A stretch of DNA of 64,000 nucleotides from Escherichia phage ESCO5. The notes beneath the pieces are model-generated. The model ran no database searches. It saw only the letters and a list, made by a program, of their open reading frames with translations, and had not been told where the DNA came from. The stretch is from sequence record NC_047776.2; one strand, 5' to 3'. This document shows positions 1-64,000 of this stretch, piece after piece (within the stretch, counting starts at the first letter, position 1; every line of letters starts with the position of its first letter). Made by a program: the position numbers and the translations under genes.

Positions 1-95
1 AATGATAATTATTCTCATTCGCATGATATTTGGGAATTGTCGCTGCGTGGACCTGACGGCCCGAAAATTCGCGTTAAGCACTTCTTACGTATACG

Positions 96-338
96 CCATG
101 ATTTTTGCCATATGATACTGATTCTATTAGATATTCTTGCCATGATTGCCATGAAACATGGTGTCCCGAAATAATCTCTCCCCGTGGATATTTTGGGTTA
201 CTTTTTATACAAGAGTGGGGTGTCAAAAATAATCGGTATATATGGGATAATTGATAGGAATCCCCTATGATAAATCGATTGTAATTGCCAAAGATTGATC
301 GTATGATGTTGGTGATTGATGATTGCCATGAAAGATGG
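96..338. repeat. Cluster of CCATGATT..GCCATG-type repeats in the leader upstream of the first ORF (copies near 96-117, 150-171, 318-338)
   Basis: Near-identical 18-nt copies GATTGCCATGAAA[C/G]ATGG at 154-171 and 321-338 plus a related copy at 96-117; non-coding AT-rich leader. Confidence 0.4.
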
Positions 339-360
339 CTAACGATGAGAGGAGATTGTC

Positions 361-735
361 ATGCAAAAGAGTAAAAATGTTCCGTTGAGTAGTGCAACAT
401 TGCTTCGCTTCTATAAAGCATGGATTGCCAACTATCCTGCAATGAATCGCACAACGAGTGGCTTATGTGGTTGTCTGGTAGATTATGTAGATGATTTTGT
501 TGGTGAGACAACTAGAGAAGAAGATAGAAGATGGCGTGATCATTTGTTAGACCGTTTGAAATATGAAATGAGGAAACAATTTACATGTGCAGGGCTGGAC
601 TACAATCTTCCGTTCAATGCAGATTGCATGGATTACCTTTCAGAGTGTATAAACTTGGCGTGTCATACCAACACGTTACGTCTTCAGTGGGTGAAAGATA
701 GGATTGAAGATGCAAATAATGCTTGCATTGAATAA
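361..735 (+). CDS. Hypothetical protein; member 1 of a five-copy small-protein family
   Basis: ORF with SD GAGAGGAG upstream; shares FY..W, GLCxCL, QF..GL..PF and R..WVKDR motifs with ORFs at 4578, 7798, 11097 and 12402. Confidence 0.6.
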   Translation: MQKSKNVPLSSATLLRFYKAWIANYPAMNRTTSGLCGCLVDYVDDFVGETTREEDRRWRDHLLDRLKYEMRKQFTCAGLDYNLPFNADCMDYLSECINLACHTNTLRLQWVKDRIEDANNACIE

Positions 736-784
736 AGATGTTTGTATAATGGATGACATAACAGATAGCCAATGAGGAGATGAA

Positions 785-994
785 ATGAAGAATTTGAAAA
801 CTGTCACAATGTTCTTGACTAATCCTACACGTGTGCAAGCACTGGCTAAAGCCAGCCGTGTAGCTGTAGAATTCCAAAACTTTAAGCCGTCCGTTGTGAC
901 AGGCAGTGAAACGTGTGTTATCGATTTCATTAACGAATACTTCCGAGGGAATCCGGTTGGTCGTTACTTTATTAAGGGTCTGAAGGATGCATAA
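785..994 (+). CDS. Hypothetical protein
   Basis: ORF with SD-like GGAG upstream. Confidence 0.45.
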   Translation: MKNLKTVTMFLTNPTRVQALAKASRVAVEFQNFKPSVVTGSETCVIDFINEYFRGNPVGRYFIKGLKDA

Positions 995-995
995 C

Positions 996-1217
996 ATGAA
1001 ACGCATGAAAATTCGTATTGAGAATGATGGTGGTTATAAAGGATTGGCACATGCAAAATTTCCACTTGTGTTGGAAGCTACTGTGGAATACAGTGGGCTT
1101 GCTCATGTGCGATTCTCGAAGATGATGGAAGTGCAGGAATGGTTTTGGGACGAGATAGATGCACGAGAAGGGGAAGATTATGTTTTCTTTCCTCACGAAT
1201 ATGAAATTGTCTATTAA
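996..1217 (+). CDS. Hypothetical protein
   Basis: ORF; ATG at 996 follows upstream stop with GAAGGA SD; track start 987 is an alternative. Confidence 0.4.
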   Translation: MKRMKIRIENDGGYKGLAHAKFPLVLEATVEYSGLAHVRFSKMMEVQEWFWDEIDAREGEDYVFFPHEYEIVY

Positions 1218-1229
1218 GGGTTGTGTGCA

Positions 1230-1469
1230 ATGATCACACCACAACAGAATGAAGCAGCAATGGATCTTCTTGATAGTTTGTATTTCGATAATTGGTACTC
1301 TGAATGTGAATGGATGAATGTGCAAACTCTGAAAGAGAAGACAGAAGCGTTGATTACCGTAGATCAATTTCTTGCAGAGACGGAAAGAATGAATTATGAT
1401 ATGGCATCTCGCGCACGACGCGTTTCCATTTTCAATAAAATGTTAGCATTATGGGGAGGTAGAAAATGA
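1230..1469 (+). CDS. Hypothetical protein
   Basis: ORF; first ATG at 1230 (track start 1221 is TTG). Confidence 0.4.
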   Translation: MITPQQNEAAMDLLDSLYFDNWYSECEWMNVQTLKEKTEALITVDQFLAETERMNYDMASRARRVSIFNKMLALWGGRK

Positions 1470-1927
1470 GACAATTCACTATACTGGCAGCTTATGTGCA
1501 ATGTGTTCACGATTATGTTAGTGCTCATACAGGTGTGCTGGAAGTTACCAGTAAAATTGAAGGTAATATGGGTACTGTCTGTGTGCAACATACTTTATCC
1601 AATGTGCCGTTTAAAGTGTTCACTGTTGTAGCTGCCGATTACAATCGTGTAGATGTGCGTTTCTTGGATCATAATTTTCGTAACGCACTAGATAATATTG
1701 AAGATTATCTTCCCGTGAAACCTTTGTCATTTCCACCGAGTCGTGCAAATAATGTAGTGACAAACCTTAATGAAAGGAATGTGGCTATGCACAAAAAAGT
1801 TCGTCAATTGAAAATGCTGATGGAAATGCAAGAAGAGATTGAAAAAGAACTGAAAGAAGATTTTGGTATGCTTCCAAAAGACGCTTTGAAATGGTTTAAT
1901 GGGCTTGAAGGAGAGAGCAATGTTTAA
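1466..1927 (+). CDS. Hypothetical protein
   Basis: ORF with SD GGGGAGG upstream; overlaps upstream stop (ATGA). Confidence 0.5.
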   Translation: MRQFTILAAYVQCVHDYVSAHTGVLEVTSKIEGNMGTVCVQHTLSNVPFKVFTVVAADYNRVDVRFLDHNFRNALDNIEDYLPVKPLSFPPSRANNVVTNLNERNVAMHKKVRQLKMLMEMQEEIEKELKEDFGMLPKDALKWFNGLEGESNV

Positions 1928-2378
1928 AGAAGGTCATGTCTACCGTTTCCAGGATGAGGATTATATGCGACTATATTCTACCTTTGATAACAGTATTGCA
2001 GCTATCATTGGAGAGAATTTTTTCGAGGTGTTGAGCACTGATACAAATGGTAATGTCTTGTCAATGGTTGTAATAGGTATGAGAGACGGTATTATCACTG
2101 CTGGCGATGGGGATCGTTACATAATCAATTCTGCTCATATAGATTATTTTGTTGACGGCGGTGTTCGTGGTGGTCGTGGAAAACCCCAAGAAGAACCTGT
2201 TGATACAACAAAAGAAGAGTGGTATGTTGTAATGACTGGTGACACCTGTATTTCTGGATCTCAAAATTATGAAGAAGCTTTGAAAGAAGCAGCGGAGCAT
2301 AAAATGGCTAATCCTACAGAAGAGGTTGAAGTTTATAAACGTTTGGTTGTTGCTACCATCGGCGTATCTTTTGTTTAA
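1920..2378 (+). CDS. Hypothetical protein
   Basis: ORF; ATG at 1920 preceded by GGAGAGAG. Confidence 0.5.
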   Translation: MFKEGHVYRFQDEDYMRLYSTFDNSIAAIIGENFFEVLSTDTNGNVLSMVVIGMRDGIITAGDGDRYIINSAHIDYFVDGGVRGGRGKPQEEPVDTTKEEWYVVMTGDTCISGSQNYEEALKEAAEHKMANPTEEVEVYKRLVVATIGVSFV

Positions 2379-2390
2379 AAGGAGAATGTT

Positions 2391-2828
2391 ATGTTTAAAA
2401 TTAATGCTGTTTACTGTTTCAAAAGCAAAGCTGCATGTGAAGCTTTCTCTATGATCTCTGATGAAAATTTCAAAATGGCAGCTTTGATTGAAGGGTCTTG
2501 TTTCCGCGTCGAAGATGTTAGTGAATCAGGGTCTGTTTGCTCATTGACTTTATTGGACAGCGGGGATATTATTGAAGCTGGACAGTATCCGTTCAGGAGT
2601 TGGGAGATATTGTTAGCTCGCGGAGAGCGTAACTTTTTTATGTGTGTGTCTGCGGGGGAAGTTGTGAAAGAAACTAAGGATGTTTCTGTTTACAATTCTG
2701 AATTTATAAGTTATAGTGAGTATCAACATCTGGAAGGCATTGTTGGTCACTTGTTATCTCTGATTGACATTGAATGTGACTTGCCTGAATCATTGAAAGA
2801 AGAGTTGAAAGCATTAGATCTGCTGTAA
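2391..2828 (+). CDS. Hypothetical protein
   Basis: ORF with SD AAGGAGA upstream. Confidence 0.5.
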   Translation: MFKINAVYCFKSKAACEAFSMISDENFKMAALIEGSCFRVEDVSESGSVCSLTLLDSGDIIEAGQYPFRSWEILLARGERNFFMCVSAGEVVKETKDVSVYNSEFISYSEYQHLEGIVGHLLSLIDIECDLPESLKEELKALDLL

Positions 2829-2855
2829 TGTTCCGCACAACGAAAGGAGAATAAA

Positions 2856-3155
2856 ATGAATCTGACCGAACAGTTACGCCGTATTGCAAAAGAAGCTTCC
2901 TTCAACTTCCCTGTTGAAGAAGTGATCGAGACATGTTTTGCTGAAGCACGAGCGGGAAACTCTTCAAGAAATTTCACGCCATCTGATTTTGGTCTGGATA
3001 ATTCCCCTACCCACCCAGGGGAGATCTACAATCAGGTGAAGTGGATGGATGAAGCAGTAGCAATTCTTCGTGAGCGTGGGCTTATTGTTTATAAAGAAAT
3101 GGATCTGAACGGGGCATACGAGTGGATCACTATTGATTGGTCGGAGGTGAAATAA
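2856..3155 (+). CDS. Hypothetical protein
   Basis: ORF with SD AAGGAGA upstream. Confidence 0.5.
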   Translation: MNLTEQLRRIAKEASFNFPVEEVIETCFAEARAGNSSRNFTPSDFGLDNSPTHPGEIYNQVKWMDEAVAILRERGLIVYKEMDLNGAYEWITIDWSEVK

Positions 3156-3364
3156 TGGTTACTATCACATTGACAGTTACACAAGAGCAAGCAGAAGAAT
3201 TACGTGATGCAGTGGCATACATGGGACGCTCTTATTATATGCCTTATAAATCACAAGATGTTTTTGCTACAGCCATTGAGAAAGCTTTAAACAAATATCG
3301 AGAAACTCATGCCGTTCCTAAAGTATCAGCAGAAGAGTTTGGCACTTGGCACGAAGTTCACTAA
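3155..3364 (+). CDS. Hypothetical protein
   Basis: ORF; ATG at 3155 preceded by GGAGGTGA. Confidence 0.45.
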   Translation: MVTITLTVTQEQAEELRDAVAYMGRSYYMPYKSQDVFATAIEKALNKYRETHAVPKVSAEEFGTWHEVH

Positions 3365-3374
3365 GGAGGTATCG

Positions 3375-3608
3375 ATGAAAGGTAACAAGATGAAAGTTAA
3401 TCAGGTACCGAGCGCATACACTTTGTGGCTTGCGCGAGCGTTAAACCAGACGATCAAAAATCCTAAGAAGCCAATGAAGAGTGGGAAGAAGTTTATGTCT
3501 AAGGGCAAAGCAACCTTTGGCTTCACTCGTATGTCTGTTAAGATGAAAAGGCTGGGGTATAAGCCAAACTACGCTCGTTACCCTTCCGAATACAACTGGT
3601 TTGACTAA
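3375..3608 (+). CDS. Hypothetical small basic protein
   Basis: ORF; ATG at 3375 preceded by AAGGAGG; Lys/Arg-rich. Confidence 0.45.
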   Translation: MKGNKMKVNQVPSAYTLWLARALNQTIKNPKKPMKSGKKFMSKGKATFGFTRMSVKMKRLGYKPNYARYPSEYNWFD

Positions 3609-3623
3609 AGAGGAGAACAAAAC

Positions 3624-3842
3624 ATGAAAACATCTATTCGCGTGAAACATGATCCGAACAGCAGTTACCCATACGTGTATGTTGAACGTCATGAAGGTGA
3701 CTATTACACCATAAAACGTAAAGTCCCAACTGATACAGGGTTTAACTTTGATGTTATTGCACTGGATGATCAAGGTGTTGATAATCTGGTGAATGCATTA
3801 CTCGCATTGAAGGAAGTACGATATGAAAATCAGACTAATTGA
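3624..3842 (+). CDS. Hypothetical protein
   Basis: ORF with SD AGAGGAGA upstream. Confidence 0.5.
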   Translation: MKTSIRVKHDPNSSYPYVYVERHEGDYYTIKRKVPTDTGFNFDVIALDDQGVDNLVNALLALKEVRYENQTN

Positions 3843-4014
3843 AAAGGGTGATACCATCTTCGAAACCCGTAAAGGGGAGATCACAGAGATTCCAGAAGAA
3901 CGATCAACAATCCTTGTAAATGGTGTTTTGAAATATTGCTGTAGTGTCTACAAATCTTACGAGAAGGATCAGTATGGCGATCCAGAAATCTGGTTTGTAG
4001 GCGATGTGTATTAA
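3823..4014 (+). CDS. Hypothetical protein
   Basis: ORF overlapping the end of the upstream gene. Confidence 0.4.
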   Translation: MKIRLIEKGDTIFETRKGEITEIPEERSTILVNGVLKYCCSVYKSYEKDQYGDPEIWFVGDVY

Positions 4015-4025
4015 GGAGGGGTAAA

Positions 4026-4385
4026 ATGAGCGGAGAGTTTCGTAAAGTAAAAAATATCCCTTTGTTTGAAGGAGATGTTGTTAGAATCAATGGAAGGTTG
4101 TTGAAATTTCACCAATTGATGTATCCAAGCACAACACGCAATGTGATGGTGATCTTCCAGGACGCTTTTGCTGCCAGCGATTACACTCCGTATTCAGCAG
4201 AAACCGAAGTATATTTTGAAGGATATGTTGATCGACCACTTGCAAAAGAGATGTGGGACAAGTATCATATAAACATTACAGATTCACGGGGTGTCTTCTG
4301 GAACTACCCTGGCGAAGGTAAGGTGGCTTTCGATTCTTGTGATCGTTTAGCCGAAGAGATTGCCGAATGGCGTGATACTCACTAA
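4026..4385 (+). CDS. Hypothetical protein
   Basis: ORF with SD AAGGAGGGG upstream. Confidence 0.5.
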   Translation: MSGEFRKVKNIPLFEGDVVRINGRLLKFHQLMYPSTTRNVMVIFQDAFAASDYTPYSAETEVYFEGYVDRPLAKEMWDKYHINITDSRGVFWNYPGEGKVAFDSCDRLAEEIAEWRDTH

Positions 4386-4400
4386 AACAGGAGAAAGATT

Positions 4401-4577
4401 ATGGCTACTTTTCGACAACTGAAAGATGTTTCACGTTTAGTAAGAAAAATCCGAGAAGCAGACGCTGCTGTGCGAAATGCGCTAACGCCAGCAGAGCGTG
4501 AAGATCTTGAAGAGGAGGTGAAAACAGCCGAGAATGCTTTTGCTGCGTATCTTTCAACACTGCACACAGGAGGTTAA
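4401..4577 (+). CDS. Hypothetical small protein (58 aa)
   Basis: ORF below the track cutoff; SD CAGGAGA upstream; fills the gap between neighbouring genes. Confidence 0.4.
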   Translation: MATFRQLKDVSRLVRKIREADAAVRNALTPAEREDLEEEVKTAENAFAAYLSTLHTGG

Positions 4578-4892
4578 ATGTCAGAGGAACTTAAAGAATT
4601 TTATCAGGCATATCATAACTGGCTGTTAGCTGGTGCTCCAGATAATAATCCTTTCTGGCATGATAAAGGGTTATGTAGTTGCCTCTATCTTTGGTCTGGT
4701 GGTTATGATGACCTAAATTATGAAATGCAAATGCAATTCCGCGAAGCAGGTTTGTCTGAAGAATACCCGTTTGATGATGGGGATTGGTTTAAATATGATT
4801 TTGCACAAAGAAACGGGCTGCTACATTTGAATGCTGCTCGTATAAAATGGGTAAAAGATCATGCCACACAGGAGGGTGTGCAATGCCTATAG
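4578..4892 (+). CDS. Hypothetical protein; member 2 of the five-copy family
   Basis: ORF with SD CAGGAGG; shares GLCSCL, YPF and IKWVKDH motifs with the family. Confidence 0.6.
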   Translation: MSEELKEFYQAYHNWLLAGAPDNNPFWHDKGLCSCLYLWSGGYDDLNYEMQMQFREAGLSEEYPFDDGDWFKYDFAQRNGLLHLNAARIKWVKDHATQEGVQCL

Positions 4893-5083
4893 TGTTAGTT
4901 TTCTTGGCGATTGTTATGGTAGTTCTTTTCGCTGCATGGCTTTGGGATTTTGACCCAGGAGCCGCGCAGCAAAGAGCTACAGACTTGAAAGAACAATGTA
5001 TTGTGCTCAAACATGAACGAAATGCGGAGAAATTTCTTGACCTGGAGTGTGATCGCCTTGTAAGATACAAGCAAGATAAATAA
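4883..5083 (+). CDS. Small membrane protein
   Basis: ORF; ATG at 4883 after AGGAGGG; hydrophobic N-terminal segment. Confidence 0.45.
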   Translation: MPIVLVFLAIVMVVLFAAWLWDFDPGAAQQRATDLKEQCIVLKHERNAEKFLDLECDRLVRYKQDK

Positions 5084-5097
5084 CCTTGAGGTGCAAA

Positions 5098-5286
5098 ATG
5101 GTAATTGAGATTAAACTTGAATATGCTTGGGCTGTTGCCTTGATCGCACAAATGCTTGGAGCAAAGATTGAAGAAGTGTATATCAACGCCTGGAGCGTAG
5201 AGATTGATGTTCCTATGGACAACATTGCTAATCGCTTGCTGGTGGCAGAGTGTGAACGCACCAACATAATCTACAAAGGAGCATAA
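5098..5286 (+). CDS. Hypothetical protein
   Basis: ORF; ATG at 5098. Confidence 0.4.
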   Translation: MVIEIKLEYAWAVALIAQMLGAKIEEVYINAWSVEIDVPMDNIANRLLVAECERTNIIYKGA

Positions 5287-5287
5287 T

Positions 5288-5509
5288 ATGAAAATTAGAG
5301 TTTGTGATGTATTGGGTTATGTTGGTTTTGAGAATGTTCAGATTCCTTTTGTTGTTGAAGCACATCTTGTTAGTGAGGATATGACAACATTCTTTGTTAC
5401 GATAGAAGAAATGTCCAAAGTTGAGGGATGGGAGTGGTTTGAAGAAGATGTTTGGGAAGGTTGTGATTACGTATTTTTCTCTGACGAAGTGAATGTTCTT
5501 GCGGAGTAG
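5288..5509 (+). CDS. Hypothetical protein
   Basis: ORF with SD AAAGGAG upstream. Confidence 0.5.
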   Translation: MKIRVCDVLGYVGFENVQIPFVVEAHLVSEDMTTFFVTIEEMSKVEGWEWFEEDVWEGCDYVFFSDEVNVLAE

Positions 5510-5511
5510 GT

Positions 5512-5718
5512 ATGTCTTGTTTTACAAAAGCAGTATCCATATGTAAGAAACAGTATGAAAGTGATTATGGAATATTTAATATTCCAGTAGACCATACAGT
5601 GTATTGTTCATGTGGTGGCAGAATGAAGAAAACAGTGATTTATGCGGATAATGGAGATGAACTTGTTCCAGTTATGGTTTGCAAAGCTTGTCATTCTGTT
5701 AAAACATTAAAAGCGTAA
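5512..5718 (+). CDS. Cys-rich small protein (zinc-ribbon-like)
   Basis: ORF; two Cys pairs (CSCGG...CKAC). Confidence 0.45.
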   Translation: MSCFTKAVSICKKQYESDYGIFNIPVDHTVYCSCGGRMKKTVIYADNGDELVPVMVCKACHSVKTLKA

Positions 5719-5813
5719 GGAGTCGGGACACCCGACGATTGGAGCTAAAAATTTTGCGTACAACCCTTTCCGCCCAACAGGGGCGCGTCGGGTAAATAAA
5801 GAGGAGAGTTTAT

Positions 5814-6212
5814 ATGAAAAAGATCATCGTAGGTTTCTTGTTACTCATTGCATCACTTGGAACAGCAAGTGCGTCTCAAGTTTATGAGTGTGTGTCAGAT
5901 GTGGTTGTTAAAAATCTGAAAGGTGAAGTGATTTCTGGTCCTAAGAAAATGGCTTCTGTTATCATTAATAAAGATAACTCCTTTATCCTTAAAAATTCGG
6001 GTGGTGCTTTGATGAGTGGCATTCTGCAATACACAGGAGAAAAAAGTAAAGATGGTAGTGCTATGTACGGTTCACAACAGTTTATTGGCACTACTGAAGT
6101 TGTGATGATGCGCACAGAGTATCGAGACACTTTGGCTTGGTTTGCATTTCTAAAAAATGATAAAACAATAACGAATGTTCTTACTCTAGAAGCTGATTGC
6201 ACGCAACGATAA
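5814..6212 (+). CDS. Secreted or periplasmic protein
   Basis: ORF with SD AGAGGAGAG; N-terminal signal peptide MKKIIVGFLLLIASLGTASA. Confidence 0.55.
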   Translation: MKKIIVGFLLLIASLGTASASQVYECVSDVVVKNLKGEVISGPKKMASVIINKDNSFILKNSGGALMSGILQYTGEKSKDGSAMYGSQQFIGTTEVVMMRTEYRDTLAWFAFLKNDKTITNVLTLEADCTQR

Positions 6213-6221
6213 GGGGTATTT

Positions 6222-6668
6222 ATGACTAAAATGAGACATTATGCTGTAAACTGCAACGATGTTTGGCGTTTGTGTCCTGATGATCCGACAGAAGGCACAT
6301 TTGTAAGATATGAGGATTATAAAGAGTTATCAGATGCTGTGATCGCATTGTTAACTGATATCCGTTCACGTTATCCAGGACAAGATTTCACTTGCCCTCA
6401 CATCAAACTTCTTGCTTGTCTGGTAGAAGGTGAGAAAGAAGTGGAAGATGGCTTCAAGCGTGTAGAGTATCAAGGTGAAACTTTAGAGGTTCCTGAATTT
6501 GTTAATTATATTGCAACAGATTCGAGTGGCGAGCGTTATGGCTACAGCCATAAGCCAGAGATTCCTGATTGGATTCCCGCTTGGAGATATTCCGTTAGTA
6601 CCGGAGACTATATCTTCCTTGGTGTAGGTAGTAGTAAGGATTGGCGTTTCTCTTTGACAGAGGTTTAA
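6222..6668 (+). CDS. Hypothetical protein
   Basis: ORF with SD AAGGGG upstream. Confidence 0.5.
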   Translation: MTKMRHYAVNCNDVWRLCPDDPTEGTFVRYEDYKELSDAVIALLTDIRSRYPGQDFTCPHIKLLACLVEGEKEVEDGFKRVEYQGETLEVPEFVNYIATDSSGERYGYSHKPEIPDWIPAWRYSVSTGDYIFLGVGSSKDWRFSLTEV

Positions 6669-6672
6669 TAAT

Positions 6673-6936
6673 ATGAAAGAGACATTGCCAGCAGCATACC
6701 GTTTGAATGATGAACGTATTTGGGAGTGGACCGACGTTTCTTGTTTTTACCCTGAAATAGTTCAATATTGGCGAGCGAAAGGGTGTGTTGTAGTTATCAA
6801 CCCTTGTGGACCAGTAGATGAAGATTGCTTGTATCTCGATGGAAAGTGGCACAGTTATTGTCGCTGGCCTTTTGAGTGGATGTGTAAAGAAGATCTCCCA
6901 GAGGGTTGGGAGTATCCAAAAGCAAATAGGAGATAA
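6673..6936 (+). CDS. Hypothetical protein
   Basis: ORF closely following the upstream gene. Confidence 0.45.
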   Translation: MKETLPAAYRLNDERIWEWTDVSCFYPEIVQYWRAKGCVVVINPCGPVDEDCLYLDGKWHSYCRWPFEWMCKEDLPEGWEYPKANRR

Positions 6937-6937
6937 T

Positions 6938-7300
6938 ATGTCTAAAGATTTTGTTGAAGTGTTTGTCAAAGACGAAGAAACTGGTTTAGGCACAGGTTTC
7001 ATTTGTGAAGAAACCTTTAAGCGTGAACAAGAAAAAGCTATTCTTATGCGAAACTATGATCACGCATTAGAACAATGGAAAAATGCAGAACAAAAATGCA
7101 AAAACCTTTATGCAGAAAATAGAAAACTACAAGATCAAATGGAGTTGTTAGCTATCAGTTTACGATCTCTCATTTTGGCTGTAGAAGATGGTTTTAAAAA
7201 TCCAGATGGTTTTCCTGTGAGCGATATTGAACATGATTTGTATCTTGCTCGTGGTGCTTACTTTTATGTTAAACAGAAGTCTGTAGAAGGAGAGAAGTGA
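6938..7300 (+). CDS. Hypothetical protein
   Basis: ORF; ATG at 6938 preceded by AGGAGA. Confidence 0.45.
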   Translation: MSKDFVEVFVKDEETGLGTGFICEETFKREQEKAILMRNYDHALEQWKNAEQKCKNLYAENRKLQDQMELLAISLRSLILAVEDGFKNPDGFPVSDIEHDLYLARGAYFYVKQKSVEGEK

Positions 7301-7497
7301 TGGAAGAAAAACTGGAACGTATTATCGAGTTAGCCATGTCTATTGGCTACGACGATTGTTTTATCCAAACTATTGGAGAAACACAGAACGATTACGACTC
7401 TTGGGTGAAAGAGTTGGAAGAACTCAAAACTTCCTTGATTGCTGACTTTGCTTACGCAGAGAATAAAGCAGATCGTTACAACTATCTGTGTCGATAA
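7297..7497 (+). CDS. Hypothetical protein
   Basis: ORF overlapping the upstream stop (ATGA). Confidence 0.4.
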   Translation: MMEEKLERIIELAMSIGYDDCFIQTIGETQNDYDSWVKELEELKTSLIADFAYAENKADRYNYLCR

Positions 7498-7500
7498 ACC

Positions 7501-7528
7501 TTGACATTTATTTTATGTATGGTATACA
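7501..7528 (+). promoter_or_regulatory. Sigma70-like promoter (TTGACA, 16-17 nt spacer, TATACA)
   Basis: Consensus -35 hexamer with a plausible -10, about 30 nt upstream of the ORF at 7560. Confidence 0.45.
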
Positions 7529-7559
7529 TACATTATCAACGTGAGCAAGGTGGTGTAAT

Positions 7560-7832
7560 ATGAATAAAGATCGGTTTCTTTCTTTAGTCGCGGAAGCGCC
7601 TTTTGATGTTCTTGGGGTGAGATTATGGAAAGACAGAAACTATGGGTTAGATGTTCAAACATATTCTCTTTGGTTGGTTGGGGAGCACAGCTTAGATGAA
7701 AGCTTGTGCATGGGTAGGGATTCTCGTTCCCTTTGTTTAAAGTTCAGAAGCTTAGAACGCGCAAACAAAGAGCAAGAAAAACTAACGAGGTGGCTAAATG
7801 AAAACAAGCACAGGGTTGATGGAGTTTTATAA
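7560..7832 (+). CDS. Hypothetical protein
   Basis: ORF with SD AAGGTGG upstream. Confidence 0.45.
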   Translation: MNKDRFLSLVAEAPFDVLGVRLWKDRNYGLDVQTYSLWLVGEHSLDESLCMGRDSRSLCLKFRSLERANKEQEKLTRWLNENKHRVDGVL

Positions 7833-8124
7833 AATTTATCTAGCATGGATTGATGTTGGTGCTCCTGATGGTAAACCTTTTCGGCGGGATTGTGGTTTGT
7901 GTGCCAACTTGTTCGATTATGTGCACAGAGGTAATTACAACCCCATTATAACAACCTTGTCAGATGAAATGCACGCACAGTTTTACCATAAAGGGTTGAA
8001 TCAAGGACTCCCTTTCAATGAGAACTACGATGCATATGTCTTAGAGTCAGATGCAGATGCCTGTCACCTGAACGTGGACAGAATTAATTGGGTAAGAGAT
8101 CGTATTGCAGAGGAGGATGAATAA
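7798..8124 (+). CDS. Hypothetical protein; member 3 of the five-copy family
   Basis: ORF with SD GAGGTGG; shares GLCANL, LPF and INWVRDR motifs. Confidence 0.6.
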   Translation: MKTSTGLMEFYKIYLAWIDVGAPDGKPFRRDCGLCANLFDYVHRGNYNPIITTLSDEMHAQFYHKGLNQGLPFNENYDAYVLESDADACHLNVDRINWVRDRIAEEDE

Positions 8125-8351
8125 TGTCGGATTATAACTGGTATGAACTTGAAGCTGTTTGTCAGTTTTATGATTCAATAGTTCTACGTGATCCAATCTG
8201 TCAAGAATTGAGTCGCCGTGCAAGTGCATTGGCAATCCGTGTTAAAATAAATGGTTGGAACCCAGACTTGGAAAAAGAGTTGGAATTTCTCTTAGAAACA
8301 ACACGTGTCTTCCACAAAGTGTTCCCTGAATGGTTCGAGATGGAAGAATGA
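8124..8351 (+). CDS. Hypothetical protein
   Basis: ORF; ATGTCG start overlaps the upstream stop. Confidence 0.45.
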   Translation: MSDYNWYELEAVCQFYDSIVLRDPICQELSRRASALAIRVKINGWNPDLEKELEFLLETTRVFHKVFPEWFEMEE

Positions 8352-8569
8352 TCATGTGGATTGTACGTCTTAAATATGATGGCCCTGATCCTTGGGTGCA
8401 TAACGTTTGCGGTTGTGATTCCGAAGAAGCAGCACATAAAGCAGGAAGAGCAGCAAGTGCCTTCTATAATGACAAACCTTTTTGTTTAGAAATGGCAGGT
8501 GTGGTTTGTATGAGCATGTTCGAATACTACTCTTATGAAATCAAAGAACACCAAGGGGAATGGAAATAA
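8348..8569 (+). CDS. Hypothetical protein
   Basis: ORF; ATG at 8348 overlaps the upstream stop (ATGA). Confidence 0.4.
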   Translation: MIMWIVRLKYDGPDPWVHNVCGCDSEEAAHKAGRAASAFYNDKPFCLEMAGVVCMSMFEYYSYEIKEHQGEWK

Positions 8570-8573
8570 ATCG

Positions 8574-8602
8574 TTGACAGAAGGATCTGTCTTTGTCATA
8601 AT
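8574..8602 (+). promoter_or_regulatory. Sigma70-like promoter (TTGACA, 17 nt spacer, CATAAT)
   Basis: Consensus -35 and near-consensus -10 upstream of the ORF at 8632. Confidence 0.5.
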
Positions 8603-8631
8603 CATCTCATCGAAACAAAGAGGAGAAAATC

Positions 8632-9045
8632 ATGAAAAAGTTTATTTGCACCCGTTCCACTAACAGTGATATCCTTGTAGGTAAGGTTATCAAAGGAGAA
8701 CTCTTCCATGCAAATGGTAAGAAATATATTCTGCTGAAAGATTCTTTCAACGGGGAATATCCGCGCTGCACTTTCTTCAATTACAACACTCCATTTGCTT
8801 TAGAAGGAGATGCTTGGGAATGGGCTGAACTCAATCCTTGTTATGAGGAAGAAGAATCTATGTTCTTAGGTTTAAACGTTTACCGTGTAGATTACACCAT
8901 GTGCGGAGCGGAACATTCTGTTCGCGTAGAAGCCGAATCCAAACTACAAGCACCTTTCAAGGCAGGATTGACTTTGGGTCATTGTTTGGCAAACATTGAA
9001 GATGTTGTGATCCAAAGAGTTGTTTTAGAGAAAGAGGCTATTTGA
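8632..9045 (+). CDS. Hypothetical protein
   Basis: ORF with SD AGAGGAGA upstream. Confidence 0.5.
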   Translation: MKKFICTRSTNSDILVGKVIKGELFHANGKKYILLKDSFNGEYPRCTFFNYNTPFALEGDAWEWAELNPCYEEEESMFLGLNVYRVDYTMCGAEHSVRVEAESKLQAPFKAGLTLGHCLANIEDVVIQRVVLEKEAI

Positions 9046-9099
9046 CAGAAGACGGTACAATATTTAAAATATAAAGATTAACCACAAAAGGAGAGAAAC

Positions 9100-9399
9100 A
9101 TGCAAGTTGAAGACCTGACCAAGATTCTGAATAAAGCCAAAGAGAAGGGTGCTATCAAAGACTGGAAACGTGAAACAAGTGAAGATTTATCTCATTGTTG
9201 TCGAGAATTTTACATTGAAGGTATTGCTAACGATCATTATACTATTGAATGGTATATTAACTTAATGACTCTTAAACACGGTTCATTTGAGGTTTGGTTT
9301 GATGACATTGATGTAAATGGTTTTCATCCTGGCTATAAAATCGCTATGCAGTTATCTTATCGTAGAGAAGTTGTAGCACATTTGGGTTTACATAACTAA
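9100..9399 (+). CDS. Hypothetical protein
   Basis: ORF with SD AAAGGAGAG upstream. Confidence 0.5.
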   Translation: MQVEDLTKILNKAKEKGAIKDWKRETSEDLSHCCREFYIEGIANDHYTIEWYINLMTLKHGSFEVWFDDIDVNGFHPGYKIAMQLSYRREVVAHLGLHN

Positions 9400-9409
9400 G
9401 GAGAAAAGA

Positions 9410-9733
9410 ATGCAAGCAGTTGTTAACGAAGCTATTATGAACTTATCCTTCTTGTTAGCTGGTTTAGGAGGTGTTCTCATAGGTTTGGCTCTTATCTGGT
9501 GTATTCGTCGATTAATCGGGTACCGACAAAAAGGTGTTTCATGTTTTGTATCTTACAATTTTACAACTGCTTACAGCAATGAGGTTGGATCTGGTAATGC
9601 TCAAGCATTTTTACCAACATATCCTCCTACGGTGGAAGATATTCGAAACTTGGAAGTAGAACTTATGGGACTAAGTGATAACTATACATCTCTCGTTATT
9701 CAAAATATTTTTCGACTAAAACAGGAGGCGTGA
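9410..9733 (+). CDS. Membrane protein
   Basis: ORF with SD AAGGAGA; hydrophobic N-terminal helix. Confidence 0.45.
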   Translation: MQAVVNEAIMNLSFLLAGLGGVLIGLALIWCIRRLIGYRQKGVSCFVSYNFTTAYSNEVGSGNAQAFLPTYPPTVEDIRNLEVELMGLSDNYTSLVIQNIFRLKQEA

Positions 9734-9946
9734 ATGAAGGCACATTACCCTCATCCCTTTGATCCTAAAAACAAAGCCGTAATTCTTCGTCAGTGGCAAC
9801 GGGTTTGTCGTACTAAATGTCCAATTAATAGCCAACACAATGTGGACAAGGATTATCTTGGGACATTTGTTGAATACACTTACATAGACAAAAACAAGCG
9901 TAAACAACATGTCGAGGAATACTGCTTAAAAGTAGAATGGCTGTAA
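9734..9946 (+). CDS. Hypothetical protein
   Basis: ORF with SD CAGGAGG upstream. Confidence 0.4.
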   Translation: MKAHYPHPFDPKNKAVILRQWQRVCRTKCPINSQHNVDKDYLGTFVEYTYIDKNKRKQHVEEYCLKVEWL

Positions 9947-9958
9947 ATAATAAATACC

Positions 9959-9987
9959 TTGACAAGTGTTTATTCGTTTTGTAAAGT
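9959..9987 (+). promoter_or_regulatory. Sigma70-like promoter (TTGACA, 17 nt spacer, TAAAGT)
   Basis: Consensus -35 hexamer upstream of the recombinase gene. Confidence 0.5.
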
Positions 9988-10016
9988 GAGAATACAGCAA
10001 TGGTTTAGGAGTGGTT

Positions 10017-10688
10017 ATGAAAAAGTTTGTTGTTTACAGTCGTCTTTCTAAACAGAAAAAAGGTGAGGCACAATATGGTATGGAGAGCCAAGAGAACGAT
10101 ATCCGTTACTTCTTAGACTCTGTGCCTGATGCTGAAGTTATTGGTCAATTTTCTGAATACTATTCGGGTAAGGGCGATTGGAAGCAACGTAAGGAACTGG
10201 TTAAAGCGGTTGAAATGTGTAAAGCTACCGGAGCAACTTTATTGGTAGCTAAAGTTGACCGCTTGGGTCGTAACAACGCCTCCGTAGCAACTCTTCTAGA
10301 GATGATCGATGTTAAGATAGCCATCATGCCAGACGCAGATAAAATGGTTATACAACTTCTATCTGTTCTGGCTGAACAAGAAGTTAGAGGTATTGCTGAT
10401 CGCATTAAAAAGGGTCTTGCTGTAGCAAAAAGTAAAGGTGTTTTATTAGGCAGTGCTAATCCTAAAACTGCTGCTGCACGTAGAAAAGGAAAAATGGAAT
10501 ACAATTCTGTTAAAGCAGACGCTTTTGCAGAGACATTCCGTGAACGCTTAGAAATCCTTAGAGATTTAAATACACCTTACAAAACTATTGCTGAAAAATT
10601 CAATAGTAAGAAAATCGCAACAGCACGTGGTGGTAAGTGGGATGCTAAAACTGTTTCTCGCTTGTGTGCTAGATTGAACATTAAATAG
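10017..10688 (+). CDS. Small serine recombinase (resolvase/invertase type)
   Basis: N-terminal YSRLS catalytic-serine motif and VDRLGRN motif; C-terminal helix-turn-helix; SD AGGAG before ATG 10017. Confidence 0.7.
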   Translation: MKKFVVYSRLSKQKKGEAQYGMESQENDIRYFLDSVPDAEVIGQFSEYYSGKGDWKQRKELVKAVEMCKATGATLLVAKVDRLGRNNASVATLLEMIDVKIAIMPDADKMVIQLLSVLAEQEVRGIADRIKKGLAVAKSKGVLLGSANPKTAAARRKGKMEYNSVKADAFAETFRERLEILRDLNTPYKTIAEKFNSKKIATARGGKWDAKTVSRLCARLNIK

Positions 10689-10696
10689 GAGAGGAT

Positions 10697-11107
10697 ATGA
10701 AACAAGAAAATGAATCTGTAGATCACTTAATCATGCTGTCAGCCCTTTTTGCCGGATGGGAGGTATTTTTTGAAAATTTGTTCAATTCTGCTACAGATGG
10801 TTCTGATTTTATGCGCCAATTTAAACGACGAACTGTTGAGGACTATACTTTCTATTCAGGTCGGATTGAAAAAGGTTACGAAGATATAGATACAGTACTT
10901 ACAATTAAAGTTTTAGATGTGATGTTTAGTGTTATAGATGCTATCGATGAAAGTCTTCCGATTTTAGAAGATTGTAATACGAAAGCTTATGTTTACAAAA
11001 TAGCCCGTGCTTATGTGTCTGCAAACAGTTGTCTTCTTTCCACCCAGATTGCGGTGAACAATCTTGCCAACTTGTTCGATGAAGGAGAAACTTTTTATGA
11101 CAATTGA
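10697..11107 (+). CDS. Hypothetical protein
   Basis: ORF with SD GGAGAGGA upstream. Confidence 0.45.
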   Translation: MKQENESVDHLIMLSALFAGWEVFFENLFNSATDGSDFMRQFKRRTVEDYTFYSGRIEKGYEDIDTVLTIKVLDVMFSVIDAIDESLPILEDCNTKAYVYKIARAYVSANSCLLSTQIAVNNLANLFDEGETFYDN

Positions 11108-11462
11108 TTTGAAGTGTAAGAGGATTCTTTTAGATTTCTATAATAATTGGTTAGAACACCTCCGTCTCTTTCCACGAGAAAGTGGTTACGCTAATGTTGG
11201 CTTATGCCGAGGTCTACGTATGTATATAAGTGATGAATTTCGAGCCGATCATTCTTTAGCATATTCTGTTTATGGTATGCAATTAGCCAGTTTTGAAAAT
11301 GCTGGTTTAGATACAACTTTCCCGTTTAACACAGCAAAATCTTTTGAGCAAGAGTGTAAGGAAAAACGTTGCATGTTTAATGAAAAACGTGTACAGTGGG
11401 TTAAGGATCGAGTTAAACAACTGGAACAAGAGTTGGATTTCTTTTATGACGAGGCAGAATAA
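11097..11462 (+). CDS. Hypothetical protein; member 4 of the five-copy family
   Basis: ORF; shares GLCRGL, FPF and VQWVKDR motifs; start taken at ATG 11097. Confidence 0.55.
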   Translation: MTIDLKCKRILLDFYNNWLEHLRLFPRESGYANVGLCRGLRMYISDEFRADHSLAYSVYGMQLASFENAGLDTTFPFNTAKSFEQECKEKRCMFNEKRVQWVKDRVKQLEQELDFFYDEAE

Positions 11463-11734
11463 TGGATAGACAAACCTTAAAAACAATGGCAGATGCTACT
11501 AATTCCCCGTACTTTGAAAAAGTAAGTAAATTGGTAGTTCAAGCCGCAGAGGAAGGATATTATAACATAAACATCCACAACCCAAATCTTATACTAGAAA
11601 TGCCAAGTGATAAGAAGATACAAGAGAGTATCTGTGAAGGTATTGTTAGTTACTGGCGCGAGCGTGGGTGTGGTGCAAACATGGCTTTAGACAGTGCAAA
11701 CATTGTAAGATATATAAATATTTCTTGGGGGTGA
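11462..11734 (+). CDS. Hypothetical protein
   Basis: ORF abutting the upstream stop. Confidence 0.45.
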   Translation: MDRQTLKTMADATNSPYFEKVSKLVVQAAEEGYYNINIHNPNLILEMPSDKKIQESICEGIVSYWRERGCGANMALDSANIVRYINISWG

Positions 11735-11738
11735 TTTT

Positions 11739-12350
11739 ATGATTCAATGCACTCATATCCAAATTACTTGGAGAGATGAACTTTACCATTTGGGACAATT
11801 TACTGTAGGGGAAACATACCCTGTCATTAAACATAATCCTAACATCGCAAACTTTGACAGGATGGTTCTTGTTGAGGACGATCTAGGTCAAACTTATTCT
11901 TTAGATCTAAAATATCCGTTTTCTTACGGCTACGATTGGATCGTTACTTTTGAAGACGTGGAGGAAAATAAAACAATGAACGAAAAAAATTCTTGGTATT
12001 ATCGTTGTGAACTGCCGCCAGTAGGTGAAAAGGTTATCTTTGTTCCTGATTTGGAAAGATATTCTTGGGACAGTTCTTATTCTGTTCCTAAAGAAGGCAC
12101 CGAAGTTGAAGTTATTGCACATCGCACAACTTCGCATGGTAACGATGTAGCAGTTGTTTTCTGGGATGATGAAGGCGCTGCTTGTGCAGGTGGCTTTGTT
12201 GCAGGTAATTTTGAACCCCTGCCAGATCCTTTGAAGGAGGCAATTTTAGGCGTAGCTTCTTTTGGACTCTCTTACACATCTGCACAGGAGATCGTAGAAG
12301 GTATTTTAAACGGTACCGTTCCAAACGAAATTTTCAAACAGATTAAATAA
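11739..12350 (+). CDS. Hypothetical protein
   Basis: 203-aa ORF. Confidence 0.5.
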   Translation: MIQCTHIQITWRDELYHLGQFTVGETYPVIKHNPNIANFDRMVLVEDDLGQTYSLDLKYPFSYGYDWIVTFEDVEENKTMNEKNSWYYRCELPPVGEKVIFVPDLERYSWDSSYSVPKEGTEVEVIAHRTTSHGNDVAVVFWDDEGAACAGGFVAGNFEPLPDPLKEAILGVASFGLSYTSAQEIVEGILNGTVPNEIFKQIK

Positions 12351-12401
12351 CAGTTGCACCCCGTTCTTCGGGGTGTTATTGTATACGTAAAGGAGGAGAT
12401 A

Positions 12402-12740
12402 ATGTATTACACTGAAGACTACATACTGTATAACTTTTTTAAAGGCTGGTTGAAATGGGCTGAACAAGCTCCTGTCGGAGATTGTGTTTTTCCTTGGGAT
12501 TCTCGTCAAGGTTTGTGTCGTTGTTTGGAAGATTGGCTTATAACCACAAACTACAACTCAGAAACTAAGAAATCTACATCACAGAGACTAAAAATGTTAT
12601 TTGAAGAAGATGGTTTAGATCCTATTTATCCTTTCGGTGAGGAAAGTTTCCACAATGGTCTTTTCCTTGGCACTCAACATTATGATAAAGATCGTGTAGA
12701 TTGGGTAAAAGAAAAGGTAGCACAGTATGAATGGGGTTAA
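12402..12740 (+). CDS. Hypothetical protein; member 5 of the five-copy family
   Basis: ORF; ATG at 12402 after AAGGAGGAG; shares GLCRCL, YPF and VDWVKEK motifs. Confidence 0.55.
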   Translation: MYYTEDYILYNFFKGWLKWAEQAPVGDCVFPWDSRQGLCRCLEDWLITTNYNSETKKSTSQRLKMLFEEDGLDPIYPFGEESFHNGLFLGTQHYDKDRVDWVKEKVAQYEWG

Positions 12741-12930
12741 GAATTATCACCGCTGGTTAGAAAGCTATCTTAAGAAATGTGAACTTGGTGTTCCAGGTTA
12801 TACTTACGACACAGACGAGATTCTTGATGAAATGGAAGTTTGGTTTAAAGAGCCTCGTGAACTATTGGCAAATATTCTAATGGCTTGGGATGGTACGGCA
12901 CAAAGCATCGGAGGAGGTAGAAATGAGTAA
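12727..12930 (+). CDS. Hypothetical protein
   Basis: ORF overlapping the upstream gene end. Confidence 0.4.
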   Translation: MNGVKNYHRWLESYLKKCELGVPGYTYDTDEILDEMEVWFKEPRELLANILMAWDGTAQSIGGGRNE

Positions 12931-13074
12931 GAAATTGTTTAATATTCGTGAGAACCGTGATGGATCGTTCTCTGTAGTCAATGAGTTTAACGTTTCGGTT
13001 GGGACTTTTATTACTAAACGTCAAGCAGAACAAGTAAGAGATACTTTAAACAAGTAAGTTTTTAAGGGGGACTT

Positions 13075-13494
13075 ATGTTAGGTAAGATCAAAGCTTTTTT
13101 CAAACGTATTGTTGAAGGAAGTCCAACAGAAGGTGCATTAGGAAGATCTCTAACAGGAGAACCACTTTCCATAATTTCTATCAGTCGGCATGGTGGATAT
13201 TCCATTCGACAAACACCTTTAGGTATAGAAGGTAGTATGCTTTCTTGGACAATATCTCAAGTTGGTGATAACAGACTTGCAGCTATAGCGTTACTTCGTG
13301 GGGAGTATGACTATTGTTTATCAGCATCTTGTAAAAAGCACCTCATAGAGCACATTAGAGACAGAGTAGAAAGAGAAGGCGGATACTTCTTCGAAACTAA
13401 GAGAAACGAACAAGGAACTCTTGACTTCACTAAGGTTTACTGGGACAATCATACTCGTCAAACTGTTGAACAACTTCTGGAGGAAAGATGTTAA
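13075..13494 (+). CDS. Hypothetical protein
   Basis: ORF with SD AAGGGGGA upstream. Confidence 0.5.
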   Translation: MLGKIKAFFKRIVEGSPTEGALGRSLTGEPLSIISISRHGGYSIRQTPLGIEGSMLSWTISQVGDNRLAAIALLRGEYDYCLSASCKKHLIEHIRDRVEREGGYFFETKRNEQGTLDFTKVYWDNHTRQTVEQLLEERC

Positions 13495-13697
13495 AAGCTT
13501 TTGCTGTATACTCTACTGTAGGATTCTTTTATTGGATTATAGTTATTGTCGGATGTTGGTTAGGTTCTTGTGTTGTGATGGGAGAATGGTTAACATACAA
13601 TGTATTCGAATGGGATGTAGTTTGTAGATCATTACTTGTTATATGGACTGCTATTGTTTGTTGGATAACTGTTAGTCTAACATTAGATCTATATTGA
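13488..13697 (+). CDS. Small membrane protein
   Basis: ORF; two hydrophobic segments. Confidence 0.4.
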   Translation: MLKAFAVYSTVGFFYWIIVIVGCWLGSCVVMGEWLTYNVFEWDVVCRSLLVIWTAIVCWITVSLTLDLY

Positions 13698-13706
13698 TTA
13701 ATAGAT

Positions 13707-13778
13707 GGTAGATAGATGATCATAGTTTATCTACCTTCACTTACGTTTCATACCTCACTATCGTGAGTAACATGAAAC
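13707..13778. repeat. Two inverted repeats in a 360-bp intergenic region (GGTAGATA...TATCTACC at 13707-13735; nested GTTTCAT..CTCAC/GTGAG..ATGAAAC at 13745-13778)
   Basis: Perfect 8-bp and 7-bp inverted repeats read directly from the sequence; no ORF in 13698-14057. Confidence 0.5.
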
Positions 13779-13990
13779 ATTATTATATAGAAATCTACTA
13801 CTCGCTATCGCTCGTAAACATATGTTTAGGGTACCATACTTTTTTGAAAAAGTCAATGGTGACTCACCTATCAATTATCTGTTTAAGATAAGTCTTACCT
13901 ATCAATCTAACTCTTAACTAGTATTGCACCTATAGTAAGACTATTCCTATAGTTATTAACCCTCTTCTTCTGTAGAATGTAATTAGATCC

Positions 13991-14019
13991 TTGACAAACT
14001 CACAAAGCTTGTGTTACAT
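13991..14019 (+). promoter_or_regulatory. Sigma70-like promoter (TTGACA, 17 nt spacer, TTACAT)
   Basis: Consensus -35 hexamer about 40 nt upstream of the ORF at 14058. Confidence 0.4.
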
Positions 14020-14057
14020 TGTGTCTCACAGGTGAATAATACCGAACAGGAGGAAGA

Positions 14058-14273
14058 ATGAGTTCCAATTTTCTATACAAAGCAAAAGATTCACGAGATG
14101 GAGAGAACCATTGGTGGTTGATCACAGGAGATGGTGTTATCATCCTACCGTGGGACGGAGAGACAAAAGTTCAAATACTAGAGAAAGTAAAAGGTGTTAG
14201 TTTTAATGTTAGTCATGACATAACAACTTTCAAAGCTTTTGCTATGAATCCTAGTCTTGTTGCTGAATGGTAA
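14058..14273 (+). CDS. Hypothetical protein
   Basis: ORF with SD CAGGAGGAAG upstream. Confidence 0.45.
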   Translation: MSSNFLYKAKDSRDGENHWWLITGDGVIILPWDGETKVQILEKVKGVSFNVSHDITTFKAFAMNPSLVAEW

Positions 14274-14286
14274 TCCAGGAGAAAAT

Positions 14287-14505
14287 ATGACTAAAATGTA
14301 TGCAGCCGTTGATAAGCTGGATGGGTCTGATTCTGTTTTTATTTTGAATAAAATGGGTGTCTTAGTTTATGCCCGAACTTCTCAAAACATAGAACACCAA
14401 GTGGAAGCAGCACAAATTTTAGAGCAAATAACCCCTCCATACCTATACTCAAATGTTGAGCGTTTTAACGATGCACTTGGTTTGACGTTAATAGCGGAAT
14501 GGTAG
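14287..14505 (+). CDS. Hypothetical protein
   Basis: ORF; ATG at 14287 after CAGGAGA. Confidence 0.4.
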   Translation: MTKMYAAVDKLDGSDSVFILNKMGVLVYARTSQNIEHQVEAAQILEQITPPYLYSNVERFNDALGLTLIAEW

Positions 14506-14507
14506 TA

Positions 14508-14705
14508 ATGGCGAAAATGTTGGAAATTGATAATGTCGTAACAATCACTACGTCCATACCTTGTCCTCCTATGCCTTGCCCCTATTGTGGTGGTGCAGGA
14601 TATGTTATGGCGGACGTAGGTCAAATTTACGAGTGCAACCCGTGCAAAACCACAGGTTATATCCAAATAGAATCAGAGGAGAAACACTATGAGCCAAAAC
14701 GCTAA
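14508..14705 (+). CDS. Cys-rich small protein (zinc-ribbon-like)
   Basis: ORF; CPYCGG...CNPCK motif. Confidence 0.4.
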   Translation: MAKMLEIDNVVTITTSIPCPPMPCPYCGGAGYVMADVGQIYECNPCKTTGYIQIESEEKHYEPKR

Positions 14706-15138
14706 AGAAAAAGAAGTAATCACGGTAATCCGTCAGATGGAAGGTGCCGAAAACAATGCTTTTGTTACTAAGATTCTTCTTAATATCTTTGAAGATGTTA
14801 TTTTAAACAACCCTGGTCATAAAGATTATCAGTATGATGTTATGATGGGTGCTTTGCTTGAGATTAACAAAAACACTTTTGCTGAATATGAGCAACACAT
14901 GCTTTTACCAGAGGAAGATCAGGATTATTTGTTATCTGGTGCTTTAAGTGCACAAGAAAATTTCTACCACGTTCTTAATATGGCTTATGCAGATGAACTT
15001 GCTGTTTCCCTTGAAGAGCGTATTCAAATGGTTCGTGATGTGATGAATGAACAAATCCAAGAAGTTGAAGACTTGGTAGCAGAACCTTTAGCAGAAATTC
15101 GTGCAGCTATTGAAAAACAAAAAGGAACTCAATCATGA
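14689..15138 (+). CDS. Hypothetical protein
   Basis: 149-aa ORF. Confidence 0.5.
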   Translation: MSQNAKEKEVITVIRQMEGAENNAFVTKILLNIFEDVILNNPGHKDYQYDVMMGALLEINKNTFAEYEQHMLLPEEDQDYLLSGALSAQENFYHVLNMAYADELAVSLEERIQMVRDVMNEQIQEVEDLVAEPLAEIRAAIEKQKGTQS

Positions 15139-15302
15139 TGCAAGTAGGTGATGTGGTTTGCCTTAAAGGTGCAAACAAACAAATGACAGTAATAGAAAGT
15201 TATGGTGAATCTTGTAAAGTAACTTGGTTCGATGAAAACGGGGAATTGCAACACGCCATATTCGATCAAAAAGCTTTGAGGAAGGTTGAAGAAAAAGAAT
15301 GA
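15135..15302 (+). CDS. Hypothetical small protein (55 aa)
   Basis: ORF below the track cutoff; ATGA overlaps at both ends; SD AAAGGA. Confidence 0.4.
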   Translation: MMQVGDVVCLKGANKQMTVIESYGESCKVTWFDENGELQHAIFDQKALRKVEEKE

Positions 15303-15562
15303 GCCATCCGTCAATATTTTTCTGTTTTGTAGATCTTGAAAACGAGTCTTTAATCGTTGATAGTGAGGGTTACTTCACTTATTGGGAATCCGAGCACGAA
15401 ACTATAAGTGTAGTGAAAGAAATTATGCAAACCAATCCAAGCCTACCAGCGCATAAGTACGGTATTGCAAAAGTGTTTGTTACTAAAACAGAGTACACAA
15501 AAGAGCGAAGCACTTTGTACCATAATATTGAAGTGATTCACTATTTCAAAGATGTTATTTAG
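15299..15562 (+). CDS. Hypothetical protein
   Basis: ORF overlapping the upstream stop. Confidence 0.45.
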   Translation: MSHPSIFFCFVDLENESLIVDSEGYFTYWESEHETISVVKEIMQTNPSLPAHKYGIAKVFVTKTEYTKERSTLYHNIEVIHYFKDVI

Positions 15563-15570
15563 GAGGTTAT

Positions 15571-16179
15571 ATGGAAGAGAAGATTTGGGATGGTAAAGAT
15601 CCTTTAGAAGTTGGACACGTAGCGCGTGTCAAAAAATCTACTACAGGTCCTGGTTTTTCTGGTTTGTATCATATACCAGAAGAAGGTCAGCACGTTACAA
15701 TTTTGGCTCGTGACAAACAAAACGGAGCAACGCCTGTGTGGATTGTTCGTTGGTATGACAAAGATCTTAACATTTGCTTGTCACCTATTATGGCTCATTT
15801 GCTGGAAGCCCCTTGCTCTGAAGAAGCTCTAATTTTTGTTTCGGCTTTTCAGAAAGCCACAGGTTTAACATTAGATGCAAAAGATGTGCAAAAAGCATTT
15901 GACATTATTCAGGAAGACAACGATACTACATCTAACGACGAACTGGTTGAAGTTACAATCTTATCTTCAGCAGATATCCGAGAGATTGATAATTGTGATT
16001 TTCCAATCACATTTAAAATGTCGCAGAAAGACATGCAGTCATCTGGAAGTTGTTTTGGTATACCTCGTTGGTTTTTTGATTCTATCAAAAATTCTACTAC
16101 AGAGGGATCAGACTATGATCAAGATGACGTGCTTTGGTTCTTAAAAAACCGAGAGATTGTTCTCTCACCACTTAAATAA
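15571..16179 (+). CDS. Hypothetical protein
   Basis: ORF with SD TAGGAGG upstream. Confidence 0.5.
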   Translation: MEEKIWDGKDPLEVGHVARVKKSTTGPGFSGLYHIPEEGQHVTILARDKQNGATPVWIVRWYDKDLNICLSPIMAHLLEAPCSEEALIFVSAFQKATGLTLDAKDVQKAFDIIQEDNDTTSNDELVEVTILSSADIREIDNCDFPITFKMSQKDMQSSGSCFGIPRWFFDSIKNSTTEGSDYDQDDVLWFLKNREIVLSPLK

Positions 16180-16188
16180 GGAGAAATA

Positions 16189-16290
16189 ATGGTTTCATTT
16201 ATCGTAGGTGTAGTTGTAGGCTATCTTATTAACAAATATCAAGACGTTATCACGGCAAAAGTAAAAGACATTTTAGACTCATCTAAATAA
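16189..16290 (+). CDS. Hydrophobic peptide (33 aa)
   Basis: Short ORF with SD AAGGAGA; single hydrophobic helix. Confidence 0.3.
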   Translation: MVSFIVGVVVGYLINKYQDVITAKVKDILDSSK

Positions 16291-16342
16291 TCTATCAAAG
16301 CTGCATCTTCAATAGGTGCAGCCTTTTAAAAGGAGATATGGC

Positions 16343-16516
16343 ATGACTAAACGCACTGATTTTAAATGTATGCATTGTGGGAAATCTTTTGGGGATCATC
16401 AAGCTCGCACATTCAACTGTCCACGTAAAGGTCGCGGAAATTTTAAAGGTTTTAATCCCGCACATGTTTATTCTCCAGATTACGATAAGCCAGAAGAAGA
16501 AAAATTTGTTATTTAA
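16343..16516 (+). CDS. Small Cys-containing protein
   Basis: ORF; ATG at 16343 after AAAGGAGA; CMHCGK...CPRKG. Confidence 0.4.
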   Translation: MTKRTDFKCMHCGKSFGDHQARTFNCPRKGRGNFKGFNPAHVYSPDYDKPEEEKFVI

Positions 16517-16528
16517 TAAGGAGGTCAT

Positions 16529-16810
16529 ATGGAACTCGTTCAAGAATTGTATAATGCTTTAGGAGCAAAAGGAAAAGATTGGCCCGAACATGCGCTTATT
16601 GCTATAAGAGACTCCGATGGTGAGATTAAGTTTTCAAGCGTAAGTAAAGAGCACATCGTAGAAACAAAACTGGGTATTTACATGCGTGGAACTTATTGCT
16701 TATTCAACACCAGAATGGTAGAAGCCCCTGTTATCGAGGATGGAACAAAAGATTGCCCCACAATCGTAACAAAATCTGAATATGAGAAGTTTTTCTACGC
16801 TAAGGCTTGA
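16529..16810 (+). CDS. Hypothetical protein
   Basis: ORF with SD AAGGAGG upstream. Confidence 0.5.
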   Translation: MELVQELYNALGAKGKDWPEHALIAIRDSDGEIKFSSVSKEHIVETKLGIYMRGTYCLFNTRMVEAPVIEDGTKDCPTIVTKSEYEKFFYAKA

Positions 16811-16854
16811 CACAGAAACAATACTATAGGATAGTGATCCTATCGTAGCAATAG

Positions 16855-16876
16855 AACCCGCTTCGGCGGGTTTTTT
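16855..16876 (+). terminator. Rho-independent terminator (CCCGC-TTCG-GCGGG followed by a T6 run)
   Basis: GC stem with UUCG tetraloop and T-run read from the sequence. Confidence 0.7.
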
Positions 16877-16901
16877 CATATCTGTAGCAATAGGAGGTCG
16901 T

Positions 16902-17132
16902 GTGTTAAATAAAATCGAAGAAGGTTGTATGGCATTTTTGGTAGATAACCCGTTTCCCTTTATGGTTAAGGTCCATGTAGGAGAGTATTTAGGTTATGAC
17001 GAATGGGATTGTAGTATCAATAGTGAAATGCACCACTACCAACCAACAATACTTAAGACGGATCAAATGGCGCGTATTACAGTAGAGGATGAATTGATCA
17101 TTGAGTTATACGAGAGAGCACTACACAAGTAA
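16902..17132 (+). CDS. Hypothetical protein
   Basis: ORF; GTG start at 16902 after TAGGAGG, alternative ATG at 16929. Confidence 0.4.
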   Translation: MLNKIEEGCMAFLVDNPFPFMVKVHVGEYLGYDEWDCSINSEMHHYQPTILKTDQMARITVEDELIIELYERALHK

Positions 17133-17173
17133 GCTAGAACCCACCTAAATCGAACAGAGACGCTCTAAAATAG

Positions 17174-17205
17174 AAAAGGCACCCACTTGGGTGCCTTTGT
17201 TTTAT
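17174..17205. terminator. Bidirectional terminator at the convergence point of the plus and minus blocks
   Basis: GGCACCC-ACTT-GGGTGCC hairpin flanked by an A-run upstream and a T-run downstream. Confidence 0.65.
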
Positions 17206-17474
17206 TCTTCGTTAGATTGCGTTTCAGACGCGTTAAATTCGGTTTCAGTGCAACTTGCTAGGTAACTTATGTTTCGCATCACTACAACTACAGGTGTTTG
17301 AAGTTTATCTTCTAGCCCAGCAGCCACTTGAGCCAAGGCATTATCAATATTTGATTTCCTAACACCTGTTCCATGCCCTGTTGCCAAGTAAAGATTACCT
17401 TCCCCTTTTTGTGTAGCATTAGCAAAGTAGTAAACGTAATGTGCAAGGTAGTAATCACGGATTTCTTCAGTCAT
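17202..17474 (-). CDS. Hypothetical protein
   Basis: ORF with SD AGGAG upstream. Confidence 0.45.
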   Translation of the reverse strand: MTEEIRDYYLAHYVYYFANATQKGEGNLYLATGHGTGVRKSNIDNALAQVAAGLEDKLQTPVVVVMRNISYLASCTETEFNASETQSNEE

Positions 17475-17485
17475 TTTGTTCTCCT

Positions 17486-17508
17486 AATAAGAAAGGGGCC
17501 GAAGCCCC
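17486..17508 (-). terminator. GGGGC-UUCG-GCCCC hairpin (terminator or processing site)
   Basis: Identical hairpin recurs at 29551-29564 and 36043-36056. Confidence 0.5.
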
Positions 17509-17517
17509 TTGAGTGGT

Positions 17518-18318
17518 TTATTTGTTTAAATGGTCTTCAACCATTTTGATAAAGCCTTCATCACTGAAGACTGTCCCTGCTTTCTCTCGGTAGACAAGCA
17601 CTCCACGTTCTTCGTAGAGAGTTTGTTCTACAAAATTCAAACCTGGGTTAACTACAACCATCTTAACCCCAATATTCAGGGCAGGGAAAAGTTCCCAATT
17701 GAAGTTGATAACTTGATTAGAGCAGCCCACAACGATAACCATGTCTTGAGCAGTTAGCGTGTCGAGGATTTGGTACATGTCGGTGTAGAACGGAGCATTT
17801 TCACCAAAAAACACCACGTTAGGTTTCACGTACTTGTAATCATCTACATCAATAGCAGCATAACCTACATCTTTGATGATTCGATTGTCTACAATCACTT
17901 CAGGCAGGAAGCCGTGAACATGCAGAACATCTTCATGAACAACACCTGCTTGTTCCAGAAGATCATCTACGTTTGTTGTGATGTTGATAACACGTTCACA
18001 ACCGTACTCTTGGAACCATTCCGCGATCTGGTAATGCGCAGCGTTAGGAGACACGCTATCCATCTCTACGCGACGTTTATTGTAGAAGTCGTGAGTTTTA
18101 CGGTAGAGGTTGTATCCCTCTGCATCTAATCCGCCAACAGCCCCAGGAACACACTGTTCTTGTTGGTATCCAGCACGGAAGTTGAAAATGTCGCATACTT
18201 CAGAGAGGTCATATTCGTCCCACAAAGCTTTACCGCTTGTGGTATCGGTGCGGAAAGTACGTACACCACTATCGGCGCTTAGACCAGCGCCGCTGATCAC
18301 TATTAATCGTCTTGGCAT
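17518..18318 (-). CDS. Sir2-family NAD-dependent deacetylase / ADP-ribosyltransferase-like protein
   Basis: GAGLSADSGVRTFR, TTNVDDL, HG and FFGE motifs typical of sirtuins. Confidence 0.6.
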   Translation of the reverse strand: MPRRLIVISGAGLSADSGVRTFRTDTTSGKALWDEYDLSEVCDIFNFRAGYQQEQCVPGAVGGLDAEGYNLYRKTHDFYNKRRVEMDSVSPNAAHYQIAEWFQEYGCERVINITTNVDDLLEQAGVVHEDVLHVHGFLPEVIVDNRIIKDVGYAAIDVDDYKYVKPNVVFFGENAPFYTDMYQILDTLTAQDMVIVVGCSNQVINFNWELFPALNIGVKMVVVNPGLNFVEQTLYEERGVLVYREKAGTVFSDEGFIKMVEDHLNK

Positions 18319-18803
18319 TCTTCCTCCTCATAATCATCATAATCTTCGTCATCCAAATCGTACACCTCGTCTTGAGAATAACTCACTTCAAAGTAAATAT
18401 CAAACTCTGCAAACAAACGTAGAATGTTGGACATGCTGTAATAGTTATCATAAGCTTCCTCTGCTTCATAGTAGAGGCGTAGCAAACGTTCAGCTTCTTC
18501 ATCTTCTACCCATTTATGATCGACATAGACAGAAGCAGCGTAGGTATTGTAGGCTTGTTCCCGACTATCGACAAGATTTCGGCTCAACAGTTCAGGGAAG
18601 TCCTTATAATTTACATTCAGTCTTCCGCATAACCACAAAGCAATATCATGCCAATCTGCATCCATACCACTAAAGCAACTTGCTTCTTCTCCAAAAGAAG
18701 CTTCTCCTAAATCGCCACTAATACGAACAACATTAGATGAATTATAGCCACACGTTTCACAATCAGAGTAACTATTATGCACATTGATATTTACTTGAAA
18801 CAT
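18303..18803 (-). CDS. Hypothetical protein with strongly acidic C-terminus
   Basis: ORF overlapping the Sir2-like gene by 16 nt; C-terminal D/E-rich tail. Confidence 0.45.
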   Translation of the reverse strand: MFQVNINVHNSYSDCETCGYNSSNVVRISGDLGEASFGEEASCFSGMDADWHDIALWLCGRLNVNYKDFPELLSRNLVDSREQAYNTYAASVYVDHKWVEDEEAERLLRLYYEAEEAYDNYYSMSNILRLFAEFDIYFEVSYSQDEVYDLDDEDYDDYEEEECQDD

Positions 18804-18861
18804 ATTCCCTCCTATAAAAGAAAAGCCCCCTGAAACAGGAGGCTTTGTTCAGATGTTGGCA

Positions 18862-19479
18862 CTATACCAGACTTTGTAGGTATTTGTCAAGGGCTTCTTG
18901 ATCACCTTGACAAACATAGCAACGGAAGTCTTGAGCAGAAGGTTCTTTGTCCTCGTCCCAATCCCAATAAACAGTACCTTTATAACGTGAGCCTGGGAAC
19001 TCGAAATATGCTGTATGAGTAATATGATGTGGGCCACCCCAAAACTGTGTAAAAGTAAATTGAGGATACGCTGCTTTAACTGTATTCTCAAACCAAGTTT
19101 TACGATCTAATGCTTCGTTTATAAAATAAGCATGGCGTTCCATTTCATCCCAGTCTTTCCAAACGCATTTTTCATCCAGAGAAAAAACAAAATCTTCACT
19201 GTTGAATTCATCTGTATCTTCCAAAATATCATAATCATGTGCACTAGGTATCCACCATCCAGCTTCTAATAGTGCTTTCACGGGTACAAAACCTTTTTCA
19301 GCATATTGATCAAATTCTTTTACTCTACGTACAGTGCAGTATTCATCTTCACCACCAATGTCCAGTAGACAAGCACCTTTGCGTCTTGCTGCAAGACCAT
19401 GTGTATCAAAAACTACAACACTACCTTCACCATCATTACGATCTACTTGATAAGCAACTACTGGTTTTGAATTTGACAT
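18862..19479 (-). CDS. Hypothetical protein
   Basis: 205-aa ORF. Confidence 0.5.
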   Translation of the reverse strand: MSNSKPVVAYQVDRNDGEGSVVVFDTHGLAARRKGACLLDIGGEDEYCTVRRVKEFDQYAEKGFVPVKALLEAGWWIPSAHDYDILEDTDEFNSEDFVFSLDEKCVWKDWDEMERHAYFINEALDRKTWFENTVKAAYPQFTFTQFWGGPHHITHTAYFEFPGSRYKGTVYWDWDEDKEPSAQDFRCYVCQGDQEALDKYLQSLV

Positions 19480-20162
19480 TATTTCTCCTTATCTAGAAGA
19501 TTGTTAGACAAAAACACTGCACGAGCAAAACCACGTGCGGTTAGTGATCTAAGTTGTTTTGTTTTTGCACTAGCTCCGCCTAAGCTTTTCCAACCCCAGA
19601 AGCAGCCTATATGATCTACTGGTTTCTTCACTGGTTGAACAAAGCCATTCCCGTGCCAAATACAAGTTTTCTTTGTATACCCATCACGGGTAGGCATTTT
19701 AGGATGAAAGCTTCCTTCTTCTTCAAACAAATACCCACCATACTCATAAGGATCAAAGTAAAAATCGGGTTTACGCCATAAGGTTGAAAGTTTACCTACT
19801 GGGTTCTCAATCATCCAAGGAACATTGTATTTGTTACCCAAAGCTTCCACTACACGAATATTAGCTAAAGCCTCATCTAATTCCTCTGTGCTGCGTTCGT
19901 GTTTGCTACCACTACCTGCTAACATAGTGCAAGGTGGAAATCCAAAAATAATATCGGGTTTAGGTATTCCATGATCTTCAGGGTTGAATGTAGAATCTAT
20001 CCAAGCATTCACATAGGTTATGTTTGGGTGCTCCATCCTAACCTCGTATTTACCGTGGTCCCCTTCATCAGCGTTTACACAAAAACACTTGTGACCTGCT
20101 TCGGCATAACGTAACACCATGATCCCAGATCCGTCAAACATAGACAAAACTGTTTTACTCAT
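19479..20162 (-). CDS. Cytosine-C5 methyltransferase-like protein (short)
   Basis: FDGSG (motif I-like), FPPCT (PC motif IV-like) and ENPVG (ENV-like); start taken at ATG 20162 after GGAGG. Confidence 0.45.
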   Translation of the reverse strand: MSKTVLSMFDGSGIMVLRYAEAGHKCFCVNADEGDHGKYEVRMEHPNITYVNAWIDSTFNPEDHGIPKPDIIFGFPPCTMLAGSGSKHERSTEELDEALANIRVVEALGNKYNVPWMIENPVGKLSTLWRKPDFYFDPYEYGGYLFEEEGSFHPKMPTRDGYTKKTCIWHGNGFVQPVKKPVDHIGCFWGWKSLGGASAKTKQLRSLTARGFARAVFLSNNLLDKEK

Positions 20163-20568
20163 TACCCCTCCATTCAAGACAAGCCATAACTTTACGCCAA
20201 TCACTTTCTGTAAGAAAAATCTCGTTTGCTTTCTTCCACAAATCTAGATCGTGAAGGGTTGGAATACGATATGTTAGTTCACAGAATCTATGTTCTTCTT
20301 CTGTAATATAACCAAAATGCAAAGCCACATCGTGAAACCAACACCAACCATGCATCTCTCGAACAACATGATCATGTTGAGACATTATTTTATGCCGTAA
20401 ACCTAACCAACAAGGAACAGATACTTTAGTAGTCTTTAATCTGTGATCAACAGTATTAGAGTATTCAATAATAGCTGTCAATTTCAATCGTGCTTTTTCT
20501 AAATCCTCATGCGTCACTTTGAAATAACTTTCTGAAAGATATCCACACATATTAATAACCTCCTTCAA
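20155..20568 (-). CDS. Hypothetical protein
   Basis: 137-aa ORF. Confidence 0.45.
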   Translation of the reverse strand: MKEVINMCGYLSESYFKVTHEDLEKARLKLTAIIEYSNTVDHRLKTTKVSVPCWLGLRHKIMSQHDHVVREMHGWCWFHDVALHFGYITEEEHRFCELTYRIPTLHDLDLWKKANEIFLTESDWRKVMACLEWRGNE

Positions 20569-21493
20569 AAGGCTTAACTACATGTTGATTAGCTTTAAAA
20601 CGTTCAACATAGTCGTTTTCACCCATGTTTTCATATAGCTTAATAACAACATAAAAGTTTTCCCAAGCATATTCCCTAAACCAACCACTAGTGATGGATG
20701 TGCAGACTTTAGATAAAGCCATTATAAAACTTTGCTTAGGGGTTGGACCTCCGATCTCTCCACCGAAAGGAATTTGTGAACGTTCCAAAGCCAAAACACA
20801 CGCTTCTTCATAAACACCTAACAGGCGCACATGTTTTGGTTGAGCAAAAAACTTTTCTTTGCTGGTCATAACTTCACTTCCATCTTTCATATAAGATTTA
20901 TATGCTGGAGCATCCATTACTGCGATTGCTTCATGAATAGAGTCATGATCATAAACATACGGAACCTCATCACCTTTAAAGAAATCTTTACTTCTCACGT
21001 TTAAGTTTGGATGAGAGTAAGTGTATGTTTCTTTCTCACGCAACTCATAAACACTCTTAAAATTTTCTGGGATCTTTGCGCCTAGTGATCGCATGAAATG
21101 AATATCTTTCATAGTTTTAAAGAAGTGAGGACTATCCTTTTTAAAACGATGACTCATTTTAAGAAGGTAGAGCACATCTAAAGGAGCAACAACGTGTCCA
21201 GCGTAAGTTCGACGAATATCATCAGAGTCTTCACAATAACTAATCAAAGCTTCTGTGCTATCTCCTTGAGAAGCAATATCGTATTCCAAATGTGCACCAG
21301 CTATCATTTTGACATGGCCCTTGTTCCCTTTACGCTCTACAAGTTCAACAAACTCATCTTGAGAGAACATTTTTGATAATTTTTCCCATTCTTGTTCTGT
21401 ACAGAGGTAATCTAAATCTACACAAGGGCGATACAAGTCTTTTCCCATATCCATAGCATGAATTTGTAATGCACGGCTACCGATTAACACCAT
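20552..21493 (-). CDS. Hypothetical protein (313 aa)
   Basis: ORF; weak GS...DLD pattern only, no confident family assignment. Confidence 0.5.
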   Translation of the reverse strand: MVLIGSRALQIHAMDMGKDLYRPCVDLDYLCTEQEWEKLSKMFSQDEFVELVERKGNKGHVKMIAGAHLEYDIASQGDSTEALISYCEDSDDIRRTYAGHVVAPLDVLYLLKMSHRFKKDSPHFFKTMKDIHFMRSLGAKIPENFKSVYELREKETYTYSHPNLNVRSKDFFKGDEVPYVYDHDSIHEAIAVMDAPAYKSYMKDGSEVMTSKEKFFAQPKHVRLLGVYEEACVLALERSQIPFGGEIGGPTPKQSFIMALSKVCTSITSGWFREYAWENFYVVIKLYENMGENDYVERFKANQHVVKPFEGGY

Positions 21494-21551
21494 AATATTT
21501 CTCCTCTATTGGTTGATAGGTTAAGTTTATCAAGCTTCCAGATTTCTGTCA

Positions 21552-21578
21552 ATAAAAAACCCGCCGAAGCGGGTTATT
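21552..21578 (-). terminator. Rho-independent terminator (CCCGC-UUCG-GCGGG followed by U-run on the minus strand)
   Basis: Hairpin and T-run read from the sequence. Confidence 0.6.
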
Positions 21579-21583
21579 ATTTA

Positions 21584-21856
21584 CTAACACATTGAGGAAG
21601 AAGAGATCCAAACACCTCTTGTGGTTAAACCATTTTCATCCAACTCTACACCATAATCTTCACAAATAAAATCAATATAGTGATCTGCGGCTGGCGTTCC
21701 TGTAGGGTAATAAGTTTCTCCGTTACCGTAGTCACCTATCCAAGCTTGTTCCTGAAACTGTTCACAAAGTTCTTCAATTTCCTTACGAAACTTTCTTTGT
21801 GCTTGTTCCATCTCTTTAACTTTCTTTTTTATCAGTAGTTCGCCTTCAGACTCCAC
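21584..21856 (-). CDS. Small acidic protein; paralog A of a three-copy family
   Basis: Shares a C-terminal GVW(I/H)SS..C end and FICEDY/AICFEDW motif with the ORFs at 21866 and 22365. Confidence 0.5.
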   Translation of the reverse strand: MESEGELLIKKKVKEMEQAQRKFRKEIEELCEQFQEQAWIGDYGNGETYYPTGTPAADHYIDFICEDYGVELDENGLTTRGVWISSSSMC

Positions 21857-21865
21857 AATCTCTCC

Positions 21866-22084
21866 TTAACAGCCACTACTGTGCCAAACGCCTTGAGAAT
21901 TAACGACGAAACCCTCATCACCTTCACCATAACAAGAAGAGGATTGCCAATCTTCAAAACAGATTGCGTCATCTTCTAAACTAAGACCAAAACCAGCATC
22001 TTCAGCTTCTTTTGTAAGTTCGTCCACTAAAGCCATAATAGCTTGGGCTTTTTCAGTTAATTCTTCAACATTACGATAACTCAT
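21866..22084 (-). CDS. Small acidic protein; paralog B
   Basis: Start at ATG 22084 (TAATG overlap with upstream stop, SD GGAG); ends ...QGVWHSSGC. Confidence 0.5.
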   Translation of the reverse strand: MSYRNVEELTEKAQAIMALVDELTKEAEDAGFGLSLEDDAICFEDWQSSSCYGEGDEGFVVNSQGVWHSSGC

Positions 22085-22392
22085 TAGTATTTCTCCTCTG
22101 GTTGGAAAACGGAACGACAGGCCCACATAGAAGATTCTTTCAACTTAGTCTTTGCTATTGAAATTTGGTCAAGGCGGGTGGATATATTGGTAGACTCTTC
22201 CAAATCTTCACAATCATCCAGTTCAGTCCACAATTCAGACATTAGAGCATCAAAGATTAAGCCTAATCGAACTTCAGCATCTTTAATAGCATTCACTTTA
22301 CCAATTTTGTCATCGGTATGCGCCTTATAACCTTTGATATCTTCGATTCCCACTTTACCTCCTATTAACAACTTAAAGAAGATGGATGCCAA
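22084..22392 (-). CDS. Hypothetical protein (start uncertain)
   Basis: ORF between paralogs B and C; track start is TTG. Confidence 0.35.
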   Translation of the reverse strand: MASIFFKLLIGGKVGIEDIKGYKAHTDDKIGKVNAIKDAEVRLGLIFDALMSELWTELDDCEDLEESTNISTRLDQISIAKTKLKESSMWACRSVFQPEEKY

Positions 22393-22562
22393 TTTGTCCC
22401 AGTGTTTTCATTTTCATCTTCTGGATCATAATAACCACCCATCCCATATTCAGGGGAGAAACGGAAACCTTCTCCAGTCTCGTCTGCTAACTGCTCTGCT
22501 TCCGCTAAAGCATCATAAGCTGCTTTTACGGCTTCTTCTACTGTTTTAAACTTGGTCGTCAT
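22365..22562 (-). CDS. Small acidic protein; paralog C
   Basis: Strong SD AGGAGAGGAG; ends ...TNWHPSSLSC. Confidence 0.5.
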   Translation of the reverse strand: MTTKFKTVEEAVKAAYDALAEAEQLADETGEGFRFSPEYGMGGYYDPEDENENTGTNWHPSSLSC

Positions 22563-22836
22563 AAAATTTCTCCTCTCCTAAAGACATGGTGACATGAAAT
22601 GCACGATATGTAAATTCGTTGTCCGTTGTGTTTGAATAAAACTCAAATTGAACAACACCGTCTTGAGAAGACAAATACATGCCAATTTGAACTGTACCTT
22701 CTGGTACCAAGTAAGCATACTCTGGGCGTAGTGTTACATTGTAAAAATAAAGTTCCCCAACACCCATTTCATCCCAAGCTTCCCAAGCGGTAACGAAGTT
22801 ACTTTCAAAACTTGTTACTGATCCGAACTCTGCCAT
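22546..22836 (-). CDS. Hypothetical protein
   Basis: ORF with SD GAGGAGG upstream. Confidence 0.5.
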   Translation of the reverse strand: MAEFGSVTSFESNFVTAWEAWDEMGVGELYFYNVTLRPEYAYLVPEGTVQIGMYLSSQDGVVQFEFYSNTTDNEFTYRAFHVTMSLGEEKFYDDQV

Positions 22837-23327
22837 AAAACCTCCTCAATCTTGTAGTTTGACTCCATCTCCAACACATTTCCACGAACGTCTCTCCGAA
22901 GAAAGGCATAAGCTTTATTAGGTATTGTAGACTCATATTTAACCATATCTGGCACAGCAAAAGATACTACTACTCCTGCTGGGCTTCTGTCAAGAGCCTT
23001 ATTAATATTTCTAAGGATATCGTTAGCCAAGATTTCTGCCAATTCTCCAAGAACGGTTTCGGTTATATCTTTATATCCCATTAAGTATTTGTTGATATCT
23101 TTCATCTCTGTATTGTTCAGAGTATAATCCAAAGGATAGAAATTCAAAGCGGAGTCACTTTTATGTGTCCACATGAAATGCACCCGATCCGAGCAGAATC
23201 GTAACCCTCTTTGAAGAATATCTTCTACAACAGGCAGAATTTCTTTTGTCACATCATTAACCATGTTGTAATCTAAGATTTCTGCCAAGTTTGTTCTTTG
23301 TTCACCACGTTTACGTTTAGGAATCAC
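22815..23327 (-). CDS. Hypothetical protein
   Basis: 170-aa ORF. Confidence 0.5.
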   Translation of the reverse strand: MIPKRKRGEQRTNLAEILDYNMVNDVTKEILPVVEDILQRGLRFCSDRVHFMWTHKSDSALNFYPLDYTLNNTEMKDINKYLMGYKDITETVLGELAEILANDILRNINKALDRSPAGVVVSFAVPDMVKYESTIPNKAYAFLRRDVRGNVLEMESNYKIEEVLWQSSDQ

Positions 23328-23898
23328 TTGTTATTGCCCTCATTACCAAAGGTCGTAGAAAATCGTAAATCTCTTGTTTTGTTTTCCCACGAATGTTTAA
23401 ACAAGGAACATTATTGGCTTTAGCTATCTTCCAAGCCGTAGCTGTTCCACCTTTTGCATCTCCATGTTTATCAGTATTAGCACAAGCCAACAAGAAACAT
23501 GATGGAGCAGGATTCTCCAAATCTCTACCTAACACTTGATGCACATTACGTTGGTGCAATTTTCTAGCACCCTGCTTAAGCTTTTCATAGGCTGGGTGAA
23601 CATCTTTGATCCATTGCACAGAGATAGCATAGTTCATTGTATCTGGTTTTGCAAGAACAATAACATCCCCTGGAATCTGATTACCTTTGAAATTTTCCCA
23701 AGGAACATAAATCTCCTTGTTAGTAGGATTTTCAGACTCTTGGACACCTGTTTCAAAAGCAGAATCACTACCCTCTGCCTTCCCAGACCTTAATTTAAAC
23801 CCAAGGTTTGAAAGCCATTTCCCTATGGCTACCATCAAAGCCCACTCTTCTTCGGATATGTCTCTACTTCCAACTCCCGTATAGAACAGTTCTGCCAT
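23317..23898 (-). CDS. DprA/SLOG-like Rossmann-fold protein
   Basis: TGVGSR ... RSGKAEGSDSAFETG pattern resembling the DprA/Smf nucleotide-binding core; start at ATG 23898 after GAGGTGA. Confidence 0.4.
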   Translation of the reverse strand: MAELFYTGVGSRDISEEEWALMVAIGKWLSNLGFKLRSGKAEGSDSAFETGVQESENPTNKEIYVPWENFKGNQIPGDVIVLAKPDTMNYAISVQWIKDVHPAYEKLKQGARKLHQRNVHQVLGRDLENPAPSCFLLACANTDKHGDAKGGTATAWKIAKANNVPCLNIRGKTKQEIYDFLRPLVMRAITSDS

Positions 23899-23905
23899 AA
23901 TCACC

Positions 23906-24214
23906 TCAACAAGTAATTTCAAAAGGTGTATACGGTTCCGTATTTCTCATGATCCAAGGACTGCTAGGATTGCTCGGATCATAAGGACCAAAAGGTTTTA
24001 TGGTCGGTTGTGTTTCTTTCTTCTGAATCTCTTCAAAAATACGACGAAGTTCAGAATATTCTTGATCCACCATAAGATTCGGTGCATCTGATTCTACAGC
24101 TTGCAGGTTATCTTCCTTAAGAACAATCTCACGAACAAGATTAACATCTTCTGTTTCTAAGATAACTTCTTTACGGATATTACCTACACTTTGAATAATT
24201 GTAATCTTATACAT
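23906..24214 (-). CDS. Hypothetical protein
   Basis: 102-aa ORF. Confidence 0.45.
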   Translation of the reverse strand: MYKITIIQSVGNIRKEVILETEDVNLVREIVLKEDNLQAVESDAPNLMVDQEYSELRRIFEEIQKKETQPTIKPFGPYDPSNPSSPWIMRNTEPYTPFEITC

Positions 24215-24957
24215 TAATCCTCCTCAAGAGTTGAATAAAATTGAAGACCACCGTCCATATCGAAATAAGCAAATGTTAAGTTATTATTGAACACAGATCC
24301 AGTATCCATATAAACACGATTCGCATTGATAATAGGTGTTTTTACATAAGAGTGTCCATGAAACACATAATCCACACCCATCACAACAGGAAGTTTCATT
24401 CCCTCTTTAGCACAGTCTACCATATCTCTGTCCCACATAAGTGCTTCAGCAAAACGGTTTTCCTGTGTTTTTGTCATCTTCGAAATGTATTCTGGAATAT
24501 CTGTTACAGGGAGATATTCCAAAGAAGATGGATACCCACCATGAATAAACGCAAGTTTCATGCCTCTGTAGTTAACAATGAGAACAACAGGTAAATCTTC
24601 TGTCATCATTGCTAAGGCTGTAGCTCCTTCTTCACCACATTCTTCAAAGACCGTATATCCTCCATTTTGATACCAACACTCGTAGTAGCTACGATCTCCT
24701 TCCAGCATACCTTTAATCATCATGTCTTCATGATTGCCACGAATAGCGTAGCGATTGTGTTTACGAGTAAATTCTAAAACACAACGAAAGTTTTGCTTTC
24801 CACGGTCAGTAAGATCTCCTAGAGATACAACCACATCTGTATCTCGGATACCTAACTTTGCCTTTCCTTTTTCATACAAATTATAACAACCGTGTAGATC
24901 TCCAATTATAAAAAGATCTTGATCGCTTTTAACAGTAATTTCTCTGTGTATGATCAC
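24214..24957 (-). CDS. Metallophosphoesterase (Ser/Thr protein phosphatase family)
   Basis: GDLHGCY and GNHE motifs of calcineurin-like phosphoesterases. Confidence 0.7.
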   Translation of the reverse strand: MIIHREITVKSDQDLFIIGDLHGCYNLYEKGKAKLGIRDTDVVVSLGDLTDRGKQNFRCVLEFTRKHNRYAIRGNHEDMMIKGMLEGDRSYYECWYQNGGYTVFEECGEEGATALAMMTEDLPVVLIVNYRGMKLAFIHGGYPSSLEYLPVTDIPEYISKMTKTQENRFAEALMWDRDMVDCAKEGMKLPVVMGVDYVFHGHSYVKTPIINANRVYMDTGSVFNNNLTFAYFDMDGGLQFYSTLEED

Positions 24958-25283
24958 TTATCCTCCTCAAAATCTAAGAAAATAAAAATATTCACCTTTC
25001 CTTCAATCTCTTGTTCTAAAACAAGATCGGCAAATTCTGCATAAGCTTTCTCTTCAACTTTTTCAATATGTTCTGCGGCATCTTTAAAAGGTGTATCCCC
25101 ATCCACCTTTACTAATAAGAAAAGAGATCGCATTTCGACGCTTTTACTGTTACGAGGAAGGAAATCTACAGCTTCAACAATTCTCCAACCCAAATAGCCA
25201 GGGGTTTTATGAATCTCCCCTAAATACTTTTCTAAGATTTTACGACCCTCGTCGATAAGGGCTTGTTCTGTAGTAATTTCCAT
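24954..25283 (-). CDS. Hypothetical protein
   Basis: 109-aa ORF. Confidence 0.45.
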   Translation of the reverse strand: MEITTEQALIDEGRKILEKYLGEIHKTPGYLGWRIVEAVDFLPRNSKSVEMRSLFLLVKVDGDTPFKDAAEHIEKVEEKAYAEFADLVLEQEIEGKVNIFIFLDFEEDK

Positions 25284-25293
25284 TCCTTCCTCC

Positions 25294-25884
25294 TCAAATT
25301 ATTAACGAAACCGCATGACTAAATCTTGGTTCAGATATAACCTCTGCTACAGTCACATATGTATCGTGCAGCCAAAAAGATTCTACTCTACAAACACAAA
25401 TACCGTTGATAATGAAATCTACACAGGATTTATTATTTTCGCACACCTGTTGACTATAAACAACCCCTAAAGAGTCATAAAGTGATCTCACTGTTGCTAC
25501 CATTTCATCTGTTTCGTCTTCCTGTGAAACAAAGAAAACGAATACAGACAAGTTATTAGCGAAAGTATTGCTATTCTCTACTTCAACCGACTTACAAGGT
25601 AAAAAGGAGTAATATTTACCATTAGGTATCAATTTCGCCTCAACCTGGTTAAGTATGCTTTGAGATGGTTTTGTTACATAAAAAAGATTTTCTGTTGGGT
25701 TTTCAACATTACTCCTTACTATGCAACGAGTGGGGTTCGAAGGATCAAAAACATGATCGAAATCGACACACACAGGTAAGTTAACAACTTTAAACTTTTT
25801 GCTAAGAATGCTTACTGCTGTAAAAATCAAACCAGCATTTATTTTGCCAGTGAAAGTTGAACGCATAACTACTCCTCGGATCAT
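25294..25884 (-). CDS. Hypothetical protein
   Basis: 196-aa ORF. Confidence 0.45.
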   Translation of the reverse strand: MIRGVVMRSTFTGKINAGLIFTAVSILSKKFKVVNLPVCVDFDHVFDPSNPTRCIVRSNVENPTENLFYVTKPSQSILNQVEAKLIPNGKYYSFLPCKSVEVENSNTFANNLSVFVFFVSQEDETDEMVATVRSLYDSLGVVYSQQVCENNKSCVDFIINGICVCRVESFWLHDTYVTVAEVISEPRFSHAVSLII

Positions 25885-26075
25885 TCTACCAAAGAGAATT
25901 CCGCCTCTTCCAGGTAGATTACAGACCTTGTTGCATGATATTTAACGCTCCAGAAATTACCTTCGCGCCGTAAAAGTATCTCATTCACATCAAGATTGCT
26001 TAGAAAAACCATATAACTTAAAGCTTGTTGACGCGTTGAGAATTGTTTCTCTAAAAGTTCTTCTCCGCTCTGCAT
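25881..26075 (-). CDS. Hypothetical protein
   Basis: 64-aa ORF. Confidence 0.35.
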   Translation of the reverse strand: MQSGEELLEKQFSTRQQALSYMVFLSNLDVNEILLRREGNFWSVKYHATRSVIYLEEAEFSLVE

Positions 26076-26120
26076 AATCCCTCCTTAAAATACTCCCTCC
26101 GAAAAGGGAGTATAAGTATA

Positions 26121-26324
26121 TCACGTAGTTGTTATGTTGTCTTCTTGGATACTAGAATCCACTTCTGCAAACATATCTTCTGCACTGTAATTATTTCCAG
26201 TCCAGCGTGATAAAAGGATAGCACCAATCTCTTTTGCATGAGATTCGGACTCTGCATAAACGTTAGTCCCAGTGTCACCTTTTTTCTTTTCATGTGCATA
26301 AATGCAGTAATAATTGTAAGCCAT
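26121..26324 (-). CDS. Hypothetical protein
   Basis: 67-aa ORF. Confidence 0.4.
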   Translation of the reverse strand: MAYNYYCIYAHEKKKGDTGTNVYAESESHAKEIGAILLSRWTGNNYSAEDMFAEVDSSIQEDNITTT

Positions 26325-26560
26325 TAATCTTCCCAGTCATTGCCCTCGGTAGAGTGAACTAAAGCTCGCACGATACCACCGTAATCTACTGCCTGATTTG
26401 CAGCATGTTCGGCATAAACTTCAATGGCTTTTTTGAAGAAAAGAGCAGTAGCTGCTTCAATATTATCCATTTCGCCATCTACATCAGTAGAAAGTGAAAG
26501 GTTGAGGCTTTCATCTACTTCATCAAAATCAATAGCCACTGTCATAATTAGTTTACCCAT
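26324..26560 (-). CDS. Hypothetical acidic protein
   Basis: 78-aa ORF. Confidence 0.4.
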   Translation of the reverse strand: MGKLIMTVAIDFDEVDESLNLSLSTDVDGEMDNIEAATALFFKKAIEVYAEHAANQAVDYGGIVRALVHSTEGNDWED

Positions 26561-26572
26561 AGTTCACACTCC

Positions 26573-27082
26573 TTAAACAAAATAAAATGGTTGAGAGAGG
26601 CCCAAACGATTCTTTGGGTCGTATACATACCAAGCGTATGCTGTCTTATCTGTTCCACCTGCAACAAACGAAGGCCGTTCTGAAAGGACTATAAGGTTTG
26701 TTGGTGGATTCTTTTGATGGAACTCTCGTCGTTTCTTTGACTCCAAGAAGCCCAACCGAAGAAGATAAATACAAACATCCGCCTCTTTTAAGCTCTTTTC
26801 CAAGAACTCCATTGCTAACTTAAATGGAGGATTTGTGATTATAATGTCGGGACGATTTTCCCATTCATGACTAAAATAATCTTTACCTTCTTCAAGTTCG
26901 CAATATTCTGAACCTTCAGGAAAATGGCGATAAATCGCTTCAGCTTCACCTCTGCAAGGTTCTGCAAAAACCCAACCTTCTTCCTTTAGATTTTTGAAAT
27001 CTATAACACTAAACAAACTATTGATTGCTTTTTGCGGTGTCGGATAATAATCGCTCGTTGGGCGATCATAATCTAATGCCAT
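26573..27082 (-). CDS. Small N6-adenine DNA methyltransferase-like protein (phage Dam type)
   Basis: IITNPPF catalytic motif (D/N-PP-F/Y) and size typical of small phage adenine methyltransferases. Confidence 0.55.
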   Translation of the reverse strand: MALDYDRPTSDYYPTPQKAINSLFSVIDFKNLKEEGWVFAEPCRGEAEAIYRHFPEGSEYCELEEGKDYFSHEWENRPDIIITNPPFKLAMEFLEKSLKEADVCIYLLRLGFLESKKRREFHQKNPPTNLIVLSERPSFVAGGTDKTAYAWYVYDPKNRLGLSQPFYFV

Positions 27083-27500
27083 CTAAAATCTCCTCTTTTG
27101 TAATATTATCCAACTCTTTAAAGGATGAAATCTCGTTTAATAATCCTATTTGATCAGCCTCTAGAGGATAAGTGTTTTTATCTGTTTTTCTAGACAGAAT
27201 ATCTTCAACAAACTTATCAATAGCCAAAGAAGAATCATAAAATTTTAAAAGTTGGTAATCCATAGGAGATATTTTGTCATCTCTTAGAAATATTTCTAAC
27301 ATGTTTTCAGGAGTATCGTGGTTTAGTTTATGTTCACCAAAAATATTAACTTCGTAAACATCTTTGCCAAACCAACGTTTCTTCTTTTCAACAGTATAGG
27401 TTTTTGCCACCAGACCATCTAAACAGTTTCTTGCCCTCTTACATGTTTGACGGTAAGAGTGGATAGCGCCTTCAACAAACTTAGCAGGAACTTGTAACAT
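27066..27500 (-). CDS. Hypothetical protein
   Basis: 144-aa ORF. Confidence 0.45.
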   Translation of the reverse strand: MLQVPAKFVEGAIHSYRQTCKRARNCLDGLVAKTYTVEKKKRWFGKDVYEVNIFGEHKLNHDTPENMLEIFLRDDKISPMDYQLLKFYDSSLAIDKFVEDILSRKTDKNTYPLEADQIGLLNEISSFKELDNITKEEILDGIRL

Positions 27501-27524
27501 TATTAATCTCCTATGTTTAAGAAA

Positions 27525-27541
27525 TGCCCCCGAAGGGGCAG
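27525..27541 (-). terminator. GCCCC-UUCG-GGGGC hairpin followed by U-rich tract on the minus strand
   Basis: Hairpin read from the sequence between two minus-strand genes. Confidence 0.5.
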
Positions 27542-27545
27542 TTTG

Positions 27546-28238
27546 TTAAATAGCGGTTCCTTCGAAATCCGCCACATTTACGAGATTAATATTTTCAGAT
27601 TTAGAAGTCAAGTTGTTTTCTGCAACAGATTTTTCTTCAGTATCCGCCTCGTTACCTGCCACGTTACGAGGTTCTTCTTCACCGTAGGGATTACCGAATT
27701 TCAAAAGATTGATCAATTCTTCTTTGGAGAAGTTTTCTAAATCATCATCTGTTAATTCAATAATCTCGTCTTGTTCTTCAATAAATGTTTCACCACCAGA
27801 AAAAGCATCTCGCTTTTTAGCTACTTCCATAGCCTGTTCTGGTGTTGCCCCTGCATCAAGAGCAGCTAAAGCAAAGTCTGACCCGCTTCCTACCGCATAA
27901 TATTCTTCATCAATCGGATATGCACGTGTTGGGTTATTACCTTCGTGCAGGAAAATACGTCCGTCTGGATGAACAACAAGTGCAATAAACTCTTCATCTT
28001 CTTTATCTGGATCAGAGTGAATCATCAAACCAGGGACAGCATCACGTGCTGCTTCGCACTGTAGATTTTGTTCAAACCATTGAAAGAAAGAAAGCACGGA
28101 GGTCAGACGACCAGCACCACCTACAAGGTAATCTCCAATTTTTCGGACCTTTTTGAAATTAATAGAATCTACACGTCCACCAAAAGTTACCTTACCGTCA
28201 CTCAAAATCTTATTTTTGGTTGCAATAATTGTCGTCAC
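27546..28238 (-). CDS. HslV-like N-terminal-threonine peptidase with acidic C-terminal extension
   Basis: MTTIIATKN start, KKVRK, GGAG and GSG motifs aligning with bacterial HslV. Confidence 0.55.
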   Translation of the reverse strand: MTTIIATKNKILSDGKVTFGGRVDSINFKKVRKIGDYLVGGAGRLTSVLSFFQWFEQNLQCEAARDAVPGLMIHSDPDKEDEEFIALVVHPDGRIFLHEGNNPTRAYPIDEEYYAVGSGSDFALAALDAGATPEQAMEVAKKRDAFSGGETFIEEQDEIIELTDDDLENFSKEELINLLKFGNPYGEEEPRNVAGNEADTEEKSVAENNLTSKSENINLVNVADFEGTAI

Positions 28239-28741
28239 TATTCTTCCTCCTCTGTTAATGTTTTAAGAACCGCTTTCCCGCCATTCACATATTTGCAGAT
28301 GTATTCTATCGCACGTAGTGTCTCTTTGTCAACAAAAATTTGATCAGACGTTGCGAGCGGGTTATTAAGAAGATCACTACAATCACGAACAAGCAGTGCT
28401 TTCTTATTAAACAAATTACTTAAGAACAGTAACTTCGCCTCTTCTTCTGTTATGTGCAGAAGGCTAGGATCGGAGCCAGCTATTCCTATTATACAATCAA
28501 ACAAGCTTTCTTTACTATCAGAAAGTTCTTGAAAATGGTTTAAAAGCCAATCTTCTCCTAGACACCAACATTTAAACATTTCCAGTTTATCTCGGAGGGT
28601 CATATTCTCTAAAGTAAGAGCAATCTCTTTTTCAATATGGTTTACACAAATTTGACGAAATTCGTTAGGTTTTACGAGTCCCGTTTGATAGCACTCATCT
28701 ATACCGCTTCTTCCGATAGCTATTGTTGCTACACCCATCAA
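28238..28741 (-). CDS. Hypothetical protein
   Basis: 167-aa ORF. Confidence 0.45.
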   Translation of the reverse strand: MMGVATIAIGRSGIDECYQTGLVKPNEFRQICVNHIEKEIALTLENMTLRDKLEMFKCWCLGEDWLLNHFQELSDSKESLFDCIIGIAGSDPSLLHITEEEAKLLFLSNLFNKKALLVRDCSDLLNNPLATSDQIFVDKETLRAIEYICKYVNGGKAVLKTLTEEEE

Positions 28742-28773
28742 TCCTCCTTATAAATGGCTTCCCTGCCACATTA

Positions 28774-29532
28774 TTAAATAAACACTTCAGTAATCAGTTT
28801 AGACAAACGTCCACGTTTATTATCGTCCGTTGTCAGTTCAACGTATCCAATAAAATCTACAATTGGCTCACGAACACCTTCTTCATTTTCTGGATATAAA
28901 AGTTCCAAAATTTGATGCAGACCATTGCTACGTTTTTTAATTGCATATGTCTGGCGAACATCGCCTAATACAATAACATGCGTATTAATACCTGCACGTT
29001 CAATAAGAAGTTTAAGTGTTTCTGTTGACATAAGTTGTGCTTCGTCAATAATGACGATTGTATTATCCAGGGTAGCCCCCAACAAATAGTTAGGAATATT
29101 CAATTCGATCTTACCTGATCCAATATCGTTTTCCAATTTGTTGGCTGTCATGAATTGCTGGAAAATACGTTTTGTAGATTCATAGTGTGCTGCTAGTTTA
29201 TCTGTTTTATCCCCAGACAAGAAACCAATCTGGTCATCTCCGACTTCAGTAGGGTTCTTGATAAAAAGTAGTTTACGGAAGTCTCCTGAACGAAGCATCT
29301 GCAAAGCTTTCCATAAAGCAACAGAGGTTTTACCAGTCCCTGCCGGAGCATTTACAACAGTCAAATCATTCCAGATCATGCTTTGAACAATCTTATTTTG
29401 GTCCCCTTCAGGCATAAATTCATCTAAACGGTAATCGTCATTACCTACCGCTTTTGCTGCATAACGGCTTTCAATCTTTGCTGAATTAGCCAGTTTCTGC
29501 CGTTGTGTTTTAGCTGCGGTTTTATTTCCCAT
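28774..29532 (-). CDS. phoH: PhoH-like ATPase
   Basis: P-loop GTGKTS and DEAQ box; start taken at internal ATG 29532 after SD GGAGTG (track start 29583 would cover the intergenic hairpin). Confidence 0.8.
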   Translation of the reverse strand: MGNKTAAKTQRQKLANSAKIESRYAAKAVGNDDYRLDEFMPEGDQNKIVQSMIWNDLTVVNAPAGTGKTSVALWKALQMLRSGDFRKLLFIKNPTEVGDDQIGFLSGDKTDKLAAHYESTKRIFQQFMTANKLENDIGSGKIELNIPNYLLGATLDNTIVIIDEAQLMSTETLKLLIERAGINTHVIVLGDVRQTYAIKKRSNGLHQILELLYPENEEGVREPIVDFIGYVELTTDDNKRGRLSKLITEVFI

Positions 29533-29550
29533 AGTAGCACTCCTTTTAGA

Positions 29551-29564
29551 AGGGGCCGAAGCCC
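29551..29564 (-). terminator. GGGGC-UUCG-GCCCC hairpin between lysozyme and phoH
   Basis: Same hairpin as at 17495 and 36043. Confidence 0.45.
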
Positions 29565-29569
29565 CTTTA

Positions 29570-30070
29570 TTAGTTGTAAGCATCTAAAGTTCCAGAAGTC
29601 AGAACTTTAATTACTCGTTCAGCACGGTTTGGCGTCTGGCTATACCATCGGCTTTTACGCATGTTTTTACCTGCTTGAGTATAATATGCATTGCTGATTA
29701 AAGTCAAGCTATTTTGAAACCCTTCAGCACCTTTTAACCCCAACTGGAAAACCATGTTGATTATTCCCAATTTACGAGTATCACTTACCTTATCATAGAT
29801 TGGTGATAAGATAGCACTGTTTTTTATGTCTCTCTTCACTTTTGCAACATCGTCAGCAAAGATTTGACGGGCTTCTTTTTCTGTGATAACTCCATTAGTC
29901 TTACGACCAAGAAGATTATCTAAGATTTGAATAGCCTTTGCTTTATCTTTTATTTTAGTCAGAAGGTGTCCTATGCCGACTGTCCAATAACCAAGATGGT
30001 CTTGATAAACAGTAAGCTTCAGTCCTTCATCGACTCGTAGCATATCAAACTCATCTACTACTTTAGCCAT
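29570..30070 (-). CDS. T4-type lysozyme (muramidase, likely endolysin)
   Basis: MLRVDEGLKL..Y.D..GYWTVGIGHLLT and NMVFQLG, SRWY.QTPNRA motifs matching T4 lysozyme. Confidence 0.85.
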   Translation of the reverse strand: MAKVVDEFDMLRVDEGLKLTVYQDHLGYWTVGIGHLLTKIKDKAKAIQILDNLLGRKTNGVITEKEARQIFADDVAKVKRDIKNSAILSPIYDKVSDTRKLGIINMVFQLGLKGAEGFQNSLTLISNAYYTQAGKNMRKSRWYSQTPNRAERVIKVLTSGTLDAYN

Positions 30071-30077
30071 TTACTTC

Positions 30078-30227
30078 CTATTCGTCGTCTCCTACTCCGT
30101 GATCCAACTCGTTAAACAACAGATGTTCTGGAGAAGTTTCACGTTTTGGTTTCGTTTTCTTTATGTTGGACTTCAGCTCATTTGCCAAAGCACGAGAAAA
30201 GATCTTACGTTTCTGTTTACTTTTCAT
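30078..30227 (-). CDS. Small basic protein (49 aa)
   Basis: ORF below the track cutoff; SD GGAG; Lys/Arg-rich. Confidence 0.35.
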   Translation of the reverse strand: MKSKQKRKIFSRALANELKSNIKKTKPKRETSPEHLLFNELDHGVGDDE

Positions 30228-30232
30228 AATTG

Positions 30233-30493
30233 TTACTCCGCAATTTGAGCCATGAGATCACGCAGTTCGGTAAAACCGCCTACGTATGTTACCTCCCCGT
30301 TCACTTCAGACAGAATTTGTGGAAATGTGCGTGGAGGAACTCCGGTAAGATCAACAACTGTTTTAGTCATTGATTCTAAATCATAGTCTTGGCCAAGACT
30401 TAAATATTCAAACTGTTTATTGCGCATAGTCAATAGTTGTTTTGACATTTCACAAAATTGACAGTTAGGTTTACCAAAAATTACAAATTCCAT
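30233..30493 (-). CDS. Glutaredoxin (T4 NrdC-like)
   Basis: CQFC active site and C-terminal TFPQI...GGFTELRDL resembling T4 glutaredoxin. Confidence 0.75.
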   Translation of the reverse strand: MEFVIFGKPNCQFCEMSKQLLTMRNKQFEYLSLGQDYDLESMTKTVVDLTGVPPRTFPQILSEVNGEVTYVGGFTELRDLMAQIAE

Positions 30494-31335
30494 TACCTCT
30501 CCTTATTAAGTAATACTGCTAAAGACTGTTCAATACCTTTATTTAAATCTGATTTTGTAAGATAGTGACTGGTTACTAGTTGTGACTTCACCGGACGTGC
30601 TGCTGGAGCATTATAGGTTGAAGCTGATACCGCCGATATCTTAACAGGTTCTGGCATCTGTGTCAAGATCTTTTCCGCAAACTCCGCCCAAGAAATAAGA
30701 TGGCTTCCTGCAAAATGGTAAGTCTTAACAGACCTTGACCAACCTGTTTTTAATACTTCAAAAATAGCTTCTGCTAAATCTGGAGCATATGTTGGACAAG
30801 AGAACTGATCAGCAACAATAATAAAATCACGTTGTCCATCATTATAGCGAGACAACATAGTTTTTAGAAAGTTATTTCCAAATTCGCTATATACCGAGGC
30901 TGTTCGAATAATATATGCATTTGGGTTAACTCCTCGCACCATTTTTTCACCAAGTTTTTTCGTATACCCATAATTGTTTATTGGGTTAGGTGCAGTATCT
31001 TCAAAAATAGGATGAGAATAATTAAAAATATAGTCTGTAGAAATATGCACAAAATCAATTTTAAGTTTGCTGCACACTGCCGCAATATTTGCAGGTCCAT
31101 ATGCATTAACAGCCAAAGCAGTAGCAAAATCATGTTCTGCTTTATCTACAGCCGTATAAGCGGCGCAATTAATAACACCATCTACATAATCTTCAACAAT
31201 AGCGTTTCGCACAGCTTCAAAATTTGTAATATCTACACGTTCTTTAGGATAAATTAAAGATACATTTGAAGGAACCACTTTACGTAAAGCTTGTCCCAGT
31301 TGTCCATTACCACCCAATACCAGATATGTTAGCAT
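30493..31335 (-). CDS. rmlD: dTDP-4-dehydrorhamnose reductase
   Basis: NCAAYTAVDKAE, STDYIF, YGYTK and DQF.CPTYA motifs characteristic of RmlD. Confidence 0.85.
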   Translation of the reverse strand: MLTYLVLGGNGQLGQALRKVVPSNVSLIYPKERVDITNFEAVRNAIVEDYVDGVINCAAYTAVDKAEHDFATALAVNAYGPANIAAVCSKLKIDFVHISTDYIFNYSHPIFEDTAPNPINNYGYTKKLGEKMVRGVNPNAYIIRTASVYSEFGNNFLKTMLSRYNDGQRDFIIVADQFSCPTYAPDLAEAIFEVLKTGWSRSVKTYHFAGSHLISWAEFAEKILTQMPEPVKISAVSASTYNAPAARPVKSQLVTSHYLTKSDLNKGIEQSLAVLLNKER

Positions 31336-31895
31336 ACACCCTCGCTACGTAACTGTTGAAAAGATTTAGCCATTGCATCTTTTGTTGATAAAATAGGTTT
31401 AAAACCTTCGTCAAAAATCATATCGAAGCCCCAATCGATACCTATGTCAGGATCATCCCAACGTAAACTTTGTTCACTAGAAGGGTCGTATGGAGTTGTG
31501 CATTTGTATTCAAAGATCGCATCCATACTCAAAACTATAAAACCATGTGCCAAACCAGGAGGAAGCCAAAACTGCGTATGGTGTCGTGCACGAAGAACAA
31601 CACCGTCCCAAGCACCGTAAGTTGGACTATCTTTACGTAAATCTACAGCGAAATCCAATACTTCTCCACTTACACAACGAACAAGCTTACCTTGCGGATT
31701 ATTTGTTTGAAAGTGCATTCCTCGCAAAACACCGAAGTTTGATTTAGACATATTATCTTGAACGAAAGTTTGCTTACCAATGATATCTTCGTATTTTTGT
31801 TCATTGTATGTTTCTAAAAAGAAACCACGGTCGTCTTTATAAACGTCTGGTTTGATAATTACCGCACCTTCAATTTTTGTTTTTTCTACTTTCAT
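31329..31895 (-). CDS. rmlC: dTDP-4-dehydrorhamnose 3,5-epimerase
   Basis: DDRGFF, FVQDN.S and GVLRGMHFQ motifs of RmlC; start at ATG 31895 (4-nt overlap with rmlA stop) rather than the longer track ORF. Confidence 0.85.
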
Positions 31896-32770
31896 TTTCC
31901 CTCCGCTAATTTGAGTAGGTATTGCCCGTACTCTGTTTTCTTCAGTGAGTTTCCATGGTAGACCAAAGTCTCTAAAGAAATCCACCCTTTTTTGAAAGCA
32001 ATTTCTTCCAGGCACGCAATCTTCAATCCTTGACAGTTCTCAATAGTCTGCACGAATTGACCAGCTTCCATCAGACTGGCGTGTGTTCCTGTGTCAAGCC
32101 AAGTAAATCCTCGTCCGAGAACTTCCACTTGTAACTTCCTGTCTTCGAGGTAGCTGCGATTGATATCAGTGATCTCCAGTTCTCCACGCGCGGAAGGGGT
32201 TACTTCTAATGCACGTTGAATAACAGAGTTATCATAGAAATACAAACCTGTGACAGCATAATCTGATTTAGGATTTTCAGGTTTCTCTTCAATAGAAATA
32301 ACTTGACGATTACTCCCAAATTCAACCACACCGAATCGTTCAGGATCTTTCACCAAACACCCGAAGATACAAGCTCCGCCCCAAACATCTACCATCTCAC
32401 TAGCGTCAATCAGTAGTTTACCAAAGCTTTGTCCGAAGAATAGGTTGTCACCTAAAATAAGAGCAACAGAGTCTTCTCCGATAAAATCTTTACCGATGAT
32501 GAAAGCGTCCGCAAGACCTCGTGGCTTGGATTGGATTGCGTAAGTGAGTTTTATCCCAAACATAGACCCATCTCCAAGAAGATACTCAAAGTCTTCCTGA
32601 TCGCCTGGTGTGGTGATGATTAAGATATCCTTAATGTCAGCCAACATCAATACCGATAAAGGGTAGTAGATCATGGGTTTGTCATACACAGGGAGCAATT
32701 GCTTGCTCACACTGCGTGTTACCGGATGAAGGCGGGTTCCACTTCCTCCCGCCAAAATAATACCTTTCAT
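31892..32770 (-). CDS. rmlA: Glucose-1-phosphate thymidylyltransferase
   Basis: [19 protein letters not shown]-terminus and overall RmlA pattern. Confidence 0.9.
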
Positions 32771-32778
32771 AACCCTCC

Positions 32779-33771
32779 TTAAATCTTCTCACTCCACCAT
32801 TGAGGGTTGTTTAAGTACCATTCAATCGTTGAGTAGAGATCTTGTTCAAATGTAGAGTTTGCACTCCAACCCAGTTCAGACTCTATTTTAGAAGGATTGA
32901 TTTCATAACGCAAGTCATGTCCTTTACGATCTTCAACAAAAGTTATCAAGTTGGAAGAAGGGTAGGTTCCTGCTTCTGGATGTACAGCATCTATGTAGTC
33001 ACAAACCATATAGATGATCTCCATATTGGTTTTGGGATTACGTGTTCCAACATTATACGTTTGACCTGGTTCTCCACCTGTTGCCACTTGAAGAATAGCT
33101 CGCGCATGATCCTCAACAAAAAGCCAGTCTCGCACCTGATCGCCTTTACCATACACCGGAATCTCTTTATTCGTCAAGATACTTGTGATGATTTTTGGGA
33201 TCAGCTTTTCTGGATGTTGATAAGGTCCAAAGTTATTGGAGCAGTTGGTTATCACAACAGGTAAACCGTAGGTACGGTACCAAGCTTTCACAAGATGGTC
33301 AGATGCTGCCTTAGACGCACTGTACGGGCTTGAAGGGGCATAAGCTGTCTCTTCGGTAAAGGGAACGCCAGAGTCTGCCATATCGCCGTACACTTCGTCT
33401 GTGGAGACATGTACGAACATCTTAAGTTTATTTTTTGGGAGGAGCCTTGCAGCTTCCAATAAATTGTATGTACCAATAATATTGGAGTCGATGAAAACTC
33501 GTGGATTCTTGATAGAATTATCCACATGACTCTCTGCCGCTAAGTGAATGATGAAATCGGGATTGCACTCTACTACTAAACTTTTGACCTGGGTTTCGTT
33601 TGCCAAATCTGTTATGCTCAGTTTAACGTGAGTGATATCGCCTACATTCTCAATATCTGCTGCATAGCCCATCTTATCAACGACAAAAACTTCGTTATTG
33701 GGATCTTGACAAAGAGAGCGCACCACGGCACTCCCAATAAAACCAAGACCACCTGTTACCAGATAGCGCAT
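32779..33771 (-). CDS. rmlB: dTDP-glucose 4,6-dehydratase
   Basis: [11 protein letters not shown]-binding motif, YSASKA catalytic motif, size 330 aa. Confidence 0.9.
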
Positions 33772-33780
33772 CAGTTCTCC

Positions 33781-34107
33781 TTACCAGACATGTTGAGAAA
33801 TAATAGTTTCCGTTTTAATGTTATATTTTTCAAGTAGCTTTGCATAGGCTTCTTTTGCATTCTCATTCAATTGCTCAAGATCTACAGCTATGCTTCCTTC
33901 TCCTCCTTCTAAATCAAGGCCATATATGCAATAAGACTCATCCGCATCGTAGAAAGGAGAGATGCGGCTTAAGTCAAGACCTTCTTGTAAGAACCAGTTA
34001 AAATCTCCGTCAAATTCTTCTTCAATTCTAGGATCTTCTCCTACAGCCTCTTCCCACTTATTTAAAGGTGCACCCTGTAACATACGCCATTCGATATCAA
34101 TACCCAT
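33781..34107 (-). CDS. Hypothetical acidic protein
   Basis: 108-aa ORF. Confidence 0.45.
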   Translation of the reverse strand: MGIDIEWRMLQGAPLNKWEEAVGEDPRIEEEFDGDFNWFLQEGLDLSRISPFYDADESYCIYGLDLEGGEGSIAVDLEQLNENAKEAYAKLLEKYNIKTETIISQHVW

Positions 34108-34261
34108 TTTTCATCTCCTCCTCTTCTTGAGCAGCTTTAATAATTGCTTCATAAATATCGTAAGCAATGCCTCCACAACATCTAGCTTCGAAAGCTATTG
34201 CTTCTGCAATGTGATCTGTTAATTCTCGTGGAATGCGGACATACTCTTTTTCACTCGCCAT
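34097..34261 (-). CDS. Small protein (54 aa)
   Basis: ORF below the track cutoff; SD GGAGG. Confidence 0.35.
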   Translation of the reverse strand: MASEKEYVRIPRELTDHIAEAIAFEARCCGGIAYDIYEAIIKAAQEEEEMKNGY

Positions 34262-34403
34262 CTTCTACCTCCAACCCTTCTTTTTCAAAGACTACTACTC
34301 GTCCCTCACCATGACAATTCAGGCAAGGAAATGTTACCATAATTTCCACTTCCATCTGTCCAGTCCCACCGCACACAGGACAAAAAATAAGTTTTTCAGC
34401 CAT
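34251..34403 (-). CDS. Small zinc-ribbon protein (50 aa)
   Basis: ORF below the track cutoff; CPVCGG...CLNCHG. Confidence 0.35.
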   Translation of the reverse strand: MAEKLIFCPVCGGTGQMEVEIMVTFPCLNCHGEGRVVVFEKEGLEVEDGE

Positions 34404-34612
34404 TATTCCTCCTTAATTATTTCAAACTTGGCAACACCATTTACAATAATATGACCACAAGACATAACTCCTAGCCAAGGATCGCCGTTTTTCTTCAGGC
34501 GTTTACCGAATACATCACAAAAACCATTCTTCATTTCAGAGGCTTCATAAGAAGCCCCTTTATCAAAAACGTCTTTGAATGTGTCGATTATACCAACACA
34601 TTTCAAAATCAT
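34403..34612 (-). CDS. Hypothetical protein
   Basis: 69-aa ORF. Confidence 0.4.
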   Translation of the reverse strand: MILKCVGIIDTFKDVFDKGASYEASEMKNGFCDVFGKRLKKNGDPWLGVMSCGHIIVNGVAKFEIIKEE

Positions 34613-35697
34613 TCGAAGTCAAGCTCCTCATCATCAGAGAGATCTTTGTTAGCTGAATTCAATTTGTAGTTAGTTAACTGAATCTCTTGGGCTGCTGACT
34701 GAATCAAATCAGGATTCAACCATTTTTCCATCCAAGCTAAAGGGCTATGTTTAGGTGCTTTAAACTTGGCTTTCATTTTCAATCGACGATAAATAGGAGC
34801 AGCATTGAAATAAACCCACTGTTTAGACAATTCGGCGTTAAGACCTACAATAAAACGACCTTCACTAAACAGGTAGTCACACCACTGTTCCTCTTGTTCA
34901 ACAACAGTGTCGAGGATCAAAGTCAACTCTTCAATATTGTCTTCGTAAATTTTACGCCAAATTGGGTCATGCATCAATGCATCAATTACAGCATAATCCA
35001 TCTTAACATGCAAGATTTCATCTAGCATAATTTTCTGGATCAGTTTACAAGCTCCAACAAACAGTTGTTGTTCTGCCATAGCAAAAGTAGCAGAGAAGGA
35101 AGATATAAACTGAATACCTTCTAACCCAATCAGGGCTACCATCCCTTTAAGAATCAGCAGTCGAAGTTCATCGTTAGCTTCAATCAATCCTAGAGCATAC
35201 TTATGACCAGCTTCTTCCAACTGACCCATGATATCAGCAATGATACCCATACGATTGAAAATTTTATCATTAATCATAATCTGATTGATGACTTCAATTG
35301 GATCTGGAGTACATTGACGGATTATTTCAGAATACGTTAACGCATGGAGAACTTCCATTTCACTCTGCTTCATCATCATAGCACAGGCTTCATTGTTACT
35401 CAAGAATGGAGAGAACAAAGTGATGATTGATTTTGCAAGAGAATCATTTTCCCATTGGAACGATAAGTTTTTAATCATAACATCATAGTTGTTTTTAGAA
35501 CAAGCTACGAAATCTTTACGTGTCTGATCCAAGTTAACTTCGTTTTCATCCCAATCTTGTGCTTTTTGAAGTTTGTAGAGTTTGTGCATTTCTGGATAAG
35601 TCACGTTAACAGAATCAAAGATCCCTAATTGCTCCCCCAAAAATACTGGATATTTCCCTGTCTTGTAAACTTCGTTGTGTAAATTAATTGCTGCCAT
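34609..35697 (-). CDS. nrdB: Ribonucleotide reductase class Ia beta subunit
   Basis: Di-iron ligand pattern (E..H in EMEVLHALTYSE) and typical size 362 aa. Confidence 0.9.
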   Translation of the reverse strand: MAAINLHNEVYKTGKYPVFLGEQLGIFDSVNVTYPEMHKLYKLQKAQDWDENEVNLDQTRKDFVACSKNNYDVMIKNLSFQWENDSLAKSIITLFSPFLSNNEACAMMMKQSEMEVLHALTYSEIIRQCTPDPIEVINQIMINDKIFNRMGIIADIMGQLEEAGHKYALGLIEANDELRLLILKGMVALIGLEGIQFISSFSATFAMAEQQLFVGACKLIQKIMLDEILHVKMDYAVIDALMHDPIWRKIYEDNIEELTLILDTVVEQEEQWCDYLFSEGRFIVGLNAELSKQWVYFNAAPIYRRLKMKAKFKAPKHSPLAWMEKWLNPDLIQSAAQEIQLTNYKLNSANKDLSDDEELDFE

Positions 35698-36022
35698 TTA
35701 AATCCTCCACTATTTCACAAAAACCTTTTAAGTTTAAAATATCTTGTTCCTCAACACCATTAATCCGGTAGAAACCTTCTAAGGCTTGCCATACGCTTCT
35801 ACCAAGTATAACAGTCACTGTTTCTTCACTTCTTGCTCTTGTTATTGCGTAAGCCGTAGCTTCTGGATAAAAAGATTCCCAAATCTGGATATTAGCTATT
35901 TGAAGTCCGCCAAGATAATGGTGACACCAAACAGGGGTAAAATCTTCAGGGGGAATCAACAAAGGCTTAAACCCAGGACGGTAGATTGGGGTTACTCCAG
36001 GTAAAACTATAAGTGTGCTCAT
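35684..36022 (-). CDS. Hypothetical protein
   Basis: 112-aa ORF. Confidence 0.45.
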   Translation of the reverse strand: MSTLIVLPGVTPIYRPGFKPLLIPPEDFTPVWCHHYLGGLQIANIQIWESFYPEATAYAITRARSEETVTVILGRSVWQALEGFYRINGVEEQDILNLKGFCEIVEDLNGSN

Positions 36023-36030
36023 AATCTCTC

Positions 36031-36056
36031 CTCAATAAAAAAGGGGCCGAAGCCCC
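36031..36056 (-). terminator. Rho-independent terminator (GGGGC-UUCG-GCCCC followed by U6 on the minus strand)
   Basis: Hairpin at 36043-36056 with the A6 run on the plus strand immediately upstream. Confidence 0.65.
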
Positions 36057-36063
36057 TGTATTG

Positions 36064-36723
36064 TTAGCCTCGGAATACTGTTTTTGTTTCTGCCAGATTG
36101 TAATAGAAATCCGACTTGTTTACAAGTGTTTTGTAAACATCCTTACAAAAATGATCTTCCTGTTTGTAACGTTCCGCTGTCTCTTTGATGGACTTGGCTT
36201 TATCCTTAAGCCAAGCAAAATGTGCTTCTTCTTCTGTTGCAAAGTATCCTAAATGTTTGCTCTTGCTACCAGAAGCTTTGGCATAAATTTTACCATCTCC
36301 TTTCCTGACGTGCGCTCCCAGTAAATACTTCCTTTCTGTTCTCTTTGAGAAACTCAAAAGGGTATTCACATACGGAGGAACAAATCTACAATATTCAGGG
36401 CAGTATACAGTATTACCTTCCAGAACAAGGTCTTTGTCTAAAACAAAACCTTCGACATTATGTTCTTGATACCAGGTATCAAAATTTGAGAAAGTAAACC
36501 AAGAATCACACACAGTAGTAAACTCATAACCAGGACGTGTGTCCTTCATTTTATAAGCCCTATCAAACATGTTCCTCCACGCTGCATAAGAAGGATCTAT
36601 GAAAGTGTTTACTCTCTTCCCATTAATGGTTCCCCCTTCCCACAGTCTACGATCTACGTCCACAATCAAGGGGATTTCTCCCCTCTCTGTGAGAACGGTA
36701 ACTTTACGTTTACCCTTCTTCAT
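36064..36723 (-). CDS. Homing-endonuclease-like protein with AP2-type DNA-binding domain (paralog of 53002-53607)
   Basis: C-terminal HLGYFATEEEAHFAW AP2-like motif; W..M..R, CD.W..FSNF and LDKD motifs shared with the ORF at 53002. Confidence 0.55.
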   Translation of the reverse strand: MKKGKRKVTVLTERGEIPLIVDVDRRLWEGGTINGKRVNTFIDPSYAAWRNMFDRAYKMKDTRPGYEFTTVCDSWFTFSNFDTWYQEHNVEGFVLDKDLVLEGNTVYCPEYCRFVPPYVNTLLSFSKRTERKYLLGAHVRKGDGKIYAKASGSKSKHLGYFATEEEAHFAWLKDKAKSIKETAERYKQEDHFCKDVYKTLVNKSDFYYNLAETKTVFRG

Positions 36724-36734
36724 CTGTTCTCCTA

Positions 36735-38978
36735 CTACATTTTACAGGCACTACACCCTTCGTCTTCAGAATCTTCTTGTGCTAAAGAATCTGCTGATTT
36801 TGTTCTACTATTAAGGTAATACAATGATTTGCCACCCAGTCTAGCAAAATTCAGAATAAACTGCATCTCAGCTTTCACGGATAAACGTCCACCTACTAAT
36901 TTAGAATAATCTAGCCAAGAATCACAAGAAATTCCTTGGTCAGTAAATTTGGTAAAGATACCATACATTTCTGCAAGGTCTTTAGCCGGAGTATCCCAGG
37001 CAGATTGGTAGAACATTTTCAGTTTTTCGTAGTCTGGAACAATAAATAATACACTACCTTTCTGACTTTGTTTATACATAATGGTATCACGGACAGGATA
37101 CAGAGAGTTAGTAGTATTGCTTACCAAACTGCTGGACTCATTAGGTGCAATAGCAGCCAATACACTGTTACGGATACCACCTTGTTCAATGATTTCAGCA
37201 CGTAAGCCTTCCCAGTCCATTTTAAGATCAAAATTACCGATACTATCTACTGTTTTAGCATAGGTGTCAATTGGTAGCCAACCTTGAGGCCATTTGGTCT
37301 TATCGATCCATTCCGCATTACCTTTTTCCTTAGCCAGACGCAGAGAGGCTTTTGCCAACCAAAAGTAATGACGTTCTGCAAGTTCATGCATTAATTTTTT
37401 AGCATAAGCATCTGAATAATTTACAAAATTACTTGCCAAGTAATGCGCTAAGTTTGTAATACCTACACCAATAGATCTACGTGCTTTAGCAGTTATTTCG
37501 TTATGTTTAAATGGATAATCCATTGTTTCAATAACGTTGTCAATTGTCAATACAGTGTAGTATGCAACATCCTCATATTCTTCAGGTAATACACGACCAG
37601 CAACAATAGAAGATAAGAAGCATAAAGCCAATTCTTGATCTTCTGTATTCTCACCAGTAAAGAGATCCGGCATACTGTGGAAAGCTTTAGTTGGCAAGAA
37701 GATCTCTTGACACAGGTTTGATTGATACACCGTATCCAGGAAAGGTGTATGGTTGTTAACGTTGTCAGCAAAGAACATGTAAATACGTCCTGTTTCTGCA
37801 CGTTGAACAATAATCTCTGTCAGAAGATCACGAGCCTTAACAAATTTTTTCTTAATGCGACGACGACTTACTTTGTCATAAACTGCATCAAACTCTTCTT
37901 CACTTTTATATAAAGCTTCATAAAGTTCAGGAGCATCATCACAACTAACTAACATCCAGTCTTCGTTTTTTGCTGCTCGACGCAAGAACGAACGGTTAAC
38001 AACAATAGAATAATCTAGTTTATCCACTCGTTTATCTATAGGTGTTGTTGGATTCTTCAGTCGAATCAGATCGTCGAAGTCTGGTTCAAGTATGGTAAAG
38101 GTAACTGTAGCACTACCTCCACGGCTTGCTTGCTTTGAAGCTCCAACACTATCTTCCATCCATTTCAGATACGGAAGAAGACCACCGTGAATAATACGAT
38201 TATTCTTAACACCTTGACCTGTGGCACGAGTTTGAAGATTAACACCAATACCTGCGTTATTCAACGTATACTCATGAGCTAAGTAATTAGCAATGGCTAA
38301 AGACTCTGCCGTATCGTCTGCACGGAATAAACAACAAGACGCACTTCCTTTGATTGGAGTTCGTAGAGTTGTCAGATATGGCGATGGCAGATTAATCTTA
38401 AGATCGCTGACATAAGTATAAAGTTTTTTAATATCTTCTATACGGCGTTCTTTTGGTTGGATCTCCATAACCTTCATTGCGATACCAATGAAAAGGAACT
38501 GTGGAGACTCATGCACCACATCGTTTACTGCATCTCGAATAAGATATTTATCCACCATTTGACGTAAAACAGAATAACCATAAGTTAGATTTTTATTATG
38601 CTTTACAATCTTACCGATTTCTTTGATCTCTTCATCAGTATAATCCATTTTAGCCCAATGACCACGTTCTACCATATCATGATAAAAGGTATTCAGTGAA
38701 GGGATACTGTGGTATCCCCCATGAGCCTGTTTGTAAATCATACCCAGAAGAAGTCTTCCTGCCATATCACTGTAAGCTTGTGTTTTCTTGTCAATACACG
38801 CTGCAATCATTGCTTTATGCAGATCACGTGTAGACACACCGTCATAACACCGCTTCACAGCTTCTAATTCAATTTCAGACCAGTTTAGTTTACCTGCTGC
38901 AAATTCAGACCACTTGCGAAGTTTTTCTGGGTTAAACTCCTCTGTCTTACCATTAGATTTAGTTACAAAACGAATCAA
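36735..38978 (-). CDS. nrdA: Ribonucleotide reductase class Ia alpha subunit
   Basis: 747 aa; N-terminal ATP-cone-like region, catalytic-core motifs and C-terminal CSAC tail. Confidence 0.9.
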   Translation of the reverse strand: MIRFVTKSNGKTEEFNPEKLRKWSEFAAGKLNWSEIELEAVKRCYDGVSTRDLHKAMIAACIDKKTQAYSDMAGRLLLGMIYKQAHGGYHSIPSLNTFYHDMVERGHWAKMDYTDEEIKEIGKIVKHNKNLTYGYSVLRQMVDKYLIRDAVNDVVHESPQFLFIGIAMKVMEIQPKERRIEDIKKLYTYVSDLKINLPSPYLTTLRTPIKGSASCCLFRADDTAESLAIANYLAHEYTLNNAGIGVNLQTRATGQGVKNNRIIHGGLLPYLKWMEDSVGASKQASRGGSATVTFTILEPDFDDLIRLKNPTTPIDKRVDKLDYSIVVNRSFLRRAAKNEDWMLVSCDDAPELYEALYKSEEEFDAVYDKVSRRRIKKKFVKARDLLTEIIVQRAETGRIYMFFADNVNNHTPFLDTVYQSNLCQEIFLPTKAFHSMPDLFTGENTEDQELALCFLSSIVAGRVLPEEYEDVAYYTVLTIDNVIETMDYPFKHNEITAKARRSIGVGITNLAHYLASNFVNYSDAYAKKLMHELAERHYFWLAKASLRLAKEKGNAEWIDKTKWPQGWLPIDTYAKTVDSIGNFDLKMDWEGLRAEIIEQGGIRNSVLAAIAPNESSSLVSNTTNSLYPVRDTIMYKQSQKGSVLFIVPDYEKLKMFYQSAWDTPAKDLAEMYGIFTKFTDQGISCDSWLDYSKLVGGRLSVKAEMQFILNFARLGGKSLYYLNSRTKSADSLAQEDSEDEGCSACKM

Positions 38979-38994
38979 CTTCTCCTCCCTATTA

Positions 38995-39249
38995 TTAATG
39001 CATATTCAAAACATCTACATCATAACCGAACTTCATTTCATTAAAAAGTCCATTAGCATATAGAAAACCTTCAAAATGAGTTATGTCATCAAACCCTTTT
39101 GCTTTTGCTCGACGATCTGCTTCTTGTCTTTTAGGAGATAAACGTTTTGAAGTGTCTAGAATTACAGTTACATTACAACCAATAGTTTCATCAAAATAGA
39201 CTTCGATTTCACAGCCTTCATATTTATTATCAGTCATTGTCCCTCTCAT
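38995..39249 (-). CDS. Hypothetical protein
   Basis: 84-aa ORF. Confidence 0.45.
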   Translation of the reverse strand: MRGTMTDNKYEGCEIEVYFDETIGCNVTVILDTSKRLSPKRQEADRRAKAKGFDDITHFEGFLYANGLFNEMKFGYDVDVLNMH

Positions 39250-39689
39250 TGATTAGTATCATCTGCTTTCGCAGGATCATAAGAGTTACCGAAATCATCC
39301 ATCTTAATATGTGACGCACCCCAACCTGTAAATTCTTCATCACCAAAATGAAAAATATCATTTTCTTGATAGATTCGTTTAAAACCACAATTAGGTGAAA
39401 CAGGGAAAGTGAAAAGCGTTGTATTTGCAAACACTACTCGCTTATCGTTATTGCTTCGGATATTCACATTACGCTCAACAGAATAGTGTGAATCTTCAGC
39501 CATACCCAGCATTACAAGCGACGCTCTAATAACAGCATTTTGTTTCTCGTGTGGAATATTGCCATTGTGTTTATTTGATTCTAGTTTCCAGATAGGGGTA
39601 GACATTACAGTAGACATGCTTACGGTAGCCCAAGTTGTAGTATTTACTAATGACATATTTTCTCCTTCGTTTTGAATGGGAGGACTCAC
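39246..39689 (-). CDS. Hypothetical protein
   Basis: 147-aa ORF with SD AAGGAGA. Confidence 0.45.
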   Translation of the reverse strand: MSPPIQNEGENMSLVNTTTWATVSMSTVMSTPIWKLESNKHNGNIPHEKQNAVIRASLVMLGMAEDSHYSVERNVNIRSNNDKRVVFANTTLFTFPVSPNCGFKRIYQENDIFHFGDEEFTGWGASHIKMDDFGNSYDPAKADDTNQ

Positions 39690-39710
39690 CTCCTCCCAGT
39701 ATTGTGCTAT

Positions 39711-39738
39711 ATTATACTAAAACTAATACTAAAGTCAA
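39711..39738 (-). promoter_or_regulatory. Sigma70-like promoter on the minus strand (TTGACT, 16 nt spacer, TATAAT)
   Basis: Reverse complement of 39711-39738 gives consensus -35 and -10 hexamers; a GGGAGGA/TCCTCCC hairpin lies in the leader at 39678-39697. Confidence 0.55.
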
Positions 39739-39754
39739 TAACTATTTAAACAGA

Positions 39755-40753
39755 TCACCATTTAGTATGATTTGTTAAAAGTTGACGATGTTGAATCCAA
39801 CCTTTGAAATTGCCAGACCAAAACTTACCATTACGATCTACATGGGTAATACCTGGTTCCCAAGAGTTAAAATCCCAGGGAGCATTGATAAACAAATCTT
39901 CAAAACAGTTCTCTCCGTATTGTTCGCATGTTTCTTGCATTGGGGTGGCTTGATGTTCAAACGGAGAAGCATGAACCTTACGCCCAGTCAGCAAACGACC
40001 ATAGATATCTAAAGCTTTATCTTTAGTTGCATTCAAACGACGATAGCTAACCTGTGCACAACACGAAGCTGAAATAGCTTTGGCTTCTTCCAAAGTAAGC
40101 ACAACAACTTCTCCAGATTCATCTTGAACATAGTATCCACCAAAAACAAAATGATCGTCACCTTCTGTGCCAATATTATCATAGAAATGGTCTACATAAG
40201 GTGTGTGCCATTGCCCTGGTTTCAGCACTTCTGGTGTAGATTCTTCATACTCTTTGTGCATCTCTTTAGCCAAAGCTTCGATAGTAGGATCGGCTTCTTT
40301 GTCATCACGTAGCCACCAGAAATTTTCATATTCTGTTGCTGTCAGAACTGTTTTAATTCGTTGGAAAGGTTCCAGAAGACGGTTTGCAACTTGTTTGTGG
40401 TACCCTGCCAAAGAGAATTCTTCTGCAAAACGTGCTGCACTAAGCGCGGCAAGATCCCACCACTCTTGAGCAGTATAACCTGCATCAATAAGAGCATCAT
40501 GGTCAACACCTTTGTCCTGCATACCAGGTTGGTTAGCCCCAAAACGATAAGGACGAGCAGGCTGATTTCGCACCATTTCGATCAGTGTTTTAACAGGTAT
40601 AGCACGGCTAGAAGCAGCGTTACGACTGAACAGGCGGTGAGTCATCAGTTCTGAATGAATAATACGTGGATATTCAAGTTCGAAAGTTACAATCTCTTTT
40701 CCGTCTTCAGTGATGGAATGTGCAATAATACTAGCCGAAATCTGTTTTGTCAT
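39755..40753 (-). CDS. ThyX-like (flavin-dependent thymidylate synthase family) protein, divergent and C-terminally extended
   Basis: THRLFSRNAASSR aligns with the ThyX RHR..S.N..S.R signature; 332 aa is longer than typical ThyX. Confidence 0.55.
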   Translation of the reverse strand: MTKQISASIIAHSITEDGKEIVTFELEYPRIIHSELMTHRLFSRNAASSRAIPVKTLIEMVRNQPARPYRFGANQPGMQDKGVDHDALIDAGYTAQEWWDLAALSAARFAEEFSLAGYHKQVANRLLEPFQRIKTVLTATEYENFWWLRDDKEADPTIEALAKEMHKEYEESTPEVLKPGQWHTPYVDHFYDNIGTEGDDHFVFGGYYVQDESGEVVVLTLEEAKAISASCCAQVSYRRLNATKDKALDIYGRLLTGRKVHASPFEHQATPMQETCEQYGENCFEDLFINAPWDFNSWEPGITHVDRNGKFWSGNFKGWIQHRQLLTNHTKW

Positions 40754-40762
40754 TTTTTCTCC

Positions 40763-41371
40763 TTAGTTTTTAAAATTGTTCAAAGTGTTAAAAACATCCA
40801 AACATGTTAGCCACTGATCTTCTAAACCTGTGATCACAACGTTTGGTTTTTTCTTTAGTTCTTCTAGATGGTTATCTTTATAAGGTGTATTAAAATATAT
40901 TTTAACTACTTCATCCGGAAAATATAATAGGTTATCAGCCCTGTCATCTATTGCTATATCACAAGGTAATAAGTATTTTTCTTTCGTAGCAAAAAAGCCG
41001 TTACCAGATCCTTTGCTAAAATCAATCGTATCTAATGTTCTTAAAACATGTTTATGTTTAGAACTTAAGTGACCACCTTTTGTCACACTCGCGATCAAAA
41101 GATTGCTACCTTTCCTTGAAACATACTTTAAGAAATCTGGCATACCTGGAACAAAACCCATTGTATCGTAGAGATGAGGATTATCCAGAAATCCGTAAGG
41201 ATCTATGTTGAACTCTTCCCTGAAACCAGGAAAATAGTTGGTAAGATCATAATCTGCATTTTTTGTGAATGTGTCGATTTTAACACCAAGGCCACTAATC
41301 TTATTCAACCATTCTAACCAAGCAACATCTAACGGAGCCACAACTAAATCCCAATCACATACTATCTGCAT
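40763..41371 (-). CDS. HAD-superfamily phosphatase, putative 5'-deoxynucleotidase
   Basis: N-terminal CDWDLV (DxD-type nucleophile motif) and IDDRADN C-terminal motif. Confidence 0.45.
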   Translation of the reverse strand: MQIVCDWDLVVAPLDVAWLEWLNKISGLGVKIDTFTKNADYDLTNYFPGFREEFNIDPYGFLDNPHLYDTMGFVPGMPDFLKYVSRKGSNLLIASVTKGGHLSSKHKHVLRTLDTIDFSKGSGNGFFATKEKYLLPCDIAIDDRADNLLYFPDEVVKIYFNTPYKDNHLEELKKKPNVVITGLEDQWLTCLDVFNTLNNFKN

Positions 41372-41407
41372 AAAACCTCCTCTCTCTTTTAGTATAGTTA
41401 TCTTATA

Positions 41408-41983
41408 CTAACTTTCAATTTCCTGCAATAGGATTTTGACTATTTGTTTACGGCGTTTTGCTACTGTGCTTTCAGGTTCTATTTTACGCTTCTTCAGCCA
41501 TGCTTTATCTTTCTTAGCTCTACACAAAGCTATCGCTTCTTTTTCAGCTTTTGCTTCTTCAAAAGATATGCCTTGCTTGTCTGCATAAGCAAGAATAGAG
41601 TTGCACAATTTACAAACCATTCGCAAATCTTCTTCTTTCACATAAATCAAACGGAAAACAAAAAGAGGAATATCATCAAAACATTGAAGTTGTTTTGCTG
41701 CGTGAATATGATCCACTTGGAAGTCTTTCATTCCTCCTCTATGTCCACATATTTCGCACTCACAATTCCAAACTTGTTTTGGTTTTCCAGTTTTCTTATC
41801 TAGCATTACATTGCCGTCTTTATCTACGCGATCAACTTTAAAACGCCTTGCATTGATAACCTTAATTTTATTAGGGTGTCTCATCCATGCTTTTCTAAAA
41901 CATCCCCTAAGATAAGTATAAAATTCCGCTTGTGTTTTCCAGGGTGTTCCTTCACCCCACATTATTTTTGGTTCACCTGCCAA
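41408..41983 (-). CDS. HNH endonuclease
   Basis: CECEICGH...DHIH...CKLCN zinc-bound HNH motif. Confidence 0.65.
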   Translation of the reverse strand: MAGEPKIMWGEGTPWKTQAEFYTYLRGCFRKAWMRHPNKIKVINARRFKVDRVDKDGNVMLDKKTGKPKQVWNCECEICGHRGGMKDFQVDHIHAAKQLQCFDDIPLFVFRLIYVKEEDLRMVCKLCNSILAYADKQGISFEEAKAEKEAIALCRAKKDKAWLKKRKIEPESTVAKRRKQIVKILLQEIES

Positions 41984-42206
41984 TATTGCTCACCTTTTTA
42001 GCTGTATATTCCCCTGGTGGGATATTGTGTTTAAAAAACAAAAGGCGGTCTAACCCCGCCTTGCACATTGTTTCTGGAATAGTCAAAGTTAGTAAAAGTT
42101 TATCACCTTTTCGGTTGAATATTTTATAAACTTCTCCTGCTCCATATTGTTTAGTATTGCTCGCCACTAATACGTTCCTTAAGTTGTTTAATAGCTTCGA
42201 TTGCAT
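41973..42206 (-). CDS. Hypothetical protein
   Basis: 77-aa ORF, start uncertain. Confidence 0.3.
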   Translation of the reverse strand: MQSKLLNNLRNVLVASNTKQYGAGEVYKIFNRKGDKLLLTLTIPETMCKAGLDRLLFFKHNIPPGEYTAKKVSNIGR

Positions 42207-42552
42207 CTACATAAGAAGAGTTATACATGTGTTTCAGTGCTACTCGTATTAAAGGATCTTTTGTGAAGAAATCAATAAGAAGCATAGCTTGATCATGTTT
42301 AGCTGCATTTGTCATAGATGGATAATTTTCACGAACCATATACGTGTTATTTTGCATAAGGGTTCTTTCTAGTTCAATACAATGAATAGCTTTATCTAGG
42401 TTAATCTGACGTTCACCTTTAATACGTGTTGCGTATTTTGCCAATTTGCAAAAACAAGGTGTGCCACCAACCAAATAAGCTAGTTCAATAGGTTGCATTG
42501 CCATTTTTGTGTAGTGATCACCGTCAACCTGATTATCAAAAGCATTAGACAT
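42151..42552 (-). CDS. Hypothetical protein (DUF3310-like pattern)
   Basis: GDHYT...QPIE pattern seen in a common phage protein family. Confidence 0.4.
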   Translation of the reverse strand: MSNAFDNQVDGDHYTKMAMQPIELAYLVGGTPCFCKLAKYATRIKGERQINLDKAIHCIELERTLMQNNTYMVRENYPSMTNAAKHDQAMLLIDFFTKDPLIRVALKHMYNSSYVDAIEAIKQLKERISGEQY

Positions 42553-42817
42553 AATTTTCCTCCTGAATTCCTACTGCACCTTCTTCTGGGTAGTCTGCAT
42601 AATAAGCTACCCTACCTTGATAGATAATATCACCATCGTCATTATAAATTGCTGTATCTTCTTGGATTGTTATTTCAACGTCAAGAAGATCTGGATCTTT
42701 ATTGATGGTATAGTTCAAACCTAACATTTCAAACAGTTCGAAAATTTCGTTACCTGTTAATGTAATGCTCATATTTCCTCCTTTTATTGTGGTTAGCAGA
42801 GTATACACTAATATCAA
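42545..42817 (-). CDS. Hypothetical protein
   Basis: 90-aa ORF. Confidence 0.4.
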   Translation of the reverse strand: MILVYTLLTTIKGGNMSITLTGNEIFELFEMLGLNYTINKDPDLLDVEITIQEDTAIYNDDGDIIYQGRVAYYADYPEEGAVGIQEENYV

Positions 42818-42858
42818 ATTTTTGTCAATAAAAAAGGGAGCAATAAGCTCCCTGATTA

Positions 42859-43818
42859 TTAGATTCCAATGATAGTTGCTGCTCGTTTATCCTTGGATCT
42901 GGTGTTTGCTCTACTACGTGACAAACCTCCGCAAGATTCACAACGAATGATATCGAAAGAACTTACCGCAGTGTGGTATTGTTTACCAGTAACAACGTGA
43001 ACGTGATCACTGCCACAACGAGAACAACGGACCTTCTCATCTGGGTAATAAGCGGATAAGTTAGGATGCTGTGGAATCCACGGAAGGATTTTCATATACA
43101 AATCACGGAGTGAAACAACATCACCGTCATTGTAAATCTGCATACGTTCAAAAGCATCACGATCACCTTCACAACATGCTTTCCATAAAGGGAACCCCTC
43201 GTTATCCAGTTTTTCACTTTCTGTTTCGAAATATGCTCCCATTTCTTTAAGGGAGTTGGAAGGAAGTGCAAATTGTTTCTTAGCTGCCTTCAATGTATCA
43301 ACAACTACATAATTAGAAGGAGGAGCCATATCGTGATATGCAAATCGTTGGTTAATGTATGCACGGTCAAACTTATACCCGTTGTGTGCCACAACTACAT
43401 CTGCCTCATTCAGAAGGTTCCAAAGATCTTGGCAAAGCTCCCAATCATCTGTATGATCAATATCAAAAAGAGGATAAGAAGACAAATTCTTACCTTCCAC
43501 TTCACCAGTATACAGATCAGCAGAAGAATAAGATAACAAATAACCTCTGCGAATTACCTGGTCTGGAGAAATGAAGGCTTTGAATCGACGGAAAGTATAT
43601 GCAATCTCTGGTGCAGTTTCAACATCAATAATTTTAATAACTGGTTGTTTCTTTTTAACTGGTTCTTGTTTACTTCCACTGAAACGTGCAAGGAAATCAT
43701 TCACTGTGCTTTTTCTTGTTGGGCTACCTAAAACAATTGCTGCAATATTGCGAGAAGACATACCCTCTGCACTCATACTAAGGATATCTGCTTTCTGCTC
43801 TTCTGTTAATCTGCTCAC
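42859..43818 (-). CDS. DEDD-family 3'-5' exonuclease with N-terminal HTH and C-terminal zinc ribbon
   Basis: IDVETA (Exo I-like), VVVAHNGYKFD (Exo II-like), N-terminal resolvase-type HTH, C-terminal CSRCG...CESCG. Confidence 0.55.
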   Translation of the reverse strand: MSRLTEEQKADILSMSAEGMSSRNIAAIVLGSPTRKSTVNDFLARFSGSKQEPVKKKQPVIKIIDVETAPEIAYTFRRFKAFISPDQVIRRGYLLSYSSADLYTGEVEGKNLSSYPLFDIDHTDDWELCQDLWNLLNEADVVVAHNGYKFDRAYINQRFAYHDMAPPSNYVVVDTLKAAKKQFALPSNSLKEMGAYFETESEKLDNEGFPLWKACCEGDRDAFERMQIYNDGDVVSLRDLYMKILPWIPQHPNLSAYYPDEKVRCSRCGSDHVHVVTGKQYHTAVSSFDIIRCESCGGLSRSRANTRSKDKRAATIIGI

Positions 43819-44933
43819 TCTGCCTCCTGTTGTGAGATGTATGACTGAAGCATACTCTCAAATGTTGTATCGTCATTATCCCAGCGTTTCATGTATACCA
43901 ACTGGAAAATTGTTTCTATCCATTCATCTGTTGTCATATGGACTTCTTCTCCATCCCAAGAAGTAAAATTAACACCATCTGGGAACCACGAGTAGTAAGT
44001 ATCTTTAACTGTTTGGAAAAGCTCTGCTTGAGTTTTACAAGCTGAAAGAAGATTAAAACAAGTAATATCTCCAAACTTAATATCAAAATCTTGATAGGGT
44101 CGGATACTATCTGTTTTATCTCCCATTAGCATCTGATATGCTAACCAGTAACTGCCCCAACCTTTAACTTCTTTCTTTTTACCTTTATCTACGATCCATA
44201 TATCGCCAATAGATTCATCAATAAGAATTATATCTGGATTTTTAAAGACTCCATCTTCTTTGTAGAAATTAAAAAGAATACTAGGAGTATGTAAACTATC
44301 TTTATCTATAGATACCACGATATAAGAAAATTTACCCGTCCTTTTATAATCTTTATAACCTTGGAAACCATATTTCTCTAACTCATCGTCAGCCTCTATT
44401 ACAGTAACAACATCACCATTGTGGAACTCCACAAGATAATCTTTGGTTTCTGAAAGCTGAAGTGGTTTGATATCTAATCGTTCAGACTTATATTCTACAG
44501 GCATTTTGAAGGCGTGTCTGAAAGTTTTTCCTACGCCAATAACTCCGCAATATTTTTCTAAACGCAGATGTTTTAGAATACCTAAGACTTTTGTTTTAGC
44601 TGCTTGGAAGGTGTGTCCGATATCTTCTGGCGGGTATTGCTTATCAATAATTTCGAACTCTTCCTTTGTGAAGGGACGTTTGTTTTTGGAGGCTCTTTCT
44701 GCATTTGTATCTCCTAGCCAACCTCCAATTTTAGTCTTACTTTTACCCCAAAACTCTGTCTTATTTTTAAATTCCTTTTGAGCACCTGAAGGGATGTGCT
44801 TCGCAATGATTGTTCTTTTCTCTAATGCAGACGCTGCTTGGAAAGCAATCTGATCATAATCAATTGCAGCTATTGTCTCTTCGTTGACATATAAATGAAG
44901 ATCTTCAGGTTTAATTAAAATATAACCGCTAAT
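43815..44933 (-). CDS. T4 RNase H-like 5'-3' exonuclease / flap endonuclease; start codon non-canonical or unresolved
   Basis: AAIDYDQIA, YKSER, EADD, LIDESIGD and LMGDKTDSI motifs align with T4 RNase H; the conserved N-terminal part lies in a 147-codon open stretch with no in-frame ATG/GTG/TTG upstream of the track start at 44504. Confidence 0.5.
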   Translation of the reverse strand: MSGYILIKPEDLHLYVNEETIAAIDYDQIAFQAASALEKRTIIAKHIPSGAQKEFKNKTEFWGKSKTKIGGWLGDTNAERASKNKRPFTKEEFEIIDKQYPPEDIGHTFQAAKTKVLGILKHLRLEKYCGVIGVGKTFRHAFKMPVEYKSERLDIKPLQLSETKDYLVEFHNGDVVTVIEADDELEKYGFQGYKDYKRTGKFSYIVVSIDKDSLHTPSILFNFYKEDGVFKNPDIILIDESIGDIWIVDKGKKKEVKGWGSYWLAYQMLMGDKTDSIRPYQDFDIKFGDITCFNLLSACKTQAELFQTVKDTYYSWFPDGVNFTSWDGEEVHMTTDEWIETIFQLVYMKRWDNDDTTFESMLQSYISQQEAE

Positions 44934-44945
44934 ATTTCCCCCTAA

Positions 44946-45155
44946 TTATTCATCGTCATCCTCTGTTGAGAATGTTTTAGTATACGGACATTGACGACTT
45001 TTCGGGATTGCTATAACTTCATCTTGGTTAGCGTTAGAATAGTAGCAATATTTTGTGTTGCCATTAACTTCAGAATTAGACAAGATTAAAGTAATTTGAC
45101 CTGCTGCTACTGTGAAACTAAAAGCTAAAAGAACAACTGTCAGAATCTTTTTCAT
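44946..45155 (-). CDS. Small secreted protein
   Basis: Strong SD AGGAGG; N-terminal signal peptide; stop TAA is in frame with the downstream flap-endonuclease reading frame. Confidence 0.5.
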   Translation of the reverse strand: MKKILTVVLLAFSFTVAAGQITLILSNSEVNGNTKYCYYSNANQDEVIAIPKSRQCPYTKTFSTEDDDE

Positions 45156-45164
45156 AACGCCTCC

Positions 45165-45192
45165 TAAAAAGCCTACCTCATTAAGTAGGTAG
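45165..45192 (-). terminator. Rho-independent terminator (GCCTACCT/AGGTAGGC stem followed by U5 on the minus strand)
   Basis: Perfect 8-bp inverted repeat and T-run read from the sequence. Confidence 0.6.
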
Positions 45193-45227
45193 GCATAATA
45201 TCATAACTAATCCCGCAAGTCAAGAAC

Positions 45228-46106
45228 TTATTTAAGGATTGTTGCTTTGGTTAAATCTTCCATCAGACCTCGAATCTCATTGAAGCACAGAAGGACTGAA
45301 GCTTCAATACTACCTTCTTCGTCTGCAAAATATTTCGGAAAACGTAGTTTAGAAAGTTTAAACTCTTTATCAACTACAAAATCTACAACACCGTCATATT
45401 CAAGACCGATTGCAACAACATCTTTACCATCTTCTTTTAGTTCGACAGCTTTAGACTCGTATAGGGATTCTTTACTCCAAACAACAACGCCCTCGCTATC
45501 CTCCATTTTGATATAATTTCCGAGAGTAATACGATCTGCTTCGTGATTCTCCAGCAATTCACCAAAACCTTTTACAATAGCTTCTTCGTGCACACTAAAA
45601 CCTACCGAAGGGAAAGTCCCCAGGACGGAACGGAGGAAAGAAGTAATCTCTTCTGCAACCTTTTTACTTCCATTAAGAACATAAAGAAGATTCGTAGTTT
45701 TATCCAAGACAACATAGTTAGAGAAATCTTCAGGTTCTGTTTCAGGCAATAGTGCAAATTCAATATCTTCTTTCATTGCTTTGACTACTTCTTTATCGAC
45801 ATAAAACTCTTTACCTTCGCTCTCCATGTCCTGACGCATTTCTTCTAGACGTTCATTCAGAATACGTTTAACTTTCTTTTTATCTACTTTCTTCACAGAT
45901 TGACCTACATTAAGCAGTTCAAGATCTGAAAACTCTTTTACAAATTTAGAGTCATCTTCGAAACGAACAAGACCGATAGTGTGTGACTGGGAGCCTTCTG
46001 CTGTTACAAATTCCAGAGGAATATCTGTAATGCTGTTAAGGGATGCTACAGAAGCATTGTCACCAACAACCATAGGCAGAGCGGATTTAAAAGATTTTAC
46101 AAACAT
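45228..46106 (-). CDS. RdgC-like recombination-associated protein
   Basis: Lys-rich central segment and LRSVLGTFPSV, GKDVVAIGLEYDGVVDFV segments resembling E. coli RdgC. Confidence 0.45.
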   Translation of the reverse strand: MFVKSFKSALPMVVGDNASVASLNSITDIPLEFVTAEGSQSHTIGLVRFEDDSKFVKEFSDLELLNVGQSVKKVDKKKVKRILNERLEEMRQDMESEGKEFYVDKEVVKAMKEDIEFALLPETEPEDFSNYVVLDKTTNLLYVLNGSKKVAEEITSFLRSVLGTFPSVGFSVHEEAIVKGFGELLENHEADRITLGNYIKMEDSEGVVVWSKESLYESKAVELKEDGKDVVAIGLEYDGVVDFVVDKEFKLSKLRFPKYFADEEGSIEASVLLCFNEIRGLMEDLTKATILK

Positions 46107-46162
46107 GTTTCCTCCTATTTAATACATCTCACATTACCGCCCGTAAAGGGCGGCTTACAACA

Positions 46163-46888
46163 TTACTTGTTAATAATGGCTGCAATGTTAGGTTCAATGA
46201 AACCTGACCACTTCATGATCTTACCTTTATCATCAAAGAACACATACACTTTCTGTTTTTCATTATAAACAGCATGAACACCAGTGTATGCCCCTTCTGG
46301 ACGATTGGCATTTCGTTCTTCAATTGCAGCGCATTCTTGTGCAATGGCTGAATCGATATCCGAAGTTTTCCAAGTTTTCAGCAACTGTTGTTTAGTTGGA
46401 TACTTGGAATCATTACTTTTCAATACCTCTTTAATAACTTTCTTTTCTGGATATTTTGAACGGATTAGAGTGTCACGAGACATACGCATAATACCAGCAG
46501 CCATTAGTGCCATTTGAACTGGCTCTGTAAATGTTTGTTCCAAAGCATCAAAATCAGTATACACAGTTGGAGTAAAAACATCGCCTACAGCATAGTCCAA
46601 GAAATTCATCGTATGTTCTTCACCAAAGAACATGTAGGTCAGATAACTGGATACTACAAAAATATCCGCTGCTGCATCCAATAGTTCTACATGATCGTTT
46701 ACTTTCGCGGCTGTTTCATACTCTTTAAGCTCTTCACGAACGAATCCGATTTGGGACATAAATAGCTCTTGAGTGAATTCAGGTTGTTCACCACCCCGTG
46801 CTTTAGCATTCCAATCAATCACGTGCTTCGCTGCATTTTTGAAAAATTCAGTATCGAACTTAATATCTTTAAAAAAATTCTCGATCAT
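46163..46888 (-). CDS. MazG-like all-alpha nucleoside triphosphate pyrophosphohydrolase
   Basis: EELKEYETAAKVNDHVELLDAAADIF (E..E...E..D metal-binding pattern). Confidence 0.5.
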   Translation of the reverse strand: MIENFFKDIKFDTEFFKNAAKHVIDWNAKARGGEQPEFTQELFMSQIGFVREELKEYETAAKVNDHVELLDAAADIFVVSSYLTYMFFGEEHTMNFLDYAVGDVFTPTVYTDFDALEQTFTEPVQMALMAAGIMRMSRDTLIRSKYPEKKVIKEVLKSNDSKYPTKQQLLKTWKTSDIDSAIAQECAAIEERNANRPEGAYTGVHAVYNEKQKVYVFFDDKGKIMKWSGFIEPNIAAIINK

Positions 46889-46897
46889 TATAACTCC

Positions 46898-47158
46898 TTA
46901 TTTAAAATAGCTTTCTAGAAAGTTGCTAATATTTACTACAGTCTCACCCATGTAAATTCCTGCGAAACCGAAAACAAGCATACGTGGAATATTGAAATAC
47001 CATTTATCCGCTGGAAAAGATGCCAGAATTACAATAGCAATTGCTATCAGCATCATAAGAATTGTTGCTAAAATTATCATAAAAATGCCTCCAGGTATTT
47101 TGAACAATGATAAGCTAAGAAACAAGAAACTACCGCATACCCAACTCCAGACATACAT
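46898..47158 (-). CDS. Small membrane protein
   Basis: Two hydrophobic helices. Confidence 0.4.
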   Translation of the reverse strand: MYVWSWVCGSFLFLSLSLFKIPGGIFMIILATILMMLIAIAIVILASFPADKWYFNIPRMLVFGFAGIYMGETVVNISNFLESYFK

Positions 47159-47271
47159 GAATCAATCACAACACATACGGTTCTTTTCTTTGAATTCTTA
47201 GGAAAGTTTTCTGAAGCATTCATACAATAAAAAGAAAGCACACTGAAAATGATTAAAATGGCTAAGAACAT
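47077..47271 (-). CDS. Small membrane protein
   Basis: 64-aa hydrophobic ORF. Confidence 0.35.
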   Translation of the reverse strand: MFLAILIIFSVLSFYCMNASENFPKNSKKRTVCVVIDSCMSGVGYAVVSCFLAYHCSKYLEAFL

Positions 47272-47280
47272 TTTTCCTCC

Positions 47281-48408
47281 TTACTCTGCTGGTTCCCAAG
47301 TGCCTGGGATCATTTCTCGAATACGAACACCAACAGGTTTTGTTGGAATACCTTCATCTGAAAATTCTTCATACTCTATTTCAACGAACTGATTAATCAA
47401 GGTAGAAGCATTCTCTGCTTTACGATAATTGATAGTCTCATGAGCATCTTTACGCATTAAGAATTCGACTACTTTACCATTTTCCATCTCACCTGTCAAC
47501 ACTCCATCGCCATTTTTATCGCTTTTTGAATTTGTTACTTTAACTTCAAGGGTGTGGCGAGGCTTACGTTTAATAACGTCATAAGAACGTTTATCAAATT
47601 CGTAAACTCCGTGAGCATTACGATATACTACACCTTCAGCTTTCTCAAGTAAAGCTTTTTCATAGAAAGCGTCAAACTGCTCTTGGTTTTCAATATACTC
47701 TGTATGAACTACACAAATAAGCTCGTCAAGACCATAATCTTCAACTACTGCCTTAAGAGCAGCAAGAGCATCAACACGTTTTTCAAACGGTAGACCTGGA
47801 ACTGGAATATCGTATACGTAATAATTCAGCAAAGGTGTATTTGCATTATGCTTCTTCCAAGCACTGTTAATTTGTTGCAGACTAAGGACACCTAACCCAG
47901 CAAACACTTCACCATCAAGAGGATGACCAACAACTTCACTAATAAAGTTTGGAATACCTTTCCAATGAGGTGGCAGGTTATACACTTCCCCAGCTTTTGA
48001 TAAACACTCCCCTTTCATGTTAATCATAGAACGTAACCCGTTCAGTTTGTATTGTGCATAACCAGGGAACACAACCCTTTCAGGATAATCTTTATAATCC
48101 TGGCATTTCATTGGTGTGGAAGGAACATGGTTTTCAGCTTCTTCTTTTGTTTTATAATAGCCATTCTTTAACTGTTTTGTCCATTTGGCAAAAGCTTCAA
48201 GTTCAGCTTGTTCTTCCGGTGTTGTTTCATTGGAACGACCAATGTTTTTTGCTTCTGCTGTATAAGATTTTTCTGTGATCTTTCCACCTACTCTTCCATG
48301 AGCTACAGTAACAACTGCACCATCTGTATATACTGTCCACTGTTTAAGTTTTCCTTTTGAATCTTTACCATACAGCGTTTGATTTGTTTGTTGCATTAGT
48401 CCTCCCAT
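47281..48408 (-). CDS. ATP-dependent polynucleotide ligase (nucleotidyltransferase superfamily; DNA or RNA ligase)
   Basis: Motif I variant KLNGLR, motif III LDGEVF, motif IV EGVVYRN, motif V VIKRKP. Confidence 0.6.
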   Translation of the reverse strand: MGGLMQQTNQTLYGKDSKGKLKQWTVYTDGAVVTVAHGRVGGKITEKSYTAEAKNIGRSNETTPEEQAELEAFAKWTKQLKNGYYKTKEEAENHVPSTPMKCQDYKDYPERVVFPGYAQYKLNGLRSMINMKGECLSKAGEVYNLPPHWKGIPNFISEVVGHPLDGEVFAGLGVLSLQQINSAWKKHNANTPLLNYYVYDIPVPGLPFEKRVDALAALKAVVEDYGLDELICVVHTEYIENQEQFDAFYEKALLEKAEGVVYRNAHGVYEFDKRSYDVIKRKPRHTLEVKVTNSKSDKNGDGVLTGEMENGKVVEFLMRKDAHETINYRKAENASTLINQFVEIEYEEFSDEGIPTKPVGVRIREMIPGTWEPAE

Positions 48409-48617
48409 TTAAAAACTGAAATTTTCAATCTGTTACACACTTCATCCAAATCTGCGTCGAGTAACGTTGTAGATGTTGCCAACATATAATCAATGCTTGT
48501 GAAACCTTGCCCTTTGGCATAGTCAAGCATATCTTCATACATATCTTCAAGATCACCGTCATCAAAAGTAGCTAGAAAATCCTCGTCTCCGCTACGAACA
48601 TAAAATGCAGTACTCAT
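48396..48617 (-). CDS. Hypothetical acidic protein
   Basis: 73-aa ORF. Confidence 0.4.
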   Translation of the reverse strand: MSTAFYVRSGDEDFLATFDDGDLEDMYEDMLDYAKGQGFTSIDYMLATSTTLLDADLDEVCNRLKISVFKWED

Positions 48618-48805
48618 TCTTCTTCATCCCAAGATTCAAAAGCACAACAATCATCGGTTTCTATAATACCAACACGTCCGCAGGTATTGCAAGTGATTTT
48701 ATCCCCGTAGAATAAATAATTTTTATCACCCTCTGTGTTTACAGTTATGTCATTACTACCACAAGGGCAAGTCAGCCAACCAACAACAACGATATCTTTT
48801 TTCAT
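48614..48805 (-). CDS. Zinc-ribbon protein
   Basis: CPCGS...CNTCG. Confidence 0.4.
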   Translation of the reverse strand: MKKDIVVVGWLTCPCGSNDITVNTEGDKNYLFYGDKITCNTCGRVGIIETDDCCAFESWDEEE

Positions 48806-48814
48806 AATCCCTCC

Positions 48815-49141
48815 TTAAGCGTTCAGTTCGTTGTTGAGTTCGTAAATCTCTTCTTGAAGAGCATCAATCTCTTCCTCCAAACGGGAGATCTCTTCTTTTA
48901 GATATACCATTTCGGACTCTTTCTCTTCTAATTCATTTTCAAATTTTACTTTATTCGCCTCATTTTCATAATGCAGTTCAGCGTAATCATCACGCATTTG
49001 TTCAATAAGATGAATCAGAGACAAGATATAATTGTCTCCCGTTTCATCACGCCACTCTTCACCGTGACGGAGAACGGTAATTCGTCCAGTATCTTCATCT
49101 AAAATTGTCTCATATTTACGATCATCTGTATAAATCTGCAT
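48815..49141 (-). CDS. Coiled-coil protein
   Basis: Glu/Leu-rich heptad-like C-terminus. Confidence 0.45.
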   Translation of the reverse strand: MQIYTDDRKYETILDEDTGRITVLRHGEEWRDETGDNYILSLIHLIEQMRDDYAELHYENEANKVKFENELEEKESEMVYLKEEISRLEEEIDALQEEIYELNNELNA

Positions 49142-49150
49142 TATTTCTCC

Positions 49151-49555
49151 TTATTGAAGTTTAAGTGAACCACGAAGACGTTTCTCTTGCTGATCACGGA
49201 TATATTGTGGAACCTCGTGAATTGAATCATTACCGTGCCTATTTTCAACAATTAAAGAGATAACTTGATAACCAAACTCTTCAGCAAGAGCTAGATAAGG
49301 TTTAAGTTCTTTCTCTGTGGTTGAAGTATTAGAAACAATAATCTTGTTAAGATTAGATGCCATAGCATCACGAACAATACCCTGACACCATGCGTGTGCT
49401 TTACCTACATTTTCTGGCTTCCAATCGTAAACACCACTCTCTGTGTAATGATATTGATCTGCCTCACAGATAGGCCAATAACCTTCAGAAATAATTTCTG
49501 CTACTGTAGATTTACCAGCACCTGAAACGCCACGTAAAATGATAAGTTGTTTCAT
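49151..49555 (-). CDS. Polynucleotide 5'-kinase-like P-loop kinase (T4 Pnk kinase-domain type, kinase only)
   Basis: LRGVSGAGKSTVA Walker A and overall resemblance to the T4 Pnkp N-terminal kinase domain; 134 aa, no phosphatase domain. Confidence 0.6.
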   Translation of the reverse strand: MKQLIILRGVSGAGKSTVAEIISEGYWPICEADQYHYTESGVYDWKPENVGKAHAWCQGIVRDAMASNLNKIIVSNTSTTEKELKPYLALAEEFGYQVISLIVENRHGNDSIHEVPQYIRDQQEKRLRGSLKLQ

Positions 49556-50488
49556 TTATCCTCCAAAAAAGTTTTCGATTTTTTCACGTCGCTCTTGCTG
49601 ATTTAAAGCAGCCCATTGAGTCTTCGTAAAATTATTTCGAATCCATTCTAACAAAGCGTAATATTCTTCGTCAACAATTTGTTTGGCATTTTTCGGATTA
49701 TCCCAAATCAGATCCCACTTTTTATCTCCACCGCGCATAAGAAACTTCTTAGTAAGATAGTGTGGTGATTTAATTTTTAAAAGTAAGTTGAACGGATAGT
49801 TTGTTTCACGAACTACAAACCCTTCGTGTTTACAATGTTTAGACATTTCAACAACATCTGAAAACTTAACCATTGGATAAACTTCAGGACGCTTAAATTT
49901 GGTGACAGAAGCAATTCCATCAAGAGCACCTTCAGGTAACATAAAACTTGTCCCATCAGGATTTTGAATTCTGGCACCAATTAAGTATGCACCTGGTTCT
50001 TCTTCGACAATATGCGGATCAGAAGGATCACAGATTTCAAAAAGGAAAGTTGCTTTTGCACTCTCTGTCCATTTGATGAAATGTTCTATGTCATCACACT
50101 CTGAAACAATACGATTCTTTGCAATACTTGCAAAATCTGATTCAAGGCTTCCTGTTGTCGATACAATAAGTTGACCTTTATATACACCTACAGAGGCCAT
50201 AAAACCATTTACTTTACGAACCACATCTACAAGTTCATCCAATGGTAGATCTGTGCCATTCTCAAAACGATTAAAAATCTTAGTGAAAGGCCAAATAACA
50301 ACATTGTCATCAGCATCAACAACGATTCCGCGACATTCTAGAAGACGAGAATCAATGCTCCATAAGTTATCCCAGAAAACTTTGTTCTTATACTTAAGAA
50401 CAGATAGACCAGAATACTCTCCTTCTTTATATGTTTTCTTATGAACTAAACCTTTTTCAACCAAATCGTCGCAATTAAATTTAGTCAC
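49556..50488 (-). CDS. RNA ligase, T4 Rnl1-like
   Basis: LLECRGIVV matches T4 Rnl1 LECRGIMF; motif I variant RKVNG; SLESDFAS region. Confidence 0.6.
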   Translation of the reverse strand: MTKFNCDDLVEKGLVHKKTYKEGEYSGLSVLKYKNKVFWDNLWSIDSRLLECRGIVVDADDNVVIWPFTKIFNRFENGTDLPLDELVDVVRKVNGFMASVGVYKGQLIVSTTGSLESDFASIAKNRIVSECDDIEHFIKWTESAKATFLFEICDPSDPHIVEEEPGAYLIGARIQNPDGTSFMLPEGALDGIASVTKFKRPEVYPMVKFSDVVEMSKHCKHEGFVVRETNYPFNLLLKIKSPHYLTKKFLMRGGDKKWDLIWDNPKNAKQIVDEEYYALLEWIRNNFTKTQWAALNQQERREKIENFFGG

Positions 50489-50489
50489 A

Positions 50490-51041
50490 TTACTCTCCTT
50501 TGATTATTTTGTGATGGTCTACAGTCACGATATCTCGTTTACTCATCATAGAAATTATCTCATCAAAATGCAAGATTTTTCCGTGTGCATCCCAACCCAC
50601 ATCTAACATTTTACCATAAGCTTCATCAGGGAAAGATCCGTGGGAATGCCCGTGTAGCATGATTGATCCACGACCTTGTTTATTCCAGGAGGCCATAGGG
50701 TAATGACTTAAGACGAAGAACAGCTTCTGATATTTCACTTCGTCATAATACACCACTTCACCATACTCTGCAAGCACTTCTCGGTGTTTGCTGTAGTCAT
50801 GGTTCCCAACACAGTAGGTGATATCTCCTTGGAGACGAGAAGCAATTTTACGGGTATCTTCTTCAGTTCCGAAACAGAAGTCGCCCAAATGCCACATCTT
50901 AACACCAGGAGTAGTAGCACATTTGTTCCATGCTTCGATCAAGGCTTCTGTCATGTGGTCCATATCTTCCCACGGACGATATTCAGGAGCAAACTCTCGA
51001 ATACGTTTATGCATAAAATGCAAATCGCTTGTAATAAACAT
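50490..51041 (-). CDS. Metallophosphoesterase (calcineurin-like)
   Basis: SDLHF, GDF and GNHD metal-binding motifs. Confidence 0.65.
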   Translation of the reverse strand: MFITSDLHFMHKRIREFAPEYRPWEDMDHMTEALIEAWNKCATTPGVKMWHLGDFCFGTEEDTRKIASRLQGDITYCVGNHDYSKHREVLAEYGEVVYYDEVKYQKLFFVLSHYPMASWNKQGRGSIMLHGHSHGSFPDEAYGKMLDVGWDAHGKILHFDEIISMMSKRDIVTVDHHKIIKGE

Positions 51042-51397
51042 TAGTATAATCCCTCGCTAAATAATTCATGGTCGTGACCATTACGCTCATGGTCGATCTG
51101 GTCAGCATTTTCCGCGATGATGTAAGCATCCGCACGACTCCACCAATTGTAATACTGATCGATAAAGCCTTGATTATCTGGTGTGCACAAAGTTTTGTTG
51201 ATTACACCTGCTTCTTTCAACACGTTTAACTGTGCATATAGTACAGGATTTGCATGTCGAACACAAGGAATAATTAACTCTTCACCATTATTCAAAATAT
51301 ACTTATTTGCAGCACAGACGATAACACGTTGCGCATAATGACCCTCACCCATCCAGGTAAGAGGTTGGTAACAAATATTGTTTTCAATACCACTCAT
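51041..51397 (-). CDS. Hypothetical protein
   Basis: 118-aa ORF with SD GAGGA. Confidence 0.45.
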   Translation of the reverse strand: MSGIENNICYQPLTWMGEGHYAQRVIVCAANKYILNNGEELIIPCVRHANPVLYAQLNVLKEAGVINKTLCTPDNQGFIDQYYNWWSRADAYIIAENADQIDHERNGHDHELFSEGLY

Positions 51398-51403
51398 TGT
51401 TTC

Positions 51404-51547
51404 CTAATCCTCCTCTCTTAAGTTATCCTCGAAAAAACTAGTGTCTGGAAGTAAAAGATCATTACTTGTGTCGGGCCAATCCTCTTCTTCTCGGTAGATA
51501 AAGTAACCTTCGTCCTCTTCTTGTTCCGACCAAACCGAATGATGCAT
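51404..51547 (-). CDS. Small acidic protein (47 aa)
   Basis: ORF below the track cutoff with SD GGAGAG. Confidence 0.35.
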   Translation of the reverse strand: MHHSVWSEQEEDEGYFIYREEEDWPDTSNDLLLPDTSFFEDNLREED

Positions 51548-51556
51548 GTTCTCTCC

Positions 51557-51901
51557 TTAGTAGTGCACACGAATCATTTTAATACCATAACGCAGCATAG
51601 ATTCTTTTGCAAGCATGAATTTATCCCCAGCGGCGGGATTAGAAGTATGCACGAAAATGGTGGGTGAACCAAAGCAAGGTTTACCAAACGCCAGAAGTTC
51701 TTCCAGGTACAGGAAAACATCATACCCATCTTGGTCTGACTCCATACCTAAATCATTGTCAAAAGACCACTCGGTTACTCTTCGATACAGTTTAGCAGGA
51801 TCGTTGAGAAAGGCCATAGCTTCTTGTGACGTTTTAAACCAAATTGCATCCTCCTGTCCATAGTCGGCTGGGTTCCGCATATCATCTATCCAAACTTTCA
51901 T
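51557..51901 (-). CDS. Hypothetical protein
   Basis: 114-aa ORF. Confidence 0.45.
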   Translation of the reverse strand: MKVWIDDMRNPADYGQEDAIWFKTSQEAMAFLNDPAKLYRRVTEWSFDNDLGMESDQDGYDVFLYLEELLAFGKPCFGSPTIFVHTSNPAAGDKFMLAKESMLRYGIKMIRVHY

Positions 51902-51911
51902 ATAACCTCCT

Positions 51912-52382
51912 TTAAGCTGGCATGATTAAAAAAGAACTTTCCACTTCAAAATGCCAATCATCAACAAGCCCTGATTCCCAATCCTTCTCTTCATGGAAAG
52001 AGCAAATCCAACGGTACATACCTGGCGGTGTATTCTCAACATCTTCTGGCAACCCATAATCCAAAGCTGTCTTACCGTTCTCTGTAAAACTAGGATGGAG
52101 ATTAGGAGCCTTCAGTACAGAAACCATACCTCCAACATCCACAGCTACGATCCACTCTGTCATGTATGGGCTGTCATATTGAGGCTCATCAGAACCTACC
52201 TCAACAGCCTCTGTGCGTAAGATGATAATAGCCTGCTCTGTGATTGGGGCTTTGACAATATAACCGTGGTCCTCAAAAAGATCGATAACCTCGAACTCAT
52301 CGCCGTTTTCGACACCATAACTCTTATTCAAAGAGATAAACTTCGGGTTATCATCGTAAGCTTTAGTTACTTTAATTCTCAT
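51912..52382 (-). CDS. Hypothetical protein
   Basis: 156-aa ORF. Confidence 0.45.
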   Translation of the reverse strand: MRIKVTKAYDDNPKFISLNKSYGVENGDEFEVIDLFEDHGYIVKAPITEQAIIILRTEAVEVGSDEPQYDSPYMTEWIVAVDVGGMVSVLKAPNLHPSFTENGKTALDYGLPEDVENTPPGMYRWICSFHEEKDWESGLVDDWHFEVESSFLIMPA

Positions 52383-52603
52383 TTTTCCTCCTTCACTTTA
52401 ACCTCAAATTCTACAGGATTACCCTCAATGTAAAAACACTGATACTCTGCCTTATCATCATCATCACGAGGCCAAGTTACCAAGGAGTTATAGCAATCTT
52501 CTGGTGCTTTGAAGATGGTTTTAGTCTCCACAGTAACATTCCCATTAAGTGTTGCCAATACCACCCACCCAGCTACAGGGATCATAGTGCCTCCACTTTC
52601 CAC
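52379..52603 (-). CDS. Hypothetical protein
   Basis: 74-aa ORF. Confidence 0.4.
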   Translation of the reverse strand: MESGGTMIPVAGWVVLATLNGNVTVETKTIFKAPEDCYNSLVTWPRDDDDKAEYQCFYIEGNPVEFEVKVKEEK

Positions 52604-52764
52604 GTTTTACCCTTATCAACCAAGGTCTTTGCTACAGCATACTCCTTCCCATTAACAATGAAATAATAAACTATAAAAGATTTTCCGATTGTTACTGTCT
52701 TAGTAACCTCTACGCGTTTAACACCTTGCATGTATTTTGCCTTACCGGAATAGAGTAAAATCAT
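52582..52764 (-). CDS. Hypothetical protein
   Basis: 60-aa ORF. Confidence 0.35.
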   Translation of the reverse strand: MILLYSGKAKYMQGVKRVEVTKTVTIGKSFIVYYFIVNGKEYAVAKTLVDKGKTWKVEAL

Positions 52765-53042
52765 TTTGCATTCCTCTTGTTGTTGATAACATCCATAGCA
52801 GTATATGGTTTATTAGTGCCATGATACTCCAGAATCATTGGAGATCCTTCTTGCACTACTTCAAAGATACCATAAACAGAACTTTCAGCAAATACCATTT
52901 GCTTCGTACCTTCATCGTTTACAACGAGAGAAAACTTCTTGCCTGTCCCGTTGAGGATCTCGTATTTCTTGCCAGCCGTGAATAATCCAGAGTACCACTC
53001 ATTATCTGTTGCTTTTACACACTTCAGGAAAGTCTTGATCAT
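52761..53042 (-). CDS. Hypothetical protein
   Basis: 93-aa ORF. Confidence 0.4.
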   Translation of the reverse strand: MIKTFLKCVKATDNEWYSGLFTAGKKYEILNGTGKKFSLVVNDEGTKQMVFAESSVYGIFEVVQEGSPMILEYHGTNKPYTAMDVINNKRNAK

Positions 53043-53607
53043 TTCTTTTTATCTCCTCTTTTAATCTATCTACTATACGAACATCATAGACGCCCTCTGT
53101 ATACATGTCAATAACTTCTTCAAGATAAACTTTTTTAGCTTTTCTGTAAGCTTCTTTTGCTGCCTCTTCTGTAGAAAAACTTCCAAGATAGAAGCCCTTA
53201 CCGAACTTACGGATGCTCGCTTGGTAGACCTTATCTCTCTTGTGATATGTAACACCCCTATAAGATGTCGAACCCATAAGTGCAAAATTCACATACTCTG
53301 GTATAAAGACACACGTGCTTGGTGAATAAACTTTAGAATCGGAAAGAAAATCCTTATCTAAAACTTTACCTTCCCAAGATTGACTCTCCATCCAGTTTTT
53401 GAAGTTAGAGAAGACCAACCATTCATCACAAACTTGAGAATTTTTGTATGCTGGCATCCTTGCCAACTGCTTCTCACAGTAACACCTACGCAACATATCC
53501 GTCCATCTCTCGTAATAAGGGCATGTCTTCCTTTTACCATCTTCTCCCCAAAAAGTAACTGGAACTTTTGAATCATTTATTCCTTTTCCGAACACTAGTT
53601 TTTTCAT
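53002..53607 (-). CDS. Homing-endonuclease-like protein with AP2-type DNA-binding domain (paralog of 36064-36723)
   Basis: FYLGSFSTEEAAKEAY AP2-like motif; W..M..RC, CDEW..FSNF and LDKDFL motifs shared with the ORF at 36064. Confidence 0.55.
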   Translation of the reverse strand: MKKLVFGKGINDSKVPVTFWGEDGKRKTCPYYERWTDMLRRCYCEKQLARMPAYKNSQVCDEWLVFSNFKNWMESQSWEGKVLDKDFLSDSKVYSPSTCVFIPEYVNFALMGSTSYRGVTYHKRDKVYQASIRKFGKGFYLGSFSTEEAAKEAYRKAKKVYLEEVIDMYTEGVYDVRIVDRLKEEIKRNDQDFPEVCKSNR

Positions 53608-53926
53608 AAATTTTTAATACTCCGTTTTCTTTTGCACAGGTTGGTACTGTCTTAAGTCCTCTTCGTTTTGCATCTGGAAGATTGAGTGTCCACCATCCGA
53701 ACCAATAAATTTGGTCTGCCGTGAGTGGTTCAGCCATTGGATCTGCCTCCTGCTCCTCAAGACGTTGCAACGCTTCTTCAATCTTCTCGATTGGTGTGTC
53801 AAAGACGAATGCCTCCGTATCAAATTTATCTTTCTTAGGAACTGATTTGGCTACTTTGAGAACCTCGTTTTTCGGTTTCTTAGTAACGTTCTTTGGCTTT
53901 GATAACTTCTTCGGTGTTTTCGCCAC
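53573..53926 (-). CDS. Hypothetical protein with Lys-rich N-terminus
   Basis: 117-aa ORF. Confidence 0.4.
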   Translation of the reverse strand: MAKTPKKLSKPKNVTKKPKNEVLKVAKSVPKKDKFDTEAFVFDTPIEKIEEALQRLEEQEADPMAEPLTADQIYWFGWWTLNLPDAKRRGLKTVPTCAKENGVLKIYEKTSVRKRNK

Positions 53927-54119
53927 TTACTACCTCCATACGATCTAAAAAGTCATTCACAAATCTCCAGTAACGTTGACCTGTTCTAAGATCTTCATAG
54001 ATAACCACAGGATCAAACACTTTAGATATTCCGGCGGGTTTTGGAAATTCCACTACTGTATATAAACCACCTTTTGCTACACAAGAATAGGTTACGCCTG
54101 TAATTGGATAGTTGCTCAT
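53880..54119 (-). CDS. Hypothetical protein
   Basis: 79-aa ORF. Confidence 0.4.
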   Translation of the reverse strand: MSNYPITGVTYSCVAKGGLYTVVEFPKPAGISKVFDPVVIYEDLRTGQRYWRFVNDFLDRMEVVSGENTEEVIKAKERY

Positions 54120-54310
54120 TTCTTTACGTACTCCATGATTGGGGTATGGTCGCCAGTAAGCGTAACACGGCTGTAGGACACATCTTGTGTCTTCAATGTA
54201 TCAATCCACTCTAAGAAGTGTTCTTTCGCTTCTGTGTAGTTCTGTGTGCCTTTAACAACGTGTATACCATCTAGAGTTACACGGAATACCATTTGAATAA
54301 CGTCTTTCAT
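54116..54310 (-). CDS. Hypothetical protein
   Basis: 64-aa ORF. Confidence 0.4.
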   Translation of the reverse strand: MKDVIQMVFRVTLDGIHVVKGTQNYTEAKEHFLEWIDTLKTQDVSYSRVTLTGDHTPIMEYVKK

Positions 54311-54423
54311 TTCTTACCTCCCTTGTTTTCAAAATAACTTACTAGAACATCGTGAACCACACACATGGCAAAAATCAGAACAATTGTTGTCAGGACTGGA
54401 TTCTCACTAATTAGTGCTATCAT
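54307..54423 (-). CDS. Small membrane peptide
   Basis: Internal ATG with SD GGAGGTGG; hydrophobic. Confidence 0.3.
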   Translation of the reverse strand: MIALISENPVLTTIVLIFAMCVVHDVLVSYFENKGGKK

Positions 54424-54730
54424 CTTTAACCACCTCCAATTGCCTTTCGAGTTTGACTTTGTTTGAGAACTGATAATGACACAACTTACATTGCATGTCA
54501 ACAATCTGATCGTGATTTAACCCTACAATTTTAACTTCCTTTGCACCATCCCACTCCAAATACTCAAAGCCATCCAAATGATTACTCTTGTCCAACAGGA
54601 ATGCTATCTGCTGCCATTCAATCTGAATGTCATTTAAATGATATGCTGCACAGAATATATCTTCATAGTAAAAAACGATCATTGTCATTGCTTCGTCCAG
54701 CACAACTACCTCTTGTCTTGTAAATCTCAT
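54407..54730 (-). CDS. Hypothetical protein; first gene of the minus-strand block
   Basis: ORF with SD TAGGAGG upstream. Confidence 0.5.
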   Translation of the reverse strand: MRFTRQEVVVLDEAMTMIVFYYEDIFCAAYHLNDIQIEWQQIAFLLDKSNHLDGFEYLEWDGAKEVKIVGLNHDQIVDMQCKLCHYQFSNKVKLERQLEVVKDDSTN

Positions 54731-54980
54731 TCTAGCCTCCTAAACGCGTCTCTGACGCACTTTTTATATATAAGATGATAAATCACCTTACCTAGTAAGT
54801 GAACTTGCTCTACGAGCCTCTTATGAAGCTTATGTTATAGGCTATACTATTGCTACCTGTTTAAGCAAGGTTTTTGCACAAAGAAAATAATTTTTAATAA
54901 AACTCTTGACTTTTGTGTTCGAAGTATGCTACCCTAGAAATCTATTAACGAGCGCAGCGAGTTAAGGTTTTAGGTTGTTG

Positions 54981-55190
54981 ATGTAGTACTCTGTACTCAA
55001 GTACTGTACTCCGTACTAGATTAATAATTATTAAATATTAATAATAAATAATTATTAGATCTAACAAACAGGTACAGTGTATCAGAACTGGTACGTACAG
55101 ATCAACTTCTATCAATTAAAAAATAAAATAATAAATTATTATAAATAATACTTGATCTATAGATCAGTATGAAGTACAGTACAGAACATC
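54981..55190. repeat. Repeat-rich AT-rich non-coding region: five tandem GTACT motifs (54984-55017), AT palindrome TAATAATTATTA (55021 onward), GTAC-containing segment, palindrome GATCTATAGATC (55154-55165), inverted AGTACAGTACAG (55171-55187)
   Basis: Read directly from the sequence; lies between the divergent minus-strand and plus-strand blocks. Confidence 0.6.
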
Positions 55191-55212
55191 TTAACAAGAA
55201 TGGAGGTGTGCA

Positions 55213-55383
55213 ATGATTAGCGAGAATCCGTGCAAATGGCATCATGTACCTATTAAAGATTGTATGTCTTGTAATCCACGTTCTATTTATAACATTGCAT
55301 CTTATGACGATGACAATGTGTTAGACGATGATGAAGGCTGGGAGGATTTAGATTGGACTGGTTATGAAACCAAAAAAGGATAA
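55213..55383 (+). CDS. Small Cys-containing protein (56 aa)
   Basis: ORF below the track cutoff; SD GGAGGTG. Confidence 0.4.
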   Translation: MISENPCKWHHVPIKDCMSCNPRSIYNIASYDDDNVLDDDEGWEDLDWTGYETKKG

Positions 55384-55436
55384 AATTATTCCTAGTTGAC
55401 TTAAGATATCCTTCGTGCTAAACTAGAAGTGAGGAG

Positions 55437-55688
55437 ATGCCGATCACTCCCCATTTGGGGTTCGAAGGATATATGCAAAATAGTTTTTATTTTAGGCGCC
55501 GTGCTTGTAATAGGCATTTGACAAACCACTCCAGACGTGATAAAAATGGAGTCATCAAGGAATCAGACCTCTGTTCTATTTGCACAGGTTTGGCTTTTGA
55601 TGATAGTCCCGAAAGGGTTTATCAGCATCAATGTATAACAGACGTTCTCGTGTCAAACTTGGTAGAGGACGAACAACTAACAGATTAG
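55437..55688 (+). CDS. Hypothetical protein
   Basis: 83-aa ORF. Confidence 0.4.
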   Translation: MPITPHLGFEGYMQNSFYFRRRACNRHLTNHSRRDKNGVIKESDLCSICTGLAFDDSPERVYQHQCITDVLVSNLVEDEQLTD

Positions 55689-55696
55689 GAGGAACA

Positions 55697-55945
55697 ATGT
55701 CTCTATTAGAAAAACACGTGTTTGAAGATGGTAACGGCAATGCAGTTTTTCTTTTCCATCCAGAAAAATACACATCTGAAAACAATGGTACAACTTCTAT
55801 TGTAATCACTAAAGATGTTAAAGTTATTGATTTCTTGGCTCTGATGCGAGAGATGGATCTTGAAATTAATACTTTTAACGCAGAAGCTTTGGTTGTTGCT
55901 CTTCTGGAAAAGAAAGATAGTGAAGAAGTAGCAGAATATGCTTAA
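55697..55945 (+). CDS. Hypothetical protein
   Basis: ORF; ATG at 55697 after TTAGGAGG. Confidence 0.45.
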   Translation: MSLLEKHVFEDGNGNAVFLFHPEKYTSENNGTTSIVITKDVKVIDFLALMREMDLEINTFNAEALVVALLEKKDSEEVAEYA

Positions 55946-55952
55946 ATAACTA

Positions 55953-55982
55953 TTGACAAACGTATCCTTCATATGTTAGGAT
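55953..55982 (+). promoter_or_regulatory. Sigma70-like promoter with extended -10 (TTGACA, 18 nt spacer, TGnTAGGAT)
   Basis: Shares the AACTATTGACAA -35 context with the promoters at 56541 and 57509. Confidence 0.4.
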
Positions 55983-56192
55983 ACGTTCATCAAGTGTGGT
56001 AACAGGGTCGTTGACTTTTGTTAAGAGAGGCTTGCACTGCGGATAGTGTTAGAGACTACTTCTTCAGAGGTTAGCTACCAAAGAGGAAAAGGAATAGTCT
56101 CGGCTCAAGAACTTTTACGCTGAAAGTTGGGCTTGGTCTTAGAGAATGTAGCGGTTCCCTACAATCGTCAGCGTCTCTGTTACCACATTTAT

Positions 56193-56267
56193 GGCCCTGT
56201 AGCTCAATGGGAGAGCTGTCGGCTCATAACCGATAGGTAGCTGGATCGAAACCAGCCAGGGCCACCA
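56193..56267 (+). tRNA. tRNA with CAU anticodon (Met or lysidine-modified Ile2 type)
   Basis: Hand-folded cloverleaf: acceptor GGCCCTG/CAGGGCC, anticodon loop CTCATAA, encoded CCA; resembles E. coli tRNA-Ile2. Confidence 0.7.
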
Positions 56268-56269
56268 AC

Positions 56270-56344
56270 GTCTTTATGGTGTAATGGATAGCACAGGAGT
56301 CTTCTAAACTCTTAGTCAAGGTTCGATTCCTTGTAAAGACACCA
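56270..56344 (+). tRNA. tRNA-Arg (anticodon TCT)
   Basis: Acceptor GTCTTTA/TAAAGAC, anticodon loop CTTCTAA, T-loop TTCGATT, encoded CCA. Confidence 0.7.
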
Positions 56345-56540
56345 GAACATTTTAACATGAATTAGCTCAAGTGATTTGAACCCACTACTGATCATGGTGG
56401 CAGAGAATGAGGCAAGTATGTCAGACATTATAAACAAAGGCCACGGTTATATTAGAAGACATAAATGCTCGAAGAGCACCGTTCGTGGAGAACGGGGGTT
56501 GGTGGAGTCACCATTCATGGTAAAATGTTTTAAAAAACTA

Positions 56541-56570
56541 TTGACAACAAACATTATTTTATGTTAGATT
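56541..56570 (+). promoter_or_regulatory. Sigma70-like promoter with extended -10 (TTGACA, 18 nt spacer, TGnTAGATT)
   Basis: Immediately upstream of tRNA-Ser at 56579. Confidence 0.45.
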
Positions 56571-56578
56571 ATAAGTAT

Positions 56579-56669
56579 GGAAGGGCAAATCGACGTGGCG
56601 ACGAAAACGGTCTTGAAAACCGCCGAGCTTGAAAGAGCCTTGGGAGTTCGACTCTCCCTCCTTCCGCCA
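56579..56669 (+). tRNA. tRNA-Ser (anticodon TGA), type II
   Basis: Anticodon arm CGGTCTTGAAAACCG matches E. coli tRNA-Ser(UGA); long variable arm; discriminator G; encoded CCA. Confidence 0.7.
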
Positions 56670-56674
56670 GATTA

Positions 56675-56760
56675 GGTAGATTGGTGAAATGGTAGCCACG
56701 ACAGTTTGCTAAACTGTAGTCGGAAACGGCGTGTAGGTTCGAGTCCTACATCTACCGCCA
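56675..56760 (+). tRNA. tRNA-Ser (anticodon GCT), type II
   Basis: Acceptor GGTAGAT/ATCTACC, anticodon stem-loop ACAGT-TTGCTAA-ACTGT, long variable arm, discriminator G. Confidence 0.7.
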
Positions 56761-56890
56761 AGTTCTTTTTAATGTAGCTTACTTTAGCAGAGTAAATCTT
56801 CGGCAAGTGGCGGTAACCACTTTACCGATACCTCATAGTTAGTGGTGCGAACACTGGCTATTTTAAAAAGAATTTAAATATTAGTATTTA

Positions 56891-56978
56891 GGTGAGTTAA
56901 TTCCGTAGGGGTAGCGGGGCAGACTGTAAATCTGTTATCATTGCGATTCGGGTGGTTCGACTCCATCACTCACCACCA
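56891..56978 (+). tRNA. tRNA-Tyr (anticodon GTA), type II
   Basis: Anticodon arm GCAGACTGTAAATCTG matches E. coli tRNA-Tyr; long variable arm; discriminator A. Confidence 0.7.
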
Positions 56979-56984
56979 AATTAA

Positions 56985-57070
56985 GATGAGTTGGCTGAAT
57001 GGTTTAAGCGGCGGACTGTTAATCCGTGTTCGAAAGAACAATATAGGTTCGAATCCTATACTCATCGCCA
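56985..57070 (+). tRNA. Type-II-shaped tRNA with GTT (Asn) anticodon and discriminator G
   Basis: Acceptor GATGAGT/ACTCATC, 3-bp D-stem, anticodon arm GCGGACTGTTAATCCGT as in E. coli tRNA-Asn, extra GTTC-GAAA-GAAC hairpin in the variable region, T-arm ATAGG-TTCGAAT-CCTAT. Confidence 0.55.
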
Positions 57071-57077
57071 GAATTAT

Positions 57078-57152
57078 GGACTTGTAGAGTTAAGGTAAAC
57101 CCCCAGTCGCCAATAGGCTTCTGGAATTGCAGGTATCGAATCCTGCCGAGTC
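57078..57152 (+). pseudogene. tRNA-like remnant with aberrant anticodon domain
   Basis: Acceptor-like GGACTTG/CGAGTCC and T-arm-like GCAGG-TATCGAAT-CCTGC (8-nt loop); no 7-nt anticodon loop could be folded. Confidence 0.3.
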
Positions 57153-57160
57153 CCAGCATT

Positions 57161-57235
57161 GCTCCTATAGTATAATGGCTATTACAACGGTTTTGTAATC
57201 CGTGGATCTCTGTTCGATTCAGTGTGGGAGCACCA
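57161..57235 (+). tRNA. tRNA-Thr (anticodon TGT)
   Basis: Acceptor GCTCCTA/TGGGAGC, anticodon loop TTTGTAA, T-loop TTCGATT, encoded CCA. Confidence 0.6.
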
Positions 57236-57508
57236 ACACAACATTAAGAGCACTGTGATTGATCGTCGTATCCTGTGCACAAGGTCTGCTCGAAAGACAG
57301 TGTTCTTAGTATTGTGTTGATCACAAAAAGAGTCACCCGAAACTTGACCGGAGTAGGGTTGGATGGGGCAAAATGAGAAGCGGCTCTCCCATCGACAGCA
57401 ACGAAGAATAATATTTGACTTTTGTTTTGTATTATTTTAAGTTAGCTTACCGAACGTAGGGCTAGTCACCCAACGGGATACTCGTCACTGTCCCACTCAA
57501 TAAAACTA

Positions 57509-57538
57509 TTGACAACCAATAGTAAAATGTAGTATAGT
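57509..57538 (+). promoter_or_regulatory. Sigma70-like promoter (TTGACA, 18 nt spacer, TATAGT)
   Basis: Consensus -35 and near-consensus -10 about 12 nt upstream of tRNA-Gly. Confidence 0.55.
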
Positions 57539-57549
57539 AAAGATGTAGG

Positions 57550-57623
57550 GCGTTCTTGGTGTAGCGGTAGCATTCCGTCCTTCCAAGTCGGCGGCACGAG
57601 TTCGATCCTCGTAGAACGCTCCA
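57550..57623 (+). tRNA. tRNA-Gly (anticodon TCC)
   Basis: Acceptor GCGTTCT/AGAACGC, anticodon loop CTTCCAA, T-arm ACGAG-TTCGATC-CTCGT, discriminator T, encoded CCA. Confidence 0.7.
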
Positions 57624-57721
57624 AATTATTTAATAAAGGGTTGCCAGAAAACTTTCTCTTTTACTCATGGTTTTCTCCTTCTCTCACACTTCTTCTGGTT
57701 GCCCTTCATTAAATGATTTAT

Positions 57722-57797
57722 TGGTTTGTAGTGTAGTCCGGTAGCACACGACACTTTGACTGTCGTAGGTTTGGTTCAAATCCAGACAGACCAGCCA
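57722..57797 (+). tRNA. tRNA-Gln (anticodon TTG)
   Basis: U1-A72 start and discriminator G as in E. coli tRNA-Gln; anticodon stem-loop CGACA-CTTTGAC-TGTCG; encoded CCA. Confidence 0.7.
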
Positions 57798-57890
57798 TAT
57801 AACAAAGGTGAGTCACTACCTTAAGTGTGAAGTTAAAAACGAGGAGCCGCCGAACACTTTCTTTTGCGGTGTACCTTTAGAATGTTATCA

Positions 57891-57975
57891 CGGGACGTAG
57901 CACAGCTTGGTAGTGCGCTCGCTTTGGGAGCGAGAGGTCGAGTGTTCGAATCACTCCGTCCCGACCAATTAAATG
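57891..57975 (+). tRNA. tRNA-Pro (anticodon TGG)
   Basis: Acceptor CGGGACG/CGTCCCG, D-stem GCAC/GTGC, anticodon stem-loop CTCGC-TTTGGGA-GCGAG, T-loop TTCGAAT, encoded CCA. Confidence 0.7.
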
Positions 57976-57981
57976 TTTCGT

Positions 57982-58057
57982 AGTTCAATGGTAGAACCCA
58001 CGACTGATAATCGTGAGACACAAGTTCGATTCTTGTCGAAACAACCAGTTTCCCGTT
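57982..58057 (+). tRNA. tRNA-Ile (anticodon GAT)
   Basis: Acceptor TGTTTCG/CGAAACA, D-stem GTTC/GAAC, anticodon stem-loop CACGA-CTGATAA-TCGTG, encoded CCA. Confidence 0.65.
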
Positions 58058-58059
58058 AG

Positions 58060-58129
58060 ACTTACAGGATAAGAGATCCACAATTTATTGTGACGCTGGT
58101 TCGAATCCAGCACGGGATACATAATAGCG
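58060..58129 (+). pseudogene. tRNA-like remnant with perfect T-arm but no foldable anticodon loop
   Basis: T-arm GCTGG-TTCGAAT-CCAGC and acceptor-like TTCCCGT/ACGGGAT; central hairpin CACAA-TTTA-TTGTG has a 4-nt loop; no CCA. Confidence 0.3.
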
Positions 58130-58135
58130 GGATAG

Positions 58136-58214
58136 AGGAGTCTGGTCGTCCTCGCCAGTTTCATATGCTGGAGATCATTGGTTCAAATCCAATTCCCGCC
58201 TCCAAATATCGCTT
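58136..58214 (+). tRNA. tRNA with CAT anticodon (Met type) and mismatched 1:72 pair
   Basis: Anticodon stem-loop CCAGT-TTCATAT-GCTGG, T-arm ATTGG-TTCAAAT-CCAAT, encoded CCA; A1 opposite C72. Confidence 0.6.
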
Positions 58215-58320
58215 GCCAGCGGTATCTTTGAAGACCTTGCCTGGTTCCTTCTAAGATGGAGGGGTGCGACTCCTTAACGCACAATCATAATAAAGCATTT
58301 CAAATTAACAGTATTTATTG

Positions 58321-58342
58321 GCCTCCTTATTGGAGGCTTTTT
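58321..58342 (+). terminator. Rho-independent terminator (GCCTCC-TTATT-GGAGGC followed by T5) ending the tRNA cluster
   Basis: Perfect 6-bp stem and T-run read from the sequence. Confidence 0.7.
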
Positions 58343-58361
58343 GCTATCTATCGAATAAAAC

Positions 58362-58390
58362 TTGACTTATTATTTTTTATATGTTAAGAT
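58362..58390 (+). promoter_or_regulatory. Sigma70-like promoter with extended -10 (TTGACT, 17 nt spacer, TGnTAAGAT)
   Basis: Upstream of the ORF at 58412. Confidence 0.5.
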
Positions 58391-58411
58391 AAAGTTTAGG
58401 AGGATTTTATT

Positions 58412-58708
58412 ATGCCTAAACTAAAACGTGGTCGTGGAAGACCAACAGCCGAAATGCAACAGATTTACGCAATGGATGCGGCGCAAGCAAGTGTAAAAGA
58501 ATTATTTGCAGAGCATTATTTAGAAGCTATGCGGTATATTGTTGAACTTGTTAATGATAAGGATGCAGCAAAACCTCTCCGCTTCCAAGCAGCTAAAGCT
58601 ATTAAAGAGCAAGTAGAAGAATGGTTAGAAGAACATTATGAAGCTATGGAAGAAGAAACCCCTGCCGTGCAGAATACAGATGACGTTCCTAAAAAGATCG
58701 TAATCTAA
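58412..58708 (+). CDS. AT-hook-like DNA-binding protein (possible regulator or small terminase subunit)
   Basis: N-terminal KRGRGRPT motif; own promoter and terminators on both sides. Confidence 0.4.
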   Translation: MPKLKRGRGRPTAEMQQIYAMDAAQASVKELFAEHYLEAMRYIVELVNDKDAAKPLRFQAAKAIKEQVEEWLEEHYEAMEEETPAVQNTDDVPKKIVI

Positions 58709-58756
58709 TCCCTCTCCTCTCTTGGGGCTTTGCCCCTCCTCCTTGTTATTTTTAAC

Positions 58757-58786
58757 ACCCCTCTCCGAAAGGTTAGGGGCTTTTTT
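58757..58786 (+). terminator. Rho-independent terminator (CCCCT...AGGGG stem followed by T6)
   Basis: GC stem plus T-run after the ORF at 58412. Confidence 0.55.
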
Positions 58787-58797
58787 ATTTTTAATGC

Positions 58798-58827
58798 TTG
58801 CAATTGTATATCCTTTTGTGATAAGAT
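58798..58827 (+). promoter_or_regulatory. Sigma70-like promoter with extended -10 (TTGCAA, 18 nt spacer, TGnTAAGAT)
   Basis: Same extended -10 as the promoter at 58362. Confidence 0.4.
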
Positions 58828-58848
58828 CAGATATGAGGAGGATAAAAT

Positions 58849-59022
58849 ATGCGCAATTTTGTAGTTAAAAATGATTTTAACCGTTCTTCTTATCATAAAG
58901 ATAAAAAGAATGATTACACACGGGCTTGGAACTTGGAGGAAGAACTTTATGATGACAGAGAAGACGTGGGAAGAGATCCTAGCGGAGGCTCAACCAATGG
59001 AAGTGAAGAAGATAGTTAATAA
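58849..59022 (+). CDS. Small hydrophilic protein (57 aa)
   Basis: ORF below the track cutoff with strong SD GAGGAGG; overlaps the track ORF 58871-59086 in another frame. Confidence 0.4.
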
Positions 59023-59069
59023 TGCCCCTTCTCTTCCTAAAATAAAATTTTATGAGGAAGTAGAAGATA

Positions 59070-59462
59070 ATGAATCTAAAGACTAAAACTGTATTAGGTT
59101 TTGTTTTAATTGTTGTTCTTATTTTTGCCGGAATGTTTGCTTATAACAAGATACGTGAGTCTGGCTACAAAGATGGTGTTGCCTATCAAACGCAATTATA
59201 TCAAGCAGCCCAAGCAAAAGCAAAACAGGATTTTGATGTTCTTCAAAAAAGAGCCGATGAAGAAAGAGCATTATTAAATACTCAAATAAACAACTTGTCT
59301 AAAAACAATGCACAATTAAGAGCAGATTTAGAGAAGAAGAAACAAACGATCAATGAGGATACAACGAATTATGCAAAAACTAATTCTGGCAGTATGTCTT
59401 GCTTTGCCCCTAATGATGATGGGTTGTTCATCATCAATAAAAGTTTCCCCAGTTCTTATTGA
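59070..59462 (+). CDS. Inner-membrane spanin-like protein (i-spanin candidate)
   Basis: N-terminal transmembrane helix followed by a charged coiled-coil region; overlapped at its 3' end by a lipoprotein ORF. Confidence 0.5.
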   Translation: MNLKTKTVLGFVLIVVLIFAGMFAYNKIRESGYKDGVAYQTQLYQAAQAKAKQDFDVLQKRADEERALLNTQINNLSKNNAQLRADLEKKKQTINEDTTNYAKTNSGSMSCFAPNDDGLFIINKSFPSSY

Positions 59463-59697
59463 TGAGTGTAAGGCTGTAGCCATAGAAAAGGTTAAAGGTC
59501 CAGATTCGGATTTGATGGATAAAGTATCGACACCTGTACCATACACTAAAAATCAAATTGCAAAAGGGGTTAGTAGATCTGAAGTTGTTAACAACCAAAC
59601 TCAAAACAACGCTCTTTGGGAGCAAGATAGACGAAAGGTTTTAGGTTTACAAACATATATTAAAACACTGCAAGAAAAAGGTATTATTGCTGAATAA
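59353..59697 (+). CDS. Outer-membrane lipoprotein spanin-like protein (o-spanin candidate)
   Basis: Signal peptide with lipobox-like LMMMGC followed by SSS; overlaps the i-spanin candidate out of frame. Confidence 0.4.
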   Translation: MRIQRIMQKLILAVCLALPLMMMGCSSSIKVSPVLIDECKAVAIEKVKGPDSDLMDKVSTPVPYTKNQIAKGVSRSEVVNNQTQNNALWEQDRRKVLGLQTYIKTLQEKGIIAE

Positions 59698-59706
59698 GGA
59701 GGGAAT

Positions 59707-61782
59707 GTGGCAAAGAAAAAGGCAGCAGGTAGTTTAGCTGGAGTAGATATTGAAGTAAAGGCTCAACCAGGTAAACAGACTCTTGCAATGGATTTAATGC
59801 CAGAAGTTATGATTTATGGTGGTGCCGCTGGATGTGTTTCTGCTGAAACGGAATATCTTACAAAAGATGGTTGGAAACAGATTAGTGAATATTCGGGAGA
59901 GGATATTTACCAATACAACCCTAAGAATAAGCGTTTAGAATTGGTAACACCTTACTTTGTAGAATACGATTTAAATGGAGATAATCTATACAGAATAACA
60001 AATGGTGTAGGATTGTTCCAAGAACTTAGTATGGAACACCGTTTTGTATTCTATAAGAAAAAGAAATCAAAGAAACATTTCGAGATTCTTGTAGGAGATC
60101 TTATTGCATTACAGCAAATAGGAAAACCCCTGCAAGGTTATGTAGAAAATCCATTCGGTAAACGTGTTCCTTTTAACATACCTGGTAAAAAGAGCACTTA
60201 CTTAAAAATACACGAGGTTATTTCAACAGATGATAAGAAATATTGTTTTGAGACTCCAAGCAGCTATATTGTCTTTAGACGTGGCGATCACTGCTTCGTT
60301 ACTGGGAATAGCGGCAAGTCTCGTCTGCTATTGCTGAAAGCTTTAAAATACGCCTACAAAGACCCTTTGTTTGGGGGAATACTTTTCCGTAAGAACACCA
60401 CTGCTCACCGTAAACCAGGTGGTCTGTTTACAGAAGCAAAACGTTTGTATCTTCCTTTACAACCGCACGTAAAAGAAAGTACAATGGATATCATTTTTGA
60501 AGCCACTGGTGGCGGAACCCTCAAATTCGACCATTTGGAAAATGATAACGTAACAGCAGAAACAAACCATCAGGGTACACAGTATTCAATGGTAGGTTTT
60601 GACGAGTTAACCCACTTCACGCAATATGAAATGCTCTATCTTCTGGGACGTATGCGTTCAGAATCAGAAACAAGCTTCATGTTGTGCACATGTAACCCCG
60701 ATGCAGATAGTTGGGTTTTGAATTGGGTGTTACCTTATCTTGATGAGGGTGGTTATCCTAGAGAAGATATGTGTGGTAAACAAAAATATTTCATCATTGT
60801 TAACGATGAACCTGTTTTTGCTGACACACCTGAAGAACTGAAAGAAAAATATCCAGAAAACTGTTTCATGGAAAACCCTAATACAGGGGAGACAGTTGTT
60901 ATTGAACCACAAACTTTCGTATTTATTGGTGGGACAATATTTGATAACCCAGAACTGATTAGGCTTAACCCTAATTACTTAGCACAGCTTAAATCACAAA
61001 CAGCAATTAAAAGAGCACAGCTTCTGGATGGTTGTTGGTTTGCACGTATTCAGAAAGAATCTTTCTTTCAACGTGAATGGTTACATAAAATATCTTATAA
61101 AGATGTTCCTAACAATCTTAAACTAATGCGAGCCTGGGATAAAGCTGTTTCAGTTCCTACAGAAACTTATCGTTATCCAGACTATACAACGTCTGTCAAA
61201 ATGGGTAAAGATCAAGATGGTAATATCTACATCTTTGGTGACTATGACTATGACGCTGTGGATGAGAAAAGTAAAATTTTCGGAAGGTTTAGAAGACTAC
61301 CTGGGGAAAGGGATAATCTGATTCTTAATCAATGTAAGATTGATGGACCAGAAGTTACAGTAGTGCTTCCTAAAGACCCATCTGGTGCTGGGACAATAGA
61401 ATATACAGAGTCTGCAAAGAAACTTATTCTAGAAGGTTTTGTTGTTAAACCAGACGCTATGCCAGGCAACAAGAAAAAGCTTCAGCGTTTTATGCCTTTT
61501 AGTAGTGCGTGTCAAAATGGTTTTGTTTATATTGTTGAAGATTCTTTCCCTAATGTGGAAACTCTAACCCACTTTTATAAAGAATTGGAATCTTTCAATG
61601 GTGAAAGATCTACAGCCACTATTAAAGATGACATTCCCGATGCTGCTGCTTCTTGTTTCAATACTCTGTCAAAAGAGAATACTTTTAAGGCAGTAGCTAT
61701 CCCTACAACAACAAATGCTCCTACAGGATACAGTAGAATGAACAGCGGATTTCACCAACCGTATAGTGTCCGTAAAAGATAA
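59707..61782 (+). CDS. Terminase large subunit, interrupted by a mini-intein
   Basis: Split Walker A YGGAAG...SGKS, Walker B MVGFDELTHF, size and position upstream of the portal gene. Confidence 0.75.
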   Translation: MAKKKAAGSLAGVDIEVKAQPGKQTLAMDLMPEVMIYGGAAGCVSAETEYLTKDGWKQISEYSGEDIYQYNPKNKRLELVTPYFVEYDLNGDNLYRITNGVGLFQELSMEHRFVFYKKKKSKKHFEILVGDLIALQQIGKPLQGYVENPFGKRVPFNIPGKKSTYLKIHEVISTDDKKYCFETPSSYIVFRRGDHCFVTGNSGKSRLLLLKALKYAYKDPLFGGILFRKNTTAHRKPGGLFTEAKRLYLPLQPHVKESTMDIIFEATGGGTLKFDHLENDNVTAETNHQGTQYSMVGFDELTHFTQYEMLYLLGRMRSESETSFMLCTCNPDADSWVLNWVLPYLDEGGYPREDMCGKQKYFIIVNDEPVFADTPEELKEKYPENCFMENPNTGETVVIEPQTFVFIGGTIFDNPELIRLNPNYLAQLKSQTAIKRAQLLDGCWFARIQKESFFQREWLHKISYKDVPNNLKLMRAWDKAVSVPTETYRYPDYTTSVKMGKDQDGNIYIFGDYDYDAVDEKSKIFGRFRRLPGERDNLILNQCKIDGPEVTVVLPKDPSGAGTIEYTESAKKLILEGFVVKPDAMPGNKKKLQRFMPFSSACQNGFVYIVEDSFPNVETLTHFYKELESFNGERSTATIKDDIPDAAASCFNTLSKENTFKAVAIPTTTNAPTGYSRMNSGFHQPYSVRKR
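59833..60309 (+). mobile_element. Mini-intein (159 aa, HINT domain only) in the terminase P-loop
   Basis: Begins CVSAETEYLT (block A, Cys1), contains SMEHRF (block B TxxH-like), ends DHCFVTGN with +1 Ser; resembles the Ssp DnaE intein termini. Confidence 0.7.
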
Positions 61783-61785
61783 TTG

Positions 61786-61814
61786 TTGACAAAAGTCACT
61801 TTAAAGTGTATTAT
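61786..61814 (+). promoter_or_regulatory. Sigma70-like promoter (TTGACA, 17 nt spacer, TATTAT)
   Basis: Consensus hexamers upstream of the portal gene. Confidence 0.55.
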
Positions 61815-61883
61815 AACTAGATAGGTGAGGTTGTATATAATACAGCCTTGCCTTAACGATTTTATACCTGACTGGAGGAACAA

Positions 61884-63449
61884 GTGTCAACAGGAAAAAG
61901 AACGTACACTAAAAAGTCAGAATACTGGGACAAAGGTGCTGCAAATAAAGCTGCTCTCTCTCCAACAAAAGAAGCAGAGAAAGAGAAAACGTTACTCCTG
62001 TCACCTGAAATAGGAACGATCGGATTAAACTCAATCAAAGCATTTACGAATTTCATGCAGCCTTATGAGACTCGTTTCCCAGAATGTATTCGAACTTTTA
62101 AAGAGATGGGTGAAGACCCTGATGTAGCTACTGCTCTTGATGCTACGTATATCTTTGTAGATAGAGCATTCTTTGATTTTAAGATAAAATACAATGTAAG
62201 CTCGGCAAAGTCAAGAAAAGCTGCTAAGTTTATCGATTATATGTTACGTAATATGCAAGCCCCTCTACGTCAATATGTTAGATCACTTTTGACATATAAG
62301 CAATACGGGTTTGCATTCGCAGAAAAAGTTTATGAGTTGGATGAAGATCCTAAGAGTCCTTACTTTGGGTATTGGCGATTAACTAAGCTGGCTTTTAGAC
62401 CACAAGATACTCTTCACATGGCTCAACCTTTTACATATTCGGCAGACGGACGTTCTATCTTGTCTGTTAACCAGAATATCACCAATACAATGTTAGCCCC
62501 AGGTAATACAACTTTAGAAACTGGTATTAAAGAAATTCCTTTCAGTAAAGTTTTATTTGTTGGTAGCAACATTACAGAGAATAACCCACTAGGAGTTAGT
62601 CCGCTTTTAGCTGTATATCGTAGCTGGCGTGAAAAATCTCTTATTCAGGAATTTGAGGTTATTGGGGTATCTAAAGATTTAGGCGGTATGCCAGTTCTTA
62701 AGGTTCCAAGTGACATTCTAAACAGGGCATCTTTAGATCCTGCTGGGGATGAAGCACAATCTCTTCGAGTTCTCCAAGCCAACATCGCTAACCTGCACTC
62801 TGGTGAGCAAGCCTACATGGTATTGCCTTCAGACGTTTATGAAGGTACAGTGATGCGTCAATACGATCTTGTATTCCAAGGTGTTGATGGCACGGGTAAA
62901 CAGTTTGACACTCAAGCACTAATCAAACAACGCAAACTAGATATTTATAACCGCTTTGGTGCGGGTGTGTTGATTATGGGTGATGGTGATGCAGGAAGTT
63001 TTGCGCTTTCTGACAACAAACAAACACTATTGTCTCATTTTATTGAGCGAGATGTAGATATTGTTGTAGAAGCTATAAACTCTCAACTAATCCCTCAAAC
63101 ACTACGACTAAACAATATCTTCCTTTCTGATGAAGATATGCCTAAGTTTGTCAGTGGTGAAATGGGTGATCCTGATATTGAAGTAAATGCTAAAGCTATT
63201 CAACAGTTGGTAGCCTCTGGTGCAATACCTTTAACCCCAGAAGTTATTAACGAGTTCCTTGAAAAAATTGGTTTTGAATATCGCATCCCTGACGATATTG
63301 TTGCCAATAAAGAGAAATTCTTTGAATTCATGGATAACTATATGCCTGACAAAACTTCACGATCAGGAGATGGTTTAGCTACAGCAGGGACTGGAACATC
63401 TGATACTGTTTCTGCTTTAGATCCTTCAGCACAAAACCTGTCGAATTAA
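61884..63449 (+). CDS. Putative portal protein
   Basis: 521-aa ORF immediately downstream of the terminase; GTG start after GGAGG; call is positional. Confidence 0.5.
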   Translation: MSTGKRTYTKKSEYWDKGAANKAALSPTKEAEKEKTLLLSPEIGTIGLNSIKAFTNFMQPYETRFPECIRTFKEMGEDPDVATALDATYIFVDRAFFDFKIKYNVSSAKSRKAAKFIDYMLRNMQAPLRQYVRSLLTYKQYGFAFAEKVYELDEDPKSPYFGYWRLTKLAFRPQDTLHMAQPFTYSADGRSILSVNQNITNTMLAPGNTTLETGIKEIPFSKVLFVGSNITENNPLGVSPLLAVYRSWREKSLIQEFEVIGVSKDLGGMPVLKVPSDILNRASLDPAGDEAQSLRVLQANIANLHSGEQAYMVLPSDVYEGTVMRQYDLVFQGVDGTGKQFDTQALIKQRKLDIYNRFGAGVLIMGDGDAGSFALSDNKQTLLSHFIERDVDIVVEAINSQLIPQTLRLNNIFLSDEDMPKFVSGEMGDPDIEVNAKAIQQLVASGAIPLTPEVINEFLEKIGFEYRIPDDIVANKEKFFEFMDNYMPDKTSRSGDGLATAGTGTSDTVSALDPSAQNLSN

Positions 63450-63477
63450 AAATATTTAATATTTTTTAATTTTTCTA

Positions 63478-63506
63478 TTGACAAAACAACAAATATCCTG
63501 TAGACT
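63478..63506 (+). promoter_or_regulatory. Sigma70-like promoter (TTGACA, 17 nt spacer, TAGACT)
   Basis: Consensus -35 upstream of the ORF at 63543. Confidence 0.4.
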
Positions 63507-63542
63507 AAGATTTATGGGATATCTGTTTTTAAGAGGTTTCAA

Positions 63543-64000
63543 ATGGAACTCAATAAAGATACACTGTGGGAACTCTTCAAAACCTTCGCTGGTTTTAAAG
63601 AGAATTCTGAATCCCAACAAGATTCTATACCATCTCAAAAACCTGAAACTTTAGTCAAACAAAATAAATTTGATGAAGAAAAGATGCAGGTTATTGAGGT
63701 CTTGTATTGTCCACCTGAAGAAGACGATCTCCACGGAGAGCGCATGTCTGATTTGGAAATCAGGAAGATGGTTGACAACTTCAATGAGAATATTACCAAC
63801 ATTAGTGGTAATCTTGGTCACATGAAGAACACCGATAAGTTTTCTCCAATTAAAGCTTGGGTAAATGAAGTTGATTGTTACATTGGTGACGAACTCGTTG
63901 TGGAAGGAACTCCCCTCGTTAAAATCCAATTCAACGACCCTGAATTATATCAAGCTCGTAAAGACGGCGTTCTTAAAGGTTTGAGTATAGGCGCAATGGG
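63543..64000 (+). CDS. Head-morphogenesis protein (possibly prohead protease or scaffold), 3'-truncated by the window
   Basis: Open frame from ATG 63543 to the window end; call is positional. Confidence 0.35.
   Translation, partial: MELNKDTLWELFKTFAGFKENSESQQDSIPSQKPETLVKQNKFDEEKMQVIEVLYCPPEEDDLHGERMSDLEIRKMVDNFNENITNISGNLGHMKNTDKFSPIKAWVNEVDCYIGDELVVEGTPLVKIQFNDPELYQARKDGVLKGLSIGAM

What the first reader, a model, noticed from the sequence alone, without database searches (positions are those of the whole stretch)
59833..60309. Mini-intein inserted in the Walker A P-loop of the large terminase
The terminase reads YGGAAG, then 159 residues beginning with Cys (CVSAETEYLT...) and ending ...DHCFVTGN, then SGKS. 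Removing the insert restores a contiguous P-loop GAAGSGKS. The insert has intein blocks A and B (SMEHRF) and a C-terminal Asn followed by Ser, and is too short to contain a homing-endonuclease domain. Terminase maturation would therefore depend on protein splicing, which may act as a conditional switch on packaging.
Basis: partly seen in the sequence, partly recalled or inferred. Interest (0 to 1): 0.65.

Follow-up and report, generated by a model that had tools for sequence, protein, structure and literature searches.

The report
Unannotated mini-intein splitting terminase P-loop
The large terminase gene of this phAPEC8-like E. coli phage is interrupted, inside its ATP-binding loop, by a 159-residue self-splicing protein element (a mini-intein). 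It must cut itself out before the phage can package DNA. This kind of element is known, but databases have missed it here, and it has an unusual two-cysteine active site.

Summary
ORF 59707-61782 (+) encodes a 691-aa large terminase reading YGGAAG | 159 aa (Cys ... Thr-Gly-Asn) | SGKS, and the insert is nt 59833-60309.

The intein reading is strongly supported:
- Syntenic homologues without the insert read YGGAAGSGKSRL with no gap.
- Other homologues carry 146-328-aa inserts at the same codon. The long ones fold as HINT plus a LAGLIDADG homing endonuclease.
- The window's insert folds as a pure HINT domain (pLDDT 93); all 50 listed PDB matches are inteins, Hedgehog or BIL domains.
- C1, H69, C138, G158 and N159 are invariant.
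- dN/dS is 0.05, the same as for the terminase itself.

Pfam and NCBIfam do not recognise the insert. About 130 published Stephanstirmvirinae genomes, including phi92 and phAPEC8, carry it, and no record checked annotates it.

It belongs to a very large, mostly endonuclease-bearing family with the signature C1 / S-x-x-H / Y-C(F:4) / T-G-N. The closest characterised relative is the AceL NrdHF class-3 intein, which shares every catalytic position except Ala1.

Whether splicing starts at Cys1, at Cys138, or uses both is unresolved. The "conditional switch" idea has no support.

Verdict: a real new member of a known kind, of moderate interest.

The parts
59707..61782 (+). Large terminase (TerL) precursor ORF, 691 aa including the intein; stop codon 61780-61782
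   Evidence: ORF. Pfam Terminase_6N E=5e-17, residues 202-460; 99.7-99.9% identical to the TerL of Klebsiella phage ZCKP1, Escherichia phages ESCO13, phAPEC8_ev052 and others.
59707..59832 (+). N-extein (42 aa), ending with the first half of Walker A (GAAG, 59821-59832)
   Evidence: Aligns without a gap to insert-less homologues.
59833..60309 (+). Mini-intein, 159 aa, HINT domain only, no homing endonuclease
   Evidence: AF2 pLDDT 93.4, pTM 0.86. All 50 listed Foldseek PDB matches are HINT domains, the best being 6zgq, E=1.3e-6, TM 0.70/0.73. Profile versus 6zgq E=1.2e-11. dN/dS 0.053.
59833..59835 (+). Cys1 (block A:1), the N-terminal splice-junction nucleophile
   Evidence: Invariant in 31/31 allelic TerL inserts and in 185/186 family domains.
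60028..60045 (+). Block B: S66-M-E-H69-R70-F71 (B:7 Ser, B:10 His, B:11 Arg, B:12 Phe)
   Evidence: H is 186/186 and S/T is 177/186 in the family. Aligns to S65, H68, R69 and M70 of the AceL NrdHF intein. The roles of those residues were tested by mutagenesis in PMC7891396.
60055..60075 (+). Conserved Lys-rich loop KKKKSKK (intein residues 75-81). It lies close to where relatives carry the endonuclease domain; its function is unknown.
   Evidence: Identical in 14 of the other 15 members of the 158-159-aa clade; one reads KKRKSKK. Position read.
60241..60258 (+). Block F: Y137-C138-F-E-T-P142; Cys at F:4, followed by the conserved kink Pro
   Evidence: C is 183/186, Y 161/186 and P 125/186 in the family. 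C138 aligns with C124 of AceL NrdHF, its experimentally shown branch-point nucleophile, and P142 with P128.
60277..60279 (+). Arg149, a family-wide near-invariant residue in the C-terminal hairpin
   Evidence: R is 181/186 and nearly invariant in the TerL inserts. Its role is inferred only.
60301..60309 (+). Block G: T157-G158-N159 (G:5 Thr, G:6 Gly in place of the usual His, G:7 terminal Asn)
   Evidence: In the family N is 186/186, G is 183/186 and T/S is 171/186. The AceL NrdHF C-terminus is the same T-G-N|S.
60310..61779 (+). C-extein (490 aa). It starts with Ser+1 (60310-60312), the first residue of SGKS (60310-60321), the second half of Walker A.
   Evidence: In the family the +1 residue is S 107, C 50, T 29 of 186.

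Best explanation
The 477-nt insert encodes a genuine, splicing-competent mini-intein: a HINT domain with no homing endonuclease. It sits between the 4th and 5th residues of the TerL Walker A motif (GAAG|SGKS). It is translated as part of a 78.7-kDa precursor whose ATP-binding loop is split, so the precursor cannot work as a packaging ATPase.

The intein folds, joins Gly42 to Ser+1 and leaves as an 18.6-kDa product by cyclisation of Asn159. This yields the 532-aa terminase with a contiguous P-loop.

It descends from an endonuclease-bearing mobile intein of a very large, phage-associated family with the signature C1 / (S/T)xxH / Y-C at F:4 / (T/S)-G-N. It has lost the endonuclease and is now inherited vertically and fixed in Stephanstirmvirinae. 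It persists because only a perfectly precise deletion would be viable, and it is kept under strong purifying selection because it must splice efficiently.

My committed mechanism, which is inferred rather than shown:
- Splicing is constitutive and starts with an N-S acyl shift at the almost invariant Cys1.
- His69 and Ser66 strain the scissile bond.
- Cys138 (F:4) lies between the two junctions and assists or relays the acyl group to Ser+1.
- Arg70 (B:11) compensates for the missing penultimate His during Asn159 cyclisation, as Arg69 does in the homologous AceL NrdHF intein.

Sub-probabilities, given that it splices: Cys1-initiated with Cys138 auxiliary about 0.5; Cys138 as the obligate first nucleophile (class-3 type) about 0.3; obligate two-cysteine relay about 0.15.
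For: Shown by the tools:
- The insertion coordinates are exact and removal restores the P-loop.
- Insert-less homologues read YGGAAGSGKSRL with no gap. One lies in a syntenic TerL-portal locus on a 141-kb contig.
- Allelic inserts of 146-328 aa sit at the same codon. All begin with Cys and end (T/S)GN before SGKS.
- Long alleles carry 'LRLQVAVMADG' and give weak Pfam LAGLIDADG_3 hits. The modelled one folds like HINT plus LAGLIDADG inteins: TliVMA E=1.3e-11, then PI-SceI, PI-PfuI and I-DmoI.
- The window insert has a confident HINT model and all 50 listed PDB matches are HINT domains.
- The invariant positions are exactly the catalytic ones.
- A profile of the inserts matches the AceL NrdHF intein (E=1.2e-11; hhalign 96.8%), and the C-termini align C138=C124, T157=T144, G158=G145, N159=N146, Ser+1.
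- The same element interrupts PhoH, primase-helicase, SF1 helicase, RtcB and RNR proteins. 78 of 186 copies sit at G|xGK[ST].
- dN/dS is 0.053 for the intein and 0.059 for the extein, and intein and extein identities co-vary over 16 relatives.
- No RNA-family match in 59000-62000, so nothing suggests an intron.

From the literature:
- P-loop and TerL inteins are common in phages (PMC5050341, PMC4760082).
- The roles of S65, H68, R69, C124, T144 and G145 in AceL NrdHF were established by mutagenesis and a crystal structure (PMC7891396).

Inference: phages carrying this allele are plaque-forming isolates, so the split Walker A must be repaired in vivo.
Against: - No experiment shows splicing of this protein.
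- No curated intein profile (Pfam, NCBIfam) matches the window insert, even at E<=1. Only 9 of 31 allelic inserts give sub-threshold Intein_splicing hits.
- The usual penultimate His and the F:4 Asp are absent.
- The class of mechanism cannot be decided from sequence. The closest characterised homologue works without any residue-1 nucleophile, which argues that Cys138 could be the true initiator.
- I could not read model coordinates, so the proximity of C1, C138 and N159 rests on homology to 6zgq rather than measured distances.
- dS is near saturation (1.7-2.0), so the dN/dS values are approximate.
Confidence: 0.9

Rival explanations
1. It is an intein, but it splices by the class-3 route. Cys138 (block F:4) attacks the N-terminal junction directly and forms a block-F branched thioester. 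The N-extein then moves to Ser+1. Cys1 is dispensable, or only a backup.
For: - The closest characterised homologue, AceL NrdHF (6zgq), shares S(B:7), H(B:10), R(B:11), a hydrophobic B:12, C(F:4), the kink Pro, T(G:5), G(G:6), N(G:7) and Ser+1. It was shown experimentally to use C124 as the first branch point with Ala at position 1 (PMC7891396).
- Cys F:4 is 183/186 in the family.
- Ser or Thr at +1 in 136/186 copies fits the class-3 pattern.
- Tori et al. [quoted passage not shown]
- From my memory of Tori & Perler 2011 (not held), such inteins spliced without needing residue 1.
Against: - Cys1 is kept in 185/186 family domains and in all 31 TerL alleles. That is hard to explain if it is dispensable.
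- Rare members have Ser or Gly at F:4 with Cys1 intact (P0151, P0249), which suggests Cys1 alone can suffice.
- Trp B:12 of the class-3 triplet is absent.
- Apart from 6zgq, canonical class-3 structures (6bs8) match the model no better than class-1 inteins.
Confidence: 0.3
2. The intein acts as a conditional (for example redox- or temperature-gated) switch that times or throttles DNA packaging. One route would be a reversible Cys1-Cys138 disulfide that blocks splicing under oxidising conditions.
For: - There are two catalytic cysteines that should lie close together, by homology with 6zgq.
- Redox control by catalytic-cysteine disulfides is documented for the class-3 DnaB intein of M. smegmatis (PMC6195587 abstract).
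- Novikova et al. argue that P-loop inteins may be retained for function.
- The element has been held under strong constraint through divergence to about 67% extein identity.
- It carries a strictly conserved Lys-rich loop of unknown role.
Against: - There is no direct evidence.
- The constraint is fully explained by the need to splice from an essential protein and by the lethality of imprecise deletion.
- Related phages with similar genome size and synteny do without the intein.
- The homologous AceL NrdHF intein splices in minutes to near completion over wide pH and temperature ranges, which is how a constitutive element behaves.
Confidence: 0.1
3. The insert is a degenerate HINT-derived or ordinary insertion domain that stays in the mature terminase, or only self-cleaves like a bacterial intein-like domain, and is not spliced out.
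For: - No curated intein profile hit.
- It lacks the canonical penultimate His and the F:4 Asp.
- One GenBank record interprets the region as an 'N-terminal endonuclease domain'.
Against: - The insert splits GxxxxGK[ST] between its 4th and 5th residues. No functional P-loop NTPase tolerates 159 residues there (established knowledge of Walker A).
- All residues needed for both junction reactions and ligation are invariant: C1, H69, N159, Ser+1.
- The family inserts at catalytic motifs of many unrelated enzymes.
- BIL domains lack the +1 nucleophile (PMC4031507), and it is present here.
Confidence: 0.02
4. The insert is removed at the RNA level (an in-frame intron or translational bypass), or it is an assembly artefact.
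For: Introns carrying HNH genes do interrupt TerL genes in related Vequintavirinae (Pectobacterium phage CB7).
Against: - The insert is an uninterrupted reading frame with dN/dS 0.05 and a confidently predicted protein fold.
- No Rfam match in 59000-62000.
- The same sequence is present at 98-100% identity in 63 independently sequenced phage records.
Confidence: 0.01

Closest known systems
AceL NrdHF-1-1 intein (PDB 6zgq; Hoffmann et al. 2020, PMC7891396): a naturally split, atypical class-3 intein from an Antarctic lake phage-like contig
   Same: - It is the best structural match (Foldseek E=1.3e-6, TM 0.70/0.73, 20% identity).
- It is the only PDB sequence with a significant profile match (E=1.2e-11; hhalign 96.8%).
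- The catalytic constellation is the same: Ser B:7, His B:10, Arg B:11, a non-Trp hydrophobic B:12, Cys F:4, the kink Pro four residues later, Thr G:5, Gly G:6, Asn G:7 and Ser+1. Neither has a conserved F:13 or G:6 His.
   Different: - AceL has Ala at position 1. The window intein, and 185/186 of its family, has Cys.
- AceL is split into two genes around a GIY-YIG endonuclease gene; this one is contiguous.
- The host protein is RNR NrdHF rather than TerL.
- Only AceL has been tested experimentally.
Mycobacteriophage TerL P-loop inteins TerL1-a and TerL1-b (Kelley et al. 2016, PMC5050341)
   Same: - Inteins inserted in the Walker A motif of the large terminase ATPase domain.
- Splicing is required to form the active site and the pentamer.
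- The penultimate His is often replaced, for example by Gly.
   Different: - Those are in Terminase_1-type TerL. TerL1-a sits between the Lys and Thr of GK|T, and TerL1-b one residue away.
- Here the host is Terminase_6-type and the site is three residues upstream (G|SGKS).
- In mycobacteriophages, Terminase_6 inteins were found only in the C-motif.
- The host range differs: Actinobacteria versus Enterobacteria. I did not test sequence relatedness between the two.
Canonical class-3 (WCT) inteins, e.g. mycobacteriophage Bethlehem DnaB and M. smegmatis DnaBi1 (PMC2807308, PMC6195587)
   Same: - Cys at F:4, Thr at G:5 and Ser/Thr at +1.
- Frequent insertion in ATPase P-loops of phage helicases and terminases.
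- Proposed phage origin.
   Different: - The defining absence of a residue-1 nucleophile is not met, and neither is Trp at B:12.
- The penultimate residue is Gly rather than His.
- 6bs8 matches the model no better than class-1 inteins do, and it is not found by the sequence profile.
HINT plus LAGLIDADG bifunctional inteins (PI-SceI, TliVMA/PhoVMA, PI-PfuI)
   Same: The long alleles at the same TerL codon (e.g. P0028, 327 aa) fold like these: TliVMA E=1.3e-11, PI-SceI 2e-10. The window intein has the same splicing domain.
   Different: The window copy lacks the whole endonuclease domain, so it cannot home by itself. Its secondary-structure elements after block B (strand 82-86, helix 87-95, strand 102-105) match the strand-helix-strand that precedes the LAGLIDADG helices in the long form. 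No endonuclease remnant is evident.

Membership tests
Intein (protein-splicing HINT element) | In-frame insertion in a conserved host-protein motif, with homologues that lack it and read through without a gap | tested here: met
   YGGAAG|...|SGKS versus YGGAAGSGKSRL in more than 60 homologues. A syntenic empty site is present in L003.
Intein (protein-splicing HINT element) | Hedgehog/intein (HINT) fold | tested here: met
   AF2 pLDDT 93.4. All 50 listed Foldseek PDB matches are inteins, Hedgehog or BIL domains.
Intein (protein-splicing HINT element) | Block A nucleophile (Cys/Ser/Thr at position 1) and block B (T/S)xxH | tested here: met
   C1, S66 and H69. They are invariant or nearly so in 31 alleles and 186 family domains.
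Intein (protein-splicing HINT element) | C-terminal Asn followed by Ser/Thr/Cys at +1 | tested here: met
   N159 is 186/186. Ser+1: the family has S 107, C 50 and T 29.
Intein (protein-splicing HINT element) | Penultimate His (G:6) and Asp at F:4, typical of class 1 but not universal | tested here: not met
   The window has G158 and C138 instead. Gly at G:6 is known in phage inteins, and G145H is deleterious in the homologous AceL intein.
Intein (protein-splicing HINT element) | Match to curated intein sequence models (Pfam Intein_splicing, Hint_2 and others; NCBIfam intein N- and C-terminal models) | tested here: not met
   No family at E<=1 for the window insert. 9 of 31 alleles give sub-threshold Intein_splicing hits, best E=0.003.
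Intein (protein-splicing HINT element) | Demonstrated excision and extein ligation | not testable with these tools
   Needs expression followed by SDS-PAGE and mass spectrometry. It is inferred here from the viability of more than 130 isolates that carry a split Walker A.
Mini-intein (no homing endonuclease) | Splicing domain only; no LAGLIDADG, HNH or other endonuclease domain between blocks B and F | tested here: met
   159 aa, with a model built almost wholly of HINT strands and one short helix. No endonuclease family hit. Long alleles carry a LAGLIDADG domain. Only 9 of 186 family copies are <=180 aa.
Class 3 inteins | No Cys/Ser/Thr nucleophile at intein position 1 | tested here: not met
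   Cys1 is present, and is 185/186 in the family.
Class 3 inteins | WCT triplet: Trp B:12, Cys F:4, Thr G:5 | tested here: inconclusive
   Cys F:4 (C138) and Thr G:5 (T157) are present. B:12 is Phe (the family has V/M/I/L/F, never Trp). The validated class-3 AceL intein also lacks Trp, having Met.
Class 3 inteins | Block-F branched thioester intermediate; Cys F:4 obligatory and residue 1 dispensable | not testable with these tools
   Requires C1A, C138A and S+1A mutants and trapping of the intermediate.
Terminase large subunit, Terminase_6 / T4-type | N-terminal P-loop ATPase with a Walker A motif, plus a C-terminal nuclease | tested here: met
   Terminase_6N E=5e-17. Terminase_6C appears in the precomputed Pfam of homologues. 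PHROG phrog_979 E=9e-217. A Mu-like portal gene lies directly downstream. Walker A is contiguous only after removal of the insert.
Bacterial intein-like (BIL) / Hedgehog autoprocessing domains | HINT fold without a +1 nucleophile; cleavage rather than ligation | tested here: not met
   The +1 residue is Ser/Cys/Thr in 186/186 copies and the terminal Asn is invariant. The definition of BILs is from PMC4031507.

The most novel reading that the evidence does not exclude
The window intein belongs to a large, profile-invisible intein lineage in which two cysteines (position 1 and block F:4) are both kept. In the most novel reading, both act in splicing, either as a sequential thioester relay (Cys1 to Cys138 to Ser+1) or as alternative initiators. 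That would make this lineage a mechanistic bridge between class 1 and class 3. It would also imply that the class-3 chemistry of AceL NrdHF arose inside this Cys1 family, independently of the canonical WCT class-3 inteins, which the literature treats as monophyletic. A corollary is that a Cys1-Cys138 disulfide could make terminase maturation redox-sensitive.
Probability: 0.15. Interest if true: 0.7.

Novelty: new member of a known kind. Interest (0 to 1): 0.4.

Why it matters
- **Annotation.** A real intein sits unmarked in the terminase gene of about 130 public genomes of well-used E. coli, Klebsiella and Shigella phages. These include phi92, phAPEC8, therapy candidates and BASEL collection members. 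Standard profiles do not see it, and PHROG terminase and PhoH-like profiles have absorbed it. A 2024 paper states that no inteins have been reported in coliphages. TerL is the usual marker for phage phylogeny and for predicting packaging strategy, so an unnoticed 159-aa insert distorts alignments and trees.

- **Mechanism.** The element offers a contiguous, naturally E. coli-adapted relative of the AceL NrdHF class-3 intein that keeps Cys1. A handful of point mutants in an E. coli expression system would show how class-1 and class-3 chemistries interconvert.

- **Biology.** It sits in an essential late gene of a genetically tractable phage. Comparing a precise deletion with the wild type is a clean test of whether P-loop inteins are merely stuck parasites or have been co-opted for regulation.

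- **Tools.** A small, apparently robust mini-intein with Ser+1 and a Gly at -1 may be useful for protein engineering.

Tried and rejected
- **Single-sequence searches.** Searches with the insert against Pfam, NCBIfam and PDB sequences gave nothing meaningful. Only a profile of allelic inserts and a structure prediction revealed what it is.
- **C-terminal profile.** A profile of the last 52 residues (A3) against PDB found only chance similarity to clostridial toxin 'DGKKYYF' repeats, not 6zgq, whose C124 and N146 are mutated to Ala. I obtained the C-terminal alignment instead from the AceL sequence in the paper's supplement.
- **Profile search of the 5.8-billion-protein set.** With A2 it returned mostly short TerL fragments with no source names, and it added little.
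- **Missing paper.** Tori & Perler 2011, on class-3 inteins that begin with Ser or Cys, is not held. What I say about it is from memory and is marked as such.
- **Literature searches.** Searches for intein plus phAPEC8, Phapecoctavirus, phi92 or Stephanstirmvirinae found no description of this intein. The library is incomplete, so an earlier report cannot be excluded.
- **Possible endonuclease remnant.** MAFFT placed the window's 'VGDLIALQQ' under the LAGLIDADG helix 'EGELRLQVA' of the long alleles. I rejected this because the order of secondary-structure elements in the two models matches that helix to the strand-helix-strand that precedes the endonuclease domain.
- **Possible frameshift site.** I considered the A-rich stretch 60055-60075 as a -1 frameshift site. 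I rejected it because the heptamer is G AAA AAG rather than A AAA AAG, the shifted frame stops after about 11 codons, and the Lys residues are conserved at the protein level.
- **Intron or artefact.** Rejected.
- **Other copies.** A six-frame search of the whole window with the family HMM found no second copy. The RNR large subunit in the window is uninterrupted.
Full report
**1. Observation**

The window holds an ORF at 59707-61782 on the + strand: GTG start, GGAGG four bases upstream, 691 aa.
- Codon 43 (59833-59835) is Cys, codon 201 (60307-60309) is Asn, and codon 202 is Ser.
- The protein reads ...MIYGGAAG | CVSAETEYLT...SMEHRF...KKYCFETPSSYIVFRRGDHCFVTGN | SGKSRLLL....
- The insert is exactly 477 nt / 159 aa, and its removal gives GAAGSGKS.

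So the coordinates, the sequence strings and the arithmetic of the finding (532-aa product, about 18-kDa insert) are all correct.

**2. Host gene and genome**

Residues 202-460 match Pfam Terminase_6N (E=5e-17), and the whole protein matches PHROG phrog_979 'terminase large subunit' (E=9e-217).

A Mu-type portal gene follows at 61884-63449. Two overlapping small ORFs precede the terminase gene. They occupy the place of the i-spanin and o-spanin genes annotated directly upstream of TerL in the related BASEL phage JohannJBalmer.

The protein is 99.7-99.9% identical to the TerL of Klebsiella phage ZCKP1 and Escherichia phages ESCO13, phAPEC8_ev052 and many others. The window therefore comes from a Phapecoctavirus (subfamily Stephanstirmvirinae).

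**3. Presence/absence polymorphism**

Of the 120 best homologues, more than 60 have an uninterrupted YGG(A/S)AGSGKSRL. That group includes 62-64%-identical proteins of 514-517 aa.

One of these proteins is encoded in a syntenic TerL-portal locus on a 141-kb contig. There the empty site reads IYGGAAG|SGKSRLILLKAL, with no gap relative to the window's joined exteins.

Thirty-seven other homologues carry an insert at the same codon. Its length is 146-159 aa, 246 aa or 301-328 aa. It always begins with Cys and ends (T/S)-G-N before SGKS.

The long inserts contain 'EGELRLQVAVMADG' and give weak LAGLIDADG_3 hits. A family member in another protein passes the Pfam threshold (P0124).

An AF2 model of one long allele (327 aa, pLDDT 85.9) matches bifunctional inteins and free LAGLIDADG enzymes: TliVMA E=1.3e-11, then PI-SceI, PI-PfuI and I-DmoI.

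An insert that is variably present, sits at one exact codon of a catalytic motif, and occurs with and without a homing endonuclease is the classical population signature of an intein.

**4. Fold**

With the 31 allelic inserts as the alignment, AF2 gives a confident model of the window insert: pLDDT 93.4, pTM 0.86, almost all beta.

All 50 listed Foldseek PDB matches are HINT domains, meaning inteins, Hedgehog or BIL domains. The best is the AceL NrdHF class-3 split intein 6zgq (E=1.3e-6, TM 0.70/0.73).

There is no room for an endonuclease and no sign of one.

**5. Family and signature**

A profile of the allelic inserts finds 11,774 cluster representatives at E<=1e-3 among 1.84 billion proteins.

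I analysed 186 full-length copies in the 148 top-scoring proteins not already retrieved:

| Position | Count (of 186) |
|---|---|
| Position 1 Cys | 185 |
| B:7 Ser/Thr | 177 |
| B:10 His | 186 |
| B:12 | V/M/I/L/F, never Trp |
| F:4 Cys | 183 |
| Arg equivalent to window R149 | 181 |
| G:5 Thr/Ser | 171 |
| G:6 Gly | 183 |
| G:7 Asn | 186 |
| +1 residue | Ser 107, Cys 50, Thr 29 |

- The median length is 316 aa. Only 9 copies are <=180 aa, so the window's mini form is the exception.
- 78 copies sit at the same Walker A position (G|xGK[S/T]) of diverse NTPases.
- Hosts include PhoH, Toprim/DnaB-like primase-helicases, SF1 helicases, RtcB and RNR.

Pfam and NCBIfam intein models do not detect the window copy. 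They detect only 9 of 31 alleles, all below threshold.

**6. Closest characterised relative**

The insert profile matches one PDB sequence significantly, AceL NrdHF (E=1.2e-11; hhalign 96.8%), and does so in register from residue 5 to 73.

Using the AceL sequence from the paper's supplement, the C-termini also align:

| AceL NrdHF | Window intein |
|---|---|
| ...EFHCLSVPGKSFVVTDEHGNRSVTGN\|S | ...KKYCFETPSSYIVFRRGDHCFVTGN\|S |
| C124 | C138 |
| P128 | P142 |
| T144 | T157 |
| G145 | G158 |
| N146 | N159 |

In block B, S65, H68, R69 and M70 of AceL correspond to S66, H69, R70 and F71 of the window intein.

For AceL, mutagenesis and a 1.9-A structure gave the following:
- C124 is the first branch-point nucleophile.
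- H68 is essential.
- S65 and T144 contribute to the reaction.
- R69 compensates for the missing penultimate His.
- G145H is deleterious.
- The Pro-Gly kink explains the absence of the F:13 His.

The one difference at a catalytic position is residue 1, which is Ala in AceL and Cys here.

**7. Evolution**

Within the phage database, 139 records hold a full-length insert-containing TerL.
- The insert DNA is 98-100% identical in 63 Phapecoctavirus-type records.
- At the protein level it is 87% identical in phi92 and other Justusliebigvirus phages, and 72-84% identical in Klebsiella relatives.

Intein and extein identities fall together across 16 relatives: intein 99 to 53%, extein 100 to 67%.

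Against phage JohannJBalmer, dN/dS is 0.053 for the intein and 0.059 for the extein, with dS near saturation.

The element is therefore ancient in this subfamily, vertically inherited, and as constrained as the essential enzyme that hosts it. Without an endonuclease it cannot home.

**8. How it works: shown versus inferred**

Shown:
- the split Walker A;
- the HINT fold;
- intact junction residues;
- homology to an experimentally active intein;
- purifying selection;
- empty-site and endonuclease-bearing alleles.

Inferred from established knowledge:
- A P-loop split by 159 residues cannot bind ATP, and TerL ATPase activity is essential for packaging.
- These phages form plaques, so the intein must splice in E. 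coli.

Inferred by homology:
- His69 and Ser66 strain the N-terminal scissile bond.
- Cys138 lies between the two junctions.
- Arg70 helps cyclisation of Asn159.

Not resolved: which cysteine initiates.
- Near-absolute retention of Cys1, plus rare F:4 Ser or Gly variants that keep Cys1, argue for Cys1.
- AceL's proven C124-first chemistry with Ala1 argues that Cys138 can initiate.
- I commit to Cys1 initiation with Cys138 assisting or relaying (about 0.5). The alternatives are a class-3 route (about 0.3) and an obligate relay (about 0.15).

I found nothing that supports a regulatory switch, though two adjacent catalytic thiols make redox sensitivity conceivable.

**9. Comparison with what is known**

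Inteins in terminases and in ATPase P-loops are well documented. The kind is therefore not new.

The differences from the described mycobacteriophage cases are:
- the TerL type, Terminase_6 rather than Terminase_1;
- the exact site, G|SGKS rather than GK|T;
- the host clade.

It meets every structural and positional criterion for an intein except the non-universal G:6 His and F:4 Asp. It fails the defining class-3 criterion (no residue-1 nucleophile) but carries the rest of an atypical class-3 active site.

**10. Novelty and limits**

- No phage record I inspected annotates the intein. One record calls the region an 'N-terminal endonuclease domain'.
- The BASEL table lists 0 inteins for EmilieFrey, although its TerL carries the insert.
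- Literature searches found no report of it.
- A 2024 paper says inteins are unreported in coliphages.
- The searchable library is incomplete, and I could not query InBase or InterPro, so prior recognition of this family cannot be excluded.

Overall this is a solid, correctly interpreted finding of a known kind. Its added value is for annotation, and it opens a tractable mechanistic question.

Noticed in passing
window 56193-58204 (+): A cluster of 10 tRNA genes (Met, Arg, Ser, Asn, Thr, Gly, Gln, Pro, Ile, Met) lies about 1.5 kb upstream of the terminase gene. The 82-aa minus-strand ORF at 57833-58081 listed by the ORF finder overlaps the tRNA-Pro and tRNA-Ile genes on the opposite strand and is probably spurious.
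   Followed up: partly
window 60055-60075 (intein residues 75-81): A Lys-rich loop, KKKKSKK, is one of the most conserved stretches of the 158-159-aa TerL mini-inteins outside the catalytic blocks. It is identical in 14 of the other 15 clade members, and one reads KKRKSKK. It lies close to where relatives carry the endonuclease domain. Its function is unknown; a frameshift-site reading was considered and rejected.
   Followed up: partly
window 59070-59462 and 59353-59697 (+): Two overlapping small ORFs lie directly upstream of TerL. The second has a lipobox-like LMMMGCSSS. They occupy the place of the i-spanin and o-spanin genes annotated upstream of TerL in the related BASEL phage JohannJBalmer. 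They have no Pfam hits.
   Followed up: partly
L001 (MZ501084.1) and BASEL S5 table; MZ501063.1 802-1275: The BASEL collection table counts 0 inteins for phage EmilieFrey and 1-2 for its relatives, yet all of them carry the TerL insert. The variable inteins counted there must lie in other genes. The TerL intein was missed because it is fixed in the clade.
   Followed up: partly
PHROG phrog_979 and phrog_32482 (matches to window 59833-60309): The intein alone matches the PHROG 'terminase large subunit' profile (E=8e-28) and a 'PhoH-like' profile (E=4e-12). These family profiles have absorbed intein sequence, so they can link unrelated host proteins through it.
   Followed up: no
P0125 (2602 aa), P0175, P0180, P0243 and others: Some metagenomic proteins carry three to six copies of this intein family, sometimes only 4-7 residues apart (e.g. 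...SGN SGYQ C... in P0125). I did not identify their host proteins.
   Followed up: no
P0126, P0270-P0276 (about 285-308 aa): Several relatives are short proteins made of the N-extein, the mini-intein and only about 85 aa of C-extein. Their TerL genes may be further interrupted downstream, for example by introns like those reported in the TerL of Pectobacterium phage CB7, or the genes may be truncated.
   Followed up: no
L004 1-448 (Logan ERR12405939 contig): In one of the intein-less relatives, an IS605 OrfB / Cas12f-like TnpB gene lies a few kb upstream of TerL.
   Followed up: no
window 36735-38978 (-), 34609-35697 (-), 47281-48408 (-): The RNR large subunit, RNR small subunit and an ATP-dependent DNA ligase are encoded in the window. 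The RNR large subunit is a frequent host of this intein family elsewhere, but it is uninterrupted here.
   Followed up: yes
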